A model generated the notes under the pieces. It made no database searches. It was not told where the DNA came from and saw only the letters and a program-made list of their open reading frames with translations. Below are positions 1 through 63,272 of a stretch of DNA of 63,272 nt, piece after piece (position 1 is the first letter of the stretch; each line of letters begins with the position of its first letter). Both the position numbers and the translations under genes were made by a program. Source of the stretch: Neophaeotheca triangularis (lineage: Eukaryota). The DNA is taken from assembly GCA_054600435.1 (NCBI GenBank), contig BAAIJX010000023.1, positions 310,001 to 373,272 on the forward strand, in the 5' to 3' direction.

Positions 1-518
1 TGGACCCCTCTCCCTCCCTCCCGAAACCTAAAACCCCTTCCCAACCTCGCTTCCACAACCCTCACGTACCCCTCCAGCTCCTCCTTCTCCTCCCGCCCAT
101 CCCCAACCCTGCCCTCAAAAATCGCCCAAGCGATAAACTCCCCCACCCCTTCACGACTAACCTCATCCAAGCTCTCCGGAAACTTAAACCAACCCAGTAT
201 ATACCCTTCCAAATCCTCAACCTCGGCCGTCACTTTGTTGAAAAGCTCTTGTCGTTGCTGTCGCGAGCGTAAGGGGGGGTGGGAGGCGGGTTTTTGGATT
301 AGAGGGAGGTAGAGGGTGGTTAGGAGGAGTTGGTGGAGGGTCTCGAGGGAGGTGTAGATTTGGAAGCTGAGGGGGAGAGGCAGGCGGGGGAGGTGGGTGG
401 GGAGGAGGTGGGTTAGGAGGGCGTAGGTCGTGGTTAGGATGCTGAGGATGGGGATTGCTTGGAAGGTGTGGATGACGAGGCGGATTTGGAGGAGTTGGGG
501 GAGGGTTGGGTCGATCAT
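1..518 (-). CDS. 5' part of a conserved fungal protein, possibly alpha/beta-hydrolase-like; runs off the window
   Basis: ATG at 518 opens a stop-free frame to the window edge (MIDPTLPQLL...HPPLRSRQQRQELFNKV...YILGWFKFPESLDEVSREGVGEFIAWAIFEG). It is absent from the ORF track because it has no stop. Family call is from recalled motif resemblance only. Confidence 0.55.
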   Translation of the reverse strand, partial: MIDPTLPQLLQIRLVIHTFQAIPILSILTTTYALLTHLLPTHLPRLPLPLSFQIYTSLETLHQLLLTTLYLPLIQKPASHPPLRSRQQRQELFNKVTAEVEDLEGYILGWFKFPESLDEVSREGVGEFIAWAIFEGRVGDGREEKEELEGYVRVVEARLGRGFRFREGGRGV

Positions 519-1287
519 TTGTTGTGGTGAGGGTGTTCGGTGGTTAGTGGTTGGCGGTTCGTTGTTTGGTGGTGGATAGACTGGTTGGTGGTCTTGCTCG
601 TTGAGATGCAGTACAGGTTGTGAGTGTGCGTGAGTACTAACAGCGGGCTGCGGCAAGTAGTTTCTTTAACCCTCTTCTCGCATCAGGTCGTCACCATCAC
701 TTTTATATAAACCCTGCAAAAGCGGCTGTCGACTCGGCCGTAAGAGTATCTATGGAATATGTCTGGATGTGGAACGTTGGTGGGAAAAGCAAGGAGAGTC
801 GGGTCGTCTCTTTTCTTTCTCTCGTCCGTTAATCTTCACATGCACCTCCCAACTGCTATGTCATTGGTCCGTGTGAGGAGGTGTTTGGCGGGTACCTGCA
901 TGTGAAGATATCACCGTCTTTTGTTAATGTCAAAATTTGGCTTGTCTTGCAATGGTTGGCTGGGTTTTCTAGTAGGCAGAAGCATGTTGGGTAGTAAGGA
1001 TACTAAAAGAGCAATGATGTTGTCTTGTGGGCCGTGAGAATGAGCTAGAGCTTGCCACTGAACTGGACGTTTGTAGTATCTCATTCGAACGGCGCTACTA
1101 AACCACTCCCGACTACCGCCTGCTTTACACAGATACCTGTGCGATGCCGATATACCTCCAAATCTAGACCTAGACCCATACATCATCCCCTCCGACTGGA
1201 ACGCCCGCAAACATGCCAAAAGGGTATCTCTTAAAAAGCACAAAACCACCACTCGCTCTATCCCGTCTCGCCCCGAGCCCTTCCCCT

Positions 1288-3615
1288 CTATCCCCCTCCC
1301 CCCACAACGCCAATCTCATACCCAAGCAATACTTCCGTCCCCACGCCTTCCCAACCCCGGTTTCCCGCCGCGGATAACATAAAATTACATGCTGGATCAA
1401 TATGCAGCGCGCTAATAACCCCACCCCGATGTCCGGGGACGATAGTGAAGGGGATGGTGGAGCGAGGGGCTTTGTTCGGTAAAGCGCTGGCGGTCAGGGG
1501 AGCGTTGAAATTGTTATTAGTGGGGAGCACGCTGTTATTGTGGAGGTCGTAGATGCGCAGAATGTCTTGGGAAGCACTGGATGGGCAAACATGTTAGTGG
1601 TGATTCCATTATGTTTTGTTCGGCATTAGTGGGAAGTAATCTCCCGTCCGTTGCGGCTGGAGGGACTAGAGAGAAAAATGGTTTCGCGAAACTCACCACA
1701 CTAAATGCCTCCCATTCGGCATCCCCCTAACAGCATAAACGGGCCCACTGCCCGCCTGAAACTTGAAAGTCCGATTCGGCTCCACTCCACCAAGCTTGCT
1801 CGCTTTTGTCCCGCTACTCCCCAATTTATGTATCGAGTACTCGTCGACGCCGCAGTTCCGCCTTCCAGCATAAAACCAATTGCCATCAGGACTCCAGCAA
1901 GCTCCAGTGCAGAAAGGTCCCGTGCCGGGGTGGACAGGGATTGTCGCGACTGGGTTGGGGATGCGGCGGTCCCAAAGGCGGAGGACGCCGTCGATGCTTG
2001 CGGAGAGGAAGGTACTTTCGGATTGTTGGGGGAGGGAGGTGGGATTGGTTGGGGGGGTTGTGTCTGTGGGTTCTGGTAGCTCATGGGAGGTTGGGGAGGC
2101 CGGTGGGTGTGGGAGGTTAGGCGCTGTGTGAGCTGCGGATGAGGGTGGGGGGTCTGAGGTGCTTGGGTTGGTGGCGTCGAGGTGGGTGTTTGGGGAGGTA
2201 TTGTTGTCGTCGGTCATGAAAGTGTCGGTGTTTGTTGTCACTGCTGGAGGTTGGACGGGGCCGCCGCTGTTGAGGACAGAGGGTTCGGTGTTTTCGTTTG
2301 CGTCTCCGTTCTCGTTCTCGCCCGGGGCGTCCTCGTCGTTTTGTTCTAGGCTTGTTGCGAGGGCTTCTCCGAACATGTCGTCGTCGGCTGCGTCGCCGAA
2401 GCTGTTGCCCCCCGGTACTCCACCAGGCTCGTTGTCGTCGCCGAAGAGGGAGCCATGGTCGCCGGGATCACCGAAAAGGCTTCCTGTTGGCGAGCCTGCT
2501 GCGTCTTCTTCTCCATTCTCTTCGGCTTTGGATGATCGTCGATCACTACCATCCACCAACACTCCATTGGCGGCAGGTTTGTCAGCATTGTTCGAGCTAA
2601 AAGTGCCATTGATGCCCTCAGGCTGGGGTTCAGAGATTTCCGGAATCGGCACCGAAGACAACGGTCTCGTCTCGATGGCACTGATTTGTCCACCGCTCCC
2701 CCAAAAAGACCTCTTCACTCTTCCCGTTGAGAGATCCCAATCGTGCATAGCCTTATCCCAACTCCCACTCAGCAGCCCCGTCTCATCCTGATTTAGAGTA
2801 AGCACCGATACAGCACTCGTATGCTCCCTAAGCGTAGCGATCCTCGTCCCAGCTTGATGCCTACAAGTCTGCAAATTAATGCCACCGCTTTCCAACCCCG
2901 ACAGCAGCCACGTAGCCTGATGCTGGACAGCGAGTGAATAAACTGGGCTCGTCCACTTGTTATCATCCTCCCCCCTCTGCGGCGGCGTGCGTATCACTGG
3001 CTCTTCGTTCTCCCAGTACGTCACCAAACTCCCTGCTTTCATCACGCTGTCAACGAAGGGATGCTTTTGCGCCACTGTCAAAGGAACTTTGCCGTTCGCC
3101 GTTTCCACCCAATTGTACATGCGCACGTAGCCGTCGGTGCCACCGCTAAACACCCAGCGCATGTCAGGTGTCGCTGCTATGGCATTTATGGACGTGCTCT
3201 GGGGTGCGGCCATGGTGGGGACGATATCGTAGGCTTGCGCGGTGAGGGCTTCCTGGCGCGTGCGAGGAATATAAGACGCGAGACCTGGTGATCGAGCTGC
3301 AGAAGAAGTTCGCGGTGAGGGCGAAGTAACGACGAAGTCCGGGTTGGGCTGGCTGGCATCATGGCCGGGAGAGGGTTTGCTGGTGGTGTGCTGTTGTCGT
3401 GCGCCGCGTGAAGGGGACTCTTCGTTTTGGTCTTCGTCGTCTTCATCGTCTTCGTCATTGTCATCGTTGTCGTCTTCTTCGTCGTCGTCGCCGTTTTGGT
3501 CCATATCTGCGTCACCGTCTTCGTCCACTTGTGTGTCGTTCACGTCCTCCATGTCGTCGTCTTCGGACTCGTCTTGCGAGCCATTGGTGGGGTCTGCGTC
3601 ATCGTCGAAGGCCAT
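1288..3615 (-). CDS. SPT8: SAGA subunit Spt8 (acidic N-terminus plus WD40 repeats), 2 exons
   Basis: Acidic start MAFDDDAD; WD repeats (LLSGSWDK, SASIDGVLRLWD). GTGAGT...CAG intron at 1577-1696 joins to CASQDILRIYDL...VPGHRGGVIS...AGNRGWEG, the typical fungal Spt8 C-terminus. Confidence 0.9.
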
Positions 3616-4855
3616 TCTGCGTGCTGACTGCGTCGTATGATGATCGCAGTAATGTTGCGATCTGGCTGAGGTGAGGAAGCAGGACTGCAAAGTATTCAAA
3701 GTGAAGTTCGATAGTAGATGGCCGATCGAGCTTGGGTGTTTCAAGTGAGGCTGGTTAACATCCATTGGTGTGGAGAAGCCACAGAGCCACAGCCGCTTGG
3801 ACCAAGTGAAGTCAAGCTTTAGCAGGTAAGTTCGGAGATAAAGTGCGCGACAGGTCACAATCGCGACTTCTCCCTCTACTTCACTACTACATTCATCGAC
3901 AACAATATGTCGATACGTTCAACAGTGAAGCTCATACCACCATGTGGAAATCTTTGTGTGTACCGCATCCAACAGGCTATGGGAGGGGTTGGCTTTCATC
4001 GCACGACACGTCTCATTCAGTATATACAAGCACAGCTGACTCTCCATCAACCAAAGACTCCTGGTACCAGGCCCGTCAGACCTCTGTGCATTATATACGA
4101 CTTCGGTCCTCTTCTTTGTGCTGACTCTAAGCGGTAAGATACTACCTCCTAGTAGTTGCTGGTAGTCACAAACGCCGGGAAGGGCAGCTTGCAGGAAACA
4201 TGCGTCTTTTATGCTGCTTCCCGGCTCAGCACACCTCTCCTTCTTCCTTCTCCCGTCTCTCCCGTCTCTGTTTTGCTGCAGTTATTGATGCTTTTTAGAC
4301 CCCGCGGGGCCGCCAGAGACGACTGAGAGAGCAGAATCGAGCGGTTCGTACACAGCCCTTGGCCCCCCTATAGCCCATTCCCTGTGAGGACCTGGCCGGA
4401 GAATCAGCGCGCAAAGGCTGCTCGACTGCTACGGGAGCATGCGGGCGCAGAAGGTAAGAGCTCCTGGAGGCTGCCAAAGAGATGAAAGAATTCTTGTAAG
4501 TCTCTTAGTCTATACGAGATGCCCCGTATTGATTGCCAATGCTAATGTTTGCCTCGTTTCCCAGCAGCGCATTTCCTCTGCAAAGAGCCCACGCTCGCTC
4601 CCAGTACCTACAGGCCTTGTCTTCCTGACAGCGCCCTTCAAGCGATAAAGCGGCTCTGATTCCGAATTGCCATTGCCAGGACTCCCGACCCCGCCATCGA
4701 CGTGCCTGCTTCATTCGTGACAGTTGCCTGTTTATGCTTGGCGTGAAGCTTTGGCGTCCTCACTTGGATTCCCTTCTACTTTAACGCTCCAACCTCAACT
4801 ACGCAACCTTCACACCCACAACTAACACCAACACCCTCTCCAGCACAGCTCGATC

Positions 4856-7800
4856 ATGCCAGACATGAACGAGTCCCTCATTGAGAAATGGGGAAAGTCA
4901 AAGAAGGCAAGCGGGCCGGCGGGCCAGCGAGCGGACGTTTGGCTCCTGCCACAGCGTCTGAACCTCGCTGTGCGCGAGTACTACGAAAAGGCGCCACCAC
5001 CTTCCAATGGCTGGACCGCGCGCCCCGAGGTGCCAACCTCTGCGGAGGTCTTGGACACTGACGGCGACTCTGCGGACAGCGAAGTGGTGGAGATTGTGCC
5101 AAACAAGAGAGAAGGCGCATGGGAGTCCAAAGGTCAGTACACACACGTCTCTTGCGATTGCAATACATTCACTAACTTCACCTTGCAGAGGCATACCTTT
5201 CCGCCCACTACGAGCTACTTCGTGAAGACGCTTTGCGTCCTCTTCGAACCGCAGTCGGGCTTTTGCGCGTCACACCGGCTGGCGTCGAAGATACCTTCAG
5301 CGGCTCCAAAAGCTCAATTGGAATCTACGAAAAGGTACGCCCCTTCGACTCTGTCCTTTGCTGGTATTCCCACTAACACACTATGCAGGTCCATATCTGC
5401 GCTATTACATGTTCCACGCGTGGCATCGCTGTCCGCGTCACATTCAGCCTCGTCCGCGCCGGCAAGCAAATCCTCTGGGAGCAGTCAAAGCGCCTCCTGA
5501 GCGGCAGCCTGGTCGTTCTCTCGCCAAAAGATGACATGTTTAACAACAAAGCCATCGTGGCGACCGTGGCAGCACGACCACTCTCAGCCCTACAACTCAA
5601 TCCACCAGAGCTTGACTTGTTCATCGCGCGTGCCGAAGAGTTCGAGTTTGATCCAGCTCAAGAATGGGTGATGATTGAGGAGAGGAGTGGTTTCTTCGAA
5701 GCTGACAGGCACACACTGCTTGCTCTACAGCACATGATGCATGAGCCATTTCCACTATCGGAGCACCTTGTTTCGGCAAAGACCCATATCAAGGCTCCTC
5801 AATACGTCAAAGACCACCCAGTCAAGGATATGCGCAAAATTTTCACCAACAACAAGCACCAGACCTACGAAAACGTGGACATTCTCAAGAACTGGCCAGC
5901 TCAGCCCGAGAGTGACCTTGACGCATCGCAGCTCTCCGCACTTCATCGCATTCTCACCAAGCGCCTCGCCATTGTTCAAGGACCTCCGGGTACCGGCAAG
6001 ACTCATGTCTCGGTGCAGGCCATTAAGGTTATGCTCGAGAACCGTCAAGAGGATGATCCACCTATACTTGTCACCTGCCAAACGAATCACGCTCTGGACC
6101 AGCTCCTTCGTCACATCGCCGTTTTCGAGCCAGACAGCTTTGTGCGTCTCGGCGGAAGATCTAAAGACAAGGGCATCGTCAAGGATCGTACTCTATACGA
6201 AGTGCGCCAAAAGACTTCAGAGTCTCCACCACCAGGCTGTCTGACTGGTGGCGCCCGCAAGAAGATGCGTGAACTCGAAAAAGAAATCACCGTCCTCTTG
6301 GACCCACTCAAACCCTCTGAGACACCGCTCGATCATCTATTCCTTCAGAAGCTATCTCTACTCACCGAACAACAGGCCTCCTCGCTCGAGCTCGGTGCCT
6401 CAGAGTGGGTGCAGGATCAGAACCTCAATCCCAACGAATCGCCGTTCAATCTCTGGCTTGGCAAAAGTCTCATCATCGTCCCTCCCAAGCAAAAGGCAGA
6501 GGACTTTGGGTTCGAGTTTGAAGAGGCAGATCTCGAATTTGAGCAACTGAAAGAGTTGGAAGCAGAGAACTTTGCCAAAGAGGACGAGGATTTTGAGTCA
6601 CTTTCGGGCAACACCTATCCCATTGCGGACAACTTCATGGCTAAGAAGGTGGTCGGTGGACCCAACGAAACTCAAGCCAAAGAATGGCTCAATAAAGAGC
6701 AGGACCTGTGGAAAATTCCCGAGAACGTGCGAGGCCCAGTATACCGTTACCTGCAAATGCAGATGAAACAACTCATCCTTGAGAGTTTGCGCGGCAAAGT
6801 CAAAGCGTACGACACGCAGGCATTCCGCCGTCGCATTGGCTTCTGGGAGCAAGACGAGAATATACTCAAAGAGCAGAAGATTATTGGCATGACTACGACT
6901 GGTTTCAGCAAATATCGCGCCCTCATCAGCGCCCTCAAGCCCAAGGTGGTACTGATCGAAGAGGCCGCTGAGACTCTGGAAGCCCCTGTCATCGCTACTT
7001 GCGTTCCTTCTCTCGAGCAGCTCATTCTCGTTGGCGATCATCTGCAGCTGCGTCCGCACTGCCACGTCAGAGAACATCAAGGCAAGCCATTCTATCTCGA
7101 CATTTCTCTCTTCGAGCGCATGGTCCGCAACAATCTCGAGTTTGAAACGCTCGCGAGGCAGCGTCGCATGATCCCAGAGATCCGTCGCATTCTTTTTCCC
7201 ATCTACAAGGGCGTCATCAAAGACCACGCATCCGTCCTCAACCCTGCCAACCGTCCAGACGTCCCTGGCATGGGCGGCATCAACAGTCATTTCTTCTCGC
7301 ACGCATGGGCTGAGACCCGCGATGATCACATGTCAGCCGTCAACGCCGCCGAGGCAGACATGATTGTTGGGTTCGTTGAATACCTTTCACTGAACGGCAT
7401 GAACACCAAGGACATTACTGTTCTCACCTTCTACAACGGTCAACGCAAACATATACTGGGCAAGCTTCGTGACAGGACGAATTTGATGGGTCAGGTCTTC
7501 AATGTCGTCACCGTCGACTCTTACCAAGGTGAGGAGAACCATGTCGTCTTGCTTTCACTTGTCCGCAGCAACAACAATCACGCAATTGGTTTCCTCGACG
7601 TGCAGAATCGCGTCTGCGTCGCCCTCTCGCGTGCTCAGCGTGGCTTCTACATCTTCGGAAATGCAGAGCTCGTATACAATTCCAATAAACTCTGGAACGA
7701 AGTCATTACCATCATGAGCGGCAATCACCAAAAGAAGAGTCTCAACGAACCAAAGGGCCGCCTCTCCGACATCCTCCCGGTCCGCTGCAGCAACCACGAC

Positions 7801-8661
7801 GTTATCACCGAAGTTGCCGACCCCTCCGATTGGGAGAAAATCGCTGCTGGTGGCTGCAAGCAGACTTGTAAAGACCTCCTACCCTGCGGTCATCGCTGCC
7901 CACTCACCTGCCATTCTTTCCCCCACGACATCGTCAACTGCCAGCACCTTTGCCAAAAGCTTCTGTCCTGCACGCACCCCTGCACAGCATCTTGCGGCGA
8001 CCCCTGCGTCTGCAGCATATGCAGTAAGAGCAGCCAGAAAAAACAACAGAAAAAGCAGAAGCAACTCAAGGGGACTAACAATACTGCAGACGAGCACTCC
8101 TACACCGTCCACGACCTCAAACCCTCTTCCAAGCTCACCAGCAACGGCAAAACTCGCGGTCAGCAAAGCTCCCACTCCTCGTCCCACGAAAACAGCAACA
8201 GCCGCTCCTCGACTTCGGAGTCCTGGCACTCTTTCGCCGTGGAAGAAGCCGCCAAGTTCGCTGCCGACGCCGCTAGACCTCCCGCCGTCTCAGACAAGCC
8301 TGTCCTCGCCGTCACCACCAACGATGCCACTGTTGCTCCCGCTTCCATGGCCGATTACAAGAAGCAGGACCCAGCACCACAGCGTCATGACGACCTCCTC
8401 ATCGATTTCGAACCTGTCGTTTCACCTACTGATTCTATTACGCCTACGGTCGCGCGCTTGAATCTCGGTGGTGCTGCTGGGGCTGGGGTTATGTGTGGGG
8501 GTCTAGGTTCAAGGGAGAGTGGGGTTGAAAAATCGAAGGGGATCGATGCGAAGAAGGAGCACGAGGACAAGGATACGGAGCCGGAGGGAGAGGTGGAGCA
8601 AGATGAGAAGCGGGATGTGAAGCAGGTGGAGGATGAGGAGGAGTGCTTGATCGACTTGTAA
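4856..8661 (+). CDS. hrr1: ZNFX1/Hrr1/SAD-3-like SF1 (UPF1-type) RNA helicase with NF-X1-type Cys-rich C-terminus, 3 exons
   Basis: Motifs QGPPGTGKT, IEEAAE, LVGDHLQL, TVDSYQGEE and NRVCVALSRA. Splicing two GT-AG introns (~5132-5187 and ~5335-5388) restores YLSAHYELLREDALRPLR. Cys repeats include LPCGHRCPLTCH. Confidence 0.88.
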
Positions 8662-9566
8662 CCGCTGGCAGAGATTAGCGTCTCTGCTTACTCGCTAGCT
8701 CGTTGTTTGCACAAGCAGTCTACTTGTACTCCTTGCACTACAGACCCGATTTTCAGGTTTGAGGTGGCGCTACAGAGGGTAGTGAGTTCACGGCATTCGG
8801 CTTGTATCTTCGACCGCTTGTTATGCGTGCTTGCACGCGTTTATGGTAGAGTGTACTCGTGGACTAGTTCGAGCATGCAACAACCTTTTCCCGGTCTTCA
8901 TTTTCGATTGCCACTCCGATTCCCGTGTTCCCTATCATTCGTTGTGCCTTTCTACTGAGTAATCTACTGCGTGTAATTTGGAGTGCATACATTACCTACA
9001 CCGCTGCGACTGTCCAGCCAAACATATATCTAATCTAACAAGACATCGTTGCCACGATCAAAATAATACCAATCTTCACCGGTATCGAAGGAATATGATC
9101 CCCTCAGTTTTCGCTCTGAGCAACACAAACTCTCACCCTAGCGACTAGGGTTAAGAAAGGGTGAGGTAGTGGGTGTTTTCTGAGTAGCTTTGTTGATCTG
9201 GATTATGCATGAAAGGGCGAAAGAGAGGCTTGGCTAATGACTGCGGTCTGCGTTTAAGGTGGCTATTGACTTCGAATCGATGCCTAAGTAGGAGAGTTAG
9301 GTGTTTTGACAGGGGTGAAGTCTAAGATCCAAGGGGCATTAGGTGTTTCCATTATTGATTAAGAATTTGATTGGAGTTTACCCAAGCTCTCTTGATTTGC
9401 AACGGGGGGCTTTTGGTAGTGGGATGGCAGCTAGGACCCTGAGTCTCCTCTTTTCTAGAACCTGCTCCCAACGTCCAGGATTAGGAGGTACAAGTTGAAG
9501 ACAACACTCGAGCAACATTCCAACCTCCCGATCGTACCTGACCACTACACCACCACCACCGCAATC

Positions 9567-11102
9567 ATGCCCGTCGACTACAGCAAATGGGACGACCTCG
9601 AGCTCTCAGACGACAGCGACATCGAAGTTCACCCCAACGTGGACAAGAAGAGCTTCATCCGCGCCAAACAGACGCAAATCCACCAAGAGCGGTCGGCTCG
9701 CAAACAACGCATCAGCACGCTCAAATACGAGAGAGTCATCAATGACGGCCTGCTCTCGCGGATAGATGCGCTATGCAGCAGTCTTGAAGCTCACAAGGCC
9801 GAGGCGGCGAGCAAGAAGGATAAAGATGCTGTCGATGAGACGGTGTTCGAGTGCTTGACGGATGTTTGTGGGGATAAGAGTCTTGGGGAGGATATGCCGC
9901 CGGGGCCGCCGGAGGGTGTGCATGTCAACGAGGCCCAGCCGCCGTATAGCAAGATGTTGGGGGTTTTGGTAGATCAGGTGAAGGAACAGGTCGATAAGAA
10001 GGTGAGTGGGGCTGAGGGGAGGATCGATGCCTACGCGCAAGAGGTTGCGGGACATCAGGAGAAGGTGAGGGATTTGAACAGGCAGTTGGAGACGGAGTTG
10101 GCACGGCTGGAGAAGGAGGAAGCCAAGAAGATTACTAGTGATTCCTACAAGGAAGGCTTCAACACTTCTCATGTGGCCAAGTACCAGCCGCCCCCGCCGA
10201 CTGCAGCAACAGCTTCCAAAGAATCCAAAACCGAACTTCTCAACCCCGGTGCCGGCTCAGGGGCTGATGCCGACCTCGAAGATAACTCGCTCAACCCAAT
10301 CACGGGCGAAGATGGCGACGACGACATGGTAGCCTCTGCGACAGCAAAGCGCTTCGGAAAAATCAATTTCGGCGATTACAACAGCAGCCTTCAATTCATT
10401 GGCAAACACCCGGAAATCATGGTGGAGAAAGAAACCGACGGCCTGCTCGTCGAAGCTTTCAACGCGCAAGAAGCCGGCAACGGCGAGTACGCGCGGCAAT
10501 GCGTGCACCAAGCTCTCCTGCTGCAATACTGCCGCCAGCTGGGCAAAGACGGCGTGGGACTCTTCTTCAAACGCGTGCAGACGCCCAATCACCAGGCCAG
10601 AAAGCTCTTCCTCGACGACGTCAACAGCACTTACGCACGCATCCGCGACCGCTGCGCCGAGCTCGCCAAGCAAAAAGCCGAAGACGACGGTAGCGGCGAC
10701 CGAGAGCAAATCCAACTGCACGCCGTGGAGCCCGGGACGCAGATCAATATCGTCACGCCGCCTGTGATGGACAAGTGCGAGACGGAGGACGAGAAGATTG
10801 CCAGGGAGATTTTCGACTCGTTCCCGCCTGGATTGCAGCGGGCGCTGGAGAGCGCGAGTCTGGACCGTGTCAATGAGGTGCTGGGGAAGATGAGTGTTGA
10901 AGAGGCCGAGAAGGTTGTTGAGTTGTTGGGTCAGGGCGGCATGTTGAGTTTGGAGCAGGGGGTTATTGATGCTACTACTGAGGAAGGGCAGAAGAGGGTT
11001 GAGGCGCTGGAGAGGGAGGGTAAGGCTGGCAATGCTGGTGGAGGTGCTGCTGCGGGTGATGGCGGGAGGGTGGAGGAGATTGAGGATCCGGGGATGGACT
11101 AG
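9567..11102 (+). CDS. CDC37: Hsp90 co-chaperone Cdc37
   Basis: Diagnostic N-terminus MPVDYSKWDDLELSDDSDIEVHPNVDKKSF; also QCVHQALLLQYC. Confidence 0.95.
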   Translation: MPVDYSKWDDLELSDDSDIEVHPNVDKKSFIRAKQTQIHQERSARKQRISTLKYERVINDGLLSRIDALCSSLEAHKAEAASKKDKDAVDETVFECLTDVCGDKSLGEDMPPGPPEGVHVNEAQPPYSKMLGVLVDQVKEQVDKKVSGAEGRIDAYAQEVAGHQEKVRDLNRQLETELARLEKEEAKKITSDSYKEGFNTSHVAKYQPPPPTAATASKESKTELLNPGAGSGADADLEDNSLNPITGEDGDDDMVASATAKRFGKINFGDYNSSLQFIGKHPEIMVEKETDGLLVEAFNAQEAGNGEYARQCVHQALLLQYCRQLGKDGVGLFFKRVQTPNHQARKLFLDDVNSTYARIRDRCAELAKQKAEDDGSGDREQIQLHAVEPGTQINIVTPPVMDKCETEDEKIAREIFDSFPPGLQRALESASLDRVNEVLGKMSVEEAEKVVELLGQGGMLSLEQGVIDATTEEGQKRVEALEREGKAGNAGGGAAAGDGGRVEEIEDPGMD

Positions 11103-11424
11103 AGAAAAGACGACGGAGGCATGCGCTATGCAGGGATGCGGCTTAGCTCGATGTCATGGTAGGGCGAGATAAAACTCACGAGTGGACGACCGGTACGATT
11201 TCGCTCTTATCGAAATTCGTTACATTGCTCTTCCTCCTCTTACACAGCTTGCCCTTCTCTCACCCACCGCGCACATTCCATTCACCGTAACCAACACTCC
11301 TGCACATTCACCCCGCGCGACAGCGACAAGCACCCCTCAAGCCACGACCAGTAAGCACTCCCGCCATAGTCTGGCCTTACTCTAGCACCACCGCCCCCCC
11401 ACCAACCTGCCCTTCCCCAAACAC

Positions 11425-13360
11425 CTACCGACACCCCCTCCCCCCCACATCCCCCTCGACAATCATCTCACTAGCCCTCTCAGCAACAGCATAAAGCGTA
11501 CTCACCAAATGCCCATCCACCTGAAACGGCAAAACCCCCGCATCCACGACTCGTACATTCTTGGTCCCGTACACGGCCAACCGCGGTTCGACGACGCCGC
11601 CCTCGGACCGGGGCAGCATGGCCGTCGTGCCGATGGGGTGGTAGTTTGGTTCGTCTGTGTGGCAATTTTGCCGTTAGCGCCGTGCTTGGTTGGGGAGGGG
11701 TGGGGTTTGGGTTCTAGCGAGTTTCCACGCTTTGCGTTTCGCTCGGGCTGTTGGGGAGGGCGTGACTGGGGGAGAACGGACATGTCTCTTGGAACCATGG
11801 TTTCCAGGTTTCTGGACCGGCGTCCGCGGGCACCGTCTCGAGGTCTGGGCTCGCCGGGGCGTCGACCAGAGCTGCCAGGGGTGGGGTGGAGAACACGCGG
11901 CGCGCGTGCTTGGCTGTCGCCGTTTGGAGCTGTAGGTCCCAGTCTAGCATGAAGAAGTTTGGGTTGATCAGCGGAGGGGTGCTGGCGTTGGGGCTGCCGA
12001 GGTGCACGCTACCGCGTGAAAAGGGCAGCATGCCCCATAGTGGGGCGGCGAGGGCGGCTTGTGAGGGCGCGAGCAGGATTTCGGCTACAGGGACTGAATG
12101 GTTGAATATTAGGTCGGCTTGGATCGATAGCTGGGCGTGGATTGTCTCCGGGCTTGGGGCGGCGGGATTCTGGGCAGCGATCTGGGCGGCGTAGGCGGGG
12201 AGTTGGGAGCGCAGGTGGGTTGCTACGGCGGAGGTGTTTGGGCCGAAGAGGTCGTGGGCCGTGAGAAAGGCGGCGAAGGGCGTGTAGCCTGTGTATGTTG
12301 TGTTTGCCGCTGCTACTAGGGGGGTGTTTGCTTGGTCTTGGAGGTTCTCGCCGACGGAGGGCAGGTTCACTTTGCAAGGGATGTCGTGTTTGGCGAGAAT
12401 GGCTGGGTTGCCGACGCCCGAGCTTTCGAGGATTCCGGGGCTCTTGAGGCTTCCTGCTGAGAGTATGACTTCGCGCTTCGCCGATAGGGCGTAGGGATCT
12501 CCCCCAGAGGTTGAGCGCACTACCACGCCTGAAGCTTCGGCGAGAGAGGAGACATCATCCTCAGTCCATTCGAGCTTCTCAGCCAGCGTGCCAGTAAAGA
12601 CGTGCAGGTTTCTCCGTTCCGAGACAGGCGCATAGTAACTCCTCGCGGCATCCGCTCGAACGTTACGAATGCCATCGACGGTACTAGGAAACAGGGTGAA
12701 ACCACGCAGAGCACCATCGTTCGAATCTCGATTATAAGGCAAACTCAGATTCATGTAAGTCTGATTCAAGACCTCATGCGCGTCGCCGGCCATGGTGTAA
12801 TTGCTCCAACCGACATCCAGAGGACCATCGTAGCCATGAACGTCCGGGTCGAAAGAAACGCCCCTTTCCGCGAGAGTGGCGTTGGGGGTTAGAAAAGCTT
12901 CCGATTTCAGGTAATAAGGGAACAGGACGTCCCAATTCCAGCCCTCGTTACCCAACACCTCCCACGCATCAATTTGAGCCTTTTGCGCCCGCACATAAGT
13001 CGCTCCGTTGATGGTCGAAGTGCCTCCCAGCGCTTTGCCGGAATTGTAGGTTTTTGTCTCGTTGCCGGCGAAGACTTGAGGCTGGCTCTCGTATTGCCAG
13101 TCGATGTCGCTTCCCAGACTGGCGAAGAAGTTCTGGATTTGCGTGACATTTTCGTTTTGCAAGACTGATTCGCCGGCTTCTACGACTGCTACGCTGGTTT
13201 CGGCGTTCTCGGAGAGGCGGTTGGCGAGCACGAGACCGGTCGTCCCGCCTCCGATGATGATGTAGTCGTAGCCATCCTTCGGGGGCGATGGGGTGCTTTG
13301 TGCAAGAGACACGAGGGACAAGAAAAAATGGGCGATGAAAAAGTTGTACTTTGTCATCAT
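11425..13360 (-). CDS. Secreted GMC oxidoreductase (AA3_2, glucose oxidase/dehydrogenase-like), 2 exons
   Basis: Signal peptide; IIGGGTTG FAD motif; GKALGGTSTING; VGENLQD. After an intron the last exon reads YEPNYHPIGTTAM...VRVVDAGVLPFQVDGH. Confidence 0.9.
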
Positions 13361-14063
13361 TGATAAGAAGTTGCGCAGAACTTACTGGATGTCATTCATG
13401 AACGGGGTCAATTCCCTCTTTTAAAAGTGTGCATGAGGCCTCGTCTTTCACGCGAAGATACGGTCAAAGAGGACCGTCTAATGGAAGGATGCGAACTACC
13501 TTAGAGGTACCTTACATTATTGCCATATGGAGGAGTGGTAACGATGCATGTATTCGGGTGATTGTTAGCCCGTAGGGTTTACTACTGTACAACTGTCGCA
13601 GCAATAGTGCAAATGCTCTCGGTTATATATAGTGGCCATCACGCTTCACATATCATTGCCTAGGAGTTCCGGCGTGATACGTCGACCGGTGAGGTCTGTC
13701 ATCGCTCAAACAAAACCTGCTGTAAGTTCAAGTTGTCACTACTGGTTATTAGGCCAACATACAGTGTACCGACCACGCGACAGCGCCTGGTTGCTTGCCT
13801 TGCGCAGGATGTGTGGCTTCACGACACACCCAGATTATCCAGACCTATCACTAGAGAGAGGATATGCTCAATCGGCCTTGATCAGTCGCGCCAATACGAC
13901 GGTGGGTACTTGGTTTCACACATGCCTGAGCAATTTCAGCCATCGCTCAATTGGCATCAAGACAGCGTGCTAGGCATGGGACGCCAGAGTCCAGGTCTGG
14001 GATCTTGTAAGGAACATGGCCGTCCCGAACGTCCCCGTGGGGTGCGAGTGACCAGTCCCGGCA

Positions 14064-14516
14064 TCACGACGGTTGTTGTTCCTTTATATCGGGAGGTTCG
14101 AGCATCATTAGCGATCCTTCACATGTCGTCAGCTGTGCGGTACTGATTTGTCGCACTCCGCTTGGATGCCGTAGTCGGGGTGTAGTACAGGTGGCTGATG
14201 GCATGGTAGGGGGGAAAGTCTCGTCGAGGGTAACGGTCCGCGTGCTGACGGCCGCGGGCTGGTCATCGTCGAGACTTTGCAACTTCAACAGGCGGATGGA
14301 TGGTCTACCGGTGGGCACAGCGTCGTAGAGCTCGTCACCTTCGGCACTGGGTTGCAGGTGTAGAGGCTGGGGTGTGTTCGGAATAGCATCGTCATTCTTG
14401 TGGCTATCCATGGACGCTATGGATACAACTTTCCTCTTTTTAGGAGCGTGCATGGGACTGTCTTTTCGAGATGGGCCGTCTAAGAACTCACATCTACCCC
14501 GATACGAAGGATGCAA
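14064..14516 (-). pseudogene. Possible remnant of a HET-domain gene N-terminus
   Basis: LYDAVPTGRPSIRLLKLQS...LDETFP continues, after a 1-nt shift in a C6 run (~14209-14214), as PYHAISH. This resembles the HET start IRLL...PxYxALSY. No downstream WIDAICI motif was found. Confidence 0.35.
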
Positions 14517-15020
14517 TTTGCATGGCGAGTGGAGGGGGTTTTATGTAGGTCTTCGGGCGGTCGTTGACCCGTAGCCACCGCGCAACAGGGGCTCTCGGGA
14601 ATCTTCGTATATTGCGTAGCATACCTACCTCAACGACATACTAGTATGCAAGCGTGTCTGAACGATCTTGTACTTGTAATAAATTATGTTCGGTCGCTCT
14701 TGAGCTGCCACAAGTCACAACGAAGGACGAGAAGTCGAAAGGCAGTGGTCCGTGCAGTAGTACTCTTACTGTTCAAGGTTCCTCGTACTCACTCGCGGCA
14801 GAGGAAAGGTCGAAGAACTGTTCTGGTCTTCAACGATGGACCAACAGCCTACACTATAGCTAACGGCGAGCAAAGTACCCCTACTGTTCAATCAGCAAAC
14901 AACCATGTAGGTGCTCACACTTACCTCCGCTCCAAAACTCTGCGACTTTTTCCTTCCCTCCAGCAACACAATCACGGCAGCTCTAGAACCCGCAAGCACT
15001 GTAGACACGATACCGAAACC

Positions 15021-15779
15021 ATGGACGACACAACCTGGACCCCCGTAACCAGCAAAAAACGCAAAACCCCAAACCCCAACACCACGAAACCCCCAACAAC
15101 ACCACCCGTCCCCCAACCCAACCCTATAGACCGCACAGCCACAACAGCCAGCCTCCTGAAAGAATACACCACCCAATCGCGCCGCTGGCTCCACAGCCCG
15201 TGCAAAACCACCGTCCAAACCAACCTCCACACCTTCCTACGCTCCCCAGACCTCCAAATCACAAAAGCCGTAATTCTAGGCTCGGGCAGTTTCTGCCGGG
15301 ACAATCTCAGCTGGCGACGGAAGAGTCTGCTGCAACTAGCTGCTTTTGTGGACATGGCTGGGATTGTCGGGGCGGGAGGAGGAGGGGCGGAGCTCTTCGC
15401 TCAAGAGCCCGAGTACGTGGGTGTGGATTCGCGGCTTTTGGCTGAGTTGGGGGTGAGGGTTGTTCGGCACCCGGCGGCGCAGGAGTTGTTTGATCGCGGG
15501 GCTTTTGTTTTTGCGCCGTTTTTGGAGTTGGGGTTGGGGGTTGATAGTGAGGCTTTTTTGAGGCGGGTCGGCTGTTATGTGGGCAATTGTTTGTGTGAGG
15601 CTACTGGGCCGATGTTGGAGAAGGTGGAGGTGGGGGTCAGGGAGAAGGGGAAGAGGGCGGAGGTTGCTATGCGGGGGTATGCGAGGAGGGATTTCCCGTG
15701 GTTTGAGGATGAGCCGGCTGCGTTTGCTGGGTTGAAGCTGTATTTTCGGGATGATGATTATGAGGAGGATCACACGTAA
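15021..15779 (+). CDS. SRR1-domain protein
   Basis: MDDTTWTPVTSKKRK start; ITKAVILGSGSF...SLLQLAAF...FAQEPEY...D, the fungal SRR1 pattern. Confidence 0.7.
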   Translation: MDDTTWTPVTSKKRKTPNPNTTKPPTTPPVPQPNPIDRTATTASLLKEYTTQSRRWLHSPCKTTVQTNLHTFLRSPDLQITKAVILGSGSFCRDNLSWRRKSLLQLAAFVDMAGIVGAGGGGAELFAQEPEYVGVDSRLLAELGVRVVRHPAAQELFDRGAFVFAPFLELGLGVDSEAFLRRVGCYVGNCLCEATGPMLEKVEVGVREKGKRAEVAMRGYARRDFPWFEDEPAAFAGLKLYFRDDDYEEDHT

Positions 15780-15875
15780 GGGGGACAGTACGGGGAGATG
15801 ACACCGGGGATTTTCGATCGCGACGGAAGTACACAAGTACCGCGAGCATGAAATGTTGTCAGACTACCGAGCCGG

Positions 15876-16581
15876 CTACTTGATGTCGCTGCTCTGCACA
15901 ATGGTGCCAAAAGCATCGCCCAACTCCTTCATGACCATCTTGGTCACCTCTTCGCCCGAAGCGCCGGGGATGTCCCTATCACCAACACAATCCTCGGCAA
16001 CCACAACATCGTAGCCGAAACGCGCGGCATCGCGAGCGGTAGTCGAGACGCAGACGTGGGCCTGTACGACGGGGAGAAAGAGTCAGCTCAACAAGCTCCT
16101 CACAGCAACAACAACAACAACCCCAACGCCACAGCATGCCAAACCCTCAGTAGCAGCCATTGATGGCAAAAAAAAAGGACAAGAAACTCACCATGTACCC
16201 CACCAGCACAACCTTCTTCACCCCCTCCCCCTTCAAATACCCATCCAACTCGGTCTCGGCAAAAGAACTCGGATGCATCTTCCCAATCACCTTCTCCCCC
16301 GGCTTCGCCTCCAACTCGCGATAACTCTCGGCCAGCTCCGTGCCCGGCGTGAAAATCGGCGCTCCTTCCGGCACCACATGGTTGATGTGCACGACTTTGC
16401 CGTTGGCCGAGCGGTACTTTTCCAGCAGCGCCGAGATCGTCTTGCGCGTTTGTGAGTGGTTGCTCACGGCCAGTTTGCCTTGGGCGTATTCGTTTTGCGC
16501 GTCGATGATTATTAGCGTGCTGTCGGTTGGCGAGGCTGTCGAGGGCGGCATGCCGAGCATTTGGCGGAAGGATTGGGCCAT
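15876..16581 (-). CDS. Isochorismatase-family cysteine hydrolase, 2 exons
   Basis: [17 protein letters not shown]; spliced [36 protein letters not shown] at 15876-15878. Confidence 0.9.
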
Positions 16582-17553
16582 TTTTGGGAGGTTCTTGTTA
16601 TTTTGGTTGTGGTGGTTCGATTGGCTGGCTGGGATTGTTGGCTTGCTGCGGTTTTGGGGGATACTGAGCTTTGAGGTGGAGGTTTTTTGTCGAAGAGAAA
16701 GGAAAGGAAAAGAAGGGGAAGCTAGGAGAGCGTAGGTGTAGTTAATAAGTTGGTTAGATACCTAAGGTACCTACTTGAGACTTGTTGCTAGAGTAATCTA
16801 TGACCCTCCCCCGGCAGTTAGGTAGTTAGTTAGTTAGCTTATAGATCACAGGGCCTGATCAATCGAACAATAATGTTCCAGAACAGTCACTTTGACCGCT
16901 GGCGGAACAATGAGGTAGCTAGGTAAGGTAGTAGTTAGCTGGAGCTCTCCACCCCGATTGCCCCGCAGCAATGTACGTACGTATGGTACATTAGGTAGAA
17001 TGTGGCGGGGCCGCGGGGGCAGCTTTCTACCTAAACAAGCCAACCTACCTCATACTCTGCCGAGGTCTTTGGAAACCCACCAGTGAAACTGCAACCCCCC
17101 GACCTCATATCCAGAGTCAAGTCTGAGAATCGTGTCGCTTTTGGAATACTGGAATACTGATCTTGCTGAGCTTTTGTTTCTACTCTTCCACAATTACTCC
17201 ATGATGGGATGGCGTGCCCTTTGTGGGTGAGGATGTGTGAAGGAGGATGATGATAATTCGATCGGCGGGCGGTGTTGAAGCTGCTCTGTCGGAGGAGTAG
17301 TGGACGCCTTGTTAGCATTGGCTGCCGTCTTTAGGACAGGCGGGTAGGGGTTGATAGGTAGGCTTGGTGCTGGGTTGGTAAGGCGTCTGGATGGAGATCA
17401 GGCACTGTGATTATGGTTTGTAGCTGGAGGGTGCCTCGAGGGGGGGTTTCTTTTTTGGGCTCTCTTGGAAAGCTACATCCACTTAGCCCGTCCACTCCTT
17501 CGCAATCCACTAGATCAGAAGATGAGAGAACTGCTCCCTCCTCTCCTCCAATC

Positions 17554-19728
17554 TCACTCCCCCGACTCGCCCTCCTCAAACTCGACCAACCCAACCCCCG
17601 CCCTAACCATTTCTCCAACCCCATGCACAACCCTCCTCACCTTCGCATCCGCCGGCGCCCGAATCACAGTCTCCATCTTCATGCTCTCGACGACAACGAG
17701 CGCCTGGTTCTTCTTGACGCCTTGCCCAGCTTCCACTTCCACCCTCAAGACTTTGCACGGCATGGGCGCCAATACGGAGTTTGCGACTTCCTTTAGGCCG
17801 AGAGCTTTTTCCGCCCATGTCGGGGTGGGCAGGTGGAAGCGCTGCAGTCGGCCGTGTGTGAAGAGGGTGAGGTGGGTGGAGGGATCGGATGGGGAGGGGG
17901 AGGGGGTTGGGATGATGGTGCTGGTGAGGCGCGTGTGGGGGAAGTAGGTTGTGAGGGTCTTGGACGAGGGGGTGTAGGTTGCGGTTAGCGACGGGAAGAG
18001 AGGGGAGTCGTTGATGGTCAGAGTGTAGGTGTGGGGGGAGGTTTTGAGGACGGTGATTTTGCTCGACGGGGCGGTTTTTTGGGTTTGCGGGTCCGAGGTT
18101 GTGGTGCTGAGGTTGAAGGAGCGTGGTTGCAGCGTGTTGCCGAATCCGATGGTTTGGAGGGCTTGAGGGGGTTGATTGGGGTTGTGGGGGTTTTGGGCTT
18201 GTTCGTGCTCGTATAGGCCTATGGCTGCTTGGGCCCAGATTTCCGGGGTTGTGAGTTCTTCGGCGAAGAGTTCGTCGCGGTGCTTTTCAATGTAGCCGGT
18301 TTCGACTTCGCCGGCGATGAAGGCTGGGCTGTCGCAGCAGCGTTTGAGGAATTCAATGTTCGTAATGGGTCCGGCGACTTCGTATTGTTCGAGGGCGACT
18401 CGGAGCTTTTGTAGAGCTGATTTTCGATCCGGTGCCGAGACGATGAGTTTGGCTATCATTGGGTCGTAGTGGCTGCTGACCTCGTCTCCTTCGACGAAGC
18501 CTGCGTCGATGCGTACGCTTTCGGTCTCCGGCGGTGTTCGTAGGTGGAGTAATTTGCCAGTCGAAGGTATGAAGTTCATGCTGGGATCCTCGGCGTAAAT
18601 TCTAGCCTCTATAGCATGGCCTCGTGCTTTGATCTGATCATGAATCTCCTCTTGCGTCAAGGGCAACTTGCCGCCCTCCGCTACTATAATCTGCCACCTC
18701 ACAAGATCCTCCCCAGTAACCATCTCGCTGACTGGGTGCTCGACCTGCAATCTGGTGTTCATCTCCATGAAAAAGAACTCTCCCGTCTCGTTGTCAAAGA
18801 TGAACTCCACAGTACCAGCACCCTCATACCCAACAGCGAGAGCAGCCTGTCGGGCCTTCTCCCACAGATCCTGCCGCACATCCTCAGAAAGATTAGGCGC
18901 GGGTGATTCTTCCAGAATCTTCTGATGCCTTCGTTGAATACTGCAATCTCTCTCACCAAGAGCAACACAGTTCCCATGCTTGTCTGCAAAAACTTGCACT
19001 TCAATGTGTCTAGGCGTGGTGATGTACTTCTCCACCAGCATAACATCGTCGCCAAAACTTGATCGCGCTTCGGATTTGGCCGATTCCAATTGCTGCTGGA
19101 ATTCATCCGCCGTACGAGCGATTCGCATACCTTTGCCTCCGCCTCCCTTGACAGCTTTAAGGAGGACTGGGAATCCAATCTTCTCTGCTTCAGAAGCTAG
19201 ATGCTTCGGATCCTGCTCGGAGCCGTGGTAACCTGGAATACAAGGGACACCAGCGTCGGTCATGATTTCCTTGGAACGGCTTTTATCGCCCATGGCCTCA
19301 ATGGCCTGGTGAGGCGGCCCGATAAAGCGGACACCCGCATCTGTGCAGGCTTTGGCGAAGGCCGCATTCTCGCTGAGGAAACCGTAACCCGGGTGAATAG
19401 CCTGACAGCCTTGTTCTTTGGCTACTTGGATGATGCGTTCGCCGTTGAGGTACTGGTCCGTACTGCCGAGGTTAATGGCGAAAGGGGAGCTGAGGGCGTG
19501 TTGGCTGAGACGGTCCGGGTCTGTGTAAAGAGTAGTGGTTCGGATACCGTATTGAGAGGCTGTTCGCCCTACTCGAAGAGCTATTTCGCCTCTGTTGGCG
19601 ATCAGAATTGATCGTAATGGATCGAGTTGGGCTGTTTGAGTTGCATTGGCTGTGCTGTTCCATCTCCGAGCTGTCTTGGGGAGAGTTGAGCCGGTGGCTC
19701 GGAGTACGCGAAGACGTGAAGCCGACAT
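17554..19728 (-). CDS. mccA: 3-methylcrotonyl-CoA carboxylase alpha (biotin) subunit, mitochondrial
   Basis: Presequence-like start; ILIANRGEIA, HPGYGFLSEN, ERDCSIQRRHQK, EMNTRLQVEHP; biotinyl ESMKME. Confidence 0.9.
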   Translation of the reverse strand: MSASRLRVLRATGSTLPKTARRWNSTANATQTAQLDPLRSILIANRGEIALRVGRTASQYGIRTTTLYTDPDRLSQHALSSPFAINLGSTDQYLNGERIIQVAKEQGCQAIHPGYGFLSENAAFAKACTDAGVRFIGPPHQAIEAMGDKSRSKEIMTDAGVPCIPGYHGSEQDPKHLASEAEKIGFPVLLKAVKGGGGKGMRIARTADEFQQQLESAKSEARSSFGDDVMLVEKYITTPRHIEVQVFADKHGNCVALGERDCSIQRRHQKILEESPAPNLSEDVRQDLWEKARQAALAVGYEGAGTVEFIFDNETGEFFFMEMNTRLQVEHPVSEMVTGEDLVRWQIIVAEGGKLPLTQEEIHDQIKARGHAIEARIYAEDPSMNFIPSTGKLLHLRTPPETESVRIDAGFVEGDEVSSHYDPMIAKLIVSAPDRKSALQKLRVALEQYEVAGPITNIEFLKRCCDSPAFIAGEVETGYIEKHRDELFAEELTTPEIWAQAAIGLYEHEQAQNPHNPNQPPQALQTIGFGNTLQPRSFNLSTTTSDPQTQKTAPSSKITVLKTSPHTYTLTINDSPLFPSLTATYTPSSKTLTTYFPHTRLTSTIIPTPSPSPSDPSTHLTLFTHGRLQRFHLPTPTWAEKALGLKEVANSVLAPMPCKVLRVEVEAGQGVKKNQALVVVESMKMETVIRAPADAKVRRVVHGVGEMVRAGVGLVEFEEGESGE

Positions 19729-20666
19729 GGTTGTTTGATATGCCTGCCCTACTCGAGGCTACTGTTACGCTGTCATGACAGAAATTGCTCAATATCAGAG
19801 CAGACAGCAGATAGCAGAGGGAGACTGCCAGGACAATTGGGAGAGGGAGAGACAGAGGGAGGAGGTCGATAAGGTAGGTATACCTTGGAGGGAGTTAAAG
19901 CCGAAAGTAAGCGTGGAGAAGCGCGGGGCAAAAAACAAACGAGAGAACTGCCCAAGTCCAAGGTCGGGCCAAGCCAGAAATTTACTACCTCGAACGCGTA
20001 TAGGTAAGGCACAGTACGCGTCTTCCCAACTCGGCATTGACGGTGAGGTTTCCAAGAGTTGCATGCCTTCCTAATCCGGACAACCGCGCATTTTCTCTCG
20101 AATCAAGACCGACTGTCATCGACTACCTTCTTCTACTCTGGCATCTACATCTGCAGGGAACCCGTCTTGTTCAGTCCCCCGCCTGCACACACCTTTGAGT
20201 ACATGCGTAGATGTACTGTAAAGCGCCTTGGTATATACAATATACATGCATGCGCTGTAGAGACGCATCCTAGGCGCTGACCGGACAAGACTCTCACACA
20301 ACAACATCCTGTCGTATTCCAAGACATCGATATTATTACAACACACAGCCTTACCTTACCTTGTTGTTGCCTCTTGCTGCAAGCGTTGCTACTGTCCTTG
20401 TTCAGCTCCGAGGAAAAGACAGGCAGGCACCAGCTAGCATACCTACAGATTTGTTTACCAGTACTCAGAGCTTTCTGGTACAAGACAATCTTTTCGAACC
20501 AACTCTCCGGACATCAACGCAAACACTTTACTGCTACCAAGCCGCCCGCCCGGGAAACAAGCAGCCACCCGCGTCGCAACCTGCTTGCCGGACCGAACCA
20601 TTTGCCTCAGTACATACACACCATAGACTACGCCGTCTTTCTCCTGTAGCCACGACATCAGCAGCC

Positions 20667-22775
20667 ATGGCGGACGAATTCGAAGTCGACTACGGCTACG
20701 ACGATGACTTCTACGACTGGGACGACGACTACATCTACGTCGAAGATCCCTATAGCATAGCGGTAGGTAGTACCCTCTGATGCATCGATGGTCGGGGCAA
20801 CGGCTGGGTGCAGCACCGTCGAGGTTACACCGGCCTCAGACACTAGGAGAGTGGAGACTGGAGAGTCCCCAGAGCTGCGGCCTTGCGAGCCCAATACCAA
20901 ACAGAAGAAATTCAAGACCAGCTTTGCTAACATATAACCGTCATTTGACAGGACGAACTCGCCGAATCGCAAATCCCTGACCCCGGCTACAGCGGCGTCA
21001 ACGATGAGATCGCCATGGAGACTTTCGATTTCGATCCGTACGACTATCACATGGATACTGAGTATGGAGGGGACAGCTACTGGGATAGCAATATGCATCA
21101 CTTGGCCAGCATGCGGGAAGAAAAACGAAAGAGGGTGTGGGAGCAGCAACAGCAACAGCAAGTGGGCCGAGTGAATGGGAAGGAGAGGCAGGAGATGGAG
21201 ACGGGGATACCGAATGTGGTGTTTCGGTCTTTGGGAGAGAGGTTGAGGAGAGCTTTGTATGCGGAGGAGGCTGCGCAGGCTGAGAGGGGCAAGGGTTTTG
21301 CATTGTTGCCGGACTGGAGGCAGAGGTTTAAAGGTGTCGAGGCCCCGGCGGCGGTCAAGGAGATGCCGGCTGAGATGCGCAAGGCGGCTTTGGCGGATGG
21401 GGAGGAATCGCCGCCGCACAAGGAGACCAAAAGGAAGAGCAAGACGAAAGCGGTTGCTGTGAAGAGGGTGGAGGAAGAAGATGAGTGGGAGGATGACGAT
21501 GATGAGGCGATGGGTGATGTGGAAGAGGGAGGGGCTGAAGGCGGGATCGCGTTGGATCCTGAAATGCTCAAGGCTGTGCTGAAGCAGAGACTTGGAGAGG
21601 CTGGCTTGGATGGGCTGGACGAGGCGACGTTCATGCAGTCGATCACAAAGATGTTATCGGGTGAAGGTGGTGGCGCGGACGGGGCTGCTGGCGAACTTGC
21701 TCAGACTCTGCTTGGTAAGGCCGGTGACGATCAAGCATTATCGGGATGGTTGTCAGGGCAAGGCGTCTCACTAGGAGCGAGCGATGAGGGCGACGAGGAG
21801 TCATTGATTGACGATGAGCCGGCCTCGGGCGGAAAGCAGAACGTCGCGGACAAGGGGACGCCTGTCGATATTGCCGCCGCGTCCTCCTCAACCAAGGCCC
21901 CAATCGCTGTGCGCAAGTTGAGTGCGGTTGTGATACGCGTGGCTTCAGCACAGAGTCCCTCGAAGAAGCGTCCAGCGTCCGCTATAGCCGGCGACAATGG
22001 AAAAGCGAAGAAGCGCAAGACCGTGACTTTCGATGACGGTGAGAGGGAAACGGATGGCTCAGCGGGTGAAGGCACAGGAGAAAGTGTCCGGGATGAAACG
22101 ACCGCAAATGCCACCGAGGTCGAACCATCGCAAGCGGAGGAAACCTCCGAATCAAAGCCAATGCAAGACCCCAAAGCGACAAAAGCTACCGCTTCCACTC
22201 CCGCATCCGTATCTGCGACCTCCAAACCGACTTCTGCCGCCACGACAATAACGAGAGCAACCAAGACGACTCGCGCGCACCCAGGACCGAAGACAACAGA
22301 CCCTCAGACTAGAACCAAGCAAAACATCAGCAGCAACACCATACTCAAACTCTCGGCAAATTCCGAAATTGCCACAAGCGCTCGTTCCAAACCACCTCCA
22401 GCAGAACCCATAGCCACCCAAGCCAGTAACAACAAGCGCAAGCGTGGCGGACCTGACGACGAACCAGAAACCGAGATTTCTGCCTCCGCGCCACCGAACA
22501 AGAAGTTTGTGACTTCCTCTTCTTCCGGCCGTAACAAGACGGTTGAAACGACTAGAGCTAAGAAGGACGGGGTTGAGAAGGCTGAGGCTACGAATGAAGA
22601 AGCCGACGGTCCAAGGGCGACGATGGCCACGAGGAATTCCGCTGCTAGGGGCGGGGGAACGAAGGGTGGTAGTGGTAGTAGCGCTAGTAGTGGAAGTGGC
22701 AGTGTCGGCGGTGCAAAGGGACGCGATAGTGTAAAGGGTAAGGGTAAGGACACGGGTAAACCTGCCTGGCGGTAG
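20667..22775 (+). CDS. Hypothetical low-complexity protein (Asp/Tyr-rich N-terminus, basic C-terminus), 2 exons
   Basis: Exon 1 MADEFEVDYGYDDDFY...; intron 20763-20951 joins in frame to DELAESQIPDPG and the 586-aa ORF. Confidence 0.7.
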
Positions 22776-23513
22776 GAAGGGAGGGCGTTAGTCAGAACTC
22801 TGGTGAATGGGGACTGGTGACTGGGAGTCTTCGATGGAGCAATATTGGGAAGGGAGTCAAGGATGGAGAATGGTGGATACAGGGGGGTGCTGGGTGAGTA
22901 GGCGCCGAAGGCGATTTTGGGCGGCCACATCGGTTCTGCCGCTGGCTTGCAGTGTGCAGATTGTGTACAGCGGGATTGCTCGGCTACTTGTGGCACCGCA
23001 TCCCCCCTTTCCTGATCGAACTGATTTGATGAAACTCGATCCTTGTCCTCGTCCTCGTTGCGTAGGTTGGTATTCATCGGGGGGAACGGTAGCTGTCTTT
23101 CGTCTTGGCCACTGCTTTGAATAAACTCTGTCGAGTCTCTGCCTCTCTGCTCCTACCCTCCATTCCCTTTTTGACGACTGACCCGCCTGGACCCGGTAGA
23201 GCTTGGACAACGATATCTGTCGGGCTGTGAAACCCTGATCCTAGAGTACAAGGCCCTAGACATACTTTGCGCTCACTACTAGCACCCCATAAAGCATTTG
23301 CCCTTTGCAAGAAACCAAGGTACCCTTGCGATCACACGCCATGCTCGAACATTTAGCGCTGCCTGCAATGCGAGCAAAGTCTTCGCGCATCACCAGCAAT
23401 GAGACGAATATAGTTTCACCAAATTCAGAAGTTCCTATCTTTATACCCTACATAATTGTACAGACCTGGAAAAGCAAGAGAAAATGCCAGCCACTCTCAC
23501 ACGGCTCGATACC

Positions 23514-25676
23514 CTAATCCCCAAACCCCACAAACTCCTCCTCCTCCTCGCCATCAACCCCGACGCTATCCGGCCCCTCATTTTCCCCCTCGTCACTGTC
23601 ATCCTCACCCTCCCCATCATCAACCACCTCCACCCCACCCACGAAATCCCACCTCTCCCCTCTAGCAGCAGCGGAAACATACTTGACAAACTTCAAAGTG
23701 CCCCGATCCCTCAAGACCACCGACAGCGAATTCCAATTCGCCGGGTTCGAGAACAAGACCCCGTCGTCTTCGGCTTCTTCGCCTTCTTTGGCCGCTTGGT
23801 AGACGGCAGGGTCGGCTTTGGCTTTCTTGGACTTGGTTTTGTTTTTCGGCTGGTGGTGCGCGGGGGCGCGGTTGCCGGCGCCCGTGGCTGAGGAAGAGGC
23901 CGGTTTGGCCGCGGCGGGGATTTCGAGGTCGTGCGAGGTTTGCGACGAGGTGTCGGCGTCGGAGTCGGAGTCGGAGTCCGGGTCGTCGCCCGCCATGTAG
24001 AGTTCGTAGCCGCCGACGTTGTCCTCCTCGTCTTCTTCTTCTTCTTCCGCTGCTGCGACCGCTGCTTCGGCGTCGGCGTCGGCGTCAGGTTTCGGTTTGG
24101 AAGCTGTTCCGCTTTCGCCGTTTGCGTCGTCGTTGTTGGGTTGCTCGCCGGCCTCGGCCGCGTCGGCGTTTGCGTCTTCGTCGTCACCGGCTCCCCAGCC
24201 CTTGCTAGGCGTAACGCACAGCGTGTACTCGACTTGCGCCTCTTTGCCCTCATAGCCCGTCGCGAGCTGGTAATCGAGTCCCTGGCGGAATTTCCTGGCC
24301 ATGATGGCGGAGTGCTTGAGCGTCAGGCCTGTGACAAGGCTGAGCCATTTGCGGAAAGCAAGGGAAGGGAGTAGGAGGTTTAGTATAGCTTGGAAAGGGT
24401 TTTCATCTACGGATGTAGTCGCGGTGGAACTGGGTTGGAGGTACTGGTAGCGGTGTTTGTGCGGGGGCCGGGAGGTTCGCCATTCGCCGGTTGAGGGGGT
24501 GGTCGTTTCGAGTTGCTCGCGAAGGCGGGGGGCGAGCTTTTTCGAGAGGAAATTTGTCAGCTGTACTGTGCTCTCTTCTGTAAAGAGGTCGTTGAGCTCT
24601 TCGACGGTGTCCGGTGTTAGGTAGTTGGGTGTCATGAATTGGAGGAGGAACTGCAGGTCTTGTTCTGAGAGCTCGATGTCTTCATCATCGTCGCCTTGGT
24701 TTGTCCCGGAGGGTTGATGCCCGCTTTGGGCTTCTTCGGGATCAGTCCATTGAGGTTGCGGGAGGTCGAATTGGTCGGCTTTGCCTTGGAGTTGCTGTAG
24801 GGAGCTCTTCTCCGCTAGCTTCTCTTCCAAGCCCGGCTCAAAACCCTCCTCACCTTCTTGCGGGATATGAAACCATCCGCTGATAGCCATTCGCACCCTC
24901 CCGCCATCGTCCTCCTCGACACCCTCGGGGCGCTTGTAGACTTCCTCAACGTCGTGGAAACTTTCACCCGGCTGGACGGCGAAGAAACTGAGCTGGTTCC
25001 ACGCAGGCGGGATGACCTTGCTCCATTCTGGTCTCGGGACCTTGAAAACCTTGCCACCATTGGCGACGTCGTCTTTCATCTCGTCGGTGGGGTACAAACG
25101 TAAAGCGCCACCCCAATCGGCTTTCCATGGCTTATCCGGGTCGGTGAGGTATAGGATGTAGCTCACACGCCTACTACCAATGACATCGTCATGGCACAGC
25201 AAATGGCAGCCCGGAGCGTAGACGTTCACAGCCATGTCGGTTTTGGAGCCCGACAGTGGACCCGCGCCGGAGACTTGCGAGATCCATGCTCGGAATTGCT
25301 GGCTGTAGAGCGTGTCACGGAGAGTGAGCAGAGAGGGAAGTTTCTGCAATGCTGAAGCCGGTAGTCCAGATAGGTTTGCGAGATCGCCGGATTGATGAAT
25401 TTTGTAGATGTCGGTTTCTTTGGGGGTGAAGTGGATGTTCTCGAGGATTTCCGAGCGGACATTGCGGAGGAGCTTGTCGTTGATCAAGTCCCGGACCACT
25501 GCATGTTTGTAGGGTTTGGAGTCGGCGTATTCGGTGGTGTAGGCTTTGAGGGTTTTGGTGTCGAAGACATTTTCCCCAAAGTTGCCGTGGACGACGCTGT
25601 TGGAGTCTGTGGCGGGTTTCTTGTTGGCGCCGTAGGTCGTCTTGGAGCCATTTTGGGCCTCGGCCTTGCGTTTCAT
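23514..25676 (-). CDS. TPA1: Prolyl 3,4-dihydroxylase Tpa1/Ofd1
   Basis: HFTPKETDIYKIHQSGDLAN; LLCHDDVIGSRRVSYILYL; SFHDVEEV; RMAISGWFH; Ofd1 C-terminal LSVVLRDRGTLKFVKYVS. Confidence 0.93.
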   Translation of the reverse strand: MKRKAEAQNGSKTTYGANKKPATDSNSVVHGNFGENVFDTKTLKAYTTEYADSKPYKHAVVRDLINDKLLRNVRSEILENIHFTPKETDIYKIHQSGDLANLSGLPASALQKLPSLLTLRDTLYSQQFRAWISQVSGAGPLSGSKTDMAVNVYAPGCHLLCHDDVIGSRRVSYILYLTDPDKPWKADWGGALRLYPTDEMKDDVANGGKVFKVPRPEWSKVIPPAWNQLSFFAVQPGESFHDVEEVYKRPEGVEEDDGGRVRMAISGWFHIPQEGEEGFEPGLEEKLAEKSSLQQLQGKADQFDLPQPQWTDPEEAQSGHQPSGTNQGDDDEDIELSEQDLQFLLQFMTPNYLTPDTVEELNDLFTEESTVQLTNFLSKKLAPRLREQLETTTPSTGEWRTSRPPHKHRYQYLQPSSTATTSVDENPFQAILNLLLPSLAFRKWLSLVTGLTLKHSAIMARKFRQGLDYQLATGYEGKEAQVEYTLCVTPSKGWGAGDDEDANADAAEAGEQPNNDDANGESGTASKPKPDADADAEAAVAAAEEEEEDEEDNVGGYELYMAGDDPDSDSDSDADTSSQTSHDLEIPAAAKPASSSATGAGNRAPAHHQPKNKTKSKKAKADPAVYQAAKEGEEAEDDGVLFSNPANWNSLSVVLRDRGTLKFVKYVSAAARGERWDFVGGVEVVDDGEGEDDSDEGENEGPDSVGVDGEEEEEFVGFGD

Positions 25677-26432
25677 TGTGGAACCGGGGTGCGTTTAGTT
25701 ACCGCAGGAGGTAGTTTGCAAAGGATGATGATTTTGGCTGTAGGCGCGGTTAAAATTTCGAGATTGTCGAAACGAGGTCAAAAGCAGCCAATGGCAACCC
25801 CTGGCAGCCTCCCGTCCTGAGAGGCTGAGACAGCTCTAGCGCCAAACTCTGTTCCACCTTCCCACGTTACGTCTGTGGCTTGCCAGGTTGCCTCGAGGTT
25901 GCCAGGTGAGGGTGGAAGCCACAAGCACCTGCATCCAAACAGGGTCGAATGACCTGTAAAGTCACTTTCAAGCTTCGACTCTATCTTGATACATCCACCA
26001 CTCCTTTACACACTTGATCTGTATTTGTAACGGCCACAACGTGCTCTACAGAATACATTTGGGCGCATACCACGGCCTTGTACTGGACACGTCAAGGCGA
26101 CCTCATACCAGCCAACGCCGCCAGCTCTGCATTGCTTCCCATATAAGGTAAGCTACATTCCTCGAGCCCCGTCCTGCTTGCGACGGGCAACCGTTCTCGC
26201 GCATCTCCTTGGTTTGCGCACGCAGCATCCATTCTCCATTGTCTCATTGTATTCATTTGTGTCTGGAACACAGTCTCGCACCCTTACATGGCACCACATC
26301 AGTCTAATCGCAACACCTAATAGATCGCAACAAACAAGCGCGCAAACACCTGCACCCTCTACAGCGCAAACCCTCAGCAACCGCATACCTCTTAGCCTTC
26401 CTTCTCAAACCACGCCAACCAACCTCCCCAAA

Positions 26433-26986
26433 ATGGCCATCTTCGACTTCCTCCACCACCACAGTCACTCGGGCGGCACCATCGGCGCCATAATCCGCCT
26501 CGTCCTGCGCTTCCTGCAATTCGTCTTCGCCCTAACGGTCGCGGGTCTCTACGGTGTAGACTTGCACAATGCCAACAAAGTCGACGCTTACACGGACGGG
26601 AAATGGGTCTTTGCGGAAGTGGTAGCAGGGCTAGCCGCAGTGACGGTCATTGTCTACGCCGTGCCATTTATCAAGAGCTACTGGGGGTTCGGGTGGGATT
26701 GGATCATGTTGTGAGTCAGCTCTACAGTACTGCGCACATGCGAAGCACGTATCGCTAACGAAATGTTGGCAGTATCCTCTGGACCGCCGTCTTCGGAGTC
26801 TTCGGCCGCATCTACATCCCTGCCAACCCGACTCCGGAACAGCACGGACAACACCGCATGAAGAATGCTGTCTGGATTGATCTGGTGAACATGCTGCTTT
26901 GGTTCGTCACGGCCATCTACTCGACCGTGATTTGGTGGCGCAGCCGGGTGTCTACGACCATGCACACTGGACGCGCGCACGTTTAG
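26433..26986 (+). CDS. MARVEL-domain 4-TM membrane protein, 2 exons
   Basis: LRFLQFVFALTVAGLYGVDL; KWVFAEVVAGL; after the intron ILWTAVFGVFGRIY...RMKNAVWIDLVNMLLW. Confidence 0.8.
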
Positions 26987-27764
26987 GGAGCGAGGGATGG
27001 CTTCTATCCGGAGGTTGGAACGGTGCCGGCTAAGATGGGTAGAGTAAGAACGGATTGGGAGGGCCAAGGGCGGTACGCAGGTGGAGTGGTGGTTGGGTAT
27101 AATGTTGGCAGATGCTGAAGGGCGCATCCAAGGGGGATTCCTGTCGACGCGAGGAGTGACACGACTGTGAGTTTTGTTCATGGCTTTTACGATACCCTTG
27201 CTGTAGCGTTTGCGGTGGTTGGTTCTAATGGCGATATGAGTATATGGAGAGTGGACGAGGCCCTACCATAAGGCCATGTCTTTCGCGTTGCATTGAAACA
27301 AACCTTTCCACCTATCTGCCAAGCTAGACTTTGAGATGGTACTTAAAAATTTTCCTGATAGTCGAGGATTAAGAATAAGGTGGAGAAGAGGCGCGTGATG
27401 GTTCATTATACCTGAGCCAAGCGAAAGCCCCACAGGGCTGACCGACTGGACGAGCCGAGTCAGGCACAGCTTGAGCTTCCAACTTCCGTTCTTAGGTAGA
27501 ATGCGCCAGGACGCCGACGTGTTTCACTCCCACTTTGTCCCCTCAAAAGTCGCCATTGCATCCTCGCGATACCATTGATATACACGTGATCATCCAGCAG
27601 TACTGACCCTACGACCATTATCCATGCGCAGGCACAGGCACAGGCACAGCATGTAACCGAGTCCCTCAATCGCAACCTAAGCGCGGGGCCAACAACACCT
27701 CCACGACCGTCACCATCACCTCCACCGCAACGGGACGACAGCAGCAGCAGCAGCAGCAACAAAC

Positions 27765-30700
27765 ATGTTCCTCCAGAATCTCGTCTCCAAAGCGCAATCC
27801 CTTATCGACCCGGCCACCCTCCCGGGCCCTCTAGGCCAAAATTCCAGCAGCAAACCCTCCAAAGCCGCCCTTTTCCGACACCAATTCCGCCTACCAGAGA
27901 CGCAAAACCCGCTCTACGAAATCACCGCCGAACTCACCCTCCCCGCCAAACCCAACAACAAAAAGCCCACAAACGGCCCCAACAAACCCCCGGCGACCGG
28001 AAGCTGGGACAAGAGCAATTGGGACCGCGCCAACGGCGGCAGCGGCACGCACTATGTAGGCCAGCTGCACCTGAGCGAGCAATTCCTCTGCTTTTCCACG
28101 GTCAACACGTCTTTCGTCTCGACGGCGTCTACGAGCGTGTCCTCCGCTTTCACCGGCCGCACACACGGCACAGGTCCGGCTGGGAATGGCTTCACTCTGC
28201 CCTTATGCGCCGTGCGCCGGGTCGAGCGCCTGCAGACGCAAGCCTACATGTTCGCGCTGGCCATTACGACCTGGAACGGATTCGAAGCTGGAGGGGCGGG
28301 CAAAGAGGGAGCGCCGCCATCGCCGCCGAAACTCACGCTACAGCTGGAGGGCAGTCGGCAGCAGTGCGAGAGGTTTTGCGATGGGTTGAAAAAAGGGCTT
28401 CGACAGGGAGTGCGTGAGGTGGAGAATATGCGTGCCGTGACTGCCGAGTGCTATAGTGAGTACTTTCTGTCTTCGGAGTTTGAGGCCGCGCCTTCGACGG
28501 CTGGAGCCAGCTTGATAGATGAGGCTGAGGAAAAGAAGCCGCCGGATACTGGGCTGGGGACTGTGTTCAAGTATCCGGGGAATAGTAAAAAGTTGCGGGA
28601 TCGAAGCAAGATGCGCTTGTGGCACGAGTACATGAAGGAAAATGGACGGAATGCGACAATGGTGCGACAGCCGGACTTTCATCGTTTGATACGTGTTGGG
28701 CTGCCAAATTTGCTCAGGGGCGAGATTTGGGAACTTACGTCTGGGTCGTTTTTCCTGCGCTTGCAGAAGCCAAAACTCTACCAGGAGATGCTCGCCAAGC
28801 ATGAGGGTGAGGGGTCCCTCGCTATCGACGAGATTGAGAAGGACTTGAACCGCAGTCTCCCCGAATACGCTGGATTCCAGAGCGAGGAGGGAATTGGCCG
28901 ATTACGAAGAGTGCTCACCGCGTATAGCTGGACGAACGCCGAGGTGGGTTATTGCCAGGCCATGAATATCGTCGTGGCGGCGCTCTTGATGTACGTTATC
29001 CCTACCTCTCCCACAGTCTCCGCATCGATGGCAAGTTCGTAGCTAAGTATGTACAGCTACCTTTCGGAGACGCAAGCATTCTACGTCTTGTCTACACTCT
29101 GCGATCGACTGCTCCCGGGCTACTACTCAACAACAATGTACGGCACACTACTCGACCAGCGTGTCTTCGAATCGCTCGTGGAAAAAACCATGCCGATCAT
29201 CTGGGAACACCTCGTCACACACGACGTACAGCTCTCCGTCGTGTCGCTCCCCTGGTTCCTCTCCCTCTACATCAACAGCATGCCACTGATCTTCGCCTTT
29301 CGCGTCCTCGACGTCTTCTTCCTCGAAGGACCCAAAGTGCTCTTCCAAGTCGGCCTAGCCATTCTCCGCATCAACGGCGAAGAGCTTCTCGACGCCACGG
29401 ACGACGGCACCTTCATCAGCGTCCTCAAAACCTACTTTTCCCGCCTCGGTGACTCGGCCCACCCCAAGAGCGAAAACCCCAAACATCGCGCCATCACCAA
29501 TTTTCAAGCACTCATGGTTGTCGCATTCAAGGAATTTGACGGCATAACCCAACACACAATCTCCGAGCAACGTTCCAAACACAAAGCCGCCGTCCTCGAC
29601 AACATCGAGTCGTTTGCCAAACGCACAAGCATACGCAATCTCGGCCCTGAAAGCAAGAAACTCTCCACCAACGACCTGGGTTTCCTCTACGATCGCTTTT
29701 ACGGAGTGCTCTACGAACGCCAGCAACGTCTTCAACTCCTCCAGCAAGCCGAGCAAGCGGAAAAAGCCCGCAAAAACAGGGCCGCGCGCTCGCGAGCTTC
29801 GGAACTGGTGACGGGGATAGCGACCAATACCCCTGAAATGGGCCGTGTGGGGTTAGGTCCCAGCCCCACGCAGATGGACTACGACGCTTTCCGCGAGTTC
29901 TTGGCTGGTATCGCCAAATGGGCGGTTACGGACTCCCCTAGTAGTCCGCAAAACGACACCACGAGCGGCAGGAGCGCATATTTCAACACTTTTCCCGGTC
30001 GCGGGGGCAGGAGCGGGAGTTCACAGCTCTCGCCTTGGGGTGCGGGGCCAGAACCGGCAGAGCACGAGTTCTTGCGACGCTTGTTCAAGAAATGGGACTC
30101 ACATGGTTCGGGGGAGATTGGGTTACAAGATGTCGTCGCTGGGTTGGCGGCAATCAAAGGCGAGAGGGATATCATGGCTTCGATTAGCTACTTCTTTGAA
30201 CTTTACGACGACGATGGTGATGGGAGGGTGGATCGGGAGGGCATGCTGAGGATTTCGGAGGCGTTGTTGTTTTTGAGTCGGAGAGGGGTTCCCGGGGCTA
30301 CGGCAACGCCTGGGGGTAGTGGAGTGCTGGAGAGCGAGGCTATTGGGCCGGATGGACTGGCGGTTAGGAGGGAGAACAAGGATGAGCAGTTTTTGTCGGC
30401 CGTGAGTGCTTTTATCAGGCGATGCTTCGAATATGCTGATCCAGATCATGCTGCTGGACAATCGGGGCAGGAGACTGATGGTGCGGCTGAGGAGATTGGA
30501 AAATTCAGTCTAGGCGACGATGACGAAGACGAGGTCGACCTCCTGGGAGGCAACGAGAAGACTGACACCAAAACCGCCGACACAATAACCACAACGGAGA
30601 ACCCTCTCGCCACACACTCCGACAAAACCTCCCCACAACCTAGCACAACACCAAGCGCCCAGGACTCCTCCCTCCTCTCGCGCCCCAACACCCACACCTT

Positions 30701-31352
30701 CGGCCAAACCTCGACAACCGTCTCCGCCAATGCGGCCCTCGACCCCTCCTCTCCCGTTCACATCACCCTCCCAACCTTCCGCATGCTAGTCCTCGCCGAC
30801 GAAACGCTCGAAACCTTTTTCGACAGCGGGTTCGCCAACTCCTTCCATCTCGCCGACCTCCCCTTACCCTCCTCAACCATCACCTCGCCTTCCTACCTCA
30901 ACCTCTCCTCCGCCCCACCCGGCGCAGGCATCCCCGGCGCTCTCAACGCCACGGGCGTCGGCGGCGCGGGTGCCGGCGTCGTGCCACCCGGTGCTGGCGG
31001 CGGCAAGGGCTTGCGCGGCATGCTCGACAACATCGTCACCGATGGCATGAGAGTCGCCGCCGAGGTTCGGAGGCGCATGGACGAGACGCAGAGGTTGGTG
31101 GATGAGGGTGGGAGCTCGAGGGGCACAGGACAGGGTGAGGAGGAGGACGAAGAGGGTGAAGATGGGGCGGATTTGCTTATGGGGGCGGAAGCGGATGCGG
31201 GGGGCGCTGTGAGGCCCGAGAATGAGCGGGGAGATCCTTCGCTCGAGGGACGGCCGTTGGAAGAGGGTCATGGGCCGGCGCCTGTGGAGGGCGGGAAGGA
31301 GGGTTCTGCTGGTGCTGCTGGAGGGGAGAAGAGTACCATGTTTGAGCGGTAA
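27765..31352 (+). CDS. GYP2: Rab GTPase-activating protein (GRAM + TBC + EF-hand), Gyp2/Mdr1-like, 2 exons
   Basis: FRHQFRLP; IEKDLNRS and GYCQAMN TBC fingers; intron 28991-29056; EF-hand YDDDGDGRVDRE. Confidence 0.88.
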
Positions 31353-31957
31353 TGATGAGGGTATTGACGCGCTATGGTGATGAATTTTTCGACTTGATCT
31401 GGGAAGTGGCAAGCGAAGTGGGTATAGGAGGCGTTTTCTCGGCGCACGCTTGGGCGAGGGACGGGAGCTTTTATATCTACAGGTAGCCATGGTAAAAAAG
31501 GCTCTCGCAAGCTAGGTACGCATTTCTCAGTGGGAAGGGAACAGGATTTCCCTCCAGCAATCTGCGTTGTAGATCTTTTGGCGTTGTCCGTAGCGGCCGC
31601 GAAAGAAGAGTGAAGATTTACTCTGAATTCGCTCTGACGTATCTTCACTCTTTCTTATCGAATCCCGTCGCTGGATAACGGAAAATGGACTATGCCCAGT
31701 GTTTCGTCAGTTGGCTAAAGAGGTTTACACCAACCTCATCTCTCCCGACGTCCGGCGAGGTTGGAATTTCCATTGGAGAGAGGTGGCGTCGCGGATCTCG
31801 ACTCTGATTGCTCCTCCGAAGTCTCAACTTGCTGCCTTTGCGCAGGAAAGTGACCAGAACCTCCGAGAGGTCAGAAGACAAAATCGTTGACCTCGTACTA
31901 ACAACAATTCTTCCCAGAGCAGCTCTCCTTCATTCATGCAACCTCTATGTTTTCCGC

Positions 31958-33407
31958 TCAGGCTACCATCTCCAGTATCTCCCAGACCTGCTCCGCTTTC
32001 AGCAAGGGCACGGGATTGGTAGCAGCCCAGAAATCGTCCAGAGCCCGTCGCGAGAGTTTCGGTATCATGTCTATGGTGATACCCATTTCCGACAGCGTTC
32101 GCGGCAGTTCCAGTGATCGAACTACGGCGTCCAAGGCATCTCCCAAATCAGCTGCGTCGCGATCGAGACCCGCTTTCTCGAGAATATCCGTGACCTGCGC
32201 TTCCGACCAGAGGATGTCGAGGACCCTTTGTTGTTTGTGGAGGATCTCTGGATTGTTGCCGGCGTGCTTCGAGTTGTATTTCATGACGGCCGGACACATG
32301 ATGCAGCTTGTGACTCCGTGCGGCACTCCGAGAGGACCTGCACGTCGGTTAGCATGAGATCAACTAGCACCGTCAGGTCTGAGTTACCAATCTGGTGCCC
32401 GATAGCATGACTTCCACCCATCGGTACGCCTGAGCGAACACTCTCCATAGCCAAGCGCACGGCCATTTGGCAGTTGCGTCTGGCTTCGACATCTGACTTG
32501 TCGAGTTTACACCGTAATAAACTCGGCACGAGCAGCTTCAGAGCTTCCTCGGCTGTCTGGTCTGAGTCCGCCGTTGCTTGCGGTGAGCAGATGGCCTCGA
32601 CGCAGTGGTCGACGCTCCGCATCCCCGTGCTCAGCCAGGCGTACTCAGGGGTCGTGAGGCACAACTCGGGATCCAGGATGACGAGTTTAGACCCCATTCC
32701 GGAGTGCATGAAGGCTTGCTTGTGTTTAGTGGCGTCGTCTGTTGCCCCTGCTAGGCTAAAATACTGCAAGTTCGTTAGCTAGGATATACGAATTCGAAGT
32801 CGACGACAAGACTCGCCTCGCCACCTGACAGGGAAGTCGGGATCGTTATCAACGCCACCGTCGGCTGCTCAACAACTTCAGGTGCATCTTTGCTCTCGAT
32901 CGAGTATCGCGCGAGTTGCTCGGGCTTGCTGATACCGTTCGCCAGTGCCGGTGGTCAAGGTCAGCATTCCATCATGGCTGAACCTCACAGACAGTTGGGC
33001 GAGCCCCTTACCAGCACAACTATCTTACACCCATCTGTGATGCTCCCTGCCCCGAGCGTTACAATGCAATCAACCCTCAGCCTCCTGCATTCCGCCGTGA
33101 TCGTCAAGATCTCAGACCATGGCGTGTGCGGCGTAATGCCCTTTCGCACACCAACAACCTTTGAATCGCCGACGGACGATACGAGCCGGTCGAGTTTGTC
33201 AGTGTTGGCGGCCAAAGACTTGGAAGCTACGATGTAGACGCGGGATGCTTTGAAGGTATTGGTGATGTACTTGGCGCACGCGTCGTCGTATGGCAACCCG
33301 TAGGAAATATAGGGAGTGGTCAATTTAAGGTGTTGAGTCGGGATGCCTGCCAAGTTCGTCCCGGGGGATGTGGTGAATGCTGGTTTGTAGGTTTCCATGG
33401 CGGCCAT
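31958..33407 (-). CDS. Iron-containing alcohol dehydrogenase family protein, 4 exons; possibly splice-defective
   Basis: LGAGSITDGCK; IPTSLSGGE; MRSVDHCVEA; GSHAIGHQIGPLGVPHGVTSC. The intron 1 acceptor reads CG and intron 2 has a GC donor. Confidence 0.85.
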
Positions 33408-34087
33408 CGCTGTAAGGGATCTTCTAACGAAAGGGTGTTTTTCGTGCTTCTATTTGACAATTTGTATGGAGCCGTTGCCACATCTGAGAAGGTGAATGGA
33501 TGATCTCCTCGAGGGTATCTCGTTATTACGATTTCGATGCCCGTTTCAAGACCTCCACTCCGTGGCAACTCTAACTCAAGACCATGACTCGCACGTCGAG
33601 CGTACCTGATCACAAAACGACGCCACCACCTAGTAAAATTGGTGGAGAGGACTCGCAGCAAAGTCAGACTGTACGAAAGTCTCAAACGTATGGGAGAATC
33701 GTCGTCTAGTCAGAATCGTCGTGAATCGTCGCCTGGACGCAGATCAACACAAAGGAAGCGCAGCACTCGCCCCTATAGCGGCGAGAGTTCAGTAATAATA
33801 TGATTCACAGTAAAGATCCTCACTTGTGCCTTTGTGGTGTCGAGATGGAACAGAGGGACTCATATATTGTGGCATGCTTTTCAGTGCAAGGCGTCATCTG
33901 TATAATGCAGTTTACCTCGGGTCCGATCTCTTCATCACTCATCTCTGCCCCTCCCACCCGCGAGATCGCCGTTTTACTGTATTTCATGTCATCTTCCCAG
34001 GGTCGTCTGATTTGAAGAAGCGCCCACCCCTCGTATATCAAAGAGTCTTATCAATCACCCTACAATCTCAAATCAACACTTGTTAGG

Positions 34088-35261
34088 ATGTCTGACCAAG
34101 AACTCGTTCGGGACCCTACCTTTGTCAATGCGGAACTTCAAGAGGTCCGATTGCATGCTTATATATGTATAACAAAACGACACTGACATACCATAGCTCT
34201 TAGACCAAAGCGGTCCGGTGCCTAGTCTCGGAGCATCGACAGATATCCACGCTCTTCGAAAGACCCTACAGGAGCGCAAGCTAGCCCTGACGGCCTCCAA
34301 CACCGACGCTTCTGCCAAAACAGACGTTGGGGAGTTCGATCATCAAGTGACTACGCGCGATGGCAAAGATATCACTGTGAGGATTTACCGCAAGGCGAGT
34401 GCTCTACCGGGACCTGCTATGGTCATGCTTCACGGCGGCGGCTTTATCCTGGGCGGTCTTGACAACGAGGCTTTGCTCTGTCACAAGTGGTGCGAGTTGG
34501 GCGGTGTGAGCATCAACGTCGAATACAGACTGGCGCCGGAATCGAAATTTCCTACTCCAGTGTATGACAGCTACGATGCTGCCCTCTGGGTGAGTATGCC
34601 TTGCGGCCTTTTGCTTTGGGACGATTTCACTGAACATATTCAAAGACTGTTGCGAACTGCGGCTCGATTGGGGCCAATCTTTCGAAGGGCTTCATTTTAG
34701 CTGGCATATCTGCTGGAGCAAACCTGGCCGCTGTCGTCAGCCACCTTTGGCGTGACGAAAGCAAGCAACCGGCTCTGACAGGGCTGTATCTATCTATACC
34801 CAGCGTACTATCACCGCAAGCAGTGCCGGAGAAGTACAAGCTCGTCTACAATAGCAGAGAGCAGAACAAACACGCCCCAATCTTGAATGAGGGTGCAATG
34901 GCTCTGATGGGCAGTACGATCGGCCCCATTACTTTAAACCCTTGACGCGTTGACGTTGACCTCGCCTGTAGGGCTCTACGAAGCCGACCCGGCATCCCCT
35001 CTCATGTCGCCAATGCTGTTTGAGACCGGCCATCGCGGGCTTCCTCCTACTTACTTTCAGATCTGTGGCATGGACCCTCTGCGAGACGAAGGACTCATCT
35101 ATGAACAGGTTCTCCGCGAAGAGTGCGGTGTCAAGACTAAGATGGATCTATATCCGGGTCTCCCGCATGGTTTCTGGTCGTGGTGGCCAACGGCTGACTT
35201 TAGTCGGCAGCAGTTGCAGGACTCGATTGAAGGTTTCCGTTGGCTGCTTGGGAACCCGTAA
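34088..35261 (+). CDS. HSL-family esterase/lipase (abhydrolase_3), 4 exons
   Basis: LHGGGF oxyanion motif; AGISAGAN nucleophile; DPLRDEG; PGLPHGF. Three canonical introns restore the frame. Confidence 0.9.
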
Positions 35262-35457
35262 GTAGGGGGATGAGTTAGCATGATCGTGTGGCTATTGCTG
35301 CGTCCACGACACAATGGCCGGGAGTTCAATAGTAATTGGCTTTTTGTTAGTAAACAATGGGTCGACGGTATATCACCTTAACCCAACGACCTCAGCGAAC
35401 GATCACAAGCGTCGAAGTCGTCACGATAAAGCGGCCATTGGCAAGTCATACAATCAA

Positions 35458-37333
35458 TTATTCATACAAATACCCCACCAATTTCCTCCTAATCTTTCTA
35501 GGCCCAGGATAGATCTTGTGACCGCAGTCGAATACAAAGGGGTTCTTCTCGTCACCCCTAGCTACGACGCGCGGGCCCCTAGCGAGCTGTTCCTCCAACT
35601 TCAGCATGCGAAGCTGGAGTCTTAGTAGGTCGTCTTTCGTCAGACCCGAAGGTTCCCGCTGTCGGGACTCGTTCGCTTTGGGTTTGGTCGTCTCTGCTGC
35701 GTCCTCGTCTCTGGTGTTCGCTTCCGCGTCCTTTAGCTGTGGCTTGGTGGTGGGTGTTGAGGTCTTGTCGGCATGGGAATCCGAATTGTTGTTGGCTGTG
35801 TCCATACTCGAATGGGTATTGAAGCTTGACTGATTGTTCGAGCTCGAATAGTAGTACGAGGAACTGGTGAAGTTCGAGTCATTCGAGAAATTGTTTTGGT
35901 CCTGGAACTGCCCGAAAGATCTTGCCTCCAATCTCATATTCAACTGCTCCTCTTTCTTCTCCAGTTCCGCTTCGCGTCGCAACACCTTTTGCAGTTTGGT
36001 CTCTGCGGCTTTCGCTTGCACGGCTTGCTCTTGTTGTTGTTGCGAATGAGCCATCATCCTCTCCCGGAACGACCTGAAGCGCTCTTCCAAATCTTCTCTC
36101 TCATGCTTCAACGCATCGCCTTGCTTCTGTACGTCGCTCGACCTAGCCTCCGCCGTCTTCAACTTTTCTTGCACCTCCTTTTCCTTGCGTGCCAGGGCGG
36201 CGTCTCGCCTTGCTAGCTCCTCCGCACTAGCCTTGTTTGACTTCCCACCAGACAGTGCTTCTTTCTCTTTCTGGCTAAATGTCGCTTCTCTTTGCTCAAG
36301 GTCCTTTGACTTTGCGTCCGCAGACCTCGTGCGAGCGTCAAGATCCTTTTCTTTTTGGGCGAGCGTTGCCTCTCGTTGCTCGAGGTCCTTTGACGACTCG
36401 GAGTCATCCGGCTTCCCATCGGATGAAGCATCCTTTTGTCTCTGCGTGAATTTGGCCTCTCGCTGTTCGAGATCCTTCGATTTGTCCTCGGCGGTTTTGA
36501 TACGAGCTTCAAAGTCATTCTCTTTCTGCTCGAGCGTACTCTCACGCTGCGCCAGGTCTTTCGACTTGGCTTCGGCTGCATTCGTTCGTGCTTCGTCGTC
36601 TCTTTCTTTCTTCTTCAACGCGGCCTCACGCTTCTCGGCCTCCTTCAACTTTGCCTTGGCCGCCTTGGACTTCTCTTTGCCCGCAGCCTCTCGTTCCTCA
36701 AGCTCTTTATGTTTCGTCTCAGCCGCTTTCGTTCTCTCGTTCAAGGTGGCTTCTCGTTGCTCGATGTCCTTCAGCTTGGCCTTGACTTCCTCGGACTCGT
36801 TGGCGCCTTGCACAGACCCCTGGCCAAGTGACTGAGGACCAAAACCGCCGCTCGGATCCATGAAATACCACGAGAGGCAGAATTCGTTGGGCGGCTAACT
36901 TTTGTCAGCGAACGATTTGGTGCAGAGATGGGTTTTGGCGTACCTCCCACGGCCACATATGCACCGTCATTCCCGGATGACCAGGCTGCACATTGATGCC
37001 TTGATAATGGTTTAAGAAGGCGCGGGGAGAGTCAACTGGACTCAAACGACAAGCGTGAGGCGCTCGCACACTGCTGTTGTCAACCTTCCACCACTGCTTC
37101 TTCCCTGCGACGCACGCGGCACCGGCATGACCACCATTGGCATGGAGATACTCGCTGGTGCCGCTATTACGTAGAGCGATGACATTGGGCTGATCGCATT
37201 GCTCGACAATCCATTTCTGTTGTTTGTCCTGGTCTCCAGGGCTTTGCGCGACGACGTTCTTGCTGTTAGGTTGGATCGAGAGCACCAGACCAGCTGAGAC
37301 GCTGGTCAAGTAGCACTCTTTTACGTCTGCCAT
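35458..37333 (-). CDS. Ricin-B/beta-trefoil-like N-terminal domain fused to a long repetitive coiled coil, 2 exons
   Basis: A 49-nt GTACGC...TAG intron (36895-36943) joins ...MWPWE to PPNEFCLSWYFMDPSGG in frame. QKW and QWW motifs; repeated KDLEQREA units. Confidence 0.7.
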
Positions 37334-38031
37334 GATGTTGTTAGTTTCTTGGAGAGGTTGATGGAGCGTTGGGGCCGACCATGATTGTCAATTTACTTGG
37401 ATATAGTTCCATTGAGTTCGAGGGGTTGGTTCCAACTTCGTCATTTGGAACGGCTGGACAACGGTGGGGTCCGAAACCCTGAATAGGTTATCGATGGGGT
37501 CCACACACATATTGGTGTGCGTGGTCTTGAAATGGACAGGCTTCTTCTTCCATCGAGACATCACGTCGCTATCATCAATCGTCAATATCCCCAAAAACCA
37601 CCTCGGCGCACTACGCTTCTGTTGCGGAATCCTGACGTACGGTCGTCGTATATACCATGAACACGCAAGCGTTGAGAGACGATTTGTCGACACTTGGCTC
37701 ATCGACGACGGTGCCCGGGTCATTGTTCATGAAATGAGCGGTATCTTAGAACGGGCATTTGCTCGCCCTTGTTATGTCTCGAGATCATGTTTCTAAAGAA
37801 AATCGAGGCTTACATCTCAGGTCTCATCGCCCTGAAACGGCTAGAAGGGGAAAACGAAGCTCCCAATTTGCCACGGGTCTCACGTTGATAGAGAACGTTA
37901 CAGTCGAGGTAGTCTGCCATTGCGAATCTACCCCTTCCATCCTTTAACGCTCAGTATTCATACTTTCTAAGCAAGCCGGTCTTGCGATTTTTCTTTACGC
38001 CATAACGTTTCTTGCCACACTGCGCTCAGAA

Positions 38032-38881
38032 ATGTCTTTCTTATCCAAACAATTCCTCGCCCTAACAGCGACTGCATTCCTGTCCGTCGAAGCTCAGTCC
38101 GCCAGCTTCGGCCCTGCATTCGGTACAGGCCCAGTCTCGCGTGGCACCTTCATCAGGGAATCGAATGCAACTTTGATACTGCCTCCTGCTTCAATCGGTT
38201 CCAATGGCGGCGACACAGCACTCTGGGTCGGCATGGGCACTTCGAACGCAGACCTCATCCAGTCCATCGCCTCCAACTATGATTCTGATGACTGGGATCT
38301 CTTTGCGTACACTCTAAAACGAGCTGGAAGTATGTTGGAAGACCAGAATCACGGAATTGGATGGCTTGCTGATCTGAATGGCTACAGCGCTCGGGCAAAA
38401 TCCTATCAAATCGCGAGAAGTAGCTCAAGGTGATGCGGACGACTATGTCAACTTCCACTGTATGTCTCGAAGTGTGATGAGCAATTGCTCAGATTCTCTC
38501 CTTGCTGACACTTCGCCCTCAGACAAGCTCAACGACGACACTGGCGACTACGATCAAGTAGTGTCCCTTAACGGTGTCACCGTCTCCACGCTCTCCACCA
38601 GCAGCGGACAGGCGAGGGGATGGGGCAGCAACGTGGAATGTGCTTCCGGATACTGTGGAACTGTGCCTGCTCATTGTGAGTTGTCACAATTTGGAGAATG
38701 ACATGTATTTTACTGACGAGGCGTAGCCTGGATCGATGTAACCATTACCATGGACCAACCTGACCCGAGATATGTGCGTACGCTCTACAAGAGCAGTGGC
38801 GTTACTGGTGATTTGGTGACTGGCGACGGGGGTAAGACTTGGACTGTTGACCGGATCGAGATTCCCGAGCATCAATTTTGA
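38032..38881 (+). CDS. Small secreted beta-sandwich protein (possibly G1 glutamic-peptidase/ConA-like fold), 4 exons
   Basis: Signal peptide. Three GT-AG introns give a continuous frame: LWVGMGT...DLIQSI...WGSNVEC...CGTVPAH...TGDGGKTW, ending in TGA. Confidence 0.75.
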
Positions 38882-39443
38882 GTGGACCAGGGTGTCTGGT
38901 GTCTGAGATTCTTGCATGCGGGATGCGGCCTACAAAAGGAACGATCAGCGCTCGTAGGAGATGGGAGCGATGGAGGGTTGAAATGGCCTCCTAAGTCGTG
39001 TGAGGTCGACAATATATGCCTCGTTCCCCACTGACCTCAGGTCTTCTAGAAGATTGCATGGCCGTTTGGGGGTTCAAAGCGACACTACAAGGCTCGCTCT
39101 GTGGGGTTTCATCTTCAGACTCACGAGAGCTCAACTAACATTCATGCTGACTAGACTCTGTTGAAAGTGTGTACGCCGCGGTCAATCTATAACACGAGGT
39201 TAACCCAAATTCACTCGGTAAGTCGCTTCACCCGAAGAAGTTGGCTGAATGCTTTAAGTAGCGTTGCACAGCTGTATATGCATGTCAAAGCCACACTCGT
39301 CAGGCATGCCAACATGAGCACGGAAGGCTGCACCTCAGCGTCTGTGCTACAAGAGAGCTTGGTCCGTCGCATGATTCTTCCATAGACACCTGCTACTGCG
39401 TTCAACCACCACTCCCGTGAGGCTGCGGAAATAACTCCTCAAC

Positions 39444-41438
39444 ATGGCGCAGTACGTCTACAAGGCGTTGGACGAGAACAAACAAGAAATCAGACTTATG
39501 ACGATACTACCGGCGCTTTGTCAAGAAGACGAGTTGGTATGCATATTGAGCCATGCAAGACTCACGCAGACAGATGTTCCAACTTTCGAAGCGCTTTCTT
39601 ACACTTGGGGCGATGACACCAACCCGTCCAGACTACGTCTCTCATCTTCAAGGGACGAAGGCATCGATGTGACCAGGAACCTTAGAGAAGCTTTGCCTTA
39701 TCTACGCTACACTGACAAACCAAGAGTTATGTGGATCGATGCCGTATGCATCAACCAGCAAGACAAGAGCGAGCGTGGTCAACAAGTTCAGCGGATGGGT
39801 CATATCTACACTCTAGCGGAGAGAGTCGTTATCTGGCTTGGTGTTGGAGACTTTAGCTCTCAATTGATCATGGAGACCTGCAAAGAGCTCAACTGCAAGG
39901 TGAACACCAATATTGACGGTTACGGGACAATCAAGTCTCGCACACAAAACCCTCTCGAGGCCCATTGGGGAGATAAGCACGTACCGCTTCCATATCACCT
40001 TCGAACATACCAAGCACTTGCGGACTTTCTACGTCGCCCCTGGTTTCATCGGCTCTGGATCTGGCAAGAAGTCCGCCTGGCAAATCCGACGGCCATCATA
40101 GCTTGTGGCACCGACACAATGCCCTGGCGAAGTCTTCGGACTATGCTGGGCTGTCTAGTTTACAAGAGAACCTCTTTCGACAGCATCGGGGTAAACGACC
40201 TAGGCGCACTTGTGAGAAACGGGTTCGATCTGTCTGCTACCTTCGGTTACATAAGCCTCAAGCGGCTGTTGACACTAATGCGGCATGCCCAATGTACGAA
40301 CAGTCGAGACCGGGTGTATGGGATCTTGGAGCTCTCTACGAATACGGACGCTGCCCTCGACATACGGCCGGATTACGGCAAATCGGTGCCAGAGGTCTAC
40401 AAGGACTTGATGACGGCCTACATGGCAAAGTCACAACGTCTCGAGCTTCTTTCGTTGTGCGAGCTCAACAAAGCGCCTCGAAATTGGCCGTCCTGGGTAC
40501 CATACTTGGACGCTCCAAAGTCCACCCGCCATCTTACGCATGCGCATTCTTCTGGACATTCTATCTGCGATGCAGAGCGCCTCGAGAATGGATCGCTGAA
40601 GTTGGCTGGTGTCATTGTGAGCCAAGTCGCTGCAGCTGATGATTTGAACCACGATGTCACTGATGGTCAATCTGCTTCCCGGCCGGCGTCCTACGAAACG
40701 CTCATAGCAGCGATTCGAAGATGGCTCGCCTGGCTTGACATGAATGCCGACTACATAGACGGCAGTCGAATGGCTGAAGCATTCTGCAGGGCAATCTGTG
40801 CGCCAGTATCGCTGACGCATACGTACCGCCTCATACACCGTTCCCAAGCATGGAATCGTCGCTTGCGGTTCTAGATCAGATCATGGGCTCCACGTATGAC
40901 GAAACACGCAATACACCGGACATGAACTTGTTCGCAGAGTACGGATACAAGGGATGTAATGGCCGCACATTCTTCAAAACCACCGCTGGTCATATAGGTG
41001 TAGGTCCTTTAGGTACTCGAGCTGGTGATCATGTCTGTGTCTTTCTGGGCTCCGACTTTCCCAGGGTAGTACGACCTACCCTGGACGGTCGATTCAGGCT
41101 CTTGGGAGAAAAGCTATATTCCCGGTATTGCCAGCAATGAGGTGTTCTTGGGTCCTCTTCCTACGAACTATCGCGCTGTTGTTGGTTACGATGCGGGATC
41201 AGGTCTGTACAACTGGGGCTTTTTGGACGCTCATACAGCCAAGGTCCAGGTAGAGGACCCCAGAATAATTCAGGCTCTTCCTAAAGGCTGGCGGAAAATT
41301 GATCACGATCTGAAACAAGTCTGGGAGAAATTTGTCAGGGATGATGAGCCGGGGAAGTCGTACGATCTGGACCCGCGGCTGACCAAGGTCGCTCTCCTTG
41401 CGCGTGGCGTACCGCTTGACGAAATAGTGTTGGTTTAA
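39444..41438 (+). pseudogene. HET-domain (HET-6-like) gene with two frameshifts
   Basis: EIRL, FEALSYTWG, WIDAVCINQ, WFHRLWIWQE, RDRVYGIL. Protein-like sequence moves to another frame at ~40800 (GRTFFKTTAGHIGVGP) and back at ~41110 (GESYIPG...FLGPLP). Confidence 0.75.
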
Positions 41439-41633
41439 GGTAGTAGTATACACCCCACAGTCGCAAAAAGACGTCGCCGTGGTTGCATGTCATTATTCGA
41501 GGTCTCCAATTACTATTGACTCGTGTTGTCAAGAACTGCGTCCGATTCGACTTCTAATCCAACGTTTCTTTCCACGCAAGTATCCGCCCTGTTCCCTTCA
41601 CTAGCAAGCTGCACGAAATAAATTATTTCGTTC

Positions 41634-44234
41634 TTACTGGCTGTTGACCAGCTTCTTCCCTACCTCAAAGATCTCCTCAACCTTGTTGGACTCGAACCTG
41701 ATGTGATACCTCTTCCTTCCGCTGATATCTACTCTTCTGGCTTCGACAGCCGCACCATCCTTCGAAACAACGTTGCGGCCATCGCCGACGGGCAAAATGA
41801 CGGTAAGACCGTGTTGCAGCCAAGGCGGCTCGAAGGCCTTGACTTCTTTGATGAAGCTTACCACGACCTCCGTCGCTGTAGCCGAATAGGTAAGGTCGAA
41901 GTTGGCCACCTTCGCCGGGGGAGGCGACACGCCATCGTCTTCCATCCAAGTGGTCGTGAACGCCTGACCTTCGGAAAGCTCTTCGGTGGGCGGAAAGATT
42001 TCGACTCCGCGCCAGTCGTCCGCTGGGAGGTTGGCCTCATTGGCCCGGTCGCCTGGGGCTACAACTTGCTTGTTCTTGCCCACAGGTACTGCGCCACCGA
42101 TGCGTGCGAGGATTGGAATGCTGGAGCGCCAAGGGCTGGAAATGGAGGCCCAGGTACCGGCCGGAATGTGCTGGTACGGCGCGTTGGTGTTAAGAAAGCC
42201 GAGGTCGCCATTCGACTTCTTTGGCAGGTAGACTTTGGCTTCGCTGACGCCGGGTTCGTATACTCCGCCGATCATCAGCGTGTTGCCCAGCCAGTATTGC
42301 TGCTCGCCGTCTTTGAGCGTCTTGTTCGTCCATACTTCTGAATCGGTCTCGTAACCCCATCCGACCCAGCGCTGCGAGGGAACGGCGGTGAAATGGCTCT
42401 TCAGCATGAGGGAGTAGAGGTATGGAATCATCTCGTAGCGGCGCATGATTGCTGAACGGATCTCTGGCATAATGTGTGGGTACATCCAGGGCTCGATCAC
42501 GTCTCCGACGTTGTTGTCATCGCCTGTCTTGAAGCAATTGATGGCGAAGCGAGGGCTGTGGCAGCCAAGTTGCACCCAACGCAACAGCAATTCCGGTGAC
42601 GGCTGTGGGCCTTCAAACCCGCCAATGTCATGACCGTAGCATTGGATCAAGCACATGCCTGCTGTGAGCGATATCGCGTTGGCTCCGCGCATACCGTCCC
42701 AGCTGGTTACGTTGTCGCCGGACCACGAGGATGCTGCATACTTCATAGTGCCCGCTGTAGCGCTACGAGTGAGAACGAACGGTCGCTCCTCGGGAACAGC
42801 ATCAAGAAGTGCGTCGTAGGAGGCTTTACCGTTGAGTTCTGTCTGCATGGCACGTCCCCACACGCCCATGGTCTTACGCTGCTCCTTGGTAGCGGCAAGA
42901 GCCTTGCCTACAGAATCGTGGGAAAGCTCGAGCATCCAGTCGTCCGAGGGCACTACGTACTCGTTGTTGTCGTTCCACATGCAATCCATGCCCTGTTTGC
43001 GCAGTTCTTTGACACCGTTGTACCAGAACTCGTAACCAGCTTTGGACGTAAAGTCAATGTGGCCGCCTTCACCGCTAGTACCGCCGCCAGCACTCCATAG
43101 GCGACAGACTGCGGATTCCTTTGTACGGGGATCGACGAAAAGGCCCCCCTCGGCGGCGAGACGGGGGTATTGCTCGTGTGAGCCCAGAACGTAGGGCTTG
43201 ATATTACCTATCATTCGAATACCGCGAGCATGGAAGTCATTCAAGAAACCCTTGGGGTCTGGGAAGCGCTCTGGGTTCCAGGTGAAGACGTGGCGATTCT
43301 TTGGTTCAGTAGCTGCTACGGTGTAGCCCGACGACAGCTGGAATCCGGAACAAGGCACGTCGTACTTCTCCAGCTTATCGGCAAACTCCATCAATGCTTT
43401 GTGCGCTGGCGGATCATCTAGCGCTGCGTATTTGTAGCCTCCAGCTAGATACCCGAAGGCCCAACGGGGAACCAAGATCGGGAATCCAACCAAGTCAGCG
43501 TACAACCTCACAACTTCTTCCAGAGTACGGCCAATGAGCGTGTACTGCTCCAAGCCGCCATAGTCCTGGCGGTACACCTTGAAGTAACCCCACATGCCGT
43601 CCATCTCGCTTCCTACGGAGTAGTAGCCGACGGCATGGCTTGTCGAGAACGTTGCCACCACACCGTCAGGGGTCGCGCGCACCATGAGGGGAATGTGCTT
43701 GTACATTGGATCCGAGCGCATGGCATCGTAGCCGAAGCAGTCGGTGGCAGTAAGTTGGAAGTGGCGATTCGATAAGTCCATGGGTGCGGCCTTCTCGCCT
43801 AGACCGACGTGCAGACTGCCGCGTTGATATTTCGTGTAGTGTGCCACACCCTCGCCGTCGAGTGCGTATGAACGGTGTGGCAAATCGGCGTAAAGTGGTT
43901 CCCGGCCGTGGTAGCCGAGGGTGACGACTGGCACTCCATCCCAGTTGACCGTAGCTTCGATGTCGCCGGAAGAGAGAGTTTTCGAAGTTGTCGAGGGGCT
44001 GCTGGTTTGGAAAGATGATTGATCGGTCTCTGGTCTGGTGGCGCTGGGAAAAGGCGGGAGCGGGTGAGTAGAAGATGTAAAAGTGGTGCGGAATACGCCA
44101 GGCTTGACCGCTTCGAAGGAGAAGTCAACGTGCTCTTGGAGCTCGGAATTCTTCAGGTGGACGGAGGCGTCGCCAGATGATTTGGCGGCGTCGGCGAGCG
44201 TGTAAGTCTTGGGCACGAATTCTTTCCGAGGCAT
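41634..44234 (-). CDS. Glycoside hydrolase family 31 (alpha-glucosidase-like), intronless, no signal peptide
   Basis: PRWAFGY; WNDNNE nucleophile; PFVLTRS; WSGDN; GHDIGGF; PELLLRWVQLG. Confidence 0.92.
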   Translation of the reverse strand: MPRKEFVPKTYTLADAAKSSGDASVHLKNSELQEHVDFSFEAVKPGVFRTTFTSSTHPLPPFPSATRPETDQSSFQTSSPSTTSKTLSSGDIEATVNWDGVPVVTLGYHGREPLYADLPHRSYALDGEGVAHYTKYQRGSLHVGLGEKAAPMDLSNRHFQLTATDCFGYDAMRSDPMYKHIPLMVRATPDGVVATFSTSHAVGYYSVGSEMDGMWGYFKVYRQDYGGLEQYTLIGRTLEEVVRLYADLVGFPILVPRWAFGYLAGGYKYAALDDPPAHKALMEFADKLEKYDVPCSGFQLSSGYTVAATEPKNRHVFTWNPERFPDPKGFLNDFHARGIRMIGNIKPYVLGSHEQYPRLAAEGGLFVDPRTKESAVCRLWSAGGGTSGEGGHIDFTSKAGYEFWYNGVKELRKQGMDCMWNDNNEYVVPSDDWMLELSHDSVGKALAATKEQRKTMGVWGRAMQTELNGKASYDALLDAVPEERPFVLTRSATAGTMKYAASSWSGDNVTSWDGMRGANAISLTAGMCLIQCYGHDIGGFEGPQPSPELLLRWVQLGCHSPRFAINCFKTGDDNNVGDVIEPWMYPHIMPEIRSAIMRRYEMIPYLYSLMLKSHFTAVPSQRWVGWGYETDSEVWTNKTLKDGEQQYWLGNTLMIGGVYEPGVSEAKVYLPKKSNGDLGFLNTNAPYQHIPAGTWASISSPWRSSIPILARIGGAVPVGKNKQVVAPGDRANEANLPADDWRGVEIFPPTEELSEGQAFTTTWMEDDGVSPPPAKVANFDLTYSATATEVVVSFIKEVKAFEPPWLQHGLTVILPVGDGRNVVSKDGAAVEARRVDISGRKRYHIRFESNKVEEIFEVGKKLVNSQ

Positions 44235-45058
44235 GGTGGGCGAATGTCGTCGAACGCCAGATAGGAGGTGGAATGGAGAGGGTTGACAGTGAATCGTACG
44301 GAATATGGACCTACCGTTTTATACGAGTACTTTACATCGCCGCCGGTGCTAGAGAGGCCTTCTATGGGGCGATTGGCGGAGGAAGCGTCCGAAACCCGTG
44401 GGGACACATCGTGGAGCAACATCACGCCCGCATGAGTAGGAGAGTTGATTGATGGTTCGCGTGCAGACACCTGTATCAAGCTTGTTCGGAAGCTTTGCGG
44501 ATGCGGCCTTCGGACTTTGCAGCCGAGATGCGATGCAATCTCGAGACTCGCCAAGATGCGGTTGCCAGTCCACCTTTCGCCTTGTGCCTGTAGTCGAATG
44601 GACTGCAAGTGTTCTCACACGGCGATGGGGACTATCTGGGCAAGCTCGAGCAAAGGTGGAGCTACATGATGCTGTTCCGAAGTCGTTGCTTGTAGTATTG
44701 TTGATTTACAAGTGCAGCCCATCATCTAAGGAGACTCGGGCAACGTTCAGATACAAATTGTACTAACTACCCATGTCAATCACGAGGTATACCGTCGGTG
44801 AAGCTCCGTGGCGTGTTTGCGCATAGTACTTGAGGTTTTCAAAAAAGGAGGAGGAGCATTGATCTTGTGTGTAATACCGAGTTGCGGAATCAAGCCTGAA
44901 TAATCAAAAATGTAATTCATCTTCGATGGCTAGACAATACTCGGTGGTAGCCCGCTGGCGTTGAAGCACGTCTGCCCCGTCTTCTTGCAGTTACTGACGA
45001 CGAATGACCTAGGCAAAGTAACCTTATATAGACAATGAAACCAACCGTCTCCCGTCCA

Positions 45059-46977
45059 TCAAGACGCAGACCCGAAGTCTAGAAACAGATCCTGCCAATC
45101 CAGCGGAATATAGCAAAGATGTAGCCCTGGGAAGTCCCACTCAAACAAGAACTCCTTCGGTATAAAAGCCTGGAAATCCGTCTCGCCGCTCTCAATCGAG
45201 TCGGCGGACCCGGCGGCAGCGGCGGCCGCAGATTGCATACTGGCATTGAGTGCCCGCTCGCATTTCTTCACGGTGTGCGCTAGGATACGCGTGTAGCTGA
45301 TGTTGATCCCCACGCCCGCTTCGTCGAGTTCTCGCAAGAAGTCGTTGGCTTCCGTTAAGCGAACCATGAGAGCATTGGGGCTGTCGCCGAGGAGGATAGC
45401 TAGGCGTAGTACGATGAGCACGCAGAATGCATTCTTGGCCCAGACGAACTCCATGGCGTAGCGCAGATTGCTGACGTAGGGGCGCGCGGGTTGGCCAGCG
45501 GCGTTAGGGACTATGGTCAACAGAAGCTGTAAGTGCTGCTCTGCGGCAGATTTGGCGGCATGTGCAATGCTTCGCTGTGCATCTGTCATTAAGGCGATGT
45601 TCGCGATCCCGGAAGCTGTAAGTGCGCGGAGATGGAGAGTGAGAATCGCCCATGCGTGCTGGATGCGCATATTGACGCATGTGACTTGGTGTTCGGGACT
45701 AGGGTTGATCTCACTGGATAGTATGCCCTCCCACTCCGAAAGCCACAGGTCAAGATCTAGCACTGCAGCTCTGACGATGTCGTTGATTGCTTCGTCATGG
45801 CCAGCACAAGGAATGGAGGCATGGGCCGAAGAGCGTACCGCGTTCAATTCCACTTGCGAAAACAATCGCAGATCTAAAATCGTCCGTTTCTTGTGGGTAA
45901 GCAGTGACCGCACTCGTCTCGCAGGGCTCTGCAAGGAAATGCTCGATGGTTTTCCGCCGTCCAACGAGAAAATAGCATCGAGGACATAGATGATGTACCA
46001 GATACGCGCGCAGTTGAAAGTCTGGGAGTCTTGCTGGGGAGGCAGCCTGGCACGGTCAACGAGCTGCACAAAAGCTAAATCGAGCTGCGAAGGGATGTTC
46101 GTCTCTAAAGCGTATCGGAGAGCTAGGTCGTTGAGCACCGAGCCGCAGTCAGAGTAAGAAGCAAGGACGAGTAGCGCTTGTATGTGCTCTTTTGGCAGGC
46201 CTTGATTGCCTTGCCTCGTGAGTCCATGCACCAGGTCTGATGTATGCTGCCGTAGAATGCGCTGAAGGTCTTGGAATTGCTTGGAGAGTACGCCATGCCT
46301 CGCACGTGCGCCGTAAATAACTATGACATCGAAGAGAACGCTGCTGCGAGCCCGCACAGAGTCGTAGTGATCGTTGAGTGGATCGAAGACTGGGACGAAC
46401 CGATCACAGCCCTCGAAAAAGGCGGCGTACGAAAGGCTTGCATCGATCTCTAGAATCCGCCCGGAGGATACCAGGTCCAATCTCAATGGTGGTCGAACAT
46501 TGAAGATTGCAAATTTTCCAACGTTTCCACTCCCATTTGATTCACTATGAGATGGGCCTGTCGATTGTAACCCCCGAGAACCCACGGTGAAGGGCGGTGA
46601 CAGAGTTTGGCCGTTTGTGGGACCCTGAAGTATGCCGTTCGGAGTGGCATGGGCATCGAAGCGTTCCGAGAGGCGACGCACTTTATCTTCCAGTTCTTCT
46701 ATGCGTTCAACGTTTGGGTCTTTTGGTTTTTCGAAGTAGACGCATTCGACGCTGCTGCTGACGCATCTTGAGCCTATACCTTCGTCAGATGGTATCACAA
46801 CCTTTTCTCGAACGGCATCATGGCAGATTGGCGTATCATCACGTCCTCCTTGCTGCACGGCTACCTACATGGCCTCTCTTCGTTGCACCTCAATTTTGAC
46901 CTTCGGCAGTTGGCGCAGGCTCTCGGAATACGTGGGCGCTTTTTGGGAGGCTCAGGCGGCCGTTCACTAGACGCCAT
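45059..46977 (-). CDS. Zn(II)2Cys6 fungal transcription factor, 2 exons
   Basis: Removing intron 46774-46868 gives RACANCRRSKLRCNEERPCSRCVSSSVECVY, followed by a fungal-TF middle region (ARIWYIIYVLD). Confidence 0.9.
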
Positions 46978-47281
46978 GTCCATAGATCTTGATAAGTTGC
47001 GGTACTACTTCCTTGATGATCGAGCCGATGGGCCGACAGGCGAGGTCGGAGTACGCAGATGAAGTGCGGCTGCCAGCTTAACGGCTCGGCGAAGCCTCCC
47101 GAGATGCGATACATAAGTACATCGCAGGGACAAGCCCGTTCGACGGTCTTCAACCTCTCGAGCTGCATGTTGACTTGACAGGACCGCGTAATATTGGAAA
47201 TATCACTCTACCCATCGACAAACTCCTTGACATGTGTACAGTGCGCTACAGAAATCTCGCTCCACTTGGAATACAAAACCT

Positions 47282-49089
47282 CTACGCATTGATCTCGTCC
47301 CCCACGCTGCGCCAGAAATTACATCTCTGCTCCAACTGCCCGATGCCAACATTCTCGAAACCATCCTCGGTGACCACGAACTCTTCATTACCGCCCCTAC
47401 CCCTGCTTGTACCCTTGGTCCTCCACTTCCCTTTACCTTTCCCACTTCCCCACTGGCTCAAAGTGGGTACGCCCGGCTCCTCATCCCCAGTCAACTTGAA
47501 CTTGTTAGCGTCCCCACTAGCGAGAAAGCTCGCCATGGCACCCGTGTAGCCCTCATAAATCAAGGGATCGCTCTGCTGAACCTCGTTAATTCGATTCCAG
47601 TAGATGGTGTCGCTGCCATGCTCGGCCGGGTCGATTGTGTACTCGCCCAGGTAACCGTTCCCACAACTCGCTTGCGCCATCCAAAGCGCTGGGCAGGTGA
47701 GCACGGTGTCGCGGAATATCAAGCCCGCGCGGACTGCTGTCGAGTTGTAGGAGTCCAGGGTCTCGGTCGAGCCGGTAGGTGGGTATAGGTGAGTAGCCAC
47801 GTAGTGGAAGTTGCGCGCAGAGAGGTTCGGAAGGTAGCCGCGAAGCCAGGCTTCGAAACTCGCTGTCGAGGAGTTGAAGCCGGGGTTGCCTTGTTCGGGG
47901 GTCTCGGGCGTTGTCGTCGCCGAAGACAGTCCAGGCGGAATGAAGTTCTCGCCCTCGTGCGTGTTGTGCATGCCCCAGCCGTGGTGTTGGTTGACGCGGC
48001 CGTGGGCGGTTGCTGATGATAGAGGTTCGCGGATGAAATCGTCGTCGATAACCGGGGCCCAGGTGAAAGAAGAAGTAGTGTATTGATTCTGAGAAGAGAT
48101 GTTCAAGGCCGCGGTACGTAGGATCTGGAGGTCCTGGATCTTAAGGCAGGCGAGGGAGTCCGGGCCGCTGCAATTTGCGAGCGAGGCGAATGCGTCGTAG
48201 ATTCCCTGGGCGGGTGGGGAGCTGTAGTGGTAAGTCTTTTGCCAGAAAGGCGAGCTTGCCAGGGCGTTGGTGAATAGGGGTGGGTCTGTCTTGCCGCCAT
48301 TCGCAATAGTCTGCGCAATCACGCTACCTGCGCCACTGTCGAGATTCGTCGTCAGCTTCAGACCAGGTGGTCAGTCACGAGGTGGGTCGAGGTCTACGAA
48401 CGCTGATTGACCCTGCATGGCTAGAAGGTTAGTCGGAGACGGACCGTAGCAAGACAAGGGAATGCACGCACCCAGATAGAAACGTTGCCAGGATCGCCGC
48501 CAAATTGCGCAATGTACTTTTGCACCCAAACCAGCGCAGCCTGCTGATCTAGCAGCCCGTTGTTCAGATCACTTTTCGGGTCGTCTGCAATCTCTTGTCC
48601 AGGTAGGAAGCCGAAAGCATTGACACGGTAGTTGGGATAGACAAAAATCATCTCATTTTGTTCGGTGGCATTGAGGATTGGGTAGGCCGAGGGCGGAATC
48701 TCGAAGCTCGCACTGCCTCGGATGAAGCCGCCGCCGTAGTAGGTTACGACTACGGGCTTCAACTTCTCGCCTTTCGTCCATGGTCGGCCGTAAAGGCCAA
48801 GGTACAGACAGTCTTCTGTGCCATTTGTCTCGCGCTGAGGGCAGAAGTCGAAGGTCTGCGTGCTGTTGTAGATGCCCTCCGTGATTTCATTTGGAGGCTG
48901 AGGAGCTCGGAATCGGTTCTCGCCGACCGGGGGAGCTGCAAAGGGGATCTTTTGCCAGTACGAGAGGTTGAAATCGGAGCTATATGCGCCTTCGAATGTG
49001 CCGTAGTCGAGCTCGGCGGTGAGGGTCGGCGCGGTAAGCGAGGGGATAGCAAGACCCAAGAGAGTCACCGAGCAAAGAAGCAGATGCAT
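47282..49089 (-). CDS. Secreted type-B carboxylesterase/lipase, 3 exons
   Basis: Signal peptide; IPFAAPPVG; EDCLYL; YGGGF; NNGLLDQQAAL; FGGDP. GQSAG is built with an 11-nt micro-exon (48402-48412). Confidence 0.9.
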
Positions 49090-49734
49090 TGTCTAAGTCT
49101 ATACTCTCAGAAAAAACCTACGAGGGTCAAAAGGTCTTGGATTGTAAGACGTTGTTACTTTGGTCGAGCAATATATACCGTGCGCACCTGGAAAGCGCTT
49201 GCCCTGCACGATGACCTACACGTAGTCGGCAGAACGGAGAAGCAGTATCATGGGCCGGACTGTCACAACAATAACGTTAATACTCGAGATCTTCCGGAGT
49301 GATGAGATGCGACATGGGAGGGGAAGAGAGGAGAAGAGGGGCGAGAAAAGGTAGGGAAACGGAAGTGGTGTCGGAGGCTTCGGCGATCGGATAAGCGAAG
49401 ACCGAGCGAGATGTACACCTCTAGACGTGAGGCGGACATTTAAGCAAGTATACCAAGATTTTTAGAAACACTACCTATGCGGCATAACATGTAGTATACT
49501 GTTCGTCGATAAGTGTAGCACGAATTGAAGGCGTATCTACTAGTCGTAGTATAGGTATTATAGGTAAGCCTAAGATTAAGCTAACTAATAAAGTGTTATA
49601 AACAATATATAGTTAAGATAGGAAAAGAGGATTATTAGATAAAGACTAAGTATACTAAGAACTAAGTAACTCTTTACTTAGTAATACTTAGTTAAACTAA
49701 TTACTACTAATTAGCCGTAAGTACTAAGTAGCTT

Positions 49735-50210
49735 CTAACTATAATGATATCATTAGATTACCCTAATCTAAATAAATTCTAGTAAGGATTTAGGGGCTAA
49801 AAGCTAATAGGGATAGTAATCTTTTTATTAAAAGTACCTTAACCCCTAACTATAATACTATGATGAAAATGCCTTAATTTCATTTAATTTTAGTAAAGAT
49901 TTTTAGCATGAAATTCTAAGCATTTTCATTTGTTAATAGAAGGCACTTTTATTTATAAATTCTTAACTAATACTTCTAAAATTTTGATAGTTATAATATA
50001 AGCTAAATTAGCTAGTAGAGCTAAAACCTTAGAGCATTTAAGTAACTTTTAAGGTTATAATCTAGTGTAGCCTAAAAAGTAAAGTTCTTTATACTAAGAA
50101 CACTCTAGCTAACTAGGGTTAGAGGGTATGAAGCTAGCTAACTATAATGCCTAAATGAAAAGACCTTAATTTCATTTAATTTTAGTAAGGATTTTTAGCG
50201 CAAAATTCTA
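49735..50210. repeat. Degenerate ~73-bp direct repeats in RIP-like AT-rich DNA
   Basis: CTAACTATAAT...CCTTAATTTCATTTAATTTTAGTAA.GATTTTTAGC...AAATTCTA at 49846 and 50138, with a weaker copy at 49735. Confidence 0.6.
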
Positions 50211-50249
50211 ATAGAGGGGTCTAACTATTTATAAGAGGGAGAATTCTTC

Positions 50250-51560
50250 TTATATAATGTATAAGCTATATATAATCCGTACAAGCTATACTTAGTACCT
50301 ATAGCTAAATATTAGTAGAGTTAGGTACCTATATATAAGTTCCTTAAGAAATATTATATATACATTATAATAGGCGCATTCCTATCTTATGCTATTAGTT
50401 AGTATTATGCTATACATATTCTACATTAGATAATATACCCTTATATAATATTTCTTCTAAGATAATAGCCTAAGATAGTCGAGACATGCTAATTATCCTA
50501 CCTAGTATTAGATTAAACCTAGTAACTAGAGATAAGCGACTTATATATAGATCATAACTTAGATATAGATATCCTAGCGATAATTAGCGAGCGAATCGCT
50601 ATACTTAAAGTAGAGCGAGATATACTATACTAAGCATCTACCCTTATATAACTAGAGCGCGATATAGAGACGCTAAGACGAGACGAGGAACCTGTATTAG
50701 AGCTAGGTTATACTACGACTATACCTTAAGAGTATGTAGTAAAGAAGCGTACCTTATGACTAAAGGACCTAGAAAACTATAGTAGAAAAACACTAATAGA
50801 GTTTTTATATAGGAATATGAAATGGCTTTTAATATAACCCTAGATAACTTTTAAAGTAACTACTATAAGATCATATAGGCTATATAGTTTCTCTAGAATA
50901 CCTCTACTAATTTATAGTTTAGCTACTAGTAATCCCTTAATAACTCGACTTATATAATATAGGATAACTTTATGAAGTTCTTACTAGATAAAGTCGAAGA
51001 TCTATTTAACTATAGATTAGATATAGCTAAACAGTATAATAATGCCTACTAGGGAACCTACTTAGTAAAAGACTTCATAATTTTCCTTAAGACCCTTAAA
51101 GACTAGCTCGCTCTATATAGTAAAGAACACTATATTAAGTACCTATATATAAAGCTTCGAAAAGAGCTCTATATTATCCTTATGAATCTCTATAAGATAT
51201 CTATTACATAGGAGTTACTTATAGTAAAGGTAGCTATCTTAGAGTATAATATATAAAAGAGTAGTATAGCTAAGTCGTATATAATAGACATGATGACTAT
51301 ACCTCGATTATATAATAAGTATATAGGTAATAAGAATAAGAAAGAGAATAGTAGAGATAAGAAAGAGAATAGAATAAACCTAGGCATATATATACTAGCT
51401 TTAATATAGTTAGGTAACACTAGGGTTTACTATATCTATAGCTAAAAGGGCTATATCTCTCCTACCTATCTAAAGAAGAAGGATAACCCTAATAGCCTCC
51501 TAGTTAATAATATCTAGGGAAAAGACTACATGTCCTAGATAACTTAGGATAAGTAAGCTA
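50250..51560 (+). mobile_element. RIP-inactivated Ty3/gypsy element A (gag only, truncated); boundaries approximate
   Basis: The frame from ATG 50486 reads as gag. 51428-51469 de-RIPs to a CYICGQKGHISPTC zinc knuckle. In-frame G-GGA-AAA slippery site at 51517-51523. No pol follows. Confidence 0.7.
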
Positions 51561-54500
51561 TAAGTAGATCGACCTTATACTACTAATAGAATATACCTAG
51601 GATATACTCGACTTATAATCACGACTATAGTCTATCTAAGTTACTATTATAACTATAGCGCTAGTAGGATAATAGCGGCCTAAGCTATAGAGTAGCTTAG
51701 GAGTACTAAGTATATATACTATAAAAGTATATAAGATAGCTAATAGTGAAGTCTCCTATCTACTATCGAATAGTTTCTATATTAAAGGACTATTACTATT
51801 ATTACTATTATTATGCTCTACCCTCACTATACTATAATCCTAACTAAGTTATAGTCTTAGTCTTATAATTCTATTCGATCTTAGAACCTTCTTAGGTTAA
51901 GATTTGCTTAGACATCATAGTACTATCGCGCTCGCTATACCTATAGGTCGACGACACTAACCTAGTAGACTCCCCTAATACTATTACTAGAGTTAATACC
52001 CTATAAGAATAAGAAGAGGTAGCGATAGACTAATATATAGTTCTTACTACTACTATTATAGAACTCTAATAATAATTAGTAGAGCATATAGCGTCTATCT
52101 AGCGAGCTACTAATAGAGCGACAGTCCTCTATAACGAGTCTAAAAGAGGATATATCGAACTAGAGGACCTAGTAGATATTATCTCTACCCTAGAGGTATA
52201 TAAGTAGATAGTAGACAAAGATCTACCTACTAGCGTAATGATAAAGGAGTAAAAGTCTTATATTAATATTAAGAAAGCTTTTTGCTTAGCTAAACTAATA
52301 GTTTATAGGAGTTACCCTAACCTCCTAAAAGTATAGATGTTTATCTAGTAATACGAGTATATATTTAAAATGTACCCTTATATTTACTTTTATTAGTATA
52401 AGCATATCTAGTATACTATAGGCTATCTATATAGCTATATTAGCTAGAACTAGGAGAGTAAGGAGTTATAACTTAAATATGAAGAGATAAAATAGTCTAT
52501 GTTTAAAGAATAGCTACTAGATTAGATCCTCGACCCTAAAAACTATACTATAAACATAGTATTCTAATGTTTTAGAATGTCTAGAGGGCGACCTAATCTA
52601 TTTATGACTACCTCTCGTATATTAAAGACTCCCTCTATAAGGCTAATGTCGTCTTACTACTAGAGTATACCCTCCTAACCCTTATTAAGATAGGTCTATA
52701 GGAAAATCTTAAGGCTAAGCTAAATGCCTAGCTAATAGTACTAGATAACTATTATAACCTCATTACGCTCTATACATATCTCGACGATTCGAGCTATAGT
52801 AGCTAGGATACTAGAGACGAGATAGTAGATAAGCTATATAAGACTAACTTAAAAGGTTCTAGCTATAAGAAAAAAGAATAAAACTAGAGTATAAGTAATA
52901 ATAACTCTAAACCGCGCTACTAGTATACTAATAGAATACTAGCGACTAGTATAAACTATATAGGTACGACTAATAGTAGCGAACAAAACAATAAAGCCCT
53001 TAAAGAAAACCTCTATTTTAAGTGTAGTAATAAAGGCTACTAGTAAGAAAATTGCTAAAAGGGAAAAGCTTAGCCCTAGGTCATTTAATTGTTAGCCTTA
53101 AAGGCTTAGGGTAGTAAGTAGACAGTATATTAATAGAGCGCCTATAGGTAGTCATAAAGATATATAATCATATCTACGATAGGCTATACTTTAAGGCCTA
53201 TAGGCTTATCGATATAGGAGCATATTATAATGTTATCTTAGAAGACATCGTAGTCTAGTATAACCTACTAATAAAGGGCGACTAGATTTATAGGCTATAA
53301 GCCTTTAGTGATATTAAAGCCCTAATAGTAGGCTAATGTTAACTCTATACTAAAGTCGCTAATTTAGATAGTATAGTTCAAACTATCCTATAGATGTTCG
53401 AAGTAGTAAACTAGAAGGATTATGAAATGATTCTTAGAATACCTTAGATCTAATTTACGAAAGTATAGCTTGATTTCATATCGCTACTAGTATAGTAGTG
53501 CTATAGTAGTATATATAATAAAGAAGAAGTTAAAATTATCGAGGCTAAAGAACTAGCCTAAGATATTAATAGTAGAGCATCTATCCTCGTTATTAGTATA
53601 GAAGACCTATATAGGACCCTAGTAGAGCTATAGGTACCTAAGTAGTTAGTAGAGTATACTAAGGTGTTTAAATTAGAGAAGGTAAAAGAGTTATCTCTAT
53701 ATACGCTTTATAACTACTATGTCGAACTAGTCGAGGGAAAAAACCCTCCTAGTAGACTAATCTACCTATGTTCCGAGCTAGAGCTTAAGAAAATGTAGTC
53801 ATAGATTAATAACCTACTTATAACAGACTATATTAAGCCTAGTACTAGCCCTACTAGCATACTATTACTATTTATTAAGAAGAAAAACAATAAACTTTAT
53901 ATATATATCGATTACTAAGGCTTAAACAAAATTACTATTAAGAATAAGTATCCTTTACTACTTATTAGTAAACTCTTAGATAGAGTCTATAGATTAATGT
54001 GGTTTTCGAAAATCGATTTAGTCAAGGCATACTACTATTTATATATCGCCTAGAGCGATAAGTAGAAGATAGCATTCTACTATTAGTATAGCTATTTCTA
54101 ATATAAGGTTATGCCTTTTAGACTCGCTAATATACTAGCATCATTTTAGGCCTTTATTAATAAGGTACTTATAGAGCTAGTTAACTACTACTATATAGTA
54201 TATATAGATAATGTTCTTATCTATTCCTATACTAAGGTAGAATACTATGAATATATTCGAGTAGTCTACTATTAGCTCGCTAATGCTAAGCTATATACTA
54301 GTCTTAAGAAATACGAATTTATAGTCTAAGAGATTAGATTCCTTAGTTTTATTATTAACTCTACTAGAGTAGCGATAGAGCCCCTATAGGTAGCTATAGT
54401 ATAAGATTAGCTAATACTAAAGTCCTTAAAAGAACTCTAAGTGTTCCTAGGATTCGCGAATTTCTATTGTCGCTTTATCGAGGGATATATAAAAATCACT

Positions 54501-54592
54501 ACTCCCCTTATAGACTACTTATAGTATAGTAGTAGTAAATAGTAGCTACTAGGTAAAGATGTCTAAAAATCCTTTAAAAAGTTAAAGTATAG
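51560..54592 (+). mobile_element. RIP-inactivated Ty3/gypsy element B (gag, protease, RT), truncated by element C; left boundary approximate
   Basis: Zinc knuckle (C)FKC(G)NKG(H)...NC at 53014-53055; G-GGA-AAA at 53061; protease LID(T)GA at 53205 in the -1 frame; RT KNKYPL, WFSKIDL, VMPF, YID(D)VLIYS at 54201, FLGFANFY. It ends abruptly at 54592. Confidence 0.88.
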
Positions 54593-54948
54593 TGTCGAGC
54601 GGCGAGAGCACTCGAGAAGCCGGGAGACTAGTTTTTGCTTAGGGAGGTATTGTTCATAACGGTTATGAATAATGTAGCGGGATTAGGAATCGGGTGTAGT
54701 CGAGAATTAGGGATTGTTCGTAACGGTTACGAATAATGCGTTAGGGGTTAGAAATCAGTCAGGTCGGTTATAGTATATAGAGGCCAATTTAAGTAGTCGC
54801 AATTCATTCTATATATGTCTATATAGGTAGGTATCTAAGATATAAGTGCTAGTGTAGGGGGAGGTGTAGGTATGTGAAGGGGGTAATGACAAAGTAAATA
54901 CCGTAAAACTAGTATGTCTACGAATGTAGTACAGGAGTCACCACGACA
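54593..54948 (-). repeat. 3' LTR of element C (356 bp)
   Basis: Ends are TGTCG...CGACA (5-bp inverted termini). It is directly preceded on the minus strand by a purine tract, and its outer edge coincides with the break in element B's RT. Confidence 0.8.
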
Positions 54949-54957
54949 TCCCTCCCT
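54949..54957 (-). promoter_or_regulatory. Polypurine tract of element C
   Basis: AGGGAGGGA immediately before the TGT that starts the LTR. Confidence 0.75.
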
Positions 54958-54997
54958 AGCTAGAAAGTCTCGCTACTCTATAGTAGCCCGCGCTACC

Positions 54998-57900
54998 CTA
55001 AACCACTATTAAGTTCTCCTTATCCTACATTTCCTCCGTAAGCTCCTCCTATCCTACTAGTATAGCTCCCCTCTTTCCTTCATCCTATAGCGGTAGAGCG
55101 GAGCTAGAACTTTCCGAATAGTAGAACGACTTATTCTAAAACACCCTTTTCTCTTCGTCTCGCTAATATGCCTAGACGAGCTCGTACGCCTTAACAGCAT
55201 CATCCCGGATTTCCTAAATGTACTTCCGGACGTGACGTAGGCTCTCTATAGTAATAGTGCGTAGTACTTACTAGACGTCGGGGCTCGTGTACTACAATTC
55301 GCCGACAGCTACTCTAGACAAGGCATCCTATGCCGCTAGATGTAGGGTCGCGGGAAACGGTATACGAGGAGCTCTATACTTAGTAGTATAACCGGAGGCA
55401 CTTAACGGGCTAGGCACGAAGTCGCGGTATGTAGTAGTAATGTCGCTCTACTTTCTACTAGTAGTATTCTAAAGGTACTCATGGTCTCGGTCGATTCCTA
55501 CAAACTAGGGTAGGACGGTTATGCGTTAGCGAACGGCTTTTGACGTAGTAGTGCTATAAGGTAGGCGTAGATTAGAAACGCGAACTTCGAAGGCCTTATA
55601 AGGGACCGGCTACTACTTTAAACCCCGGGCTAAGAGCTAGTCTTTCAGTAGGTTCGCGTTATTAATAGCTATAATCTCTTTCTTATAGTCTAGATTATTA
55701 GCGACAAGGAAGTTCGTCTACTCCTCTAGGCGCTAGTACATCCCCTTAACCACTATAGTGTAGTCGTCCTCGAACTCATTAAGGATACTAATACTACCCT
55801 AAATGGTGTATACGCTAGTACCGTTGTTCTATGTAAACACCGGGTTCAAATCGATGTGCCTAAATCTAGTAGAGTCCCTAGGGTACTAGTTCTTAGTGTA
55901 ATATAGGTAGGACACTAGCTAAAGTAGGCCGTTATCGCGTAAGAGAGTATATAGTAAGATTAGTACTAGGCTCTAGCGAAGGTACTGTTGAATTAGGCTA
56001 TAGTACATGTTCCTATACTAGCCCCGGTTAGACATGTTGTTTTATAGGTAGACGTCGTATATACTGAACTCGCTTTTGATCAGGTCCTTAACCTCTAGTA
56101 GCTTAGGGAATAAATCCGGAATGTTAATAGTGCCGTTCTTTTCCTATTCTTTACGCTAGGCGATAGTAACGCCGAGTCCTTCTATAATCCTCGCTTTCTA
56201 GTCCGTGTCGAGATAGCGTATCACGCTAGATTCTACCGGTTTATATACGAAAGTCTCTAAGTCATTAACATCGGCCGAGATCCCTAGTAGACATTAGACT
56301 TCGGTGTTTAGAAACTAGCGGATGTAGCTATAAACGACGTTTTTCTAGGATTGCTTCGGGAGCCTCACGATGTAGAAGATATAGTTATTAGTCATCTTAG
56401 TATCTTTCCCTTAAATAACTAACCCAAGACTCTACGCTACTAGCCTCTAGTGGGTCGTGTACACGCTATAGTGGTAGGCACTATAGCTAGTACATAAGTC
56501 TATACGATCCCTATCTTCCACGATAATACGGAAACCGGTTCTCTAGTCGTTATCGGCCTTAAGCATAACCCGTAACTATAGTAGGGCTATCTTGTCTACC
56601 TTATATGTGTATCGGCTGCCGCGGAGACTACCGTATACAGCATTGCTAGTAAACTAGGCTACCATGACTACTCGGATCTCCTCTAGCGTTAGAGAGGGTA
56701 ACTCGCTAAGCCGGGGTCCTCGTACTACTCGTGTTAGGGCCGTACCCGGGGGCGTAGCTAACATGCCTAGAGACGGAGCTGACGTTCCTACACTAGCGGA
56801 CCGGGTATAAGTGCGAGTACGAAGGGCTAAGGTAGTAGATGTAGGTATAGGCGAGGGTTATAGTGGCTAGTAATACCCCTAGAGCTAGCGACGAAGCTCC
56901 TCCGACATAGACACTATAGATACTACATCCTCCTTAATCGTAGGCATTAGTGGTATGTTAGTGTTTCGAGATCGCGGCTGTCCTATAGGGCTCGGGGAGA
57001 CGGTGCTAACGAAGCGCCCTTCTCGTCGTGGGGTCTCTAGGGCTTTAGGTATCGTTAGGGTAGTAGGATAGGTAAGGAAAGAGAGCTAGCTATCCTGTCC
57101 TCGGTATAGGGCGAGGTCGTTTAGGCGCATCTTTTTATATTTGTCGACTAGCTCCTCCACTATGTTCTATAGCTCGTTAGTAGTCCGCTTAGTCGCAAAC
57201 TTAGATACCTAGTCTATACCTACTACGTAATTAAAGTCGGCCTTAGTGTAGAAGAACGCGCGGAGTGGTTTCCCTTTTCTACTAGTCGGTTAACCTATAG
57301 GAGTTTCTTTAACAAGTCTATATATAGTCTAGATACTAGTAGTAGCACGTAGCTTCTAGAACGTCTACTCGGATGCCTAGGTATATTTAGCGAGATTAAT
57401 GAATCCCCGGGACATATTCTCTAGAGCCATGAAGATGTAGTTAATAGTTTCCGAATTGATAGCTTTAGCGGCATTAACCGGCCTATATAAAGAGAGGAAG
57501 TTCTCCTTTCGAGTAATGTGCGGGTCACGACAGCTACGGGTAGCCATGTCTTTAACCTTCCTAAACTTAGCTCTTTTCGGGGCCTACGTAGGGTCGCTTC
57601 GTGTGTAGTCATCTACTATGTATGCTAATATGTCCTAGTCTTCGCCTACTTTATGCACTATCTTAAGCATAGCGAGCTACGCGGCATCTCGAGCGCGTAA
57701 GTTAGTTATAGTAGTAATCTTTTATAGCATCTCCTTTATAGTGTTTTTAAGCTATACCTTAGAAATGCTTAAGGTGTATCGCTATATGTCGAGTGTTAGA
57801 GCTCCCTATTCGCTAGTCGCTCCTTAGGTTTAGTAGACGCTTAACTAGTTAGTAGACCTCGCTACTATAATGTTGTTAGGCGCAGGCGCGGTCGCGGGTA

Positions 57901-58054
57901 TAGCTAAGGTAGTAGTAGGGCGCATAGTAGCCTAGCTGCTATAAGTAAGGCGAGGGCTTTTAGGAGCTACTAGTTCATTCGAACTACCTAACCTAGAGCT
58001 AGCTTAGGAACCCGCACGTAGGCGCTTCGGAGTAGCTACTTACTTAGGTGCTAT
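54998..58054 (-). pseudogene. ORF3 of element C: ~1020-codon protein with a C-terminal PhyH-like 2OG-Fe(II) dioxygenase domain, RIP-inactivated
   Basis: One frame with no frameshift and only TAA/TAG stops. De-RIP reading: G(W)(C)RNMY(H)SLIQQ; LVSY(P)YYTK; DST(G)FRHIDLN (HxD intact at 55850-55858); I(Q)GSISIL(D)E...(C)TIVVKGM(H); PVP(C)KAFEVRV...LP(H)(G)...RITVLP(W)FVG; KSFYY. The start codon (ATA, presumed ATG) and true stop are uncertain. Confidence 0.75.
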
Positions 58055-58489
58055 AGTTAGCAATCTTAATCTTAACTATAGGAAAAAGAGAGAGAGAGAG
58101 ATATGAAAGTAAGGAGAAGAAGAAAAGTAGAGTTAGTTGCTCTATGTGTCGCGCGCTAAGATGTATCGGGTGTCGGTGTCGGTATCGGTATTAAAGTGAA
58201 AAGGTGTTAGTAAAGTCGTAGGTTTAGGAGAATGTGAAGTAAGGAAGTAGGTGTAGACACTAAAGGACGGAGGTGTCGGAGTAGTAGGTACTAGAGATAT
58301 CGACAAGGTTAAAGAGGTCGTAAAGGTCGGGGGGAGTAGCTACTTCAAGGCTTATCTAGAAGTGAAGCTGAACTACTCGAAGGTTCTCGTAGTGGTGCTA
58401 ATAACAGCTAGTCAGCCGGGTATAGTGTAGTTAGTGTTAATGATGTCTCGGTGTGAGTAAGAGAAGAAGAAGTAGTAGTAGTAGTGGTT

Positions 58490-58548
58490 ACTATTAGAGA
58501 GAGAGAAGAGGTAGAGGGAGCGGAGTAGGAGGGGAGGCCTCTTTTATA
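58490..58548 (-). promoter_or_regulatory. Putative internal promoter for ORF3 (TATA box plus CT-rich tract)
   Basis: The minus strand has TATAAAAG at 58541-58548, then CCTCCCCCTCC...TCTCTCTCTC, about 0.5 kb upstream of ORF3. Confidence 0.45.
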
Positions 58549-58921
58549 GGTAGCTATGTTAGCTAGCGGAGCACGTGTCGGGCATATATCACGTATATAT
58601 TGCTAACTCACGCGCTAGTAATACGAGTAGTGACTACGTGTTAGACACGCGGCATGTAACACTAAAGTGTCATGGGGCGAAGGCAATCATTATTCATAAC
58701 GGTTATGAATAATGTGATGAGCTCGGCTATAACGCCAAGAATTTATAGGGTGAAGGGAGACATTGTTCATAACGGATGTGAACAATATAACGCGGCCGCA
58801 GCGATAACACTACACTACAGGGTGACGGGAGGCATTATTCATAACGGTTACGAATAATGTAGCCACACTAATCTTCATCGGACTCTAGGTCTCTAAATTG
58901 CTCGTACTCTATCGGGTCATA

Positions 58922-61900
58922 CTAAATACTAGGAATCGAGACGAAACTAGCACTACTTCGCCTCGGTACTAGCGCAACATCAGTAGTTAGTTATAACCGC
59001 TAGCTCCTATAAGGCCCTTCCTATATAGCTAGGACGATGTCCTTAGGGTTAGACGCGTTACCCCTAGATATCGAGTGCTCTTCCGCTAGGTCTACGTTGT
59101 CCTCGTCTTACATTACGAGTGTATTATTCCTTAGGTGAAATAGTTTCAATAGTCGACTAGTATACGGCTTATCTAGTACTGTCCCATTAAGCTCCTCGAG
59201 ACGGTATAAGCCTATATTCTCCTAGACAGTTTTGACGCGATATAGACTGAGCTAGCGAGGGGAGAATTTACGGTTCGCCGTCATATTAGTATTACGTACC
59301 GAGTCGAAGAGTAACACTAGATTACCGATAGTTAGTTCCTCTAGCCTTATCTAGTGAGTCTTATCGAAGTACTCCTTATTGAACTCGTAGTAGTATCGTA
59401 AGTATAGAAGGGCTTCGTCTATCTTCTTATCCCGACGTTCGAGCTACTTTATCTACGCTACTAGTAGGTCTTCCGTCATTTAAACGCCGTTCTAGTTAAT
59501 GTTGTACTAGGTTAGGAATAACAACTCTACTAGTAGGATAGGCTCCCTACTATAGATTATAGCTACTAGAGTCATACTAGTAGTAGCTCGCACGGTAGTC
59601 CTATTAGCCTAGAGCGCGCTATAGAGTAGGTCTAGCTACGGTCGTCCGGTATCTCGACTCGCTTTAGCTAACGCATTAATGATGGTCAGGTAGCCTCGTT
59701 CTACTATACTATTAGCTTAGGGGTAATACGGCGAGATCGTAATGTCTTAGATACCGTATCCTTTAAGTAAGACGGTAGTCTACCCTTAGTTCTCTAGGCC
59801 TCTATCGTGGACTAGTTTCCTAAACACTCTATGTCGAGTAACGATATCCTCGTAAAGGAAGCGAGCTAGCCCGCGGCTCTTAGTGTTACGTAGTGGTCGG
59901 CCTTCTACCTAGCCAGACATATCTTCCCGGGTAAGGGTAATGTACTAGAAAGTACGGGATTCCGGCATTCGTACTAGGTCGACGGCCTACTTCCTACCCA
60001 CTACGTTCATATAGGTAGGGTGTAGTAGTTCTTCTAATCGGTTCTATACGCGTAGCTAACACTCCTAGTAGGTTTTAACATATACCGTAATAGTATTATA
60101 CATGCCTTCCTACTAGTACCTATCTACTACTTTCTAGTATGTCCCTTCTCTTCTATAGTGACTACTCTTATCGTGAAGTTCCTTTATTATTTGTAGTCGG
60201 TTCCGCTCTCCGTCTACTATACGAGTTAATAGCTAGTTCCTATTTATATAGCGAAACAGTTAGTCGTTACGGACTAGGAATCATATTACTTGTCGCTTAA
60301 ATGCTCGGAACTCCGATTTAGATAGGTCTATAGGCCTTCATATAGTCATGAGCTAGTAGGCGACATTTTGCGAGTACTTAGAGTAGGTAGAGTTGAGCAT
60401 ATTGTCGTTAGTAGGTTCCCCCTCCCTATTAGAAGGAGTCGAAGCTCCGTCTTCGCTACTCGCGGGCGTTAGGCTATACACTAGGAGTAACCCTACTACA
60501 TAGGTAGATCCTCGATTTTCGTTACCAGTATACGTTAGGACTAGCGCTAGGGGTAGCCCTACCGCTAAGGCTAGTACTCTACTCCTACTAATAGTAGACG
60601 TTAGGCCTAGTGCCTAGGGCAGCCCTACCGAAATGCTGTCGAGATAGACGTCAACCTAGTCGTCGATGTCTTTAGTATTAACCGGTCTATTAGACTTCTA
60701 GGATAGGCCGTTAGCAATGACGTTTTTCGTACTAGCGACATGTCGTATGTCGAAATCAAATAGTTGAATCTAAGCTAGCTAGCGAGTTACTATAGTATTC
60801 GGCACGTCTAACGTAACCTTGTTAAGCTAAGTAACTAGCGTGTTAGTGTCTGTTTTGACTACAAACCTCGTACCGTAAAGGTATAGCCGTAACCTTTTAA
60901 GAGCGATTATTAACGCCCGGCACTCGAGCTTAATAGCATCATATTTCTACTCGCCCTCGTTCTAGAGACCGCTATTATACTGGATAACTCGTCTTTTTGC
61001 GCTAGCAACTTCTTGTTATAAGTAAAGTCCCTAGCTAGTACTACATGTATCGACTATAAGAACTAGTTAGCCTACGTCCACGCCGTATTCAACCGGGGCT
61101 ACGATCGGGAATTTCATCAGCTACTCTTTTAGGTCCGCCATTACCGCAGCTTGTTCCGGTCCCTAGATAAAAGGTATATCTTTCCGCGTAAGCGCAATAA
61201 TCGGTCTCGTATACTATATAAATCCCTAGATCAACTACTTGTAGTACGTGTACATTCTAATAAAGTCACGAGCTTCACGTAATGTGCGACACTTAGTCTA
61301 CTCAGTAATAGCTTCAACCTTTAAGCGCGACGGCTTTATACTACTAGACGTGTATATAAAGCCGACAACCTCAAGCTCCTCGGAAAGGAAGTACAATTTC
61401 CCTATAGCGATAGTACATCTAGCTCGCTCTATGTCCGCGAGTAGTCAGTCTAGTTTCCGGATATAGTTGTAGACCGGGAGCCTAATACCGGGTAAAGGGT
61501 TAGGGTCGCCCTAGGAGTCACTACGGTCGCTAATAGCGACGATGTCGTCGACATATAGGACGGCGTCATGCGGATATAGTACTATGAGCATCCACATCAT
61601 GACTCGGCAAAAGACAGCTACTAAGTTCGTCTAGCCTATTAGTAAGGTTATCTGCCTTAGGAGCTCTAATAGAGTCATGATGGCTATCATGTTGCGACTT
61701 TCTTCGTATAACTAGATTTCGTTATATCTAGAGAAAACGTCATATAGTGAGAGGAGTAGTCTACCCGTAACATGGTAGACGAAGCTCGCGAGATCCGGTA
61801 ACATTATAGCGTCTCGAACTGTAACCGAATTCAGGATAGTAGCTAAGTTAATTAGCCTATGTTTACTATTCTTCTTTTTAACTAGAAACTAAGGATTCCG

Positions 61901-62941
61901 GTATTGTCCTTAGCTACACTTAAGGACACCGGCTTTTAGTCGGTCTTCTAACATCTCGACGAGCTCCCTAGATAAAGCTTTTAGCACGGGATATGTCTTA
62001 GCCTACTAGGCTTTATAGGGTACTGTTCTCATCTTAACTAGAGGGTACATGTCTTCGTGGATTATGCTACACTCCTTAAAGTCCTAGGTAAGGGCTAGCT
62101 CATAGGCTATTAATATCGCTTCGAATAGCCGACGTTCTTCTAGTAAGAGCGTGATGTCAACTATTACTCCTACTATCCGCTCCGGGGTCAACCTATAGCC
62201 TCTTAGCTCTTATGTATATCGCGGTTTGAAGTGGCTATTATACTTAGAGTAGGCGATAAGATCTTTCGGTATACTCTTAATCTAGCGCTCTATAGCTTTC
62301 TTTCGCCAATCCAATTGTCTACTAGGAATTTCGGACAGGATAGTACTCGAGTCGTCGATAGGAACTACCTTGTCTACCTTCTGTTTAGCTATAGTCATGA
62401 CACTGAAATCCTCCTTTAGTAGTAAGGTAGGGTCGGAGGCGAGAGCTATAAGTTCTAAAGGTTTTACACTCTACGAGAGCTTCACACTATCTACTGTCAT
62501 GCTAGACCTCTATACGTAAGAGACCCTACCTAGGGTATTGTTCGTAGTAGTTATGAACAATGCTCGGGTACTAGTCGTGGAGTTAGCGGAGCGTCTAGGT
62601 GTCACGTGACTAGAGGCATTGTTCGTAGTAGTTACGAATAATGCTCGGGTACTAGTCGCGGAGTCAGCGGAGCGTCTAGGTGTCACGTGACTAGAGGCAT
62701 TGTTCGTAGCGGTTACGAACAATGCTCGGGTACTAGTCGTGGAGTCAGTAGAGCGTGTAGATATCACGTGACCGGAGGCATTGTTCGTAGCGGTTACGAA
62801 TAATACTCGGGTCGTCGTAGTGTTATCGGTCGCTTCGCGAATAGTAGGATTGTTCGTAACGGTTATGAATAATGATTTGCTTGGTTCTCGGTAGGTATTA
62901 GCGGTAGTAATCGAACCTACTTGTCCGCCCTACCTTTTAAC
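58922..62941 (-). pseudogene. pol: pol of element C (RT, RNase H, integrase; no chromodomain seen)
   Basis: RLTPER; YRNP(W)FLVKKKN; YVDD at 61544-61555; RNase H KLECRAL...KTD...LFDFDIRHV; integrase LHD..(G)H...VKT(C)(Q)EC; AVDLV; ISPYYP(Q)AN(G).VERG. Confidence 0.9.
62537..62873. repeat. 81-bp tandem repeats (about 3.5 units), each with a 25-bp palindrome, in frame within pol
   Basis: Palindrome copies start at 62537, 62618, 62699, 62780 and 62849. The unit encodes TSTRALFVTATNNASSHVTPRRSADSA. Confidence 0.9.
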
Positions 62942-63151
62942 GAATGAATAGAGGACGCGCTCTGATCTACACGTACTACGTACATGCCGACACCATTAAG
63001 GGAGAAATGGTCTCTAGCTTTAGAATCCGAGCCCACTAGTCGACGAATTCCTATACTAGGGACAAAGTCCGTAGTCGCTAAACCATCCTCGCTAGTGACC
63101 CGGTAGGTGACTTTACCCGACGGATTCCTCCGAACTTCGAGGGAAGTGCGA

Positions 63152-63272
63152 TAGGGTTAGGGTTAGGGTTAGGGTTAGGGTTAGGGTTAGGGTTAGGGTT
63201 AGGGTTAGGGTTAGGGTTAGGGTTAGGGTTAGGGTTAGGGTTAGGGTTAGGGTTAGGGTTAGGGTTAGGGTT
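63152..63272 (+). repeat. Telomere (TTAGGG)n
   Basis: TAGGG, then 19 perfect TTAGGG units, then TT at the window end. Confidence 0.99.

Follow-up and report, generated by a model that had tools for sequence, protein, structure and literature searches.

A 25-bp palindrome arrayed at three sites of a RIP-mutated Ty3/gypsy-type retroelement as a candidate binding motif for a dimeric protein

In a heavily RIP-mutated retroelement at a chromosome end of Neophaeotheca triangularis (element C), a 25-bp palindrome occurs ten times, in one orientation, as tandem arrays at three separate places. Tentatively, we read it as the DNA site of a dimeric protein, a motif whose copies may have multiplied through tandem duplication within non-coding spacers of the element; we give this reading a probability of roughly 40%.

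The palindrome and its three arrays

The transition-tolerant pattern ATTRTTYRTARYNRYTAYRAAYAAT was scanned over the window, that is, the whole stretch of 63,272 bases that was analysed. It matched at 54649, 54713, 58689, 58762, 58834, 62537, 62618, 62699, 62780 and 62849, on the plus strand in all ten cases; nine copies fit without mismatch and copy 58762 with two, while the plain consensus with up to three mismatches gave eight matches. The ten positions of the original prediction were thereby recovered, and its statement that the palindrome is confined to element C held in the window: ten copies lie within 8.2 kb and none in the remaining 55 kb, with 0.00 expected from 100 shuffles. The start-to-start spacings are 64 bp in the first array, 73 and 72 bp in the second, and 81, 81, 81 and 69 bp in the third; helical phasing is absent from them.

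Most mismatches had been described as transitions, and this is the case for 27 of the 28 departures from the consensus (one transversion), 22 of them being C>T or G>A. The arms reach 14 bp (GC...GC) in about half of the copies, giving a palindrome of 25-29 bp. Its orientation is common to all ten, with G or A as the centre base on the plus strand and an asymmetric ..GGAGGC 5' of the core. Isolated half-sites, with no partner arm, were found only at 49595 and 60186, and we read both as chance matches in AT-rich DNA. An exact scan for the 23-nt core in a collection of bacterial and archaeal genomes (without fungi) returned no match, and a full-text literature search with the central 11-mer returned 12 papers, whose titles do not point to fungal transposons. 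Parts of the motif presumably resemble B-box, Myb, HMG and Zn2Cys6 sites (ATTGTT, TAACGG, TCG-N9-CGA).

The arrays and the stretch beside the second of them are as follows.

54649-54737, minus strand: P2, two palindromes (54649-54673, 54713-54737), 64 bp apart, in the putative 3' LTR
58689-58858, minus strand: P3, three palindromes (58689, 58762, 58834) in 72-73 bp units, in the spacer between pol and ORF3
62530-62873, minus strand: P5, five palindromes, four of them in an 81-bp tandem repeat (62530-62812) and the fifth at 62849
58083-58548, minus strand: putative promoter-like stretch in the pol-ORF3 spacer, TATAAAAG (58548-58541) followed by pyrimidine-rich windows

On the map made here, coding sequence occupies ~73% of element C and all three arrays lie in non-coding gaps; we estimate at roughly 1-2% the chance that random insertion into a dead element would have placed all three there. 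P2 is 55-145 nt from the putative 3' end of the 3' LTR. P3 begins ~180 nt downstream of the last read-through stop in the pol frame (near 59020-59040). The tandem repeat of P5 has a period of 81, 3.5 copies and 90% matches (TRF), and three of its 81-bp units carry GTCACGTGAC at fixed spacing, with CACGTG at 62603, 62684 and 62765.

The original prediction had assigned the palindromes to the LTR, the region upstream of ORF3 and pol. The first two contexts are compatible with our map, but pol homology becomes detectable only from 62404-62431 onwards, and the P5 array sits just 5' of that point; its placement in pol is therefore unsupported. In the pol frame the array stays open over 136 codons, which points only weakly to coding. 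A repeat like P5 is absent from the protease-RT linker of the two nearest relatives, and a comparison of the translated array with proteins of 75-240 aa yielded 647 candidates, none with E <= 10.

P3 lies 141-310 nt upstream of TATAAAAG. The two pyrimidine-richest windows on the minus strand of element C are 58546-58490 and 58131-58080, the first of which abuts TATAAAAG; a TATA followed by a pyrimidine tract is the usual core-promoter layout in filamentous fungi. Because TATAAA recurs ten times on the minus strand of the RIP-mutated element, this arrangement argues only weakly for a promoter.

Element C and its third open reading frame

The map of element C comprises the following parts.

54594-55030, minus strand: putative 3' LTR, 437 bp, 5'-TGTAGG...CGACA-3' on the minus strand, with its outer end at a GC step
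55064-55083, minus strand: purine tract GGATGAAGGAAAGAGGGGAG, putatively polypurine-tract-like, immediately beyond the likely stop of ORF3
55087-57925, minus strand: ORF3, RIP-inactivated, from the first in-frame ATG (57925-57923, putative start) to the likely stop (55087-55085)
59040-62431, minus strand: pol remnant (RT, RNase H, integrase) with 58 in-frame stops
62874-63151, minus strand: 278-bp interval between P5 and the telomere, of RIP-like composition, with one frame open over 75 codons
63152-63272, plus strand: telomere (TTAGGG)n, 20.2 copies with 100% matches, to the window end

Judged by these sequence features, element C is a heavily RIP-mutated, minus-strand retroelement of the Ty3/gypsy type. 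The original prediction was right that the motif is element-specific but missed both the minus-strand orientation and the adjoining telomere. The pol remnant aligns to residues 351-1380 of a 1495-aa 'pol protein' of Colletotrichum asianum (P0003), with the last aligned residue at 59138; it matches the domains RT_RNaseH (7.2e-15), RT_RNaseH_2 (3.6e-11) and Integrase_H2C2 (4.9e-08), and a YVDD box is visible in its translation. RT, RNase H and integrase follow one another on one strand in the Ty3/gypsy order. The 5' part of the element is missing at the chromosome end, where the telomere stands in its place: protease and the first ~350 residues of the C. asianum protein were not found in the window, and the interval 62874-63151 gave no match to pol relatives. 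Within element C, no second LTR or long direct repeat was found, nor were a primer-binding site, gag or protease.

Since there is a single LTR copy, the LTR boundaries are putative. At the outer end the GC content changes sharply, from ~31% in element B to ~44%, and this LTR-like terminus cuts the RT of element B. The LTR end resembles 62431-62447 over 16 nt, unconvincingly. Two other arrangements were considered and rejected. LTR copies do not account for the three clusters: in 14 of 15 pairs, their surroundings scored no higher than shuffles on alignment. Nor does 'ORF3' conceal gag-protease in an element arranged in tandem or by circular permutation, as ORF3 resembles another family and the first 350 residues of P0003 have no counterpart in the window.

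As judged by homology, ORF3 is a dead copy in a family of ~900-aa proteins whose C-terminal domain is a 2OG/Fe(II) dioxygenase of the PhyH/Gig2 clan. A wider read-through (58003-54760) contains 66 in-frame stops in 1081 codons; its residues 514-974 (~56464-55082) match the C-terminal CxxH and dioxygenase region of the family, and the N-terminal ~510 residues gave no detectable match. Among the relatives, H99, D101, H197 and R208, corresponding to an HxD...H iron triad and a 2OG-binding Arg, are invariant or near-invariant; the copy in the window keeps FRHIDLN, and its distal His is replaced by Y. The AF2 model (pLDDT 95.3) matched 7twe, 6akz, 4rgk, EvdMO1, TlxI and FtmOx1 in Foldseek (best E 2e-7, TM ~0.5). 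The family thus shows the triad, the Arg and the double-stranded beta-helix fold of the PhyH/DUF1479 clan, and Pfam PhyH was found in 4 of 41 relatives at the cut-off and in 11 more below it. A word-index search with relative P0010 returned 'hypothetical protein' matches only. For the N-terminal helical domain of the relatives (P0009 model) no classified fold was found, a whole-model search giving dioxygenases only; a weak Atlas lead to DUF3723 (0.79), too low a score to be useful, gained no backing from Pfam, which saw this domain in 0 of 41 relatives.

A protein site and the competing explanations

Between clusters, the 25-bp core retains 84.5% identity, with 14.6% transitions and 0.9% transversions, whereas the flanks show 28-36% identity and 40-44% transversions in an ungapped comparison, which perhaps overstates their divergence. 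Weak sharing extends ~15 nt upstream and ~13 nt downstream of the core. Past ~15 nt, 14 of 15 cluster comparisons gave flank alignments that did not exceed shuffles, in agreement with the earlier claim that they differ between clusters; the exceptional pair (score 36 against 23.6 +/- 3.9 in shuffles) is unconvincing by eye. With the core conserved and the flanks diverged, the palindrome, and not the whole unit, appears to have been constant before RIP. The constraint is judged from ten paralogous copies within the single dead element C. The compensatory arm substitutions that the original prediction proposed to look for did not emerge: arm covariation was 0.238 against 0.206 +/- 0.024 in shuffles, 59 of 500 of which reached 0.238. 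Changes on both sides affect 2 of 14 arm pairs, and these double changes fall at CpG, a symmetric mutation target. As covariation is no higher than in shuffles, it is the sequence that seems to have been kept rather than mere pairing.

We suggest the following putative history. The palindrome would be the conserved core of a directional unit of ~55-80 bp belonging to retroelement C. While the element was active, tandem duplication would have amplified this unit in the 3' LTR, in the pol-ORF3 spacer and in the spacer 5' of RT. The core would be a candidate double-stranded DNA site for a dimeric protein, either a host transcription factor or a factor encoded by the element, and the arrays might have acted as enhancer or UAS-type modules, P3 for an internal ORF3 promoter and P2 and P5 for LTR or upstream control. 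Afterwards RIP would have killed element C, and its 5' part would have been lost when the chromosome broke or eroded and a telomere was added.

We favour the protein site because the motif is specific to the element, because the core was kept as the flanks diverged, because the arrays are confined to non-coding gaps, because P3 lies upstream of TATAAAAG and a pyrimidine-rich stretch, and because the anatomy is like that of the VANC21 target arrays, as far as the accessible text of PMC5735166 describes them. A composite enhancer unit would be expected to hold further sites, and the second palindrome with CACGTG in three P5 units fits this expectation. Several points weigh against it. For an enhancer, the position of P2, 55 nt from the putative LTR end and downstream of TATA-like runs in the LTR, is odd. 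A perfect palindrome of 25-29 bp is long for a eukaryotic transcription-factor site, the spacings of 64-81 bp are without helical phasing, and a symmetric site needs no co-orientation, which simple duplication or a strand-specific (RNA) role would fit equally well.

Such an RNA role, which we consider rather unlikely, would be that of a 12-14 bp hairpin in the sense (minus-strand) transcript, or of pairing between two genomic RNAs; such a signal, recurring behind every coding block, would act in packaging, dimerisation, nuclear export or 3'-end formation. Folding energies are -17.9 kcal/mol for the copy that is best preserved (z = -7.0) and -7.8 to -10.4 kcal/mol for the P3 copies. All ten copies are co-oriented with transcription of the element, each array trails a coding block by roughly 180-430 nt, and P2 lies near the 3' end of the LTR, where R/U5 is expected. 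Direct repeats flank src in Rous sarcoma virus, and Ty1 has palindromic PAL sequences. However, covariation stayed within the range of shuffles, the 1-nt centre forces the apical pairs open, and A>G at position 11 leaves a C.A mismatch in the sense strand of four of the five P5 copies. Moreover, three of seven folded minus-strand copies reach only 0 to -4.8 kcal/mol, albeit in post-RIP sequence, and in 54000-63272 no Rfam family was matched at E <= 1; a tRNA scan found no gene. The arrays might instead be a functionless by-product of replication, hypervariable repeats that arose at a hairpin-forming sequence, either from RT template switching or from illegitimate recombination. This explanation, unlikely as it is in our view, accords with the different unit lengths of the clusters (64, 72-73, 81 and 69). 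According to the accessible part of PMC7004042, abnormal strand transfers have been proposed as the origin of the short 3' UTR arrays of plant Tat/Ogre elements, which lie downstream of gag-pol and vary in monomer length. P3 of element C lies downstream of integrase. It nevertheless leaves unexplained why one core should have seeded arrays at three separate sites, and why core transversions stay at 0.9% at all three next to randomised flanks.

It is quite improbable that a short, non-autonomous mobile element with the palindrome at its end (such as a MITE, or one with a Helitron-like 3' hairpin and CTRR) inserted itself into element C and then multiplied locally in tandem. Such nested insertions would account for flanks that are unlike between clusters, for a YTAR 10-13 nt past the palindrome in 6 of 10 copies (background 4% per position) and for P5 units readable as TC...hairpin...CTAG. 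Yet the P5 units adjoin directly, without an A|T host site, the TC/CTAG pattern is missing from the P3 units, target-site duplications and copies outside element C were not found in the window, and all three sites are non-coding and in one orientation; common descent of the unit explains the shared YTAR as easily. CTAG-like words are frequent in the RIP-mutated element (4% per position), and TC...CTAG is readable only in P5. The distances of the arrays from the telomere (0.3-8.6 kb, with the largest array nearest) raise the further thought that the 72-81 bp unit is a host satellite of chromosome ends into which fragments of pol and ORF3 recombined. We hold this to be very unlikely: pol and ORF3 are alike in strand, frame and degree of RIP, and where ORF3 ends a polypurine-like tract follows directly, with an LTR-like terminus that interrupts the RT of element B. 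These features indicate one inserted retroelement rather than fragments in a satellite.

Related systems and biological meaning

Enhancer repeats of 72-75 bp are found in SV40 and MLV, and Ty1 carries sites inside TYA. Element C resembles these in its direct repeats of ~70-80 bp with candidate factor sites, also inside the element body, and differs in having its core at three separated sites and its LTR copy near the 3' end of the LTR. The VANDAL21/VANC21 system of Arabidopsis offers another likeness: in the accessible text of PMC5735166, its motif is element-specific, present in many copies in one orientation, concentrated in non-coding sequence (upstream regions and introns) and rare elsewhere, and its arrays, like those described here, were apparently built and varied by tandem-repeat formation. 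The arrays of element C are likewise dense, in one orientation, non-coding and, within the window, rare elsewhere. In contrast, VANDAL21 is a Mutator-like DNA transposon, whereas element C is of the Ty3/gypsy type with RT, RNase H and integrase. The motif of VANC21 spans 9 bp and is not described as a palindrome in that text, and VANC binding to it was demonstrated by ChIP and EMSA (PMC5735166); the motif of element C is known from sequence, and the accessory protein belongs to a dioxygenase family. Tat/Ogre elements share with element C short, co-oriented tandem arrays of variable monomers within an LTR retrotransposon, downstream of gag-pol; they are plant lineages, and the accessible part of PMC7004042 mentions no palindromic core shared across sites and proposes no role.

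The second line of comparison concerns ORF3, whose fold matches the PhyH/DUF1479 (Gig2) clan and not TET/JBP or AlkB. An ALKB domain has reportedly been described in Ty3/gypsy elements of orchids (PMC9289625). Like these and like the fungal DNA transposons that carry TET/JBP 2OG/Fe(II) dioxygenases (PMC12730594), element C is a mobile element with an extra dioxygenase gene. Transposon-borne genes of this kind have been discussed as an aid to the element against silencing or against RNA modification, and no retrotransposon encoding a TET/JBP enzyme is reported in the accessible part of that survey (PMC12730594). In literature searches of limited coverage, we found no published PhyH/Gig2-clan dioxygenase as retrotransposon cargo, and no paper linking PhyH with gypsy, transposable element and RIP. 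A dioxygenase of this clan between integrase and the 3' LTR may be a new kind of retrotransposon cargo.

The original prediction had paired the motif with ORF3 in the manner of VANC. This pairing is unsupported: the family of ORF3 is one of 2OG/Fe(II) dioxygenases, and no domain for DNA binding was recognised in ORF3. We regard as very unlikely a VANC-like self-recognition in which ORF3, with its N-terminal helical region and its PhyH/Gig2-clan dioxygenase, would be recruited directly or via a partner to its own arrays and oxidatively remove a repressive mark. If it were true, element C would represent a retrotransposon-borne, sequence-targeted anti-silencing enzyme countering heterochromatin or RIP-linked silencing. 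One dead copy at a chromosome end is a lead towards intact relatives, not a demonstrated mechanism. If the arrays are control sites, they would provide a compact and testable handle on the activation of fungal retrotransposons: a 25-29 bp palindrome at three sites, beside a possible internal promoter of an accessory gene.

The palindrome and its copies

The original prediction described ten copies of a 25-bp palindrome, with 12-bp arms around a 1-nt centre, in element C. This element proved to be a RIP-mutated Ty3/gypsy-type retroelement on the minus strand. A pattern tolerant of C/T and G/A changes recovered the same 10 sites, in clusters of two, three and five copies (P2, P3 and P5), with 0 mismatches in 9 copies and 2 in the copy at 58762; the strict consensus, with up to 3 mismatches allowed, gave 8 sites in the whole window. 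Within the window, the motif was confined to element C, as predicted: no further site occurred in the 63,272 bases (0.00 expected from shuffles). A scan of bacterial and archaeal genomes gave 0 matches.

Features of element C and its surroundings
49300-54593, plus strand: element B, an older, more heavily RIP-mutated retroelement adjoining element C, ~31% GC
53805-54536, plus strand: RT of element B, cut at the composition change at ~54594
54649, 54713: palindrome copies of P2 (pattern scan)
55087-57925, minus strand: ORF3, accessory gene of element C, RIP-dead copy
58548-58541, minus strand: TATAAAAG, adjoining one of the element's two most pyrimidine-rich stretches on the minus strand
58689, 58762, 58834: palindrome copies of P3 (pattern scan)
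59040-62431, minus strand: pol remnant with RT, RNase H and integrase (translation with X at stops)
62530-62812: 81-bp tandem repeat in P5, 3.5 copies, 90% matches (Tandem Repeats Finder)
62537, 62618, 62699, 62780, 62849: palindrome copies of P5 (pattern scan)
63152-63272: telomere (TTAGGG)n, 20.2 perfect copies, to the window end

The copies are spaced 64 bp apart in P2, 73 and 72 bp in P3, and 81, 81, 81 and 69 bp in P5. All 10 lie in a single orientation, the centre base on the plus strand being G or A and never C or T, with an asymmetric ..GGAGGC flank, and in about half of them the symmetry extends to GC...GC, that is, to 14-bp arms. Weak sharing between clusters reaches ~15 nt beyond one edge of the core and ~13 nt beyond the opposite edge. 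What is repeated is therefore a longer, directional stretch (at least ~55 nt), in which the palindrome is best kept.

In ungapped alignments between clusters, the 25-bp core showed 84.5% identity, 14.6% transitions and 0.9% transversions, compared with 28-36% identity and 40-44% transversions in the flanking 13-15 columns. For longer flanks, alignment scores did not exceed those of shuffles in 14 of 15 pairs, in agreement with the predicted difference between clusters. Thus, the core was spared the randomising divergence around it, and its own changes are of the RIP type found element-wide. The expected excess of transitions was also observed (27 against 1 transversion relative to the consensus, over 10 copies), and 22 of the 28 departures are C>T or G>A. 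The suggested compensatory arm substitutions did not emerge: covariation was 0.238, compared with 0.206 +/- 0.024 in shuffles, and was matched by 59 of 500 shuffles. Three copies carry "double" arm changes, with CG turned into CA in the left arm and into TG in the right. Both affect the same C within ACG, read on either strand, so that a mutation target of this symmetry yields the pair automatically. The CpA/TpG newly made by palindrome changes are still unmutated in 9 of 9 cases, compared with mutation in 9 of 20 arms at the original CpA of AACAAT; this suggests that the palindrome changes arose no earlier than RIP itself. CpG sites hold 13 of the 27 palindrome transitions (TACGAA to TATGAA, 54649-62873), a local hot spot that contrasts with an element-wide CpG observed/expected of 1.23 and with RIP mainly at CpA.

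Element C at the chromosome end

The (TTAGGG)n array at the window end marks the region as a chromosome end, and 279 bp separate it from the last palindrome. Its junction joins ...GGGAAGTGCGA to TAGGGTTAGGG, and the 5′ LTR, gag and protease of element C are missing there, a loss that would fit breakage or erosion with addition of a telomere. GC content is ~55% in the gene-rich DNA to ~49 kb, ~31% at 49.3-54.6 kb and ~44% at 54594-63151. Both low-GC blocks carry strong RIP indices, of 1.7-2.0 for TpA/ApT (0.71 in the genic part) and 0.29-0.42 for (CpA+TpG)/(ApC+GpT) (1.15 in the genic part), and dinucleotide counts revealed no CpG depletion in these blocks. Element C appears to have inserted into element B, since the RT of the latter stops exactly where the LTR-like end of the former begins. 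Ahead of the repeats, the last host gene that looks intact (48500-49100, minus strand) encodes a carboxylesterase (Pfam COesterase, E = 1.6e-32), the match being partial and at the edge of the scanned stretch.

The pol remnant matched RT_RNaseH (7.2e-15) and Integrase_H2C2 (4.9e-08). Residues 351-1380 of its best relative, a 1495-aa "pol protein" from Colletotrichum asianum (E = 1.2e-152, 37% identity), align to 62404-59138; the N-terminal 350 residues, with the protease (DTGA), had no match anywhere in the window. In the otherwise stop-riddled DNA adjoining the telomere, one minus-strand frame is open for 75 codons (62925-63150); it matched no pol relative and could be a protease-linker remnant in a frame different from pol. 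At the opposite end, a purine tract directly follows the likely ORF3 stop (55087), and ~35 nt past that tract lies a segment, TGTAGG...CGACA, that runs precisely up to element B. We infer from the sequence a polypurine tract and a 437-bp 3′ LTR, the single LTR present, which would place ORF3 inside the retroelement as one of its own genes.

The sense order (minus strand) is telomere, 278 bp, P5, pol without its N-terminus, P3, TATAAAAG with pyrimidine tracts, ORF3, purine tract, LTR with P2, and end. The predicted placements agreed with this map for P2, 55-145 nt from the 3′ end of the inferred LTR, and for P3, which lies between the pol end and ORF3, 141-310 nt upstream of TATAAAAG, and begins ~180 nt downstream of the last read-through stop of the pol frame (near 59020-59040). 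TATAAAAG and the pyrimidine tracts (together 58083-58548, minus strand) resemble a filamentous-fungal core promoter, with the first ATG of ORF3 ~600 nt further downstream; the tracts include (CT)n at 58087-58101. The placement of P5 in pol was not established, all recognisable pol similarity being 3′ of the array. Its pol frame stays open over 136 codons, but one open frame among six is weak evidence, and the protease-RT linkers of the two nearest relatives lack a P5-like repeat. Three P5 units also carry GTCACGTGAC.

ORF3 and its dioxygenase family

A search of 1.84 billion representative proteins upheld ORF3 as a real minus-strand gene downstream of pol, with 365 matches at E <= 1e-3 and 25 at E <= 1e-30. 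Its residues 514-974 align without frameshifts to the C-terminal part, bearing FRHxDxN, LPHGST and RRTxLPWF, of a ~900-aa family (profile comparison, probability 100, E = 4.7e-52). In this large family, a helical domain at the N-terminus is followed by a disordered linker, then a CxC...CxxH motif and, C-terminally, a 2OG/Fe(II) dioxygenase of the PhyH/Gig2 clan. The model of one relative (pLDDT 95.3) matched, among other PhyH-clan 2OG/Fe(II) dioxygenases, DUF1479/Gig2, YbiU, EvdMO1, TlxI and FtmOx1 (E down to 2e-7, TM ~0.5); Pfam PhyH scored above cut-off in 4 of 41 relatives and sub-threshold in 11 more. N-terminal residues 45-275 of a full-length relative are helical in the predicted model, with an unclassified fold, for which DUF3723 reached an Atlas score of 0.79, below usable, and was found by Pfam in 0 of 41 relatives. 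No DNA-binding domain was recognised in the family. One relative, P0078, also has a Ulp1 protease domain.

The window copy is dead, to judge from 66 stops in 1081 codons (read-through 58003-54760) and the replacement of the distal His by Tyr. Sited between integrase and the polypurine-like tract, ORF3 looks like retrotransposon cargo. Dioxygenases carried by transposons are already known, among them TET/JBP in fungal DNA transposons, and orchid Ty3/gypsy elements reportedly carry an ALKB domain; fold comparison places ORF3 in neither the TET/JBP nor the ALKB clan.

A putative protein-binding site

We propose, with a probability of about 0.4 and from a single copy of element C, that the palindrome is a putative duplex-DNA site for a dimeric protein. 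The site would have been multiplied by tandem duplication in non-coding spacers, the arrays would act as enhancer/UAS-type modules, and P3 would serve an internal ORF3 promoter. We lean this way because the motif is element-specific, the flanks are far less well kept than the core, the non-coding ~27% of element C takes in all three arrays, P3 has a TATA/pyrimidine context, an extra CACGTG palindrome is present in the P5 unit, and sequence, not merely pairing, is preserved. However, for an upstream enhancer P2 stands at the wrong LTR end, RIP-mutated DNA is rich in TATAAA (10 on the minus strand of the element), the palindrome is unusually long for such a site, and the spacings are without helical phasing.

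An RNA hairpin would fit folds down to -17.9 kcal/mol, but arm covariation did not exceed shuffles and Rfam gave 0 matches, making this role improbable. It is also rather unlikely that the arrays are functionless products of template switching, an origin proposed, in the accessible text of PMC7004042, for Ogre 3′ UTR arrays. Nested insertion of small mobile units with a hairpin end would agree with YTAR after 6 of 10 copies; however, the units adjoin directly, without host sites, and we hold this to be quite doubtful. A host subtelomeric satellite has very little likelihood.

The accessible text of PMC5735166 describes the target motif of VANC21, the anti-silencing protein of the Arabidopsis DNA transposon VANDAL21, as lying in one orientation, dense in non-coding parts, and evolving via tandem repeats. 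The likeness drawn in the original prediction stood for array anatomy, in which the same-orientation, non-coding arrays of element C come closest to these targets. In contrast, the arrays here belong to a retroelement, their motif is a long palindrome, and ORF3 is of an enzyme family. Element C is not a member of the VANC21 system. The palindrome arrays of this dead retroelement, which is truncated at a telomere and carries an unusual dioxygenase gene, are a good candidate for a motif of cis-regulation or self-recognition.

Follow-up and report, generated by a model that had tools for sequence, protein, structure and literature searches.

The DNA analysed here, a stretch of 63,272 nucleotides from Neophaeotheca triangularis that is referred to as a whole as the window, contains a truncated Ty3/gypsy element that has been killed by RIP, abuts the telomere and no longer possesses gag, protease or a 5' LTR. 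Downstream of pol lies a further gene, designated ORFx, which is a conserved third gene of such gypsy elements and is also found in at least one DNA transposon. Very probably, ORFx is a real, selected dioxygenase gene that belongs to the element, a claim that concerns structure; a role in countering silencing, suggested by analogy with other systems, is put forward tentatively. The features on which the argument draws are the following, in coordinates of the window.

54593..54948, minus strand: candidate 3' LTR with TGTCG...CGACA inverted termini, read directly from the sequence.
54949..54957, minus strand: polypurine tract (PPT) AGGGAGGGA, directly 5' of the LTR.
54998..58054, minus strand: ORFx pseudogene of 1019 codons with 65 TAA/TAG stops, homologue of a family of ~900-1150-aa proteins.
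55025..56257, minus strand: PhyH-like Fe(II)/2OG dioxygenase domain of ORFx (residues ~600-1010), assigned by homology, with the fold taken from the homologue L001.
58055..58871, minus strand: pol-ORFx spacer with tandem repeats, TATAAAAG and a CT-rich tract.
58872..62500, minus strand: Ty3/gypsy pol (RT - RNase H - integrase), RIP-degraded, in a single frame, identified by Pfam and tblastn.
62530..62874, minus strand: 81-bp tandem-repeat array and one further unit, with the same palindrome as the spacer, occupying the expected place of gag and protease.
63152..63272, no strand assigned: telomere repeats (TTAGGG)n, read outward, identified from the sequence.

The original prediction was that of an LTR retrotransposon, and the Ty3/gypsy pol, the PPT and the TG...CA 3' LTR agree with it, but the element is not complete, as searches within the window revealed no gag, protease, PBS or 5' LTR. 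Pfam matches to RT_RNaseH (1.2e-14) and then Integrase_H2C2 (7.4e-8) lie in the same minus-strand frame, and residues 126-1165 of the intact pol of L001, a related element, align by tblastn to 62407-59084 with 37% identity. The pol frame reaches ~58872, which corrects the earlier placement of the integrase end at ~58922. Similarly, the PPT and 3' LTR had been placed together at 54957-54593; both are present, but the LTR starts with TGTCG at 54948, and 54957-54949 is the PPT. The LTR candidate carries two copies of a palindrome-bearing repeat (54642-54740), and its pattern TGTCGTGGTGACTCC occurs once in a pattern search of the whole window, where no second LTR copy was found and only short palindromic repeat units recur. 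A telomere-side segment considered as the 5' LTR was rejected: it scores 93 against the 3' LTR with transitions collapsed (shuffles 60.9 +/- 8.1, maximum 78), and repeats drive this score. No gag-protease remnant was detected in the window by tblastn with the L001 gag-protease, and the repeat array and the telomere fill that place, with no further coding feature between the element and the end of the chromosome. On its other side, the block at 49-54.6 kb holds the RIP-degraded RT of another element, which lies in the opposite orientation on the plus strand and ends ~240 bp beyond 54593.

The spacer between pol and ORFx contains three ~72-bp tandem copies with the palindrome TTCGTAAC-C-GTTACGAA (58657-58863), followed by TATAAAAG at 58548-58541 and the CT-rich tract at 58540-58491. 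Local alignment of the 81-bp array with the spacer array gives a score of 136 when transitions are collapsed, versus 70.5 +/- 8 for shuffles.

For ORFx itself, a single frame of ~1020 codons without frameshifts and with about 60 stops, all of them TAA or TAG, had been described, and this description holds. The minus-strand frame from 58054 to 54998 has 1019 codons and 65 stops (12 TAA, 53 TAG and no TGA); an in-frame ATG is located at 57925, the true start being uncertain. Because the remaining two frames of this strand have 80 and 101 stops, including 6 and 8 TGA, the stop count alone does not single out the ORFx frame, and the frame is taken as real because of its homology, that is, its phmmer family matches. 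All eight of the searched strings that had been cited as intact (FRHIDLN, RNMY, SLIQQ, LVSY, GSISIL, KAFEVRV, RITVLP and FVG) are found in this one frame, at 56014-55504. The C-terminal domain contains no frameshift, since single phmmer alignment stretches span query residues ~600-1000, and the N-terminal half is collinear with the family in the alignment.

The damage to this frame is of the RIP type. Stops fall on Trp residues that are invariant in the family (positions 679, 779 and 850) and on an invariant Gln (752), and within columns that have a majority residue of at least 50%, six are on Trp, two on Gln and nine on other residues. In addition, Tyr stands in place of conserved His at four positions and of conserved Cys at three or four, as RIP-type transitions. 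The RIP index TpA/ApT is 2.23 for ORFx and 2.03 for pol, compared with 0.71 for the gene-rich part of the window, and (CpA+TpG)/(ApC+GpT) is 0.38 for both ORFx and pol, compared with 1.15. The translation of the window ORFx gives no Pfam match of its own.

A phmmer search of 1.84 billion representatives retrieved 366 proteins homologous to ORFx at E<=1e-3, 196 at <=1e-10 and 25 at <=1e-30, with a best value of 5.9e-39. These form a family of ascomycete proteins of ~900-1150 aa, in which overall identity among the proteins compared is only 20-35%; those with names are annotated as 'hypothetical' and come from Rhinocladiella, Bathelium, Flavoplaca, Onygenales, Venturia and Zasmidium, and the named hosts belong to the Dothideomycetes, Eurotiomycetes and Lecanoromycetes. 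From the N to the C terminus, family members comprise a helical domain, a linker that is disordered, a helical module containing CxC...CxxH and the dioxygenase domain; the CxC...CxxH motif is present in 74 and K/R runs in 38 of the 84 full-length members. The N-terminal half (model pLDDT 75) has no Foldseek match at E<=0.001, and its best VIA match among known folds has a Z of 7.1 and involves generic helical bundles. A profile built from the family alignment gave nothing meaningful against PDB sequences, the best hit being a designed helical protein (E 0.045).

The available evidence supports the prediction that the C-terminal domain adopts a PhyH-clan Fe(II)/2OG dioxygenase fold, a double-stranded beta-helix (DSBH). 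Pfam PhyH (PF05721, gathering score 22 bits) matches seven of 15 homologues, weakly, and four of those reach 22 bits (best P0011, 29.9 bits); the ORFx proteins of loci L029, L038 and L043 pass this score, and that of L001 has 17 bits. When homologues were scanned against Pfam at E<=0.01 or stricter, there was no match to PF07350 (DUF1479/Gig2-like), and none to Tet_JBP, 2OG-FeII_Oxy or JmjC at the thresholds used. The ESM Atlas gave weak leads from an intact homologue to PhyH/Gig2-like Ascomycota clusters, with scores of 0.86-0.87, below 0.9. The fold was tested on the domain of L001, which stands in for the window copy, and the AlphaFold model of this domain has a pLDDT of 85.1 and a pTM of 0.81. 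Its top Foldseek matches are all of the PhyH type (SnoN, proline hydroxylase, DUF1479, EctD and GriE; E ~1e-7), and VIA-align places it closest to YbiU (4rgk; Z 21.2, 276 residues aligned, rmsd 3.0) and Gig2 (6akz; Z 19.5), with PhyH (2a1x) at 13.6, PHYHD1 at 13.0 and many PhyH-type enzymes at 13-15. Thus the PhyH-like assignment made originally is backed both by the weak Pfam matches in homologues and by the PhyH-clan model of L001.

Those close structural neighbours whose function is known (SnoN/SnoK, EctD, GriE, proline hydroxylases, EvdO1 and KanJ) all have small-molecule substrates, and this might suggest that ORFx is a host-type small-molecule hydroxylase, a host-beneficial or neutral passenger with no role in the element cycle or in silencing. 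Two loci point the same way, as ORFx lies among ordinary host genes in L042 and is intact beside a degraded pol in L021. However, we consider this unlikely, because the conserved N-terminal extension of ~500 aa, with its CxC...CxxH module and K/R runs, is atypical of metabolic PhyH enzymes, because ORFx is found repeatedly within or next to elements of at least two TE classes, and because several assemblies contain multi-copy degraded versions with many stops. With regard to these other contexts, ORFx lies inside a TIR/TSD DNA transposon in L008, and some loci are located beside Helitron or Plavaka genes.

The catalytic motif of the family consists of HxD, ~100 residues, H, ~10 residues and R. 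The His and Asp of HxD are invariant, the distal His is at least 90% conserved, the Arg of RRTxLPW is invariant, and H[GS]x6-14RxTxxP is present in 75 of the 84 full-length members. The window copy retains HxD (FRHIDLN, codons 55858-55850) and the conserved Arg (R-I-T-V-L-P, residue 844, 55525-55523), which lies 11 residues past the distal His position; its His-to-His spacing of 100 residues is the mode of the family. That distal position, residue 833, reads TAT (Tyr, 55558-55556) where the family has His, in line with the original suggestion that a CAT had become TAT. In PhyH-type enzymes, a basic residue ~10 positions after the distal His binds the C5 carboxylate of 2OG, and the H-to-R spacing of ORFx presumably fits this arrangement. 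This pattern bears on whether ORFx could instead be a structural, env-like or regulatory protein whose dioxygenase fold is catalytically inert, as its env position and its large non-catalytic N-terminal domains, which match no known fold, might imply. Such a reading is very unlikely, given that HxD...H and Arg vary little or not at all among proteins that are only 20-35% identical.

Because the window has one LTR and no gag, the membership of ORFx in its element rests on relatives. Five distinct intact LTR-gag-pol-ORFx elements were found on metagenome contigs (L001, L024, L035, L044 and L045), and the order in relatives is LTR - gag/PR - RT/RH/IN - ORFx - PPT - LTR. The three ORFs of L001, namely gag with an Asp protease, RT-RH-IN and ORFx, are intact and are enclosed by direct repeats at a distance of 10,365 nt, its pol containing RVT_1, RT_RNaseH, Integrase_H2C2 and rve and its LTR pair being cut by the contig end; in L024, gag (Retrotrans_gag, Ty3_capsid), pol and ORFx are all intact. 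Furthermore, diverged LTR pairs with 92-96% identity enclose the degraded units L018 (LTR of 357 nt), L022 (~300-320 nt) and L032 (149 nt). The claim that the gene belongs to the element is therefore sustained, as intact relatives carry ORFx between integrase and PPT-LTR. It had also been proposed to score how often homologues lie between integrase and an LTR, and here the outcome is divided: among the 20 loci with at least 3 kb of upstream sequence, gypsy pol lies directly upstream of ORFx on the same strand in eight, but no pol lies upstream in 12. In an ORFx tree of 74 rows, the copies linked to gypsy elements are intermingled with the other copies. Therefore, ORFx is not confined to gypsy elements. 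An ORF with its own TIRs and TSD had been named as evidence against the prediction; an ORFx inside a TIR/TSD transposon was found in L008, and five intact gypsy elements carry ORFx.

These relatives also bear on whether pol and ORFx are chance neighbours, ORFx being an independent gene or part of another TE that lies downstream of a truncated pol in a RIP-degraded subtelomeric TE graveyard. The missing 5' LTR, PBS and gag of the window, the opposite-orientation RT at 49-54.6 kb, the 12 of 20 informative loci without pol and the TIR transposon of L008 all lend something to this view. Nevertheless, it is highly improbable, as the order, strand and spacing of pol - spacer - ORFx - PPT - LTR recur in the eight informative loci with pol, enclosed by LTR pairs. 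The pol and ORFx trees agree in resolved clades, and the nearest relatives of the window element, L018, L022 and L035 by pol and L022 by ORFx, are common to both genes, which also have the same RIP indices. Moreover, the ORFx stop of the window is followed after ~40-50 nt by the PPT and a TG-initiated LTR, as it is in L001 and L022. The PPT abutting a TG...CA 3' LTR is of the same type in all three, the junctions being AGGGAGGGA followed by TGTCG in the window, GGGGGAGGTA followed by TGTGG in L001 and GGGGGAGGGA followed by TGTAG in L022, and the window LTR start resembles those after the PPTs of L001 and L022.

The dN/dS of ORFx is 0.09-0.21 in six pairs with dS below 2.2; for the intact gypsy-linked copies, dS was saturated or undefined in all pairs, and dN/dS gave no usable value. 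Together with the five distinct intact three-gene elements and the invariant catalytic residues, these values support the view of the original prediction that ORFx is a maintained cargo gene. Assembled contigs from RNA libraries, with 90-95% identity to L001, account for the full length of the element, although such libraries may contain DNA. For run X14, the depth is 39.5 for a contig at 8536-11780 and 15 for the pol contig at 4822-8557; assembled contigs do not reveal where transcripts start or how abundant they are. Together with CCAAT or TATA motifs in the spacers, the RNA contigs are weak hints of ORFx expression. We infer that the spacer region at 58055..58871 may act as an internal promoter.

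Kinship of ORFx with TET/JBP, AlkB and JmjC enzymes had also been suggested, and the superfamily fold is indeed common to them, but the relationship appears to be no closer than that: in VIA-align, ALKBH3 (8jnr) and AlkB (3h8o) reach a Z of 8.1 and NgTET1 (5cg8) a Z of 8.0 at rank 50, a value at the general DSBH background level, and no JmjC entry is among the best 50 matches listed. That ORFx is itself a TET/JBP, AlkB or JmjC member that directly demethylates DNA, RNA or histones is the least probable of the readings, since these values compare with 21.2 for YbiU, 19.5 for Gig2 and 13-15 for many PhyH-type enzymes, Pfam gave only weak PhyH matches at the thresholds used, and the H-to-R spacing presumably fits the PhyH-type arrangement, even though TEs elsewhere carry enzymes of the TET/JBP and AlkB types. 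According to the available text on Phalaenopsis orchids, Ty3/gypsy elements there have an additional ORF encoding an AlkB-type 2OG dioxygenase, an m6A RNA demethylase that was assayed in vitro and interpreted as a counter to host surveillance (PMC9289625). As far as that text goes, these elements resemble the ORFx elements in being gypsy-superfamily LTR retrotransposons with an additional Fe(II)/2OG dioxygenase ORF (PMC9289625). They differ in having a plant host and an AlkB-type enzyme, whereas ORFx has fungal hosts and is PhyH/Gig2-like (AlkB Z 8 vs 21), is ~1000 aa long with a large N-terminal part, is a predicted enzyme and also occurs in other TE classes.

Fungal TET/JBP genes, in the available text of a 2025 survey, ride on DNA transposons (KDZ, Plavaka, EnSpm, hAT, Harbinger, IS3EU and Helitron) and explicitly on no retrotransposons (PMC12730594). 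Both TET/JBP and ORFx are thus 2OG dioxygenases that recur as accessory genes of unrelated fungal TE lineages, and their contexts overlap in the TIR/TSD transposon of L008 and in the neighbouring Helitron and Plavaka genes. However, ORFx is found in LTR retrotransposons and belongs to a separate dioxygenase family, and its named hosts are Dothideomycetes, Eurotiomycetes and Lecanoromycetes, compared with rusts, mushrooms and Pezizales for TET/JBP in the same text (PMC12730594). In the literature searched, no account of fungal LTR retrotransposons with a PhyH-like or DUF1479-like ORF was found, and the available article text of 'LTR Retrotransposons in Fungi' (PMC3248453), taken apart from supplements such as Figure S1 and from Repbase, does not contain the word 'dioxygenase'. 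The best structural matches of the ORFx domain, YbiU of Yersinia pestis (4rgk) and Gig2 of Candida albicans (6akz), are DUF1479/Gig2-like members of the PhyH clan that align over 276-280 residues, but they are only 12-13% identical to it and are stand-alone cellular proteins of ~420-450 aa without N-terminal modules. The env-type third ORFs of errantiviruses and retroviruses occupy the same place between integrase and PPT/3' LTR, and a separate message is likely in both cases; ORFx differs in having an enzyme fold rather than being a glycoprotein, and nothing suggests a role in cell entry.

Overall, the window very probably holds a dead copy from a Ty3/gypsy lineage of Pezizomycotina with ORFx as its third gene between integrase and PPT/3' LTR, a copy inactivated by RIP, with its 5' LTR, gag and protease lost and the telomere adjoining. 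The protein of ~900-1150 aa encoded by ORFx combines an N-terminal helical domain, a linker often containing K/R runs, the CxC...CxxH module and the PhyH-clan dioxygenase. In active elements, ORFx is probably expressed on its own message starting in the pol-ORFx spacer, and the enzyme may serve the element rather than host metabolism. Most likely it would oxidise a host or element macromolecule, or a silencing-linked modification, and we infer that DNA, RNA or chromatin might be acted upon; such a role would have parallels in the AlkB of orchid gypsy elements and in the TET/JBP genes that fungal DNA transposons carry. A further proposal, which we regard as possible and hold with low confidence, is that ORFx is a counter-defence gene shared among Pezizomycotina TEs, with its own targeting modules, that is exchanged between LTR, TIR and possibly Helitron elements and oxidises a silencing mark or protein in opposition to RIP, DNA methylation and H3K9 heterochromatin. 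If so, it would correspond, in ascomycetes and in retrotransposons, to the TET/JBP cargo, and its chemistry would be one that has so far not been attributed to the PhyH clan.

LTR retrotransposons rarely fix extra enzymatic genes. To our knowledge, the 2OG dioxygenases carried by TEs have so far been TET/JBP, on fungal DNA transposons, and AlkB, in a single lineage of orchid gypsy elements, and ORFx represents a third, unrelated family. It is apparently conserved by purifying selection in the gypsy elements of several classes of ascomycetes and also occurs in at least one TIR/TSD transposon. That unrelated TEs have taken up such genes repeatedly suggests a general advantage for mobile DNA in genomes subject to RIP and heterochromatin, and ORFx offers a concrete, expressible protein with which this idea may be tested. 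In addition, it provides a starting point for functional work on YbiU/Gig2, a branch of the PhyH clan that is still uncharacterised.

The dioxygenase-family frame considered here, ORFx, is located at the end of a fungal chromosome and follows, on the same strand, a single frame with RT_RNaseH and Integrase_H2C2 domains. The features of the window are as follows.

41634-44318: GH31 alpha-glucosidase, 69-74% identical to Neohortaea, Pseudocercospora, Saxophila and Dothistroma proteins, which places the host among Dothideomycetes of the Mycosphaerellales/Capnodiales kind
48500-49020, minus strand: part of a carboxylesterase gene (COesterase, 5.8e-33), exactly where normal-GC DNA meets the RIP block
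~53874-54357, plus strand: RIP-degraded reverse transcriptase (RVT_1, 1.5e-10) of a second retroelement in opposite orientation
54642-54740: two repeat units with a palindromic core, inside the LTR
58054-54998, minus strand: ORFx
58657-58863: three ~72-bp repeat units with the palindromic core, between pol and ORFx
62407-59084, minus strand: stretch of gypsy pol that aligns to an intact pol
62530-62874: 81-bp repeat array, at the place expected for gag
63152-63272: telomere, (TTAGGG)n repeats

GC content is close to 55% as far as ~48.5 kb and drops to 30-45% between 49 kb and the telomere. In this AT-rich part the dinucleotide indices (TpA/ApT 1.5-2.2 and (CpA+TpG)/(ApC+GpT) 0.33-0.60, compared with 0.71 and 1.15 in the gene-rich part) have the values characteristic of repeat-induced point mutation (RIP). 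ORFx itself comprises 1019 codons with 65 stops (12 TAA, 53 TAG and no TGA), and all the motifs quoted in the original prediction are found within it. Its stop count is not in itself distinctive, as the other two minus-strand frames contain 80 and 101; homology is what singles the frame out. A phmmer search of 1.84 billion representative proteins returned 366 homologues at E<=1e-3 and 25 at <=1e-30 (best 5.9e-39), with residues ~600-1000 covered by single alignment stretches, and in a 21-sequence alignment the window copy is collinear with the family over its full length. Its stops fall on invariant Trp 679, 779 and 850 and on invariant Gln 752, and among the 31 columns at least 90% conserved where it departs from the family, RIP-type transitions are numerous (His to Tyr four times, Cys to Tyr three times, and Gly to Ser, Asp to Asn, Pro to Leu and Met to Ile), so that the damage looks like that of RIP. 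The HxD of FRHIDLN is intact, the conserved Arg 844 is retained, and the distal His, expected as TAT, does read TAT at residue 833 (55558-55556). The translation of the window's ORFx has no Pfam match.

The window element is not complete: no gag or protease remnant was detectable and no second LTR was found within the window. Telomere repeats begin 277 bp past the 81-bp array, and the chromosome end therefore lies inside the truncated element or just beyond it. A ~26-nt palindromic core, TTCGTAAC-C-GTTACGAA, is common, with its flanks, to all three repeat clusters (72-81-bp units), and with transitions collapsed the pre-pol and pre-ORFx arrays appear alike well beyond chance (score 136 vs 70.5 +/- 8). 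These repeats could be enhancer-like or regulatory sites, or else the recombination substrate of the rearrangement that removed gag. At the other end, the reverse transcriptase of the second retroelement ends ~240 bp from the LTR end; its position beyond the LTR fits a nested insertion, and the gypsy-ORFx element may be nested in this second retroelement.

Scanning metagenome contigs with the family alignment yielded 137 relatives, of which 80 loci (numbered with the prefix L) were kept, and five distinct elements among them are fully intact (L001, L024, L035, L044 and L045). In L001, a gag ORF of 1059 aa that includes an Asp protease, an RT-RH-IN ORF of 1214 aa and an ORFx of 986 aa are flanked by direct repeats spaced by 10,365 nt, the contig ending within one of them. 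All three genes are likewise intact in L024, whose gag matches Retrotrans_gag and Ty3_capsid, but its integrase region shares only ~20% identity with that of L001. The other three combine a fused gag-pol ORF of 2168-2365 aa with an intact ORFx. Degraded gag-pol-ORFx units lie inside diverged LTR pairs (92-96% identity) in L018, L022 and L032. At 20 loci the contig extends 3 kb or more beyond the estimated start of ORFx on its upstream side; gypsy pol lies directly upstream on the same strand in 8 of them and not in the other 12. Four shorter loci (L020, L025 of the L024 family, L026 and L080) also have pol remnants upstream. L021:8675-11431 holds an intact ORFx (919 aa) behind a pol broken into small ORFs, with near-identical ORFx copies in L019 and L020; it may have been domesticated or may belong to a non-autonomous element.

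The pol of the window matches an intact gypsy pol over residues 126-1165 of the latter, at 37% identity. Its link with ORFx is supported by further observations, one being that both carry an equal RIP load. In pol and ORFx trees of ten elements, which have long branches and come from a quick search, all resolved clades agree (L001+L032; L045+(L044+L052)), and the window joins L018/L022/L035 in the pol tree and L022 in the ORFx tree. Downstream of the ORFx stop come AGGGAGGGA and then TGTCGTGG, a polypurine tract (PPT)-LTR junction with counterparts in L001 (GGGGGAGGTA followed by TGTGGTGG) and L022 (GGGGGAGGGA followed by TGTAGCG). The five intact elements, the LTR pairs, the agreement of the trees, the junctions and the equal RIP load lead us to conclude from sequence comparison that ORFx belongs to the retrotransposon, as originally proposed; that it is merely a chance neighbour of pol is very improbable. 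Its position after integrase in gypsy elements is fixed. In seven of nine gypsy-ORFx elements, a PPT-like purine run, G-rich in most, occurs ~70 nt or less past the stop codon of pol, besides the LTR-adjacent PPT (L001:8317-8332, with equivalents in L018, L032, L035, L044, L045 and L052), although runs of at least 9 purines are not rare by chance. Such a run would be expected if the ORFx cassette had been inserted between an ancestral PPT and the LTR.

ORFx also recurs in transposable elements other than gypsy, and the 12 loci without pol mostly have TE-rich surroundings. One of them, L008:5318-11724, is a textbook DNA transposon with 63-nt terminal inverted repeats (TIRs; 94% complementary) and the 5-bp target-site duplication (TSD) GAAGA. 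Between its repeats lie three ORFs: an intact ORFx, one with an integrase core (rva_4) and one of 405 aa. Helitron Rep/helicase ORFs directly follow ORFx in convergent orientation in L029 and L036 and lie ~4 kb upstream on the opposite strand in L023, while L048 contains a Plavaka transposase and L038 a DUF6589 protein. Homologous ~1280-aa ORFs without a Pfam family (22% identity, E 9e-37) precede ORFx on the same strand in L005:1376-5212 and L014:3128-6991 and may mark another kind of carrier element. Repeats were also observed in L005 (clusters of palindromic tandem repeats flanking the ORFs), in L010 (73-nt inverted repeats 10.9 kb apart around ORFx and SNF2-like ORFs) and in L029 (249-nt direct repeats 10.3 kb apart). 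Only L042 has a host-gene setting, and its open frame is short (235 aa). Since gypsy-linked copies are interleaved with the others in a 74-row tree, ORFx behaves as if handed from one TE class to another, in the manner of TET/JBP in other fungi.

Named family members are 'hypothetical' proteins of Rhinocladiella, Bathelium, Flavoplaca, Onygenales, Venturia and Zasmidium, and Pfam PhyH matches are weak (7 of 15 homologues, 4 reaching the 22-bit cut-off). The C-terminal 467 residues of the intact L001 ORFx were modelled by AlphaFold from a 50-row alignment (pLDDT 85.1, pTM 0.81), and the best PDB matches by Foldseek are all PhyH-type oxygenases, in line with the predicted PhyH-like domain. In an all-against-representatives structural search, YbiU (4rgk) comes first at Z 21.2 and Candida Gig2 (6akz) second at 19.5, followed by a plateau at Z 13-15 (EvdO1, proline hydroxylase, SnoK, KanJ, EctD, PhyH 2a1x at 13.6 and PHYHD1 at 13.0), with ALKBH3, AlkB and NgTET1 far below at 8.0-8.1. 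By this model, the domain is a PhyH-clan dioxygenase, nearest the DUF1479 branch, and is most unlikely to be a TET/JBP, AlkB or JmjC enzyme. The pattern H-x-D, ~100 residues, H[GS], 6-14 residues, RxTxxP occurs in 75 of 84 full-length members.

In the model of the N-terminal 530 residues (pLDDT 75), a helical domain (~15-210) is joined by a disordered linker (212-350) to a further helical module; neither of two structure searches found a matching fold for this N-terminal part. The second module holds C361, C363, C407 and H410, each invariant or at least 90% conserved; CxC...CxxH is present in 74 of 84 members and would bind zinc. Four consecutive K/R residues occur in 38 of the 84, and the protein is predicted to be nuclear. 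One family member, P0071 (1289 aa), has an Ulp1 protease (Peptidase_C48) domain fused beyond the dioxygenase domain.

Selection bears out the proposal of a maintained cargo gene: dN/dS of the C-terminal half is 0.09-0.21 in six pairs with dS <2.2 (for example L029/L036, dS 0.52, ratio 0.21; L008/L009, dS 0.77, ratio 0.11), dS being saturated between intact gypsy-linked copies. Active-looking elements carry ORFx as a conserved gene for a PhyH-clan dioxygenase, which is under selection and keeps its catalytic residues intact. As for expression, the pol-ORFx spacer contains CCAAT boxes in L001, and TATAAAAG followed by a CT-rich tract in the window. Contigs from four libraries, three of them metatranscriptomes and one probably RNA, are 90-95% identical to L001 and cover that element from one LTR to the other. 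The 3236-nt contig of run X14 that spans L001 8536-11780 (spacer, ORFx and LTR) has a depth of 39.5, against 15 for the neighbouring pol contig (4822-8557). This hints only weakly at a message of its own for ORFx, as assembled contigs are no proof of where transcripts end or how abundant they are, and DNA may be present in the libraries. An X14 contig also skips 56 nt (L001:4029-4086) with CT..AC ends, that is, GT..AG on the opposite strand. In run X6, a contig joining L001 2511 to 8289 is deeper than the full-length contigs and looks like a pol-less derivative, as if pol had been deleted.

ORFx would have its own transcript, and its protein would act in the nucleus to the benefit of the element. 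The foremost candidate role, still a tentative one, is that it may oxidise a mark or a protein and so interfere with silencing by the host, be it through RIP, 5mC or H3K9 heterochromatin; the analogies are AlkB, carried by gypsy elements of orchids (PMC9289625), and TET/JBP, carried by DNA transposons of fungi (PMC12730594). Small-molecule hydroxylation is what the nearest characterised structures do, and the chief rival, that ORFx is such a hydroxylase and ordinary cargo, is less probable still than the anti-silencing role. The literature searched, which included papers devoted to LTR retrotransposons, yielded no description of a PhyH/DUF1479-like ORF in such elements of fungi. Extra ORFs in gypsy elements are already known. 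TE-borne 2OG dioxygenases are likewise known (PMC9289625, PMC12730594); what is new here are the enzyme family, the host group and the spread across TE classes.
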